Part shown: piece by piece, positions 1-7,859 of the stretch
Layout: every line of letters starts with the position of its first letter
How positions within the stretch are numbered: position 1 is the stretch's first letter
Source of the DNA: a virus
Taxonomy: Duplodnaviria; Heunggongvirae; Uroviricota; Caudoviricetes
Virus record (IMG/VR): IMGVR_UViG_2695420430_000010
Reading direction: 5' to 3' (one strand)
DNA length: 7,859 nt
Notes under the pieces: generated by a model
Told to the model about the DNA's origin: nothing
The model's input: the letters and a program-made list of their open reading frames with translations, nothing else
Databases searched by the model: none
Program-made: the position numbers and the translations under genes

Positions 1-45
1 CGCCCGCTGACGGACTTCGGGGGAAAAACGAGTATTTTTAGTCAT
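1..45 (-). CDS. IS3-family transposase OrfA, first 15 codons only (partial, runs off the window)
   Basis: Minus-strand ATG at 45..43 translates to MTKNTRFSPEVRQRA; an AGGTAAACAGG-type Shine-Dalgarno region lies just upstream on the minus strand (plus coordinates about 50-60). Confidence 0.65.
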   Translation of the reverse strand, partial: MTKNTRFSPEVRQRA

Positions 46-99
46 CCTGTTTACCTCTTTCTCAGGGAGTTTAGTCTCCAGGATTTCCGGGGCGGTTCA
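1..99 (-). mobile_element. Terminal fragment of an IS3-family insertion sequence (IS629/IS1203-like): inverted-repeat end plus start of orfA; the element continues beyond the window start
   Basis: Reverse complement of 1..99 begins TGAACCGCCCCGG (typical IS3-family TG... terminus), followed about 55 nt later by an ATG opening MTKNTRFSPEVRQRA, which matches my recollection of the IS629-group OrfA N-terminus. Exact IS identity is unverified (needs ISfinder). Confidence 0.7.
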
Positions 100-101
100 G
101 C

Positions 102-728
102 ATGGAAAATAACCAAAGACACCCAAATTTTCCATCAAAGACACCCAAAAACGGATCACGGAACCCAAAGGAACCCAAAGTTCTAAACCCCACACATAAC
201 GCACGCGAGAGTGCTCTGACCAGTGAGCAGGAAGTTTTGTCGTTACAGGCAGTATTCCTGGATGGCCTGAGAGAACCCATCGGAAAATTTCTGATGACCG
301 ATAGCTGGCATCCGTCGCGGGATTTTCGACGACGGGCTGCGTTGTGGGGGATGGCTTTGCCGGAGCCGGAATTTACACCTGCTGAACTTGCCGCATTCCG
401 GGATTACTGGAGTGATGAGGGGAAAGTGTTTACGCAGATTCAGTGGGAGCAGAAATTCGCCCGTCACGTAAATCACGTCAGGGCGCAGGTTAAACCAGTC
501 AGCAAGGGGGTGAACCATGCAGCAGCACCAGGGGGCACCGCATCACGGGCAGTTCAGGAAATTCGGGCAGCACGTGAGCAGTGGGAACGTGAAAACGGAT
601 TTATCCGCGACGGAAACGGCGTGGAAGCTGTGGGAACTCATGGGGGAGGTTTATTCGAACCGCTGGACCCAGAAGAACGGGGCCGCACCTTCGAAGCTCT
701 GGATTGCACAGATTGGTGCGATGACTGA
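102..728 (+). CDS. Phage replication protein with DnaT-like C-terminal domain (occupies the lambda O position); probably 5'-truncated by the IS insertion
   Basis: Residues about 60-150 (nt about 279-551: GKFLMTDSWHPSRDFRRRAALWGMALPEPEFTPAELAAFRDYWSDEGKVFTQIQWEQKFARH) closely resemble the C-terminal region of E. coli primosomal protein DnaT as I recall it. The reading frame is open from the IS boundary (75..101), so the ATG at 102 is likely an internal Met. A P-like gene follows, as in lambda O-P. Confidence 0.6.
   Translation: MENNQRHPNFPSKTPKNGSRNPKEPKVLNPTHNARESALTSEQEVLSLQAVFLDGLREPIGKFLMTDSWHPSRDFRRRAALWGMALPEPEFTPAELAAFRDYWSDEGKVFTQIQWEQKFARHVNHVRAQVKPVSKGVNHAAAPGGTASRAVQEIRAAREQWERENGFIRDGNGVEAVGTHGGGLFEPLDPEERGRTFEALDCTDWCDD
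113..196. repeat. Iteron-like direct repeats with an ACCCAAA core (candidate remnant of a phage replication origin inside the O-like gene)
   Basis: CAAAGACACCCAAA at 114-127 and 136-149 (22-bp period); GAACCCAAAG tandem at 161-170 and 171-180; related AAACCCCACACA at about 185-196. In lambda the ori iterons lie within the O coding sequence at the interdomain linker. Confidence 0.45.
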
Positions 729-1182
729 GCAGCAAATCCGACAGGTCTGCCGCCAGTGCATGGACCGCTGCCGGGAGGGTGAAACATGGCCTCCGGACCT
801 GGCTGAGTTTGTGGCACTGATTTCGGAAAGCGGAGCCAATCCATTCGGTCTGACGGTGGATGCTGTGATGGAGGAGTACCGCCGCTGGCGCAATGAGTCC
901 TGGCGATACGACGGAAGTGATAAGTACCCGTGGTCTCAGCCTGTGCTGTATCACATTTGCCTCGAGATGCGTTCAAAGGGGGTTGAGCGCCAGATGACCG
1001 AAGGGGAATTAAAACGGCTTGCAGAACGGCAGCTGACGAAATGGGCAAAGCATGTTAGTAACGGCCTGAGCGTTCCGCCAGTCCGGCGACAACTGGCGGC
1101 ACCCAAACGCCCGTCGGGGCCAACGCCAATTGAGTTGCTGAAACAGGAATATGAACGCCGGAAAGCGGCTGGGCTTGTTTGA
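517..1182 (+). CDS. Lambda-P-like replication protein (DnaB helicase loader)
   Basis: 221-aa ORF. Strong SD (AAGGGGG at 504-510) six nt before ATG 517, which is the first codon after an in-frame TGA (511-513). Segments AMTEQQIRQVCRQ, YPWSQPVLYHICLEM and MTEGELKRLAERQLTKWAKHVSNG align in order with recalled lambda P segments (TTMEQVNAGMRVARRQ, YPWKSNAHYWLVTNL, LTDAELRRKAADELVHMTARINRG). An alternative start at ATG 721 (ATGACTGA overlap with the upstream stop) cannot be excluded. Confidence 0.7.
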   Translation: MQQHQGAPHHGQFRKFGQHVSSGNVKTDLSATETAWKLWELMGEVYSNRWTQKNGAAPSKLWIAQIGAMTEQQIRQVCRQCMDRCREGETWPPDLAEFVALISESGANPFGLTVDAVMEEYRRWRNESWRYDGSDKYPWSQPVLYHICLEMRSKGVERQMTEGELKRLAERQLTKWAKHVSNGLSVPPVRRQLAAPKRPSGPTPIELLKQEYERRKAAGLV

Positions 1183-1214
1183 GTTGAGAAGTAATTTTTA
1201 CCGGGAGGAAATTT

Positions 1215-1489
1215 ATGGAGACTGTTTTTGACGCACTGAAAGCAATGGGAAAAGCCACATCCATAGAACTTGCTGCGCGCGTGAAGAAGTGCTGAACGAA
1301 CTATGGGAACTGAAAAAGGCTGGTTTTGTTGATAAAAGCGCGTACACCTGGCGTGTGGCTGATAACAACGTTCAGCAGGAACAGCCAGCGCAGGCAGAAC
1401 TGCCGGAAGAAACCACCACAATGAGTGAAGTTATGCAGCGCATACTGGCATTTTATCAGGGAAATGTTCGATATTTTAGACGTTACTAG
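1215..1489 (+). pseudogene. Small ren-like gene interrupted by a -1 frameshift near 1281-1283
   Basis: ATG 1215 with an excellent SD (GGGAGG at 1203-1208) opens [26 protein letters not shown] then stops at 1293-1295. The -1 frame is open from 1232 and continues [25 protein letters not shown]... to the stop ending at 1489. The joined product (about 91 aa) loosely resembles lambda Ren (…ARAGLLVIEGKVWRT…) and sits where ren lies in lambda, immediately after P. Confidence 0.45.
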
Positions 1490-1861
1490 ATTAAAGAGCA
1501 TTAGTTCAGATGTGAATTGACATTGTGTGGCACAGGGTTGGGCTAGCGTGGGGGTTTGCTTTGTGTAAGAAACGGATGCTCTGCAAATTACTACTAATGC
1601 TTAATGTTAGTCTGATCTGCTCCCCGATGATTAATACACCGCTATGTTAGTAATGTCTGTAGATCGCTGTGTGTTGCATCCATCGGTTGACCCCACAGTC
1701 CAAACCAGACTGTCAGCTTTGATTCGATTCTATCTACTCAACCTGTCAGGTAATGTCTGAGCTAATACACAGAGTACGGCTATCGCGAACTTTAAGCTAG
1801 GTATCTGATACGCACCGTTCACTTGTTTGTACTTCTTGCACTGACTAGCTATCGTGCGCAG

Positions 1862-1890
1862 TTATTTATAGGTAATCTCCAGTGTATAAT
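1862..1890 (+). promoter_or_regulatory. Candidate sigma70 promoter with extended -10 (TGTATAAT) for the 281-aa gene
   Basis: TGTATAAT at 1883-1890; weak -35 TTATTT at 1862-1867 with 17-nt spacer; the start codon lies about 35 nt downstream, preceded by SD CAGGAGG (1917-1923). Confidence 0.35.
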
Positions 1891-1928
1891 TTTCCAACTT
1901 ATGGGAGATTGTAAAACAGGAGGAATAT

Positions 1929-2774
1929 ATGAGGAAAAAATCGTTTGGACGTTGCCCGTTTGATTTCGACGAAGATGTAAAAAAAATAGCCGCGATAAAT
2001 AAATATATCCATGCGAAATTTGAGAGGCATAAAAATAAAATAGATAACCTAAAGGGGGTGGAACAAAAATTGATGGTTTTACATTACTTTAATGTACTGA
2101 ATGAACTTAGTAATCAGGCTATATTTTCTTTGAGTACCGGAGCCTTTTCAGCATCGGAAGTATTAACTAGAGTTATAATGGAACAGGCTGCCAATCAATT
2201 TTATATAGCAATTGATGATGGAAAAAATGCACAAGCATTACTCAAGGGTAGTAAGAAATTAGTTCATAGTAATGGGAAACGGTGGCTGGAGTGTTTAAAA
2301 TCCAAAGAAATGACTAATCCAGCAGCAGATGAAAGGATTCGTATCGGAAAAGAGCTAACTGATATGTTTAATAGATTGTGGCCAAATACACCTGAATATC
2401 CTGGAACCAAAAAGCTTTTCGAAGTAATTGGCTGGGAAACACACTATCATGCCTATTACGTCCCTCTTTGTGATTCAATACATACATTCTCTGATGATAT
2501 GGCAAATATAGTATCTCTATATAATGCAATCCAAAGCGATAAAACTACTGCTATCGAACTCACTCTTGCAGTTAAACAAGAAAATAAACGGCTGGCAATT
2601 TATAATGTCGTAATTGCTATTGGCCTGCGGTGTGAGGCCTTAGTAAATGTATTTAACTCTTTAGGTTATCGAGATATTATAACTGAAATGGCGCCAACAA
2701 TAGATGCAGTCAACCAGATTATAATTCGATATGATGATTTCGAACATTCCAGAATTTTTATTGTCAATAATTAA
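1929..2774 (+). CDS. Hypothetical protein, 281 aa, function unknown (AT-rich cargo gene; possible HEPN-like Rx5H motif near the C-terminus)
   Basis: Long ORF in a strongly AT-rich stretch with a near-consensus SD (AGGAGG, 5-nt spacer) and an upstream extended -10 promoter. No family recognised by eye. C-terminal IIIRYDDFEHSRIF contains an R-x5-H spacing compatible with a HEPN RNase motif (speculative). Confidence 0.75.
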   Translation: MRKKSFGRCPFDFDEDVKKIAAINKYIHAKFERHKNKIDNLKGVEQKLMVLHYFNVLNELSNQAIFSLSTGAFSASEVLTRVIMEQAANQFYIAIDDGKNAQALLKGSKKLVHSNGKRWLECLKSKEMTNPAADERIRIGKELTDMFNRLWPNTPEYPGTKKLFEVIGWETHYHAYYVPLCDSIHTFSDDMANIVSLYNAIQSDKTTAIELTLAVKQENKRLAIYNVVIAIGLRCEALVNVFNSLGYRDIITEMAPTIDAVNQIIIRYDDFEHSRIFIVNN

Positions 2775-2879
2775 TTGGCAGAATTCGTACATGCACAACA
2801 ACTAGTTATAGTTGACCTATTTCGCTCTTGAGAGACAACCATACTCAAATCTTCCACATTGCAGGAGATTTGAGTATGA

Positions 2880-3396
2880 ATACGTCACCGAGGAACAAAG
2901 ACAGTATCATAGGCCCAAAAAGACCACTTCAGATATCTCATATCTGGGGGCTCCAAATCCGGCTTGAACTGGAAGGTAAAACGCGTGATTTAGCTCGGTT
3001 TCAAGCAGAGCTACGGTGCTGCAACTGAAAAACTGGCAGTCCTATCCAATTTGAGATAACCAAAGGGACAAGAGAAGCTGTTTCTGCATTGATAAAGCTT
3101 GGCAATTTACGCAGTAAAGACTACTTGTTCCGATCTCGGGTCGGTACTAACCAACACATATCAATCCTGCAATATAACCGAATCTTTCATAGGGGGGAGA
3201 AAAGCTTGGTCTCGAAGATTCGCTTTACAGCACACATTCCATGAGAAGAACAAAACCTTGCCTTGTCTGCAAGAAAACTAAGAATCTCCGGGTGATCCAA
3301 CTTCCGTTGGGCCATAAGAAAACGGAAAGCACAGTTCGTTATCTGGGTATAGAAGTTGATGATGCATTAGAGATCTCTGAATCGATCGAAGTCTAA
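2880..3396 (+). pseudogene. Degenerate tyrosine recombinase (phage-type integrase) catalytic-domain remnant, broken by an in-frame stop and a frameshift
   Basis: One frame reads ...GPKRPLQISHIWGLQIRLELEG...(stop at 3026-3028)...KTGSPIQFEITKGTREAVSALIKLGNLRSKDYLFRSRVGTNQHISILQYNRIFHRGEKSLVSKIRFTAHIP(stop). A second frame (3193..3396) reads ...STHSMRRTKPCLVCKKTKNLRVIQLPLGHKKTESTVRYLGIEVDDALEISESIEV(stop). Together these recapitulate the integrase box I (R), LFPS-like segment, HxxR, and LLGH...Y catalytic-tyrosine motifs in the right order. Confidence 0.5.
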
Positions 3397-3808
3397 AGCT
3401 GTCAGGGCTGCAGCAGCAGCCCTGTGCCAAGAGCGTACCAATATATGTCTCAAAAAATTGGGCACAGGTCAATATCAATACCAACAACTCTGATTGTGCT
3501 CATGTGATTTACTCCTGTAGAAAACGCAGACAGTAAAAATATTTCACTGGCTGCTTCAGACAGGGCGTCCATCATATCATTACATAACAATAGCGGGGCA
3601 CGATATCTAGACATGCAGCAACGATGGACATAGAATGAGTACAATCAAAAGCATGTTTAACTACTTTAATTTAAAAATCTTAGAATCTTAGGTGTAGAGT
3701 TCAATACTTAGTTACATACCCTTTTGAAAGCATCACAAATCATAACTATGAGCCTGTTAAAGGCATAGGTATTCTTAATTAAGAGCATTTTAATGAGAGA
3801 AAAATAAA

Positions 3809-5182
3809 ATGAAAAGACTATATTATACCCATCATGATAGTCGAACCTTAAAACTTGCTATAGAAGGTGATGTTTCTGATAATGCGAATATTTTTACAGT
3901 AATTGTAGGTAAAAATGGCGTTGGAAAAAGCAGATTGTTATCTCAGATTGCTAAAGACTGTATTCAAGATGTTCATTTCTTGAAAACTTTTAATCCATTA
4001 TTTGACAGAGAAATAACACCAAAGTTAATTGCCGTATCTACCAGCCCATTCGATAAATTCCCTCCAGGGCGTAGGTCATTAAATCACCAAAGGAAAGAAA
4101 ATAATTATCGCTATGTGGGTATGCGTGGAGAAGGCCCCTTCGGCGTATCAAATGCCGTATCCCTTTTATCTTCAGCAGCGAGAGGTTGGCTAGAGAAACT
4201 TGCTTATTCAGAAAATCCTGCAAATTTACTCGATGTTTTTCATTCTATTGATTTTGAGCCCCATATAGAGTTTGTATTTAAACCAACTTACAACGGACCG
4301 GACACTCCTGACTATAACTTCATTGGTGTATATTCAGATGAGATATTAACGGAAGTTAAGGAGTTATATTTAAAATACAATATAAAAATTGACAGGAAGA
4401 ATATTGAGAGTCTCTTAAAGTTAAACTCCGAATCACGTCATGATATTTACGAAGCACTGGTTGAAATTAATCGATTTGAACCTGAACGTAGGGCTGTAAC
4501 CTTGTCAGTCGATTTTACCAATGGTGAAACATTGGTTGGCTCGACTTATGCGAATAATTATTTTTCTAGATCAATTCTTAAACTTATGAACGCTGGCTTC
4601 ATGAGATTGATGGATATGCGACTCATAAAAAAAAGCTATGGTCCCATGTCACTTAAACGTGCGAGCTCGGGAGAACAATGTTTATTAGTGATGTTGCTTG
4701 GAATTGCAGGGCATATAACTGATGGTTCTATAATATTAATTGATGAACCGGAAATAAGCTTGCATCCTCGATGGCAGGAAGAGTTTATCATTATGTTAAC
4801 AAAAGCATTTTTAACTTACTCAGGTTGTCAATTCATAATTGCAACTCATTCACCACAAATAATATCCAATTTGCCGAATAAAGGTTGTTATATAACATCT
4901 TTGTCGAAAAGTTATCTTTATAAAGCAAAATACTTTAGCAACCGGTCTGCAGACTATCAACTTGCGGAACTATTTGATGCCCCTGGCATTATGAATGAAT
5001 ACATTGCCAGGTTAGCTTTCAATTTACTTTCAAAAGTTAAGACTGCTAAGTTAGTAACAGATGATAATTGGCGTGAATTAAAACAACTCCAACTTCTCCT
5101 TGAAAACGTTAATAGTAATGACCCTATTAATGAACTCGTAAATTCCGTATCTCAGGTGTGTGAAATTTATGCCAAAAATTAA
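3809..5182 (+). CDS. ptuA: ABC/OLD-type (AAA_15/21-like) ATPase, PtuA-like component of a Septu-type defence module
   Basis: 457-aa ORF, AT-rich. Walker A GKNGVGKS (K40 codon 3926-3928); signature-like SSGEQ; Walker B IILIDEPE (D312/E313 at 4742-4747); H-loop ATHSP (His codon 4847-4849). Immediately followed by, and overlapping, an HNH nuclease gene. Confidence 0.8.
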   Translation: MKRLYYTHHDSRTLKLAIEGDVSDNANIFTVIVGKNGVGKSRLLSQIAKDCIQDVHFLKTFNPLFDREITPKLIAVSTSPFDKFPPGRRSLNHQRKENNYRYVGMRGEGPFGVSNAVSLLSSAARGWLEKLAYSENPANLLDVFHSIDFEPHIEFVFKPTYNGPDTPDYNFIGVYSDEILTEVKELYLKYNIKIDRKNIESLLKLNSESRHDIYEALVEINRFEPERRAVTLSVDFTNGETLVGSTYANNYFSRSILKLMNAGFMRLMDMRLIKKSYGPMSLKRASSGEQCLLVMLLGIAGHITDGSIILIDEPEISLHPRWQEEFIIMLTKAFLTYSGCQFIIATHSPQIISNLPNKGCYITSLSKSYLYKAKYFSNRSADYQLAELFDAPGIMNEYIARLAFNLLSKVKTAKLVTDDNWRELKQLQLLLENVNSNDPINELVNSVSQVCEIYAKN

Positions 5183-5804
5183 AAATCCAATTAGATTCAG
5201 CGCAGAGTCATTAGATATTATTGAGAAAAAATTGTCTTCTCCAGATTTTAAGCATACCAACTGGGGAGATGATGATTTGCAAGTTCTCCGTGCAGAAATT
5301 AGAAATCATTACAGAGAAGAACAAAAGCTAGAATGTGTATATTGTCATGAGCCTATTGGGGTAAGAGCTGCACAAGCTGCTCCTATAGAGCATATTGTGC
5401 CAAAATCTCAATATCTATGTTTTATTTTTGAACCTAAGAATCTATGTGTAGTATGTCCTGACTGCAATGAATTCAAAGGTAAAAATGAAGTGTTATTTGA
5501 ACCCGTAATAAATGGGGGGCGGCGCAAAAACTATCCAACTGCATCTGCATCATTTCGCATCGTTCATCCACATATAGATGATTATGAGATGCATATTATA
5601 AAAGCAAATCGTGTTTATGTGGACAAAACACCTAAAGGGCACTATACCATTGGAATATGTAAACTAAATAGATTTTTTCATTATTTTGGGATGTGTGATG
5701 AATTTGTTAATGATGCAAAAATTGCTGAGGCAAATGAAAATTTTTTCAAAAAAGGTAGTATTACTACTAATGAATTATTGGATGATGACATTCATTTGAT
5801 TTAA
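5169..5804 (+). CDS. ptuB: HNH endonuclease, PtuB-like component of a Septu-type defence module
   Basis: Motif CVYCHEPIG...IEHIVPKS...N...CPDCNEFKGKN is a classic HNH (CxxC-H...H...N...CxxC) core. The ATG at 5169 overlaps the end of the ATPase gene by 14 nt (ATPase stop at 5180-5182), implying translational coupling. The ORF track's GTG at 5160 is a less likely start. Confidence 0.8.
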   Translation: MPKIKNPIRFSAESLDIIEKKLSSPDFKHTNWGDDDLQVLRAEIRNHYREEQKLECVYCHEPIGVRAAQAAPIEHIVPKSQYLCFIFEPKNLCVVCPDCNEFKGKNEVLFEPVINGGRRKNYPTASASFRIVHPHIDDYEMHIIKANRVYVDKTPKGHYTIGICKLNRFFHYFGMCDEFVNDAKIAEANENFFKKGSITTNELLDDDIHLI

Positions 5805-5913
5805 CTATGAATTATTATATTGTAAAGTAATCAGGTAAGATATGTTAGACAGTGAGACTATTGCCTTACAGAATTCATTATTCTTATGGATCGCCTTTCT
5901 GACTGATTTCATA

Positions 5914-5942
5914 TTGGCGGGGTAACGGGAGTTAAGTAGAAT
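5914..5942 (+). promoter_or_regulatory. Candidate promoter of the hok/mok mRNA
   Basis: TTGGCG (5914-5919), 17-nt spacer, TAGAAT (5937-5942). The predicted start lies just before the 5' element (5947-5960) that is complementary to the 3' end of the transcript. Confidence 0.35.
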
Positions 5943-5946
5943 GGCT

Positions 5947-5960
5947 GCGGGTGCTTGAGG
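5947..5960 (+). promoter_or_regulatory. 5' fold-back element of hok mRNA, complementary to 3' segment 6323-6337
   Basis: GCGGGTGCTTGAGG (5947-5960) against the reverse complement of CCTCAACGCACCCGC (6323-6337), which is GCGGGTGCGTTGAGG: near-perfect long-range 5'/3' complementarity, as in the fold-back-inhibition structure of hok-family mRNAs. Confidence 0.45.
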
Positions 5961-6060
5961 CTATCTGTCTCAGGCATGAACACCAAAGGCAGATAGAGAA
6001 AAGCCCCAGTTAACATTACGCGTCCTGCAAGACGCTTAACATTAATCTGAGGCCAATTTC

Positions 6061-6273
6061 ATGCTAGACACATGTAGGTTAGCCTCTTACGTGCCGGAAG
6101 GCAAGGAGAAGCAGGCTATGAAGCAGCAAAAGGCGATGTTAATCGCCCTGATCGTCATCTGTTTAACCGTCATAGTGACGACACTGGTAACGAGGAAAGA
6201 CCTCTGCGAGGTACGAATCCGAACCGGCCAGACGGAGGTCGCTGTCTTCACAGCTTACGAACCTGAGGAGTAA
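6061..6273 (+). CDS. Mok-like reading frame (in-frame N-terminally extended form overlapping hok; regulatory)
   Basis: ATG 6061 opens a 70-codon frame that contains hok in the same frame, comparable to chromosomal mokC/hokC as I recall them. A candidate antisense promoter sits over this start region. Confidence 0.4.
   Translation: MLDTCRLASYVPEGKEKQAMKQQKAMLIALIVICLTVIVTTLVTRKDLCEVRIRTGQTEVAVFTAYEPEE
6076..6104 (-). promoter_or_regulatory. Candidate promoter for a Sok-like antisense RNA
   Basis: On the minus strand: TTGCCT (plus 6104-6099), 17-nt spacer, TAACCT (plus 6081-6076). It would transcribe leftwards across the mok start/SD region, the usual Sok target. Confidence 0.3.
6118..6273 (+). 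CDS. hokD: Hok/Gef-family type I toxin (HokD/RelF-like small membrane peptide)
   Basis: 51-aa product MKQQKAMLIALIVICLTVIVTTLVTRKDLCEVRIRTGQTEVAVFTAYEPEE matches the Hok family and specifically my recollection of HokD (RelF). SD AAGGAG at 6103-6108. rem lies downstream, as in Qin. Confidence 0.85.
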   Translation: MKQQKAMLIALIVICLTVIVTTLVTRKDLCEVRIRTGQTEVAVFTAYEPEE

Positions 6274-6342
6274 GAGACCCGGCGAGGGAGAAATCCCTCG
6301 CCACCTCTGATGTGGCAGGCATCCTCAACGCACCCGCACTTA

Positions 6343-6369
6343 ACCCGCTTCGGCGGGTTTTTGTTTTTA
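6343..6369 (+). terminator. Rho-independent terminator at the 3' end of the hok transcript
   Basis: Stem ACCCGC (6343-6348) / GCGGGT (6353-6358), loop TTCG, followed by the T-run TTTTTGTTTTT. Confidence 0.6.
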
Positions 6370-6381
6370 TTTTCAACGCGT

Positions 6382-6411
6382 TTGAAGTTCTGGACGGCGC
6401 CGGAATAGAAT
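6382..6411 (+). promoter_or_regulatory. Candidate sigma70 promoter upstream of rem
   Basis: TTGAAG (6382-6387), 18-nt spacer, TAGAAT (6406-6411), located between the hok terminator and the rem SD. Confidence 0.3.
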
Positions 6412-6489
6412 CAAAAATACTTAAGTAGCGCGCAGGGATAAGAGGGATGGTCCCTTAAAGGGGAGAGCTAATTATCCGGAAGGATTCTG

Positions 6490-6741
6490 ATGATGAACAT
6501 CGAAGAACTGCGTAAAATTTTTTGTGAAGATGGCCTCTATGCTGTGTGCGTTGAAAATGGAAATCTTGTTAGTCATTACCGCATTATGTGTTTGCGAAAG
6601 AATGGGGCTGCGTTAATTAATTTTGTGGATGGTCGAGTGACAGACGGATTTATCTTGCGCGAAGGTGAGTTTGTCACTTCATTACAGGCACTGAAAGAGA
6701 TCGGAATAAAAGCAGGCTTTTCAGCTTTTGCAGAAGAATAA
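6490..6741 (+). CDS. rem: Rem-like small prophage protein (83 aa)
   Basis: Product MMNIEELRKIFCEDGLYAVCVENGNLVSHYRIMCLRKNGAALINFVDGRVTDGFILREGEF... matches my recollection of Qin Rem. SD GGAAGGA at 6478-6484. Position after hok is as in Qin. Confidence 0.7.
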   Translation: MMNIEELRKIFCEDGLYAVCVENGNLVSHYRIMCLRKNGAALINFVDGRVTDGFILREGEFVTSLQALKEIGIKAGFSAFAEE

Positions 6742-6807
6742 ACTCATCTACAATCTTGCGCGGGGCTGAACTCCCGCTGAGTAACACCGTGCCACCGGAG
6801 AAAACCG

Positions 6808-7086
6808 ATGGCACGCAACGTAAAATATTACAATTCTGATAATTCGCCCGTTCTTGCCTGCACGCACGAGCGGTATTCTCACGCATTCAAGTCTGAATGG
6901 TTCCAACACCCTCCATGTACTGAAGAGCAGGCTGAATGGATAATTCAGTGTTACCGCAGGCGCGGATACGAGGTTAAGAAAGCCCTTAGTCTCGACTACC
7001 GTCACTGGATAATCTCCGTCAGGCTTCCTTACTCTGAACGCCCACCGCGTCCGTCTCGCACATTCCAGCAACGCATCTGGAGGTAA
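6808..7086 (+). CDS. Hypothetical prophage protein (92 aa)
   Basis: SD GGAG (6797-6800) before ATG 6808; GC-rich codon usage like neighbouring phage genes; its stop (7084-7086) lies in the SD-to-start spacer of the next gene, implying coupling. Family not recognised. Confidence 0.6.
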   Translation: MARNVKYYNSDNSPVLACTHERYSHAFKSEWFQHPPCTEEQAEWIIQCYRRRGYEVKKALSLDYRHWIISVRLPYSERPPRPSRTFQQRIWR

Positions 7087-7087
7087 C

Positions 7088-7859
7088 GTGCGGGTATTAC
7101 TTCGACCTGTTCTGGTACCGGAACTCGGGCTGGTGATCGTTAAGCCGGGCCGTGAATCCATGCCAGTATTCCACAATACCCGGGTATTGATGGAGCCGGA
7201 ACCGAAAAGCATGCGTAATCTGCCGTCCGGGGTCGTTCCTGCCGTTCGCCAGCCGCTGGAGGAAGACAAAACATTGCTGCCGTTTTTCAGTAACGCACGG
7301 GTGATTCGTGCTGCTGGTGGTGCTGGTGCATTGTCTGACTGGCTGTTGCGCCATATTAAATCCTGCCAGTGGCCACACGGCGATTATCATCACAGCGAAA
7401 CTGTCATTCACCGTTATGGTACCGGCGCAATGGTGTTGTGCTGGCACTGCGACAACCAGCTGCGTGACCAGACATCCGAATCACTCGAGCAACTTGCTCA
7501 TCAAAACCTGTCAGCATGGATGATTGACGTCATCGGTCACGCAATAAGCGGTACGCAGGAGCGTGAATTATCTTTGGCTGAATTATCCTGGTGGGCGGTC
7601 CGCAATCAGGTGGCGGACGCGCTACCGGAAGCGGTATTACGTCGTTCGCTGGGGGTGCGTGCGGAAAAAATCCGCTCAATGTACCGTGAAAGCGACATCG
7701 TGCCGGGAGAGCAGACCGCCACCAGCATACTGAAGCAGCGCACAAAAAATATTGCGTTACTGCCTGACGTCCACCAGCAACAGAACCCACCACAGGAAAA
7801 GACGGTGGTCAGCATTGCCGTTGATCCTGAGTCTCCGGAATCTTTCATGAAACGACCTA
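7088..7859 (+). CDS. YdfU-like (DUF968) prophage protein, 5' portion; continues beyond the window end
   Basis: GTG 7088 preceded by GGAGG (7079-7083). I translated this frame codon by codon from 7088 to about 7543 with no stop, and by run-on reading to 7859; it is absent from the ORF track presumably because it has no stop in the window. Opens VRVLLRPVLVPELGLVIVKPGRESMPVFHN... and contains a Cys/His cluster HIKSCQWPHGDYHH...CWHCDN. Confidence 0.7.
   Translation, partial: MRVLLRPVLVPELGLVIVKPGRESMPVFHNTRVLMEPEPKSMRNLPSGVVPAVRQPLEEDKTLLPFFSNARVIRAAGGAGALSDWLLRHIKSCQWPHGDYHHSETVIHRYGTGAMVLCWHCDNQLRDQTSESLEQLAHQNLSAWMIDVIGHAISGTQERELSLAELSWWAVRNQVADALPEAVLRRSLGVRAEKIRSMYRESDIVPGEQTATSILKQRTKNIALLPDVHQQQNPPQEKTVVSIAVDPESPESFMKRP

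Follow-up and report, generated by a model that had tools for sequence, protein, structure and literature searches.

The AT-rich segment at about 1578-5875 of the DNA analysed here is foreign accessory cargo. The window, i.e., the whole stretch of 7,859 nt from the tailed-phage record IMGVR_UViG_2695420430_000010, carries this horizontally acquired cargo within a Qin-like lambdoid prophage, at a variable slot downstream of a Ren-like (DUF977) gene. The observations are best explained, and most probably so, by two cassettes in this slot, one of them a complete Septu system, joined at palindromic sites (Table 1).

Table 1. Features of the window, with positions counted from its first nucleotide.
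Feature	Position	Strand	Evidence or remark
Prophage backbone, left	1..1182	+	GC 0.54-0.58; RefSeq annotation of identical locus
DnaT-like replication (O-type) gene, 3' part	to 728	+	Pfam DnaT 3.5e-17
Replication protein P	721-1182	+	Pfam Phage_lambda_P 7.3e-17
DUF1627::DUF977 fusion pseudogene	1215..1489	+	Three related prophages aligned; PHROG match
Degenerate 'left inverted repeat' element	1523..1577	+	Core 24-mer 1554-1577, GTTTGCTTTGTGTAAGAAACGGAT
Module A, DUF5677 and short tyrosine-recombinase cassette	1612..3438	+	Homology to P2-like cassette
DUF5677 gene, intact, 281 aa, all-alpha fold	1929..2774	+	Pfam DUF5677
Perfect 13-bp inverted repeat, 13-nt spacer	2840..2878	+	Ends on recombinase start codon
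Tyrosine-recombinase pseudogene, parent ~200 aa	2877..3396	+	Aligned with intact S88 (194 aa) and FDAARGOS_536 (200 aa)
Recombinase trailer, end of module A	3403..3438	+	GC hairpin CAGGGCTGC/GCAGCCCTG overlapping hybrid 24-bp site
Module B, Septu cassette with ~360 bp of its own upstream DNA	3446..5875	+	Homology to L033 and L031
ptuA, ABC-type ATPase, 457 aa, intact	3809..5182	+	PADLOC PtuA PDLC00283 1.2e-165, residues 2-455
ptuB, HNH nuclease, 211 aa, intact	5169..5804	+	PADLOC PtuB PDLC00325 1.1e-83; Pfam HNH 4.6e-5; RefSeq start
Prophage backbone, right	5877..7859	+	Homology with related phages from 5877-5884
sok RNA	5949-6123		Rfam sok 117 bits vs gathering score 59
hokD	6118-6273	+	Pfam HOK_GEF 1.3e-23
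rem	6490-6741	+	Annotation
92-aa ORF	6808-7086	+	Annotation
DUF968/ydfU, start	7088-	+	Annotation

Composition and position of the island

Likelihood segmentation of the window placed the best two breakpoints at ~1450 and ~5890 (log-likelihood gain 95.7 nats) and, with a sliding profile, gave a GC content of 0.366 within this segment versus 0.522 in the rest of the window. GC3 was 0.27, 0.28, and 0.21 for the DUF5677, PtuA, and PtuB genes versus 0.61, 0.51, and 0.57 for the replication-side and backbone genes P, DnaT-like, and DUF968. These values confirmed the AT-rich stretch of ~4.3 kb that the initial annotation had described between the replication genes and the hok-rem block. The backbone gene rem is also AT-rich (GC 0.40). 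The proposed limits of 1490-5810 were right in that an island lies there, but its edges had to be moved. In alignments with related phages and prophages, backbone homology stopped at 1576-1577 and was picked up again at 5877-5884. By homology, the foreign DNA runs from ~1578, directly after the Ren-like (DUF977) remnant, to 5875-5876, directly before hok/sok and ~70 bp past the ptuB stop codon. Its content was as first described: an intact standalone gene (DUF5677), a broken tyrosine-recombinase gene, and a gene pair matching PtuA/PtuB in PADLOC, with no phage life-cycle gene identified in the island by Pfam, PADLOC, and PHROG searches.

The gene order of the Qin-like backbone is cI/cro-like, YdaT, DnaT-like O, P, DUF1627, DUF977 (Ren-like), the slot, hokD, rem, DUF968, RusA, and Q, and this synteny supports a position equivalent to ren/nin in a lambdoid prophage. 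On the right flank, a Hok ORF and an overlapping sok antisense RNA make up a hok/sok type I toxin-antitoxin locus. On the left flank, the ORF ending at 1489 is a deletion fusion of the DUF1627 N-terminus with the last DUF977/Ren-like residues. A 13-bp deletion lies near 1280 in its DUF1627 N-terminal part, homology of this part with related prophages stops at 1419, and the DUF977/Ren-like C-terminal tail begins at 1423; a PHROG match to 'Ren-like exclusion protein' covers the last residues of the ORF, and positions 1423-1577 are ~85% identical to the 3' end of the DUF977 gene in ~2900 E. coli genomes. Because of this backbone deletion, the insertion is not clean.

The island was present in 19 of 5426 complete E. 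coli genomes (EPEC E2348/69 and 18 others), whereas its flanks are common to thousands. In related Qin-like prophages, the same slot holds QueH plus Kiwa, an alpha/beta hydrolase, the Paa adhesin, or small unknown genes, and in K-12 Qin it holds relBE/ydfV/flxA. The accessory-cargo site postulated earlier is thus supported by both the rarity of the island and the differing slot contents. If the AT-rich genes were instead ancestral nin-region genes of the phage lineage, related prophages should not carry unrelated genes there, the block should not be so much rarer than its flanks, and the cassettes should not hold ~35-40% GC across hosts and elements of quite different composition. The composition of rem means that low GC by itself is no proof of foreign origin, but the comparative data refute an ancestral origin, to which we give virtually no credence.

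The locus resembles the relBE-hokD locus of the K-12 Qin cryptic prophage in its backbone (dicA/dicC ... hokD-rem-ydfU-Q) and in its accessory genes just upstream of hokD. It differs in that K-12 Qin has relBE, ydfV, and flxA in the slot and has lost the replication genes, whereas the window has Septu and a DUF5677 cassette. Prophage-encoded defence hotspots have been described at the P2 old/tin and Z/fun loci and the P4 psu-int locus (Rousset et al. 2022, PMC9122126; PMC13586616). Like these, the slot is a fixed position in a conserved prophage with AT-rich, isolate-dependent defence or accessory cassettes that are traded with other mobile elements, and module A is literally common to the window and the P2 Z/fun hotspot. 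Unlike these, the window slot belongs to a Qin-like lambdoid prophage, where it is flanked by the Ren-like gene and hok/sok. A limited literature search found no paper naming the ren-hok slot as a hotspot. In Qin-like prophages, the slot that follows the Ren-like gene acts as a cargo hotspot for Septu, Kiwa, relBE, an adhesin, and others. With the island, one further prophage is seen to carry an established defence system at a variable position; this changes no concept but helps annotation.

Two cassettes with separate relatives

The initial annotation treated the block as a single island. Judging from its homologues, it is two independent cassettes side by side, each of which occurs separately elsewhere, and the independent homologues of the two halves meet at 3438/3446. 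In module A, 1612-3360 is ~89% identical to a Z/fun-hotspot cassette of P2-like prophages, located between the tail-fibre assembly and tail sheath genes, and 2822-3438 matches a stand-alone recombinase in a genomic island. In module B, which has 35% GC in every host examined, exactly 3446-5875 aligns at 89% identity with a defence island on a chromosome (L033), and 3602-5817 aligns at 85% identity with the end of a prophage in Klebsiella variicola (L031); both relatives are recombinase-free.

Module B is a predicted complete, standalone (type I) Septu system. PtuA matched AAA_21 (2.3e-20) and AAA_15 (1.4e-16) in Pfam, has relatives of equal length, and contains in its translation the Walker A (GKNGVGKS), signature (SSGEQ), Walker B (ILIDEPE), and H-loop (ATHSP) motifs. 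Downstream on the same strand, overlapping by 14 nt, lies the gene for the HNH protein PtuB; neither a reverse transcriptase nor a retron ncRNA accompanies the pair. The pair was classed as standalone because no retron or other Rfam family was found next to it (3400-5900) and no candidate ORF lies upstream: between the recombinase remnant and ptuA (3397-3808), there is no ORF of at least 60 aa except one of 64 aa on the minus strand. Septu type I is an anti-phage system reportedly described by Doron and colleagues in 2018. The window shares with it the two-gene ATPase and HNH operon with overlapping genes, full-length PADLOC matches, all ATPase and HNH motifs, and location on a mobile element. 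The PDB 8ee4 series is the EcSeptu structure. Unlike this solved E. coli PtuA, the window PtuA belongs to subfamily PDLC00283 and is far off in sequence, with ~50 residues aligned by phmmer (E 3e-7). In characterised Septu, PtuA oligomerises and restrains the HNH nuclease PtuB within a complex inhibited by ATP, and the nuclease is freed upon phage infection (PMC12640716). Assuming that ptuAB is expressed in the lysogen, homology suggests that Septu would protect the lysogen from other phages by the same mechanism. Promoter-like sites upstream of ptuA and the DUF5677 gene were no more frequent than in shuffled sequence.

The recombinase gene of module A is broken. Compared with intact homologues, 82 bp are deleted after ~3000, and further frameshifts and an internal stop interrupt the frame; RefSeq labels the gene 'frameshifted; internal stop'. 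A classical phage or ICE integrase has an arm-binding and/or SAM-like core-binding domain in addition to the catalytic domain and is ~320-450 aa long. The intact homologues are 194-203 aa long and belong to the tyrosine recombinase superfamily (PF00589, 5.3e-19, with HSxRR and LLGH...RY motifs), in which the window copy lacks an intact reading frame. Their only Pfam match is Phage_integrase, at residues 35-184 of 200, with no N-terminal DNA-binding domain found before it by Pfam. Among the best 120 database relatives (170-256 aa, most ~200), none exceeded 256 aa, and among the 120 matches listed the family was 76-96% identical across Gammaproteobacteria, from E. coli to Idiomarina. A relic of a classical integrase is therefore ruled out for the 'decayed integrase', whose homologues are ~200 aa long and have only the catalytic domain. 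A perfect inverted repeat at the recombinase start codon (Table 1) is kept across contexts, and the aligned Providencia copies show two double changes that compensate each other.

It had been suggested that the whole 4.3 kb came as, or with, one integrative element whose own integrase later decayed. A recombinase pseudogene inside the AT-rich block and the single orientation of all genes are consistent with this. On the other hand, all 120 recombinase homologues listed are short and catalytic-only, the two halves occur apart elsewhere, att-type flanking direct repeats are absent, and the recombinase sits mid-block rather than at either end. These data largely refute an origin as one element, which we consider very improbable. 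Slightly less improbable, but still unlikely, is that DUF5677 and the short recombinase form one two-gene system, e.g., for defence or as a recombinase-controlled switch, that was inactivated in the window. The two genes are co-linear, DNA 80-95% identical to this part of the island occurs in ~1600 E. coli genomes with the pair itself in P2-like prophages, and work on Bacillota (PMC12632615) selected DUF5677 as a defence candidate associated with recombinases. However, the DUF5677 gene tested in Enterococcus is absent from the active candidates, and no recombinase gene adjoins the closest DUF5677 relative from outside E. coli. Recombinase copies that lack a DUF5677 partner are found in ICEs, genomic islands, and a lambdoid contig, and DUF5677 stays intact beside a truncated (IHE3034) or broken (window) recombinase.

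A palindromic site at the left-hand junctions

No direct repeats of the usual attachment-site type were found at the flanks; instead, a 24-bp palindromic site lies at the two left-hand junctions. The left-type consensus is GTCCGCTY-TGTGCCAG-RAGCGGAC, with 8-bp arms and an 8-nt centre; the right-type centre is TGAGCGAR. The core at 1554-1577 differs from the consensus GTCCGCTYTGTGCCAGRAGCGGAC at 6 of 24 positions, a match reached in 1 of 300 block shuffles, and its 3' end is exactly where backbone homology stops. Intact versions of this left site occupy the equivalent position in the related phage contigs L048, L087, and L141. The hybrid site within the recombinase trailer (core 3415-3438, AGCAGCCCTGTGCCAAGAGCGTAC) also has six mismatches to the consensus. 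The trailer gave a covariance model match of 55.9 bits. It is kept behind the stop codon whether the recombinase gene sits in an ICE, a genomic island, or a phage, and homology breaks off straight after it. In every copy examined, from five kinds of element, the hybrid site lay within ~45 bp of the recombinase stop. These are exactly the two copies in the window, both on the same strand; of 300 shuffles, one yielded any copy at all. The junctions at 1577 and 3438 both coincide with the 3' end of the site. This coincidence suggests, but does not prove, site-specific insertion of cassettes.

P2 Z-region inserts are reportedly the subject of a 2004 article by Nilsson, Karlsson, and Haggard-Ljungquist (Mol Biol Evol 21:1). 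In the feature tables of GenBank AJ512676-AJ512683, the repeat element seen in the window flanks these inserts under the annotation of left and right inverted repeat. As in the P2 inserts, the window has the repeat core at the left cargo edge, with its 3' end at the homology break; unlike them, the left copy is degenerate, no right repeat marks the downstream junction, and a second, hybrid copy follows the recombinase gene. A search of both strands for right-type sites returned, at up to nine mismatches, only the two left-type sites, and the right junction showed microhomology only. The right-type repeat is present in the L048, L087, L141, S88, and P2-EC records. Among viral contigs, the left arm was conserved in 87 of 122 sites, 59 had an inverted right-type site 0.46-4 kb downstream, and the short recombinase was encoded at 1 of 120 loci with the site. 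The covariance model found further copies at other module edges (E 2e-4 to 6e-3). L033 is the sole Septu-cassette relative with a site-like 24-mer (five mismatches, 17 nt upstream of the homology start).

Possible arrival of the cassettes and wider reading

From these junctions we propose that the slot holds a 24-bp palindromic site and that cargo would be joined at copies of it. The short recombinase is, by association, a candidate enzyme for this joining because its gene always carries the hybrid site just past the stop codon. The right junction may have been made by microhomology or illegitimate recombination, which would have removed the right-hand repeat. With its recombinase gene decayed to a pseudogene and its left site degenerate, the island is probably fixed in place. 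Limits on site-mediated arrival are the mismatches in the left site (6 of 24), the absence of a right-type site, and the Septu-cassette relatives without a recombinase.

Alternatively, the cassettes may have been swapped by ordinary homologous recombination, the palindromes being shared terminator-like or linker sequences and the recombinase a passenger. Plain microhomology at the right junction of the window fits this, as do the left/right pairs that flank 0.5-4 kb segments in many viral contigs with a recombinase at 1 of 120 loci; the sites are also stem-loops (8-bp arms, 8-nt centre) that could work at the RNA level. A tyrosine-recombinase core site consists of two inverted arms around a central spacer, as in loxP, FRT, and dif, and 8-bp arms around an 8-bp centre have this architecture. 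Moreover, every recombinase copy examined has the hybrid site with homology ending exactly there, and homology breaks at the site edge rather than scattered nearby. We therefore regard homologous exchange as possible while leaning against it.

The island itself is ordinary; the link between recombinase and site is the interesting lead. The cargo junctions fall on a palindromic repeat that also bounds P2 Z/fun inserts, and the physical linkage of this repeat to a highly conserved mini-recombinase offers a testable route for defence cassettes between unrelated phages, ICEs, and islands. Tentatively, the ~200-aa recombinase and its 24-bp sites may constitute a widespread, integron-like docking system for cassettes, through which defence genes and other cargo reach fixed hotspots in mobile elements of unrelated kinds. 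Integron cassettes and the Xer-dependent dif modules of Acinetobacter plasmids are short cargo with small palindromic sites, mostly recombinase-free, gathered at a fixed platform; an integron has an IntI-type integrase of ~320 aa with attI and attC-bounded cassettes. The window cargo is similar in consisting of short units bounded by small palindromic sites, mostly lacking their own recombinase and collected at one set place. It differs in that the recombinase family, at ~200 aa, falls outside the integron definition: the candidate enzyme is a catalytic-domain-only protein of 200 aa and neither IntI nor XerC/D. The 24-bp site is also unrelated in sequence to attC and dif, and its 8-8-8 palindromes are set apart from attC by literature description. 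If such a system exists, its docking places would include P2 Z/fun, the ren-hok slot of Qin-like lambdoid phages, the traF-adjacent hotspot in SXT/R391-like ICEs, and tmRNA-site genomic islands, and the window would be a fossil of two docking events in succession.

A variable cargo slot behind the Ren-like gene

The initial annotation described an AT-rich segment between GC-rich blocks, and three measures bore this out. Sliding GC was 0.51–0.59 over the first 1.3 kb of the window, 0.28–0.45 at ~1800–5900, and 0.45–0.57 beyond. A two-breakpoint likelihood scan placed the breaks at ~1450 and ~5890 (GC 0.366 inside vs 0.522 outside) and outperformed a one-composition model by 95.7 nats. Third-position GC was 0.27, 0.28, and 0.21 in the island genes for DUF5677, PtuA, and PtuB, and 0.61, 0.51, and 0.57 in the backbone genes for P, the DnaT-like protein, and DUF968. 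The ORFs named in that annotation were all present.

At least 80% of the island was found in only 19 of 5426 complete E. coli genomes, all 99.5–100% identical, whereas its flanks were found in thousands. The related prophages checked did not carry the same genes at this position. The alternative cargo, gathered locus by locus, comprised QueH with a Kiwa system, an alpha/beta hydrolase, a fimbrial pseudogene with the Paa adhesin, four small unknown genes, and, in K-12 Qin, relB-relE, ydfV, and flxA. The island is thus inserted and not ancestral, as had been proposed, and the position is a variable cargo slot. A prophage-borne Septu system is itself an ordinary, already known kind of object.

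The prophage runs from integrase, exonuclease, dicB, repressor and Cro-like genes, and YdaT through the DnaT-like replication protein, P, DUF1627, and (DUF977) to the island, followed by hokD, rem, a 92-aa ORF, DUF968 (ydfU), RusA, Q, and then lysis genes and terminase. A PHROG match identifies DUF977 as this lineage's Ren-like gene, so 'ren/nin position' is a fair description. In an alignment with three related prophages, DUF1627 homology ended at 1419, and a 13-bp deletion lay near 1280 within that gene. From 1423 on, the sequence matched ~2900 E. coli genomes at ~85% identity, across the 3' end of their DUF977 genes and a short way beyond. The ORF ending at 1489 is thus a deletion fusion in which the DUF1627 N-terminus runs into the final ~20 codons of the Ren-like DUF977 gene, with backbone continuing up to 1576–1577. 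Through the deletion behind this fusion (~1 kb) and the 13-bp deletion, the prophage has lost both DUF1627 and DUF977. On the right, related phage contigs resume just upstream of the sok RNA (Rfam match, 117 bits).

Two minor observations concern the backbone. One E. coli genome was identical to the window from position 1. Among the matches listed, seven O103/O121-type genomes also aligned from position 1 (~91% identity over 43% of the window), and the remaining E. coli matches began at position 100 or later. This pattern suggests a mosaic breakpoint within the DnaT-like replication gene. A weak Rfam match to isrK just after hokD (25.7 bits, gathering 50; E 0.022) overlaps a terminator-like hairpin and is probably not significant.

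Features of the island and its edges (window positions)
Feature	Position	Strand
Region of the DUF1627::DUF977 deletion	1215-1489
Match to DUF977 3' end and downstream DNA	1423-1577
24-bp site, left copy	1554-1577	+
Match to two-gene cassette	1612-3360
DUF5677 gene	1929-2774
13-bp inverted repeat	2840-2878
Short recombinase pseudogene	2877-3396
Trailer	3403-3438
24-bp site, trailer copy	3415-3438	+
Septu cassette	3446-5875
Plasmid-like stretch	3470-3590
Match to Klebsiella variicola prophage end	3602-5817
ptuA	3809-5182
ptuB	5169-5804
Backbone resumes	5877-5884
isrK-like match	6282-6363
Terminator-like hairpin	6342-6359

Two cassettes within the island

Judged by its separate relatives, the island is two cassettes and not one element. 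The left part was ~89% identical to a two-gene cassette encoding DUF5677 and a small tyrosine recombinase, and DNA matching this part at 80–95% identity occurred in ~1600 E. coli genomes. In both S88 and IHE3034, a P2-like prophage holds the cassette between its genes for tail-fibre assembly and tail sheath, which in P2 is the Z/fun hotspot. The DUF5677 gene is intact and belongs to a small family: a search of 1.8 billion proteins gave 54 representatives at E ≤ 1e-3. Its product had no match in PADLOC, and a high-confidence AlphaFold2 model (pLDDT 93.5) predicts an all-helical fold.

Intact copies of the recombinase measure 194 aa (S88) and 200 aa (FDAARGOS_536, in a genomic island), and the only Pfam domain is the catalytic Phage_integrase domain (residues 35–184). 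The best 120 database relatives were 76–96% identical, nearly all ~200 aa, and spanned Escherichia, Providencia, Proteus, Pantoea, Idiomarina, Pseudoalteromonas, and others. The recombinase resides in SXT/R391-like conjugative elements, at the hotspot adjoining traF-traH-traG, in tmRNA-site genomic islands, and in E. coli islands, and in each kind of element the neighbours differ on one or both sides. The window copy carries an 82-bp deletion and further frameshifts. Because the family is uniformly ~200 aa and this copy is broken, the 'decayed integrase' of the initial annotation is a defunct member of a recombinase family that is short by nature, not the relic of a classical integrase. That annotation is right about cargo gained at a phage hotspot of a known type. 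Its integrase inference needs correction, and the island is better described as two cassettes.

The recombinase start codon marks the end of a perfect 13-bp inverted repeat (spacer 13 nt), which also occurs in comparison loci L013/L016 (~7960–8003). In the Providencia copies, compensatory double changes at two positions (C-G to A-T and C-G to T-A) preserve the pairing; the repeat could serve as a hairpin in translation or as a palindrome for protein binding.

The right-hand cassette was 89% identical, over exactly its own coordinates, to part of a chromosomal defence island flanked by helicase/VspR on one side and Mrr on the other, and for most of its length it matched, at 85% identity, DNA where a Klebsiella variicola prophage ends. 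The recombinase was absent from both neighbourhoods. PtuA (457 aa) matched PADLOC PDLC00283 end to end (1.2e-165) and PtuB (211 aa) matched PDLC00325 (1.1e-83), with Pfam adding AAA_21/AAA_15 and HNH, respectively. The PtuA translation contains Walker A (GKNGVGKS), signature (SSGEQ), Walker B (ILIDEPE), and H-loop (ATHSP) motifs, PtuB shows a Cys/His HNH motif, and the two genes overlap by 14 nt. Because the ORF survey and Rfam found no reverse transcriptase or retron RNA attached to the pair, it is a standalone type I system. According to a passage of PMC12640716 citing Li et al. (2024), PtuA and PtuB of a characterised Septu form a 6:2 complex whose nuclease is ATP-inhibited and, once activated, nicks or cleaves DNA. 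Homology would imply the same mode of action here, although the window PtuA is distant from the solved protein.

The cassette had a GC content of 35% in both relatives' hosts, and a Pseudomonas relative was also well below its flanks, so the AT-richness is a property of the Septu cassette and no pointer to a donor. No phage record carried the cassette, and the only full-length plasmid match, 8.5 kb long, was an entry catalogued as a plasmid under one of the same E. coli genomes. The best species-representative relative was that of Pseudomonas (66% identical), and the closest proteins (85–90% identical) came from Klebsiella and one enterobacterial contig; no donor emerged from these comparisons. 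Promoter and terminator scans gave nothing above shuffled expectation. Upstream in the cassette, ~115 bp recurred at 79–91% identity on many enterobacterial plasmids, mostly at sites lacking annotation; these plasmids, the majority conjugative, came from Serratia, Citrobacter, Klebsiella, and E. coli. On a Serratia IncI1 plasmid this stretch overlaps the beginning of a pair of small genes on the minus strand; it may represent a promoter, a leader, or a toxin-antitoxin remnant.

A palindromic site at module junctions

In every context, the recombinase stop codon is followed by a trailer, consisting of a GC hairpin and then TGCCA..AGCGGAC, and homology between contexts stops directly after it. 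In the window, the Septu cassette begins just beyond the trailer. A covariance model built from seven trailers detected more same-strand copies at other module edges. One follows the full-length integrase of Providencia islands (E 2e-4 and 6e-3), which places a copy on either side of a 6.5-kb cargo block and the short recombinase. Two more lie in the FDAARGOS_536 island (E 2e-4 and 6e-3). In ICE loci, a copy marks the left boundary of the arsenic-resistance block (E 0.05–0.11), and weak ones (E ~0.5) do so for the Septu cassette of the defence island and for the P2-like prophages' DUF5677 cassette. The copies share the palindromic core GTCCGCTY-TGTGCCAG-RAGCGGAC.

Scanning the window with the 24-mer (≤6 mismatches) gave exactly two matches, each ending at a module junction; only 1 of 300 composition-preserving shuffles gave even one. 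An exact 16-mer scan of viral contigs found 122 sites, 87 with the conserved left arm and 59 with an inverted right-type site (centre TGAGCGAR) 0.46–4 kb downstream. Cargo lies between such left/right pairs in S88 and in related Qin-like contigs, as does ydfV-flxA in K-12 Qin. The window contains no right-type site, and its right junction shows only ATYGCCTT microhomology between cassette end and backbone. Earlier annotation of this element exists: the P2 Z-region database records of Nilsson et al. (2004), AJ512676–AJ512683, label it 'left inverted repeat' and 'right inverted repeat'.

We propose that the left-type site downstream of the Ren-like gene served as the docking point for cargo, which on at least one occasion brought the short recombinase with it. 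The right side may later have been trimmed by a non-specific event, and decay of the recombinase and the left site would then have frozen the arrangement. Alternatively, homologous exchange at the conserved boundary palindromes could have moved the cargo with the recombinase as a mere passenger, and the recombinase is encoded by only 1 of 120 site-bearing viral loci. The part worth pursuing is the link of a highly conserved mini-recombinase to P2-type inverted repeats in several mobile-element classes.

A small transposon-like unit with a terminal inverted repeat, CAACCCTGTGCCA at 1528–1540 (minus strand) paired with CAGCCCTGTGCCA at 3417–3429, was dropped because the 1528 copy is the upstream stem of the left-repeat element. 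Other recombinase loci had a single copy of this candidate repeat within 8 kb.

Further site arrangements were seen elsewhere. K-12 MG1655 Qin has a left-type site at 4982–5005 of its locus (2 mismatches) and an inverted right-type site at 5973–5996 (5 mismatches); the bracketed ydfV-flxA segment adjoins relBE-hokD, in the orientation opposite to the window's cargo. In SXT/R391-like ICE loci, a right-type site just upstream of traF (L009 9762, L012 10424, L008 9762) closes a variable region. This region starts behind the short recombinase, and its content differs by contig (mer genes, dfrA, or integron parts); on the other side, the arsenic-resistance block begins at a left-type half-site. The lambdoid contig L141 (1875–7926) has, in the same slot, a left site, an intact short recombinase (96% identical), the trailer site, 3.2 kb of different cargo with a second recombinase-like fragment, a right-type site, and hok; because it lacks DUF5677, it is a natural variant of the window's arrangement.

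What the first reader, a model, noticed from the sequence alone, without database searches (positions are those of the whole stretch)
1929..2774. Unassigned 281-aa AT-rich cargo gene with its own strong promoter and RBS, possible HEPN-like protein
This is a well-formed gene (extended -10 TGTATAAT promoter, AGGAGG RBS) in the most AT-rich part of the window. It is separated from the ATPase-HNH module by an integrase remnant, so it is probably an independent unit. I recognise no family. The only motif-level hint is an R-x5-H spacing (RYDDFEH) near the C-terminus, reminiscent of HEPN RNase motifs found in abortive-infection proteins. A standalone single-gene defence or abortive-infection function is plausible but unproven.
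Basis: inference. Interest (0 to 1): 0.65.

Follow-up and report, generated by a model that had tools for sequence, protein, structure and literature searches.

The report
DUF5677 gene cassette in a prophage
The gene is real and intact, but it belongs to a catalogued family of unknown function (DUF5677); it travels as a small mobile cassette that keeps landing in prophage and defence-island cargo slots, so an anti-phage role is plausible but unproven, and the proposed RNase motif does not hold up.

Summary
The ORF at 1929-2774 (+) is confirmed: 281 aa, AGGAGG Shine-Dalgarno, conserved upstream TATAAT, and dN/dS of 0.20-0.38. It is not family-less. It passes Pfam's cut-off for DUF5677 (PF18928), matches phrog_4167 full-length, and RefSeq names it "DUF5677 domain-containing protein" (E. 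coli, including EPEC E2348/69).

The family's conserved residues are R81, E85, N89, Y173, H185, D190 and N193.

The gene is an independent unit. It occurs without Septu in 38 of 57 E. coli genomes, there in a P2-like prophage. It moves together with a short tyrosine recombinase, and related loci carry repeated hairpin sites at cassette boundaries. Distant homologues lie beside CBASS, Gabija, restriction-modification, RES and SLATT genes.

Defence cargo is the best reading (about 0.45). One homologue showed no protection in a published test.

The parts
1612..3438 (+). Transferable module: DUF5677 gene plus a short tyrosine recombinase (here a pseudogene) plus a terminal hairpin/site
   Evidence: 87-89% nucleotide identity to L002 8001-9853 (P2-like prophage of E. 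coli ATCC 11775) and to L015 9664-11580 (Buttiauxella MAG). The flanks are unrelated.
1729..2816 (+). Minimal self-contained DUF5677 cassette (promoter, SD, ORF)
   Evidence: This is the only stretch shared with L014 (9782-10889, 88.5% identity). There it is bounded by repeat sites at 9726 and 10924 and has no recombinase.
1885..1890 (+). Candidate -10 hexamer TATAAT, within the invariant block CAGTGTATAAT
   Evidence: Perfect hexamer, invariant in all four diverged copies. The -35 is poor and the TG is not at the canonical extended -10 spacing. The consensus scan did not call it. Function is inferred.
1918..1923 (+). Shine-Dalgarno AGGAGG, 5-nt spacer to the ATG
   Evidence: Read directly from the sequence. 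The homologues have AGGAGA or AGGGGA at the same place.
1929..2774 (+). CDS of the 281-aa DUF5677-family protein (32.2 kDa, pI 8.2, no hydrophobic segment)
   Evidence: dN/dS is 0.20-0.38 between copies. The AlphaFold2 model has pLDDT 93.6 and pTM 0.90, with 11 helices.
2169..2195 (+). Codons for R81-V-I-M-E85-Q86-A-A-N89, the first family motif
   Evidence: R81 is present in 57/57, E85 in 55/57 and N89 in 55/57. Position 86 is H in 19/57 (which gives R-x4-H) but Q in this protein.
2481..2507 (+). Codons for H185-TFSD-D190-MA-N193, the second family motif (SDS[VI]HxxSEDxxN)
   Evidence: H185 is present in 56/57, D190 in 54/57 and N193 in 53/57. Y173 just upstream is present in 56/57.
2727..2747 (+).
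   Evidence: R267 is Arg in 8/57. The H273 column is a gap in 43/57 and His in 6/57. It is A or Q in close relatives P0012, P0075, P0076 and P0077.
2876..3396 (+). Pseudogene of a short (194-200 aa) tyrosine recombinase that has only the catalytic domain
   Evidence: Multiple stops and frameshifts. About 73 bp are deleted relative to the intact copies. RefSeq marks it 'frameshifted; internal stop'. The intact orthologue in L002 hits Pfam Phage_integrase at 9.6e-18.
3403..3438 (+). Stem-loop CAGGGCTGCAGCAGCAGCCCTG followed by a degenerate copy of the cassette-boundary motif (GTGCCAAGAGCGTAC, 3424-3438)
   Evidence: folding energy -12.6 kcal/mol, z = -3.0. The same arrangement follows the recombinase stop codon in L003 and L015.

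Best explanation
The gene encodes a soluble, all-helical protein of the DUF5677 family (Pfam PF18928, PHROG 4167). It is carried as a self-contained cassette with its own promoter, ribosome-binding site and ORF. The cassette has been moved by site-specific recombination into cargo slots of mobile elements, most likely through the adjacent short tyrosine recombinase and hairpin boundary sites. Here it sits in a Qin-like lambdoid prophage of E. coli, between the replication genes and hok/sok, next to an unrelated Septu system.

The most likely role is lysogen-expressed cargo acting in phage or mobile-element conflict, that is, defence or exclusion. The working part would be the conserved polar cluster R81/E85/N89 together with Y173/H185/D190/N193, not the C-terminal RYDDFEH.

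Shown: the gene, its family membership, purifying selection, a confident fold, the residue conservation, the modular transfer and the genomic neighbourhoods.

Inferred: promoter activity, recombinase-mediated movement, the defence role, and any catalytic chemistry.
For: Gene and family: 37.4 bits against a cut-off of 27.1; E = 1e-175. All 57 aligned relatives hit DUF5677.

Selection: dN/dS is 0.20-0.38.

Fold: pLDDT 93.6, pTM 0.90.

Conserved cluster.

Independence from Septu: 19 genomes carry the full island and 38 carry DUF5677 plus an intact recombinase in a P2-like prophage, between the tail-fibre-assembly and sheath genes, with no Septu.

Cassette nature. The boundary motif occurs 7 times in L015 against 0.06 expected, and 4 times in L014 against 0.04 expected.

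Conflict-type neighbourhoods:
- Septu here.
- CBASS cyclase plus a 2TM effector (L017), and Gabija with DUF6119 (L020).
- A type IIG RM in Tn7-like cargo (L006/L009), a methylase with an ATPase in a prophage (L004), and a methylase with a PD-Lambda-5_A-like protein in an ICE (L013).
- A PLD nuclease (L014).
- A RES toxin (L021) and SLATT_4 plus SMEK in a Pseudomonas P2-like phage (L039).
- A second lambdoid lineage with the gene again just after the O/P-like replication genes (L038).

About 8 of 14 non-redundant contexts contain recognised defence or toxin genes within 10 kb. Under an assumed background of 15-20%, the binomial P is 3e-4 to 2e-3 (a rough estimate).

DUF5677 was also reported as enriched next to small serine recombinases in Bacillota defence contigs (PMC12632615).
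Against: - Neither this protein nor any of the 57 relatives matches a PADLOC defence model. There is no NCBIfam match.
- A DUF5677 ORF was among nine candidates expressed in E. faecalis and challenged with six phages. It is not among the five reported as protective, and the journal version no longer mentions it.
- Three contexts (L007/L008, L018, L019) look like ordinary chromosome.
- The neighbourhood sample is small, and the background rate used for the binomial is my assumption.
- There is no partner gene (antitoxin or sensor) and no recognisable catalytic signature.
- The family is absent from the 50,697 sequenced phage records searched, although it is present in 18 IMG/VR prophage-type contigs.
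Confidence: 0.45

Rival explanations
1. Divergent HEPN-superfamily protein. A four-helix-bundle RNase or nucleotide-binding effector whose motif is centred on the invariant R81 (R-x4-H in part of the family), acting as a stand-alone abortive-infection toxin like other single-gene HEPN Abi proteins.
Against: - Position 86 is Q in this protein and in its close relatives, and M, N, T, Y, F or V elsewhere. A catalytic His would not vary like this.
- Foldseek finds nothing in PDB or BFVD.
- No member hits a HEPN Pfam model.
- Sequence searches of PDB find no HEPN structure.
Confidence: 0.17
2. One reading: a HEPN-like RNase whose catalytic motif is the C-terminal R267-x5-H273 (RYDDFEH).
For: The motif is present in the sequence and is kept in the nearest relatives P0002, P0005, P0007 and P0008.
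Against: R267 is Arg in 8/57. The H273 column is a gap in 43/57. H273 is A or Q in relatives that are only 28-39% identical. The motif lies outside the Pfam DUF5677 core, which covers residues 49-195. It sits at the low-confidence end of the model, where pLDDT falls to 64 and then 39 in the last two ten-residue blocks.
Confidence: 0.03
3. Accessory factor of the short tyrosine recombinase, for example a directionality, regulatory or maintenance factor for the hairpin-bounded cassette system, rather than cargo.
For: DUF5677 followed by the recombinase is the arrangement in all 57 E. coli genomes and in Buttiauxella. In P. fluorescens L020, a 35%-identical DUF5677 is again flanked by a 53%-identical copy of the same recombinase and by a 3' remnant of another copy downstream. 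Andersen et al. also found DUF5677 enriched next to serine recombinases.
Against: The recombinase occurs without DUF5677 in roughly 750 E. coli genomes, with other neighbours. DUF5677 occurs without any recombinase in L014 and in most distant loci. The gene remains under purifying selection in the 19 genomes where the recombinase is a pseudogene. Association with two unrelated recombinase classes fits cargo better than cofactor.
Confidence: 0.1
4. Another lysogenic-conversion or counter-defence function that benefits the mobile element, such as an anti-defence protein or host-physiology modifier, and not phage exclusion.
For: It is carried by very different mobile elements: lambdoid and P2-like prophages, Tn7-like and Tn3-like elements and an ICE. 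It has no match to known defence models. A homologue gave no reported protection when tested.
Against: At 281 aa and pI 8.2, with a conserved enzyme-like polar cluster, it is unlike typical small acidic anti-defence proteins (my own knowledge). It has its own promoter in a prophage slot that is usually expressed in lysogens. It is also found in chromosomal islands beside CBASS and Gabija, where defence genes accumulate.
Confidence: 0.15

Closest known systems
Pfam DUF5677 (PF18928) / PHROG phrog_4167 / RefSeq 'DUF5677 domain-containing protein' (WP_001227887.1)
   Same: Scores above the Pfam gathering threshold. The PHROG match is full-length. The gene is 99.9-100% identical to annotated E. 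coli genes. It carries all residues conserved across the family except H268, which is Y here.
   Different: Nothing differs; it is a member. The family has no assigned function, no solved structure and, as far as I could find, no positive experimental phenotype.
Stand-alone HEPN abortive-infection proteins (AbiD/AbiF, AbiV, AbiU2 type; recalled from my own knowledge of Anantharaman et al. 2013, not tested here)
   Different: The His is not conserved, and it is Q86 here. There are no hits to HEPN profile models. The similarity is to about 110 residues of a 281-residue protein and is no better than to designed bundles.
Single-gene DUF defence from a P2 hotspot (DUF4238 protein, Rousset et al. 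2022, PMC9122126)
   Same: A single uncharacterised DUF protein carried in a variable slot of P2-like prophages.
   Different: A different family with no PADLOC cross-hit. The P2 slot also appears to differ: the G/FI 'Z/fun' position here, as against the hotspot they analysed, which from my own knowledge of P2 is the old/tin locus. DUF4238 has a demonstrated anti-T7 phenotype, whereas DUF5677 has none.
Integron gene cassettes and Xer/dif-type modules
   Same: Single-gene units bounded by short, imperfectly palindromic sites, arranged in arrays, associated with a tyrosine recombinase, and found in different replicons.
   Different: The recombinase is only 194-200 aa, just the catalytic domain. 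From my own knowledge that is FimB/FimE-sized, far shorter than the ~320-aa integron integrases. The cassette has its own promoter. The sites do not resemble what I remember of attC or dif sites (unverified), and they come in two flavours placed back to back. No Rfam family or literature match was found. Recombination at these sites is inferred, not shown.

Membership tests
Pfam DUF5677 (PF18928) | Whole-protein score at or above the curated gathering threshold of the family HMM | tested here: met
   37.4 bits against a cut-off of 27.1, E = 3.4e-9, residues 49-195 on model positions 3-159 of 166. All 57 relatives found with HMMER also hit it.
Pfam DUF5677 (PF18928) | Presence of the family's conserved residues (R81, E85, N89, W119, P158, F164, Y173, H185, D190, N193) | tested here: met
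   All are present in the window protein.
HEPN superfamily | Conserved R-x4-6-H motif | tested here: not met
At the invariant R81, position 86 is H in only 19/57 and Q in this protein.
HEPN superfamily | HEPN-type up-and-down helical bundle fold | tested here: inconclusive
HEPN superfamily | Match to HEPN profile models (Pfam HEPN families) | tested here: not met
   No HEPN Pfam family was hit at E <= 5 by any of the 57 members.
HEPN superfamily | Metal-independent RNase activity | not testable with these tools
   Needs biochemistry.
Known anti-phage defence systems (PADLOC-DB v2) | Match to a model of a known or candidate defence protein | tested here: not met
   Zero families for the window protein at E <= 1. 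Across the 57 relatives there are only single, scattered marginal hits.
Septu (PtuA/PtuB) as an extra component | Obligate co-occurrence with PtuA/PtuB | tested here: not met
   PtuA (E = 1e-165) and PtuB (E = 1e-83) are complete on their own. DUF5677 occurs without them in 38 of 57 E. coli genomes and in all other loci.
Integron gene cassette | Promoterless ORF with an attC site, captured by an IntI-type integrase | tested here: not met
   The cassette has its own conserved TATAAT and SD. The associated recombinase is 194-200 aa with only a Phage_integrase catalytic domain. The boundary sites do not resemble what I remember of attC. No attC covariance model was run.

The most novel reading that the evidence does not exclude
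DUF5677 is a new stand-alone anti-phage effector built on a helical bundle distantly related to HEPN, with a non-canonical active site (R81/E85/N89 plus H185/D190/N193). It also rides on a previously undescribed cassette system: hairpin-bounded single-gene cassettes moved by a FimB-sized tyrosine recombinase. This system shuttles cargo among lambdoid prophages, P2-like prophages, transposon passenger regions and chromosomal arrays in Enterobacterales, and possibly in Pseudomonas.
Probability: 0.2. Interest if true: 0.7.

Novelty: new variant of a known kind. Interest (0 to 1): 0.45.

Why it matters
If DUF5677 proteins protect against phages, they would add a single-gene defence family with an unsolved fold and a new set of catalytic or ligand-binding residues. 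The family is present in EPEC E2348/69 and the E. coli type strain, so it is easy to test.

Separately, the way the gene moves deserves attention. The same cassette is found in a lambdoid prophage, a P2-like prophage, beside a Tn3-type transposase/resolvase pair and in an array next to guaA, always beside the same palindromic boundary motif and often beside a 200-aa tyrosine recombinase. This points to a small cassette-exchange system that could explain how prophage 'moron' slots and defence islands are refilled.

If neither idea holds, the finding is simply a correctly predicted gene of a known DUF.

Tried and rejected
- The word-indexed homologue search gave only 6 and then 15 hits. The full HMMER scan was needed to reach the family, and found 66 clusters.
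- Foldseek against PDB (best E = 0.077, TM about 0.2) and BFVD (best E = 0.036) found nothing. The afdb50 library was not available.
- PDB sequence and profile searches gave only noise.
- tblastn against 50,697 phage records gave no match.
- NCBIfam gave no match.
- The weak Pfam DUF4420 (PD-(D/E)XK) hit, E = 0.099, was rejected. It is below threshold, and the model is all-helical whereas PD-(D/E)XK is an alpha/beta fold.
- I looked for a small partner ORF or antitoxin upstream (1490-1928). No ORF there looked like a credible partner gene.
- Literature. The only functional mention of DUF5677 is the preprint of Andersen et al.; it is absent from the journal version. The other hit is an unrelated Salmonella machine-learning paper. 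It is not in the held supplements of Rousset 2022, and no supplementary files of the 2026 NAR P2/P4 paper are held. Searches by accession and by motif found nothing. Nilsson et al. 2004, on site-specific recombination in the P2 Z/fun region, is probably relevant but is not held in the library.
- The first search for related loci attempt, with the diverse alignment, failed because it had no conserved stretch.
- I wondered whether the boundary repeats are ERIC/IRU elements. Their low copy number (median one place per genome) argues against a dispersed repeat family. I could not check the ERIC consensus.

Full report
**1. The observation**

The window contains an ORF at exactly 1929..2774 on the + strand: ATG start, 281 aa, stop included. 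AGGAGG lies at 1918-1923 with a 5-nt spacer to the ATG.

TGTATAAT lies at 1883-1890 and contains a perfect -10 hexamer, TATAAT, at 1885-1890. The TG directly abuts the hexamer, whereas a canonical extended -10 is TGnTATAAT. The best -35 candidates match only 2 of 6 positions. The consensus promoter scan did not list the site. Even so, the block TTATTTATAGGTAATCT-N-CAGTGTATAAT and the SD are invariant or nearly so in four copies of the module that differ by about 11% overall. A real promoter is therefore likely, although "strong" is not demonstrated.

The ORF is 34.8% GC. The whole island 1612-5900 is AT-rich (36.6%) against flanks of 51-53%, and parts of the Septu genes are more AT-rich still.

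RYDDFEH is present at residues 267-273.

**2. Where the window comes from**

The AT-rich island sits between the replication genes and hok/sok. A truncated DUF1627 pseudogene marks its left side; sok was found by Rfam at 5949-6123, and Hok by Pfam. The island contains three items:
- the 281-aa gene;
- a recombinase pseudogene;
- a complete Septu pair, PtuA at 3809-5182 (PADLOC E = 1e-165) and PtuB at 5160-5804 (E = 1e-83).

**3. The protein has a family**

It scores 37.4 bits on Pfam DUF5677 (PF18928; gathering cut-off 27.1) over residues 49-195. It matches phrog_4167 ("unknown function") end to end at E = 1e-175. RefSeq calls it "DUF5677 domain-containing protein" (WP_001227887.1). There is no PADLOC or NCBIfam match.

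A full HMMER scan of 1.84 billion representative proteins found only 66 clusters at E <= 1e-3. Nearly all are 270-305 aa long, and every one of the 57 full-length members aligned hits DUF5677. This is a small, length-conserved subfamily.

Between the four diverged enterobacterial copies, dN/dS is 0.20-0.38. The gene is therefore maintained by selection.

**4. Conserved residues and the HEPN idea**

In the 57-sequence alignment (counts):
- R81 is invariant.
- E85 and N89 are each present in 55/57.
- W119 and P158 are each present in 54/57.
- F164, Y173 and H185 are each present in 56/57.
- D190 is present in 54/57 and N193 in 53/57.

The two motifs read [ST]xxE[AV]L[SA]R[VI]x[IL]Ex[ST][VI]N and SDS[VI]HxxSEDxxN.

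R267 is Arg in 8/57. The H273 column is a gap in 43/57. Even among relatives of 28-39% identity, H273 is replaced by A or Q. The motif also lies outside the Pfam core and at the low-confidence C-terminal end of the model.

However, 19 of 57 relatives read R81-x4-H86, which is a HEPN-like spacing at the invariant arginine. Position 86 is otherwise Q (in this protein and its near relatives) or M, N, T, Y, F or V. That variability is not how a catalytic histidine behaves.

**5. Structure**

AlphaFold2 with the 57-sequence alignment gives a confident model (mean pLDDT 93.6, pTM 0.90) made of eleven helices and no strands.
- Foldseek finds no significant match in PDB (best E = 0.077, TM about 0.2) or in BFVD. 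The AlphaFold database library was unavailable.
- These are interleaved with acyl-CoA dehydrogenase helical domains and with metalloproteins 3dby, 3d19 and 6n63.

A HEPN-like bundle is therefore a reasonable description of part of the protein, but the evidence does not separate it from a generic four-helix bundle. I could not see whether R81 superposes on the HEPN arginine. Profile and sequence searches of PDB find nothing. The protein is soluble (pI 8.2, no hydrophobic segment).

**6. It is an independent, mobile unit**

Of 5,426 complete E. coli genomes, 57 carry the gene.
- 19 genomes have the whole island as in the window.
- 38 genomes, including the type strain ATCC 11775, have an 89%-identical copy followed by an intact 194-aa tyrosine recombinase. 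It lies in a P2-like prophage between the tail-fibre-assembly gene and the tail-sheath gene, with no Septu. From my own knowledge this is the classical P2 Z/fun moron slot.

The shared DNA corresponds to window 1612-3424. The same module occurs in a Buttiauxella MAG downstream of a Tn3-type transposase and resolvase (L015).

In "Bacterium BS0013" (L014), only window 1729-2816 is shared, that is, promoter plus ORF, in an array immediately downstream of guaA.

The window's recombinase has lost about 73 bp and carries stops. RefSeq marks it as frameshifted.

**7. Boundary repeats**

The module and the neighbouring single genes in L003 (E. coli Nissle), L014 and L015 are bounded by a roughly 24-nt palindrome. 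It comes in two flavours: GTCCGCTC-TGTGCCAG-GAGCGGAC, and a second flavour with a TGAGCGAG loop on the other strand. The two often sit back to back about 50 bp apart between genes.

The 15-nt core occurs 7 times in L015 (0.06 expected from shuffles) and 4 times in L014 (0.04 expected). It can form hairpins.

The junction element is low-copy in E. coli: 1,490 of 5,426 genomes, with a median of one place per genome. It is therefore island-specific and not a dispersed repeat.

In the window a degenerate copy remains at 3424-3438, just after a stem-loop that follows the recombinase stop codon. The left junction at 1612 falls exactly at the edge of where the site sits in L002 and L015.

The short recombinase (93% identical between the P2 copy and the Nissle copy) occurs in about 800 E. 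coli genomes, mostly without DUF5677. I found no Rfam family and no paper containing the motif.

The natural reading is a cassette-exchange system, but no recombination event has been shown.

In P. fluorescens L020, a 35%-identical DUF5677 gene is flanked by a 53%-identical copy of the same recombinase and by a 3' remnant of another. A 41-nt inverted repeat and a 19-nt palindrome lie on either side. The palindrome pair is weak evidence because there are only two copies.

**8. Neighbourhoods of homologues**

*Prophage slots*
- E. coli lambdoid, after O/P (this window).
- A second lambdoid lineage at 41% identity, again directly after O/P-like genes and next to 8xMP membrane proteins (L004, L038).
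- E. coli P2-like, G/FI slot.
- A Pseudomonas P2-like tail-cluster cargo region next to SLATT_4 and SMEK proteins (L039).

*Other mobile elements*
- Tn7-like cargo next to a type IIG restriction enzyme (L006/L009).
- An ICE with T4SS genes, next to a cytosine methylase and a PD-Lambda-5_A-like protein (L013).
- A RhuM/DUF7079 islet (L012/L016).

*Chromosomal islands*
- CBASS cyclase with a SLATT_6 effector (L017), and DUF6119 with Gabija GajA/GajB (L020).
- A PLD-family nuclease (L014).
- A RES toxin (L021).

Three contexts show nothing suggestive (L007/L008, L018, L019). By my count, 8 of 14 non-redundant contexts have recognised defence or toxin genes within 10 kb. With an assumed 15-20% background this gives P of about 3e-4 to 2e-3. 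This is a rough hand count and not a proper enrichment test.

**9. Literature**

Only two papers in the library mention DUF5677. One is an unrelated Salmonella machine-learning study.

Andersen et al. (bioRxiv v2, PMC12632615) found the domain enriched in contigs carrying small serine recombinases in Bacillota. They cloned one DUF5677 ORF among nine candidates. Five of the nine gave protection in E. faecalis against six phages, and the DUF5677 ORF is not among those named. The journal version does not mention it.

Rousset et al. 2022 validated other single-DUF genes from P2 hotspots. DUF5677 does not appear in the supplements held for that paper.

**10. Conclusion**

"No family" is wrong, "independent unit" is right, the RYDDFEH/HEPN hint is wrong in its specifics, and "possible defence gene" remains the best, still unproven, reading.

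I put about 0.45 on conflict or defence cargo acting through the R81/E85/N89-H185/D190/N193 cluster. Within or beside that:
- about 0.17 that it is a genuinely HEPN-derived effector;
- about 0.10 that it serves the recombinase;
- about 0.15 that it has another element-benefiting function.

The part I find most worth following up is how the gene travels. The hairpin-bounded cassettes and the 200-aa tyrosine recombinase are unexplained, and I could not find them described.

Noticed in passing
window 3403-3438; L003 4498-8780; L014 9322-15730; L015 7773-13575: Arrays of single-gene cassettes are bounded by a ~24-nt palindrome: GTCCGCTC-TGTGCCAG-GAGCGGAC, plus a TGAGCGAG-loop flavour on the other strand, often back to back about 50 bp apart. 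The core occurs 7 times against 0.06 expected in L015. The element is low-copy and island-specific in E. coli (1,490 of 5,426 genomes, median one place). No Rfam or literature match was found. It may be an undescribed cassette-exchange system.
   Followed up: partly
window 2876-3396; intact copies at L002 9287-9871, L003 6054-6656, L015 10950-11516: A short (194-200 aa) tyrosine recombinase with only the catalytic domain. It is 93% conserved between a P2-like prophage and an E. coli Nissle island, and is present in about 800 E. coli genomes with varying neighbours. In the window it is a pseudogene with a ~73-bp deletion and stop codons.
   Followed up: partly
L020 8566-9069 (-), 10010-10870 (+), 11611-11709 (+): In P. 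fluorescens, a 35%-identical DUF5677 gene is flanked by a 53%-identical homologue of the same short recombinase and by a 3' fragment of another copy. This forms a 41-nt inverted repeat (8573-8613 / 11602-11642). A 19-nt palindrome lies at 9748 and 11562. DUF6119 and Gabija follow.
   Followed up: partly
window 3809-5804: A complete Septu system: PtuA (457 aa, PADLOC E = 1e-165) and PtuB (214 aa, HNH, E = 1e-83), overlapping by 23 nt. In E2348/69 an IS481 element sits just downstream, and in NCTC9112 an IS3 element interrupts the island.
   Followed up: partly
window 5949-6273: A hok/sok type I toxin-antitoxin locus: the Rfam sok RNA at 5949-6123 (117 bits) and a Hok/Gef ORF ending at 6273 (Pfam E = 1e-23). 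It marks the right edge of the AT-rich island.
   Followed up: no
window 1289-1489: A 66-aa ORF corresponding to the N-terminal remnant of a DUF1627 gene. RefSeq annotates it as frameshifted and incomplete. It was apparently truncated when the island was inserted.
   Followed up: no
L004 9351-9659; L038 6286-7008: In the second lambdoid lineage, the DUF5677 homologue is accompanied by proteins of the 8xMP (octameric membrane protein) family. Whether this pairing is meaningful is unknown.
   Followed up: no
L007/L008 8850-9563: The 53%-identical homologue P0005 is followed, 30 bp downstream on the same strand, by a 237-aa ORF with no Pfam or PADLOC match. It could be a partner gene in that lineage.
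   Followed up: no

What the first reader, a model, noticed from the sequence alone, without database searches (positions are those of the whole stretch)
3809..5804. Two-gene ABC-ATPase + HNH-nuclease module with Septu (PtuA/PtuB) architecture in an AT-rich prophage island
An ATPase with intact Walker A (GKNGVGKS), signature-like SSGEQ, Walker B (IILIDEPE) and H-loop (ATHSP) is coupled by a 14-nt overlap to a roughly 210-aa protein with a textbook HNH core (CVYCHE...EHIVP...CPDCN). ATPase+HNH pairs of this size are the defining architecture of Septu anti-phage systems. Base composition is far more AT-rich than the flanking phage genes, indicating horizontally acquired cargo. I cannot tell by eye whether it belongs to a known Septu subtype or is a divergent or unclassified ATPase-HNH pair.
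Basis: partly seen in the sequence, partly recalled or inferred. Interest (0 to 1): 0.75.

Follow-up and report, generated by a model that had tools for sequence, protein, structure and literature searches.

The report
Prophage-borne Septu (PtuAB) defence operon
This is an ordinary, intact copy of the known two-gene Septu anti-phage system (PtuA ATPase plus PtuB HNH nuclease), carried as AT-rich cargo in an E. coli lambda-like prophage and recognised immediately by standard defence-system models.

Summary
ptuA (3809-5182, 457 aa) and ptuB (5169-5804, 211 aa) overlap by 14 nt.

The Septu reading also holds. Both proteins match PADLOC type I Septu models end to end (PtuA 550 bits, PtuB 278 bits). 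The predicted folds are closest to solved PtuA and PtuB chains. The overlapping gene pair is conserved with unrelated neighbours in Klebsiella, Dickeya and Pseudomonas, and both genes are under purifying selection. No retron reverse transcriptase is present, so this is a stand-alone (type I) system.

The locus is ≥99.8% identical in 19 of 5,426 complete E. coli genomes, including EPEC E2348/69 (WP_000827088.1 / WP_001124204.1).

The conserved catalytic residue is H75 (codon 5391-5393), with N91 and N100.

This lineage is under about 20% identical to the Septu pairs studied biochemically. I found no paper that tests it, so its trigger and substrate (tRNA-Tyr or DNA) are inferred.

Already known kind; low interest.

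The parts
3809..5182 (+). ptuA: an ABC/SMC-type ATPase of 457 aa. Walker A is at G34-S41 (K40, codon 3926-3928). The signature S286-Q290, Walker B D312/E313 (codons 4742-4747) and H-loop H347 are all present. A three-helix C-terminal extension spans about residues 392-456.
   Evidence: ORF. PADLOC PtuA model PDLC00283, 550 bits, residues 2-455 on model positions 3-447 of 448. Pfam AAA_21 and AAA_15. Catalytic residues invariant in 40 homologues. AF2 model pLDDT 82.5. Best Foldseek matches are the PtuA chains of retron Eco7/Ec83 and of E. coli Septu 8EEA.
5169..5804 (+). ptuB: an HNH (beta-beta-alpha-Me) nuclease of 211 aa. The zinc-knuckle cysteines are C56/C59 and C96/C99. The catalytic residues are H75 (codon 5391-5393), N91 (5439-5441) and N100 (5466-5468). 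An invariant H133-P-H135-x-D137 motif lies in the C-terminal part.
5154..5182 (+). Overlap junction. An AGGTG Shine-Dalgarno-like motif lies at 5154-5158. The ptuB ATG (5169) is nested in the last codons of ptuA, giving a 14-nt overlap (5169-5182). This probably couples translation of the two genes.
   Evidence: Sequence. The same junction is conserved in Klebsiella, Dickeya and Pseudomonas copies. Overlaps of 14-17 nt are seen in every homologous locus examined.
3600..3808 (+). AT-rich upstream region that presumably holds the native promoter. Candidate sites are 3608-3636 (TAGACA-17-TAGAAT) and 3657-3686.
   Evidence: Consensus scan only. The number of promoter-like sites is not above the shuffle expectation, so this part is an inference.
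1577..5876 (.). Variable AT-rich cargo slot of the lambdoid prophage, between the replication genes and hok/sok. It carries a DUF5677 gene (1929-2774), a tyrosine-recombinase pseudogene (about 2876-3396) and ptuAB.
   Evidence: Homology to the EDL933 and ATCC 25922 prophages stops at about 1399-1576 on the left and resumes at about 5877-5922 on the right. Those prophages carry other cargo in the slot: paa, or a DUF4209 gene. GC profile.

Best explanation
This is a stand-alone (type I) Septu anti-phage system carried as a moron in the variable slot of a lambdoid E. coli prophage, between the replication genes and hok/sok.

Shown here:
- There are two intact, translationally overlapping genes.
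- PtuA is an ABC-type ATPase with every nucleotide-binding motif intact. PtuB is an HNH nuclease with an intact Cys4 zinc site and H-N-N catalytic residues.
- The pair travels as a self-contained cassette between genomes and is under purifying selection.

Inferred from characterised Septu and retron I-A PtuAB complexes:
- PtuA oligomerises. Pairs of its C-terminal helices clamp PtuB, which holds the nuclease in a nucleotide-bound, inactive state.
- A cue from phage infection relieves this inhibition. PtuB then cuts an essential nucleic acid. This is most probably a host tRNA (tRNA-Tyr variable loop in Septu EcB88 and retron-Eco7), or alternatively DNA by nicking (Septu from ATCC 25922).
- Translation or replication stops, so the infected cell arrests and phage yield collapses, which is an abortive-infection-like outcome.
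- The lysogen gains protection against unrelated lytic phages, Demerecviridae and T-even types in the tested relatives.
For: - Family models: full-length matches to PADLOC Septu type I models, PtuA at 550 bits (E 1e-165) and PtuB at 278 bits (E 1e-83). Pfam AAA_21/AAA_15 and HNH score above their cut-offs.
- Conserved residues: Walker A, signature, Walker B and H-loop, and C56/C59/H75/N91/C96/C99, are invariant in 40 homologues each.
- Conserved cassette: the overlapping pair sits among different neighbours in P. aeruginosa, Pseudomonas sp., Klebsiella (prophage end) and Dickeya (next to GASH/DO-GTPase genes and an IS).
- Selection and composition: dN/dS is 0.13-0.22. The cassette is AT-rich relative to its flanks in three of the four other hosts examined, and only on its right flank in Dickeya.
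- No retron: no reverse transcriptase is annotated within 12 kb either side in E2348/69, and Rfam finds only sok in the window.
- Mechanism from the literature: EcB88 and Eco7 cleave tRNA-Tyr and need Walker A/B and HNH residues (PMC13096335). The ATCC 25922 complex is 6:2 PtuA:PtuB, is inhibited by ATP and nicks DNA, and the PtuA C-terminal extension clamps PtuB (PMC12640716, PMC12819146).
Against: - There are no experimental data for this lineage. No paper in the searchable library cites WP_000827088 or WP_001124204.
- Sequence identity to every characterised PtuA or PtuB is low. PDB sequence hits to PtuA cover only the Walker B region for most entries. PtuB has no single-sequence PDB hit.
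- Substrate and trigger differ among the characterised relatives, so they cannot be transferred with confidence.
- The PtuB model is only moderate (pLDDT 68), and the PtuA structural matches have low TM-scores (about 0.35).
- No promoter or terminator is supported above chance.
- The host prophage is decaying: it has IS insertions and pseudogenes. Expression is therefore unproven.
Confidence: 0.88

Rival explanations
1. It is the effector half of a type I-A retron (type II Septu, as in retron Ec78/Eco7 or Ec83/Eco4). In those systems PtuAB is held in check by a reverse transcriptase and msDNA, which here would be lost or lie outside the window.
For: The closest solved structures for PtuA are retron-associated PtuA chains. 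The only NCBIfam hits are to the retron Ec78 PtuA and PtuB models. The best PDB profile hits for PtuB are retron I-A PtuB chains.
Against: - NCBIfam retron PtuA and PtuB scores are far below the equivalog cut-offs: 65.8 against 500, and 30.6 against 150.
- No reverse transcriptase ORF or domain is found in the window, nor within 12 kb either side in E2348/69.
- None of the four other genera examined has a reverse transcriptase next to the pair.
- Walker A begins at residue 34, so the N-terminal extension that retron PtuA uses to bind the RT is absent (PMC12819146; alignment numbering in the PMC13096335 supplement).
Confidence: 0.03
2. It is a PARIS-, Gabija- or OLD-type system, meaning an ABC ATPase of the AriA/OLD class rather than Septu, and it works by their mechanisms.
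For: The highest-scoring PDB sequence hits of the PtuA sequence and profile are AriA of PARIS (E 1.6e-12 and 4.7e-17). Many AriA and PDC-M01A models hit in PADLOC.
Against: - The AriA hits are local. They cover about 75 residues around the signature and Walker B, and score at most 78 bits. The PtuA model match is end to end at 550 bits.
- The partner is an HNH protein of PtuB architecture. It is not the TOPRIM/DUF4435 AriB, and there is no fused TOPRIM domain as in OLD or GajA.
Confidence: 0.02
3. It is a selfish toxin-type addiction or stabilisation module (the Pfam AAA_21 name reads 'putative AbiEii toxin'), or an HNH homing or packaging nuclease of the phage, with no role in defence against other phages.
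For: It lies next to a hok/sok addiction locus in a decaying prophage. Free PtuAB of retron-Eco7 is toxic when overexpressed (PMC12640716). HNH proteins in phages are often homing or terminase-associated.
Against: - It is not near terminase or packaging genes.
- The HNH protein is always coupled to the ATPase by an overlapping start.
- Whole-protein PtuB architecture, not just an HNH core, is recovered.
- Its neighbours elsewhere are defence or conflict genes and the ends of mobile elements.
- Tested members of the family protect against phages (PMC13096335).
Confidence: 0.04
4. It is an intact-looking but silent relic in a defective prophage, and is not expressed or functional in this host.
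For: The prophage carries an IS3-family insertion in the replication gene (window 1-99 and 100 onward). It also has a DUF1627 pseudogene and an integrase pseudogene, and E2348/69 has an extra IS481. No promoter signal rises above chance.
Against: Both ORFs are intact, and the 2.3-kb region including ptuAB is ≥99.8% identical in all 19 carrier genomes. All catalytic residues are retained. dN/dS against Klebsiella and Dickeya orthologues is 0.13-0.22.
Confidence: 0.03

Closest known systems
Septu type I (stand-alone PtuA/PtuB; Doron et al. 2018 family, PADLOC models PDLC00283 / PDLC00325)
   Same: It has the same two-gene architecture of ATPase followed by HNH. Both proteins match the subfamily models over their full length. 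Sizes agree (457 and 211 aa against model lengths of 448 and 213). No third gene is conserved.
   Different: Nothing that defines the family differs. This particular subfamily has no published experiment that I could find.
E. coli ATCC 25922 Septu (PDB 8EE4/8EE7/8EEA; 6:2 PtuA:PtuB 'inflammasome-like' complex, ATP-inhibited DNA nicking)
   Different: - Sequence identity is about 16-20%.
- Sequence-level PtuA similarity is confined to the Walker B region.
- The window PtuA keeps the signature-motif glutamine (SSGEQ, Q290 invariant). The ATCC 25922 PtuA has leucine at that position and lacks ATPase activity (PMC12819146). This one may therefore hydrolyse ATP.
- PtuB is 211 aa here, against 243 aa.
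Septu EcB88 (E. coli JBBDAGI-19-0041; tRNA-Tyr variable-loop cleavage; PMC13096335)
   Same: It is also a stand-alone PtuAB in E. coli of similar size (452 aa PtuA). It requires Walker A/B and H/N residues of the HNH motif. By coincidence, the mutated PtuB residues in that study are also numbered H75 and N91.
   Different: The sequences are clearly different in the paper's supplementary alignment. It is therefore unknown whether the window system also targets tRNA-Tyr or blocks the same phages.
Retron type I-A PtuAB (Ec78/Eco7, Ec83/Eco4; 'type II Septu')
   Different: There is no RT, ncRNA or msDNA partner. The N-terminal extension of PtuA is absent. NCBIfam equivalog cut-offs are not met.
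PARIS AriA/AriB and OLD-family ATPase-nucleases
   Same: The ABC ATPase core is related: signature, Walker B and H-loop.
   Different: The nuclease partner here is HNH, not TOPRIM. The similarity is local only.

Membership tests
Septu type I (stand-alone PtuAB) | A PtuA protein: an ABC/AAA_15-AAA_21 ATPase that matches a PtuA family model over its full length. | tested here: met
   PADLOC PDLC00283, 550 bits, E 1.2e-165, residues 2-455 on model positions 3-447 of 448. Pfam AAA_21 at 74 bits and AAA_15 at 62 bits, both above cut-off.
Septu type I (stand-alone PtuAB) | A PtuB protein: an HNH nuclease that matches a PtuB family model over its full length. | tested here: met
Septu type I (stand-alone PtuAB) | ptuA and ptuB are adjacent on the same strand in one operon. 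| tested here: met
   The genes overlap by 14 nt on the + strand. The overlap is conserved in four other genera.
Septu type I (stand-alone PtuAB) | The catalytic residues shown to be required for defence are intact: Walker A Lys, Walker B Asp, and the HNH His and Asn. | tested here: met
   K40, D312/E313, H75 and N91 are present and invariant in 40 homologues. The requirement was shown for Septu EcB88 (PMC13096335).
Septu type I (stand-alone PtuAB) | It confers protection against phage infection. | not testable with these tools
   This needs cloning and plaque assays. No publication on this lineage was found.
Septu type I (stand-alone PtuAB) | PtuA oligomer binds PtuB through the PtuA C-terminal helices. 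| tested here: inconclusive
   The AF2 monomer shows three C-terminal helices, 392-456, as in solved PtuA (PMC12819146). No complex was modelled.
Retron type I-A (type II Septu) | A reverse transcriptase and msr/msd ncRNA are encoded next to ptuAB. | tested here: not met
   There is no RT ORF or domain in the window. None is annotated within 12 kb either side in E2348/69. Rfam finds only sok.
Retron type I-A (type II Septu) | The proteins reach the NCBIfam equivalog scores for retron Ec78 PtuA and PtuB. | tested here: not met
   65.8 bits against a cut-off of 500, and 30.6 bits against a cut-off of 150.
PARIS (AriA/AriB) | An AriA ATPase paired with a TOPRIM/DUF4435 AriB. | tested here: not met
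   AriA model hits are local only, at most 78 bits. The partner is HNH, and no TOPRIM domain is found.

The most novel reading that the evidence does not exclude
This sub-lineage is found in Enterobacterales, Pseudomonas, Xanthomonadales and Vibrio. It is under about 20% identical to all characterised PtuAB pairs and keeps a canonical ABC signature glutamine. It could therefore use real ATP hydrolysis, sense a different phage cue, and cut a different substrate (another tRNA, or DNA) than the three characterised E. coli PtuAB systems. That would make it a functionally distinct Septu subtype. Separately, the 8.5-kb circular record could mean it rides on a lambda-dv-like mini-replicon.
Probability: 0.25. 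Interest if true: 0.4.

Novelty: already known. Interest (0 to 1): 0.15.

Why it matters
It adds little that is new. Septu is an established defence family, and this locus is called directly by PADLOC-type models. It sits in a widely used reference strain, EPEC E2348/69.

Its modest value has three parts:
- It documents that the variable slot between the replication genes and hok/sok in lambdoid prophages carries a defence system in about 0.35% of complete E. coli genomes. Related prophages carry virulence or other morons there (paa, DUF4209).
- It points to a widespread PtuAB sub-lineage that, as far as I could find, has not been tested. A comparison of trigger, ATPase use and substrate (tRNA-Tyr against DNA) would help resolve why published Septu substrates disagree.
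- It corrects the residue to mutate in any follow-up: H75, not H60.

Tried and rejected
- Retron association: no RT or ncRNA in the window or in the E2348/69 flanks, and NCBIfam retron equivalog cut-offs are missed by a wide margin. Rejected.
- PARIS/OLD classification: only local ATPase-core similarity, and the partner is HNH rather than TOPRIM. Rejected.
- A conserved third gene:
  - The DUF5677 gene upstream is not linked to ptuAB in other genomes. A same-length upstream ORF in L007 is unrelated. An 88% identical DUF5677 homologue sits alone in a P2-like prophage.
  - A DUF5677 ORF tested in Enterococcus showed no defence (PMC12632615).
- Identity with Septu EcB88: the matching H75/N91 numbering is coincidental, and the sequences in that paper's supplement differ.
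- att-like direct repeats flanking the island: none found, only short chance repeats.
- Promoter and terminator scans: not above shuffle expectation.
- Own Pfam check of the integrase pseudogene fragments: only E 0.21 for the C-terminal motif, so that annotation rests on RefSeq.
- Sequenced phage genomes (INPHARED): none carries this ptuAB at the nucleotide level. The only protein-level matches are a partial Vibrio phage hit and a short unannotated human-faecal phage contig.
- The Li et al. 2024 Septu structure paper (PMC12318543) is not held. Its findings are cited second-hand through PMC12640716 and PMC12819146.
Full report
**Observation**

The six-frame ORF list shows a 457-aa ORF at 3809-5182 (+). 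A second ORF follows at 5160-5804 (+), whose in-frame ATG at 5169 gives 211 aa.
- PtuA: Walker A GKNGVGKS at residues 34-41, with K40 at codon 3926-3928; signature-like SSGEQ at 286-290; Walker B IILIDEPE at 308-315 (D312/E313); H-loop ATHSP at 345-349.
- PtuB: CVYCHE at 56-61, EHIVP at 74-78 and CPDCN at 96-100.

ATG 5169 is the real start of the second gene. RefSeq uses it. Forty homologues share a near-invariant Met-Pro N-terminus. The junction sequence CAGGTGTGTGAAATYTATGCCnAnAATTAA, with an AGGTG ribosome-binding motif and the ATG nested in the last ptuA codons, is conserved in Klebsiella, Dickeya and Pseudomonas. The 14-nt overlap is therefore real.

ptuAB is 34.6% GC and the stretch 1501-6000 is 37%, against 53% and 51% for the flanks.

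**Where it sits**

The window is E. coli DNA. A 2.3-kb query (3600-5900) that includes ptuAB is ≥99.8% identical in 19 of 5,426 complete E. coli genomes, including EPEC O127:H6 E2348/69. There the two genes are annotated only as "AAA family ATPase" (WP_000827088.1) and "HNH endonuclease" (WP_001124204.1).

The surroundings are a lambdoid prophage integrated next to potC. The gene order is integrase, excisionase, exonuclease, dicB, cI/cro-like genes, YdaT, a DnaT-like gene, replication protein P, then the island, then hokD, rem, DUF968, RusA and an antiterminator.

Comparison with the equivalent prophages of EDL933 and ATCC 25922 places the edges of the variable slot at about 1400-1576 on the left and 5877-5922 on the right. 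Those phages carry other cargo in the slot: DUF1627, a fimbrial pseudogene and paa in one, a DUF4209 gene in the other. It is a moron slot between the replication module and hok/sok. I found no flanking direct repeats.

**What it is**

Both proteins match PADLOC Septu type I models from end to end:
- PtuA matches PDLC00283 at 550 bits (E 1e-165), residues 2-455 on model positions 3-447 of 448.
- PtuB matches PDLC00325 at 278 bits (E 1e-83), residues 7-212 on model positions 2-205 of 213.

Pfam finds AAA_21 and AAA_15 in PtuA and HNH in PtuB, all above the curated cut-offs.

The PtuA family search returned more than 1,500 relatives, across Enterobacterales, Pseudomonas, Xanthomonadales, Vibrio and others. 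The PtuB search returned 159.

I inspected the locus in four other genera: P. aeruginosa (43% identity), Pseudomonas sp. (66%), Klebsiella variicola (85%) and Dickeya dadantii (70%). In each, the ATPase is followed by the HNH gene with a 14-17-nt overlap, while the neighbouring genes are unrelated:
- a chromosomal island with an integrase in P. aeruginosa;
- a prophage end next to tail genes in Klebsiella;
- a cluster with GASH/DO-GTPase genes and an IS in Dickeya.

The pair is AT-rich relative to its flanks in three of those four hosts. In Dickeya it is AT-rich only against the right flank. dN/dS against the Klebsiella and Dickeya copies is 0.13-0.14 for ptuA and 0.15-0.22 for ptuB. It is thus a self-contained, mobile cassette under selection.

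**Structure**

An AlphaFold2 model of PtuA (pLDDT 82.5) finds its best PDB matches in the PtuA chains of retron Eco7/Ec78 and Ec83. Next come the E. coli Septu PtuA (8EEA) and AriA of PARIS. All have probability 1.00 but low TM-scores, as expected for a multi-domain protein with mobile arms.

**Membership and rivals**

All sequence-testable defining features of stand-alone Septu are met.

The retron-linked form (type I-A retron, "type II Septu") is excluded:
- No reverse transcriptase or ncRNA lies in the window or within 12 kb either side in E2348/69.
- The NCBIfam retron PtuA and PtuB equivalog scores are 65.8 against a cut-off of 500, and 30.6 against 150.
- Walker A starts at residue 34, so the N-terminal extension that retron PtuA uses to hold the RT is missing.

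PARIS/OLD is also excluded. The AriA similarity is local, about 75 residues around the signature and Walker B, and the partner is HNH rather than TOPRIM.

K40 and D312/E313 are invariant and are good targets. The "HNH histidine" at codon 5346-5348 is H60, the residue after the first CxxC. That position is R, K, L or Q in homologues. The invariant catalytic set is H75 (EHIVP, codon 5391-5393), N91 (5439-5441) and N100 (5466-5468). C56/C59/C96/C99 form the zinc site.

**How it most likely works**

The parts and their integrity are shown here. The mechanism below is inferred from relatives.
- In solved PtuAB complexes, PtuA oligomerises: 6:2 PtuA:PtuB in the ATCC 25922 Septu and 4:2 in retron-released PtuAB. 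Pairs of PtuA C-terminal helices clamp PtuB. In the ATCC 25922 system, ATP binding inhibits the nuclease (PMC12640716, PMC12819146).
- The window PtuA model has the matching three C-terminal helices at 392-456.
- On infection, the nuclease is unleashed. [quoted passage not shown] They block Demerecviridae and some T-even phages with an abortive-infection-like phenotype, and they require the Walker A/B and HNH residues (PMC13096335).
- The ATCC 25922 complex and retron-Ec78-released PtuAB nick supercoiled DNA in vitro (PMC12819146). Published substrates therefore disagree.
- The window PtuA keeps the ABC signature glutamine (Q290, invariant). The ATPase-dead ATCC 25922 PtuA has leucine there (PMC12819146). 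I therefore expect real ATP hydrolysis, but this is inference.

**Relation to characterised systems**

The window pair is a different lineage from all three experimentally studied E. coli PtuAB pairs. Structural-alignment identity is about 13-20%. Sequence-level similarity is limited. Its sequences visibly differ from EcB88 in that paper's supplementary alignment. No paper in the searchable library cites its accessions, and none links Septu to this locus in E2348/69.

**Verdict**

This is a standard stand-alone Septu operon carried as prophage cargo, and existing HMM catalogues already recognise it. The kind is already known and interest is low. The only open points are the trigger and substrate of this untested sub-lineage.

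Noticed in passing
window 1-99 and 100-728: The first 99 bases are the terminus of an IS3-family element (IS1203/IS629-like). It abuts a 5'-truncated DnaT-like replication gene. Homology to the intact 1,041-nt gene of E2348/69 starts at window base 100, which is 403 nt into that gene. The prophage in the source strain is therefore replication-defective.
   Followed up: partly
window 5949-6273: A complete hok/sok-type type I toxin-antitoxin locus lies immediately right of the island: a sok RNA match at 5949-6123 (Rfam RF01794, 117 bits) and a mok/hok ORF at 6061-6273 (Pfam HOK_GEF). In E2348/69 an IS481 element is inserted at about window 6104-6109, inside this locus.
   Followed up: partly
window 1929-2774: A DUF5677 gene (281 aa, phrog_4167) shares the AT-rich island but is not linked to ptuAB elsewhere. 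An 88% identical homologue sits alone between the tail-fibre-assembly and tail-sheath genes of a P2-like prophage (L016), where it looks like inserted accessory cargo. From memory, not tested here, that position corresponds to a known P2 moron/defence hotspot. It could be an independent cargo or defence candidate. A DUF5677 ORF tested in Enterococcus gave no protection.
   Followed up: partly
window ~2876-3396: RefSeq annotates a frameshifted tyrosine recombinase/integrase pseudogene between the DUF5677 gene and ptuA. It may be a remnant of the element that delivered the cargo. My own Pfam check recovers only the C-terminal catalytic-Tyr motif, weakly (E 0.21).
   Followed up: partly
NZ_CP148379.1 (L019), whole 8,461-bp record: One genome holds the region as an 8.5-kb record annotated as a circular plasmid. 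It contains the cI/cro-like genes, YdaT, the DnaT-like gene, P, DUF5677, ptuAB, hokD and rem. It is either a lambda-dv-like autonomous mini-replicon carrying Septu or an assembly artefact.
   Followed up: no
L009 (EDL933) and L010 (ATCC 25922), slot equivalent to window ~1577-5876: The same slot in related lambdoid prophages carries different cargo: DUF1627, a fimbrial pseudogene and the Paa adhesin in one, a DUF4209 protein in the other. This marks it as a moron exchange hotspot between the replication genes and hok.
   Followed up: partly
window 5565-5579 (PtuB residues 133-137): An invariant H-P-H-x-D motif, together with invariant Y122/P123, G157 and C164-x-L-N-R, lies in the C-terminal half of PtuB, outside the HNH core. 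Its role (a second metal site or the PtuA interface) is unknown, and the model is poorly confident there.
   Followed up: no

Follow-up and report, generated by a model that had tools for sequence, protein, structure and literature searches.

Does the segment at 5914-6369 of this phage DNA carry a complete hok/mok/sok module with its own RNA control, and if it does, why should such a module lie beside a group of defence genes? A sequence-only reading of the window, by which we mean the whole stretch of 7,859 nucleotides that was analysed, had described a complete and autonomous hok/mok/sok-type locus at this position. That description is upheld by Pfam and Rfam matches, by fold states like those of plasmid R1, by covariation, by alignment to the K-12 genome and by the likeness of the locus to hokW-sokW. 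We hold with high confidence that 5914-6369 is a full hok/mok/sok type I toxin-antitoxin module of the HokC/HokD clade, that its carrier is a Qin-like lambdoid prophage and that it is the ancestral, untruncated form of K-12 hokD. Good descriptions already exist of the hok/sok family, of its RNA folding switch and of the prophage copies hokW-sokW and hokD, and the window copy, an ordinary member of this well-studied family, is already carried as hokD in RefSeq. The discovery value of the locus is small, and the use of the analysis lies mainly in annotation.

Genes and predicted transcript ends of the module

The genes and their signals are placed as follows, with the basis of each assignment in brackets.

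5914-5942, plus strand: promoter of the hok mRNA, sigma-70-like, with −35 TTGGCG, a 17-nt spacer and −10 TAGAAT (promoter scan)
6061-6273, plus strand: mok-like frame of 70 codons, in frame with hok (open reading frame list)
6118-6273, plus strand: hok toxin gene of the HokD type, 51 aa (Pfam; K-12 alignment)
6342-6369, plus strand: intrinsic terminator of the hok mRNA, a 7-bp stem with a 4-nt loop (6342-6359) and then a T-run (terminator scan)
6076-6104, minus strand: candidate sok promoter, with −35 TTGCCT (6104-6099), a 17-nt spacer and −10 TAACCT (6081-6076) (by eye)
5997-6069, minus strand: predicted Sok-like RNA of about 72 nt, both ends putative (folds)

The 70-codon frame matches the HOK_GEF family (Pfam PF01848) over the entire profile, positions 1-42 of 42, with E=1.3e-23 and 82.7 bits against a cutoff of 22, and it scores 51.6 with the NCBIfam Hok subfamily model, which is below the strict cutoff of 73. 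Window Hok and K-12 HokD are one residue apart (T22 for A22), and HokD is the PGAP name for the identical protein in the 100% identical genomes. The in-frame mok-like reading frame had been recognised from the letters alone, and the frame at 6061-6273 does end in hok: its last 51 codons are the toxin gene, so that mok overlaps the whole of hok. Among the homologues aligned below, the mok ATG is at least 90% conserved, and the mok frame is found in frame with hok, at +1 or as a 19-codon short form. The observation that the start is kept while the frame varies points to selection on translation across the hok start and not on the Mok peptide. By analogy, the translation of hok would be coupled to that of mok.

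The predicted ends of the hok transcript fall where they had been proposed. The candidate promoter at 5914-5942 was recovered by the promoter scan as TTGGCG-17-TAGAAT, passing at the minimum score with 9 of 12 matches, and 6342-6359 with its T-run is the sole intrinsic terminator that the terminator scan found. Transcription would start at about G5949, a position that coincides with the start of the Rfam model, and a −10-like hexamer in the homologues lies a constant 6-7 nt before the 5' element tac. The Rfam match itself (RF01794, 'sok') covers 5949-6123 on the plus, hok-sense strand at 117.1 bits against a gathering score of 59 (E=6.5e-27) and spans the full model, positions 1-157 of 157. 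Because this match is on the plus strand, and because the model runs from GGGUGCUUGAG to the hok AUG, it describes the sense leader of hok and not the antisense RNA.

How well does the antisense gene hold up? The minus-strand promoter that had been suggested over the mok start stands in its position and not in its strength. Its hexamers are present and are conserved in place in 35 of 35 aligned homologues, where the same columns hold TTGCCT or TTGACC, a spacer of 17-18 nt and mostly TAAYCT, but the promoter falls under the scan threshold because its −10 TAACCT matches the consensus at only three of six positions. In eight hokC-type rows the sok −10 is degenerate, reading CACTCT. The predicted Sok opens with a single-stranded 5' tail able to pair with the mok AUG and the target loop; next come a hairpin of 23 bp and CUUUUCUC, and the body of the RNA is near-identical to that of sokW. 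Over the same interval the minus strand folds at −30.3 kcal/mol and the plus strand at −20.1 kcal/mol. This greater stability of the minus strand, by 10 kcal/mol, arises from G-U pairs, and a stronger minus-strand fold is what would be expected if the hairpin were selected in the antisense RNA.

A predicted folding switch in the hok mRNA

The elements through which the hok mRNA is predicted to change its fold are the following, all on the plus strand.

5949-5960, plus strand: tac, translational activator, GGGUGCUUGAGG, at the 5' end of the mRNA (fold and covariation)
5951-5977, plus strand: predicted metastable nascent hairpin, 5951-5961 with 5967-5977, which would sequester tac (minimum free energy, MFE)
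5961-5996, plus strand: stable 5' hairpin with a 10-bp stem, 5961-5970 with 5987-5996 (folds)
6001-6007, plus strand: ucb, or anti-SD box, AAGCCCC (pair probabilities, full-length against trimmed RNA)
6049-6086, plus strand: mok initiation region and Sok target hairpin, GAGGC...GCCUC (folds; Rfam consensus stem)
6049-6052, plus strand: mok SD, GAGG
6061-6063, plus strand: mok ATG
6064-6067, plus strand: YUNR motif CUAG within the target loop CUAGACA
6082-6086, plus strand: dcb, GCCUC
6281-6302, plus strand: GC-rich hairpin 3' of the hok stop, a perfect 9-bp inverted repeat (present in all folds)
6323-6335, plus strand: fbi, fold-back inhibition element, CCUCAACGCACCC (pairing with tac; fold and covariation)

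The near-perfect complementarity that had been reported between the two ends of the transcript is real. Positions 5947-5960 (GCGGGTGCTTGAGG) are the reverse complement of 6323-6337 (CCTCAACGCACCCGC) save for a bulged C at 6329, and the tac/fbi duplex comprises 12 bp with one bulge. When both strands of the 7.9-kb window were ranked as partners of the 5' element, disregarding its trivial self-complement on the opposite strand, the segment at 6323-6337 came out best at −21.5 kcal/mol, with the runner-up at −18.8 kcal/mol. Shuffled 3' UTRs equalled or exceeded the 5'/3' pairing in 16 of 2000 trials. A separate 7-nt complementarity, between GTTAAGT (5931-5937) and ACTTAAC (6338-6344), involves the untranscribed promoter spacer and was taken as chance.

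Structure prediction, which had been proposed for 5940-6370, was run on the 418-nt RNA 5949-6366 and reproduced both a closed tac/fbi state and an open tac/ucb state. This RNA folds better than its shuffles (z = −7.1), none of 100 being as good. In the ensemble of the full-length RNA the probability of tac/fbi pairing is 1.0, C6004 of ucb pairs with G6052 of the mok SD with a probability of 0.995, and tac/ucb pairing has a probability of 0. Trimming the 3' end in silico to 6310-6322 brings tac/ucb to 0.55-0.76 and lowers ucb/SD to 0.22-0.44, while trimming to 6300 gives a tac/ucb probability of only 0.16. For the trimmed RNA the two states are almost equal in MFE, at −138.7 kcal/mol unconstrained and −138.6 kcal/mol with the tac-stem enforced. 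The target hairpin 6049-6086 forms when the trimmed RNA is folded under constraint, as well as in isolation. The mean unpaired probability of the mok SD/AUG hardly changes between the full-length and trimmed RNAs under plain thermodynamic folding; for this reason it is not used as support, and the switch is visible only in specific pair probabilities.

Nascent RNAs of 32-52 nt have the metastable hairpin as their MFE structure, at −16.9 to −17.1 kcal/mol, and in the folding model this hairpin gives way once 6001-6007 has been transcribed. The local inverted repeat that had been noted near the 5' end also exists, although its coordinates had been given one base off: CTATCTG occupies 5961-5967 and CAGATAG 5990-5996. 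Metastable, closed and open states have been described for the hok mRNA of plasmid R1 (PMC9841398), and the predicted nascent, full-length and trimmed folds of the window RNA correspond, respectively, to the metastable, closed (tac/fbi) and open (tac/ucb) states of that model. Following R1, the hairpin at 6281-6302 is likely to be the protective 3' hairpin of the processed mRNA (PMC9841398).

Evidence that these pairings are maintained comes from homologues. A three-sequence Hok alignment served as the seed for a search of species-representative genomes, in which one scan yielded 80 hok loci; a tblastn search of plasmids with Hok returned close relatives only, at least 90% identical, and no wider diversity. 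Thirty-five full-length mRNAs from about eight genera were aligned, the names represented being Escherichia, Kluyvera, Citrobacter, Pseudocitrobacter, Photorhabdus, Pantoea, Mixta, Sodalis and Erwinia, and the rows left out were relE-truncated loci, loci disrupted downstream, a frameshifted copy and misaligned rows. Pairing of tac with fbi was tested in each homologue on alignment-anchored short segments, and a homologue was retained only if the anchored duplex reached −14 kcal/mol or lower. In the 35 homologues 91.4% of tac/fbi cells are paired, a percentage inflated by this energy pre-filter, against 31-56% with a slid partner. Compensatory changes are not inflated in this way, and such double-sided changes occur in 5 of the 12 tac/fbi pairs; the covariation by which the sequence-only reading had proposed to judge its long-range pairing is thus present, with five compensated pairs. 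Pair 4:412, for example, is UA in 24 homologues, CG in 9 and UG in 2 and is unpaired in none; position 4, although paired in tac/fbi, bulges out of the tac-stem. In Mixta and Sodalis UUGAGG/CCUCAA is swapped for pairs of the CUCUGGAUC/GAUCCAUGAG type. The stable 5' hairpin is paired in 92.6% of cells with double changes at 4 pairs, whereas the tac-stem is 98% paired but almost invariant; jointly, the tac-stem and the hairpin have 95% of cells paired.

The mechanism that we propose follows the R1 paradigm. Its sequence and folding steps are those given above, and its biochemical steps, like the expression, processing, toxicity and biological role of the window copy, are ones that we infer. A transcript of about 418 nt would start near 5949 and end at the 6342-6369 terminator, and during its synthesis the 5' tac would be held in the metastable hairpin. 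In the finished RNA tac would pair with fbi and ucb would cover the mok SD, permitting neither translation nor Sok binding. Slow 3' trimming would then remove fbi, moving tac onto ucb and releasing the mok SD/AUG into a hairpin that exposes the YUNR loop. The short, unstable Sok, read from the minus strand from about 6069 to 5997, would bind this loop by its 5' tail, block translation of mok and hence of the coupled hok, and trigger cleavage by RNase III. If Sok synthesis were to stop, through loss of the element, transcriptional shut-off or prophage induction, processed hok mRNA would be translated and the 51-aa membrane peptide Hok would kill or lyse the cell.

Genomic setting and candidate roles

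The module is widespread. The 521-nt locus is 100% identical in 13 E. coli records among the matches listed (12 chromosomes and the 8.5-kb NZ_CP148379.1, the latter also held in the plasmid collection), and 666 records carry it at 99% identity or more. Of 5,426 complete E. coli genomes, 3,824 have 80% or more of the locus, under the PGAP name hokD, while the entire 7.9-kb arrangement occurs in 17 genomes only. Its place is the early-right region, with the replication genes on one side and the Q antiterminator on the other. In the isolated phage HannyBb a 98.6% identical copy occupies the corresponding site, flanked by the replication genes and rem/DUF968/Q, and FORC 064, E24377A and SW071614 have the same neighbours as the window.

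A defence island had been said to flank the locus directly, and it does: PADLOC places the Septu genes PtuA (1.2e-165) and PtuB (1.1e-83) immediately upstream. The adjacency is that of a prophage cargo slot. This variable slot extends from about 1577 to 5876 and holds Septu, an AIPR protein (E24377A), a retron Ec67-family gene (SW071614) or relBE (K-12). Its right junction at 5877, which is 37 nt before the hok −35, is identical in HannyBb, E24377A and SW071614, the FORC 064-like strains also being counted. A survey of hok loci found enrichment in prophages (23% against 5% expected) without enrichment near defence systems (12% against 9.4% expected) (bioRxiv 10.1101/2025.08.07.668861). Since hok belongs to the fixed backbone and the defence genes are swappable cargo, the adjacency requires no functional link and is best explained by prophage architecture, not by a new composite system. 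Membership of hok in the Septu system was considered and rejected, given that no PADLOC model matches Hok, that the cargo is swappable while hok is fixed and that the survey shows no defence enrichment. A literature search for a described hokD-adjacent hotspot returned only general papers on prophage hotspots.

What, then, would the module do for its prophage? Prophage maintenance, help with lysis as for hokW and phage exclusion are candidate roles. One possibility, which we regard as tentative, is that the main role lies in the lytic programme of the prophage, such that Hok made after SOS induction helps lysis and release instead of stabilising the element or aborting infection. The location in the early-right region between the replication genes and Q fits such a role, as does the finding that hokW-sokW, at 91.9-92.6% identity, facilitates the release of Sp5 (PMC8621323). 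The C-terminus of window Hok is, however, unlike that of HokW, the genomic context is unlike that of Sp5, with homology ending at the module borders, and many Qin-like prophages are cryptic and non-inducible.

It is rather unlikely that the copy is intact in sequence and yet physiologically silent, permanently held off or barely expressed and having no role in killing, maintenance or defence. Silence has been proposed for chromosomal hok loci of the K-12 type, both the hok and sok promoters are only moderate matches to consensus, and the host prophage looks degraded, its relatives having IS fragments, an integrase pseudogene and a truncated DUF968 gene. The Hok survey cites chromosomal hokA, hokB and hokC as giving no post-segregational killing (bioRxiv 10.1101/2025.08.07.668861). 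Against silence, all regulatory elements are preserved, with compensatory changes across genera, a sign that selection still acts on the RNA switch; the isolated phage HannyBb has the same locus; and hokW-sokW, identical at roughly 92-93%, is an active system with an effect on phage release (PMC8621323).

An abortive-infection or exclusion device working with Septu is improbable. Such a device would be set off by an infecting phage that halts host transcription: Sok would then be lost by decay, leaving Hok to kill the cell. The R1 hok/sok system is said to exclude T4, and this is reportedly the phage-defence role that is ascribed to hok/Sok. A role of this kind is cited in the Hok survey (bioRxiv 10.1101/2025.08.07.668861). 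PtuA and PtuB do lie immediately upstream, and in other strains the slot holds an AIPR protein, a retron Ec67-family gene or relBE; yet hok loci are enriched in prophages and not near defence systems in the same survey, hok is fixed where the defence cargo is swapped, and Hok matches no PADLOC model. Least probable of all is a functional cooperation of Hok with the cargo, for example as a backup killer that senses transcriptional shut-off. In this reading hok/sok would anchor, as its constant right-hand end, a hotspot for defence cargo in Qin-like lambdoid prophages, and the relBE-hokD fusion of K-12 would be the by-product of a cargo swap that overshot the junction.

Comparison with known hok loci

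Taken as a complete hok/mok/sok module of a Qin-like prophage, the locus can be set beside four known systems. With hok/mok/sok (parB) of plasmid R1 it shares its architecture and its predicted folding pathway (model: PMC9841398). Common to both are the metastable hairpin, the tac/fbi, ucb/SD and tac/ucb pairings, the YUNR loop, and a Sok, predicted for the window, in which a 5' tail precedes a terminator hairpin. Among the homologues, loci of the R1 type carry GGCGCUUGAGG as tac, with fbi variants to match, and the window Sok is about 8 nt longer than that of R1 because of a 16-nt insertion in the window hairpin. R1 is plasmid-borne and has a demonstrated function in post-segregational killing. 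The mok frame of R1 is out of frame with hok, whereas that of the window is in frame, and R1 Hok, in what we take to be its sequence, has 45% protein identity to window Hok.

HokC, again in the sequence that we assume for it, is closer, at 80% identity to window Hok. The hokC (gef)/mokC/sokC locus likewise has an in-frame mok, of 69 codons, and the same tac sequence, and its fbi pairs by way of G-U variants. That locus differs in being without the 16-18 nt Sok-hairpin insertion, in having TTGACC as the sok −35, and in its chromosomal site and terminator. A K-12-like hokC copy in the homologue set (L020) has foreign sequence directly 3', presumably an IS insertion.

A third system, hokW-sokW of Sakai prophage 5 (Stx2 phage VT2-Sakai, E. 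coli O157:H7), is 91.9-92.6% identical in nucleotides over exactly 5914-6345. It matches the window letter for letter in tac, in ucb, in the mok SD/ATG, in fbi and in the two sok promoter hexamers, and it too has a 70-codon mok in frame with a 51-aa Hok. The two differ by five substitutions in the region of the Sok 5' tail and its target (6053-6069), in the −35 region of the hok promoter, in the terminator and in the C-terminus of Hok, which reads FTAYEPEE in the window and FVDYESEK in HokW. Homology to VT2-Sakai (Sp5) ends exactly at 5914 and 6345, the surrounding phage context being unrelated, and the borders of the module are fixed by this comparison at 5914-6345. The hokW-sokW pair is an experimentally established type I toxin-antitoxin system, in which sokW, driven by its own promoter, neutralises the toxicity of HokW, and both RNAs are seen on northern blots (PMC8621323). 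In the same report, mutations in the sokW promoter, around the −10 according to a figure legend, unmask toxicity, a figure title indicates a link to RNase III, and hokW-sokW aids the release of Sp5 after mitomycin C in a RecA-dependent manner (PMC8621323).

The remaining comparison is with hokD (relF) of the Qin prophage in K-12, which the sequence-only reading had placed downstream of relBE, unlike the window; the alignment to K-12 bears this out. The K-12 gene is in the orthologous position, upstream of rem-ydfU-ydfT(Q), and Qin is collinear with 6104-7859 of the window at 92.4% identity across the whole stretch. Within the locus, hok, fbi and the terminator are near-identical, and the K-12 protein, one amino acid apart from window Hok, is a previously characterised toxic control (bioRxiv 10.1101/2025.08.07.668861). 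K-12 shares the locus only from 6104 (the hok SD) onward because relB-relE sequence has replaced the hokD leader, leaving that copy without the promoter, tac, ucb, the mok start and the sok gene, including its −10 and most of its −35 hexamer. A relE-truncated arrangement like that of K-12 is also found in a Kluyvera and in an unclassified enterobacterium. As K-12 has nothing of the locus to the left of 6104, the window holds the complete form; for annotation, the common E. coli 'hokD' is usually a complete module equipped with mok and sok, and the K-12 reference copy is its truncated exception.

A variable cargo slot beside the hok module

Comparison with relatives resolves a variable slot at window 1577-5876, with the prophage replication module to its left and the hok module (the type I toxin-antitoxin locus at 5914-6369) to its right, and the genes found there differ from one relative to the next as listed below.

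Junctions and cargo of the variable slot, from comparison with relatives
~1576: left junction
5877: right junction
Window, 1577-5876: DUF5677 gene, integrase pseudogene and Septu system
Window, 3809-5804: the Septu system, PtuA and PtuB (PADLOC)
Strain E24377A: AIPR protein
Strain SW071614: retron Ec67-family RT/endonuclease
E. coli K-12: relBE/ydfV/flxA
Phage HannyBb: methyltransferase and one hypothetical gene

Three comparators (HannyBb, E24377A and SW071614) share an identical right junction at 5877. Within the window, the Septu system detected by PADLOC comprises a PtuA of 457 aa (1.2e-165) and the HNH nuclease PtuB of 214 aa (1.1e-83), encoded by reading frames that overlap by 23 nt. The slot looks like a hotspot for defence cargo, and a literature search for such a hotspot next to the hok module found no description of one.

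Left edge and right flank

Features outside the slot
1-101: region matching IS3-adjacent sequence
102-728: DnaT-like replication gene region
6382-6411: promoter-like site, TTGAAG-18-TAGAAT (promoter scan)

The first ~100 nt match sequence adjoining IS3-family elements in other genomes at 98-100% identity, and for most full-window relatives the alignment begins only at position 100. Based on these two observations, the DnaT-like replication gene at the left edge of the window appears to be interrupted by an IS end. On the other side, the promoter-like site lies just past the hok terminator and 79 nt ahead of rem (6490-6741), and it may be the rem promoter.

The hok leader, coding region and homologous loci

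Window 5949-6123 matches RF01794, an Rfam family that bears the name 'sok antitoxin', on the + strand, which is the hok-sense strand. Since the family's consensus spans the tac element (the 5' element of hok mRNA) to the hok AUG, hits to it identify the leader of the hok mRNA and lie on the strand opposite the real Sok RNA.

The K-12-type truncation, which brings relE directly up to the hok SD (window 6104), is observed in homologous loci L002 (K-12), L011, L012, L027 and L032. The same relE-hok junction occurs in a Kluyvera sp. (L027) and an unclassified Enterobacteriaceae genome (L032), and the truncation is therefore not confined to K-12. These loci keep the fbi element and terminator although tac is lost.

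In the coding region, the Hok Tyr47 codon, TAC, is followed by G (UACG, 6256-6259), and the surrounding TTACGAA is nearly invariant in nucleotides across genera in the homologue alignment. A survey of Hok described TadA A-to-I editing in hokB, hokC, hokD and hokE mRNAs (bioRxiv 10.1101/2025.08.07.668861), and this UACG context may be the site concerned.

Among E. coli genomes with any match, the median number of matching places is 2 and the maximum 10. Within the leader, divergence from hokW-sokW of VT2-Sakai (L083) is greatest in the Sok 5'-tail/target region at 6053-6069, where 5 substitutions occur in 17 nt whereas the flanks are identical; such divergence could restrict cross-talk among several hok/sok copies in one cell.
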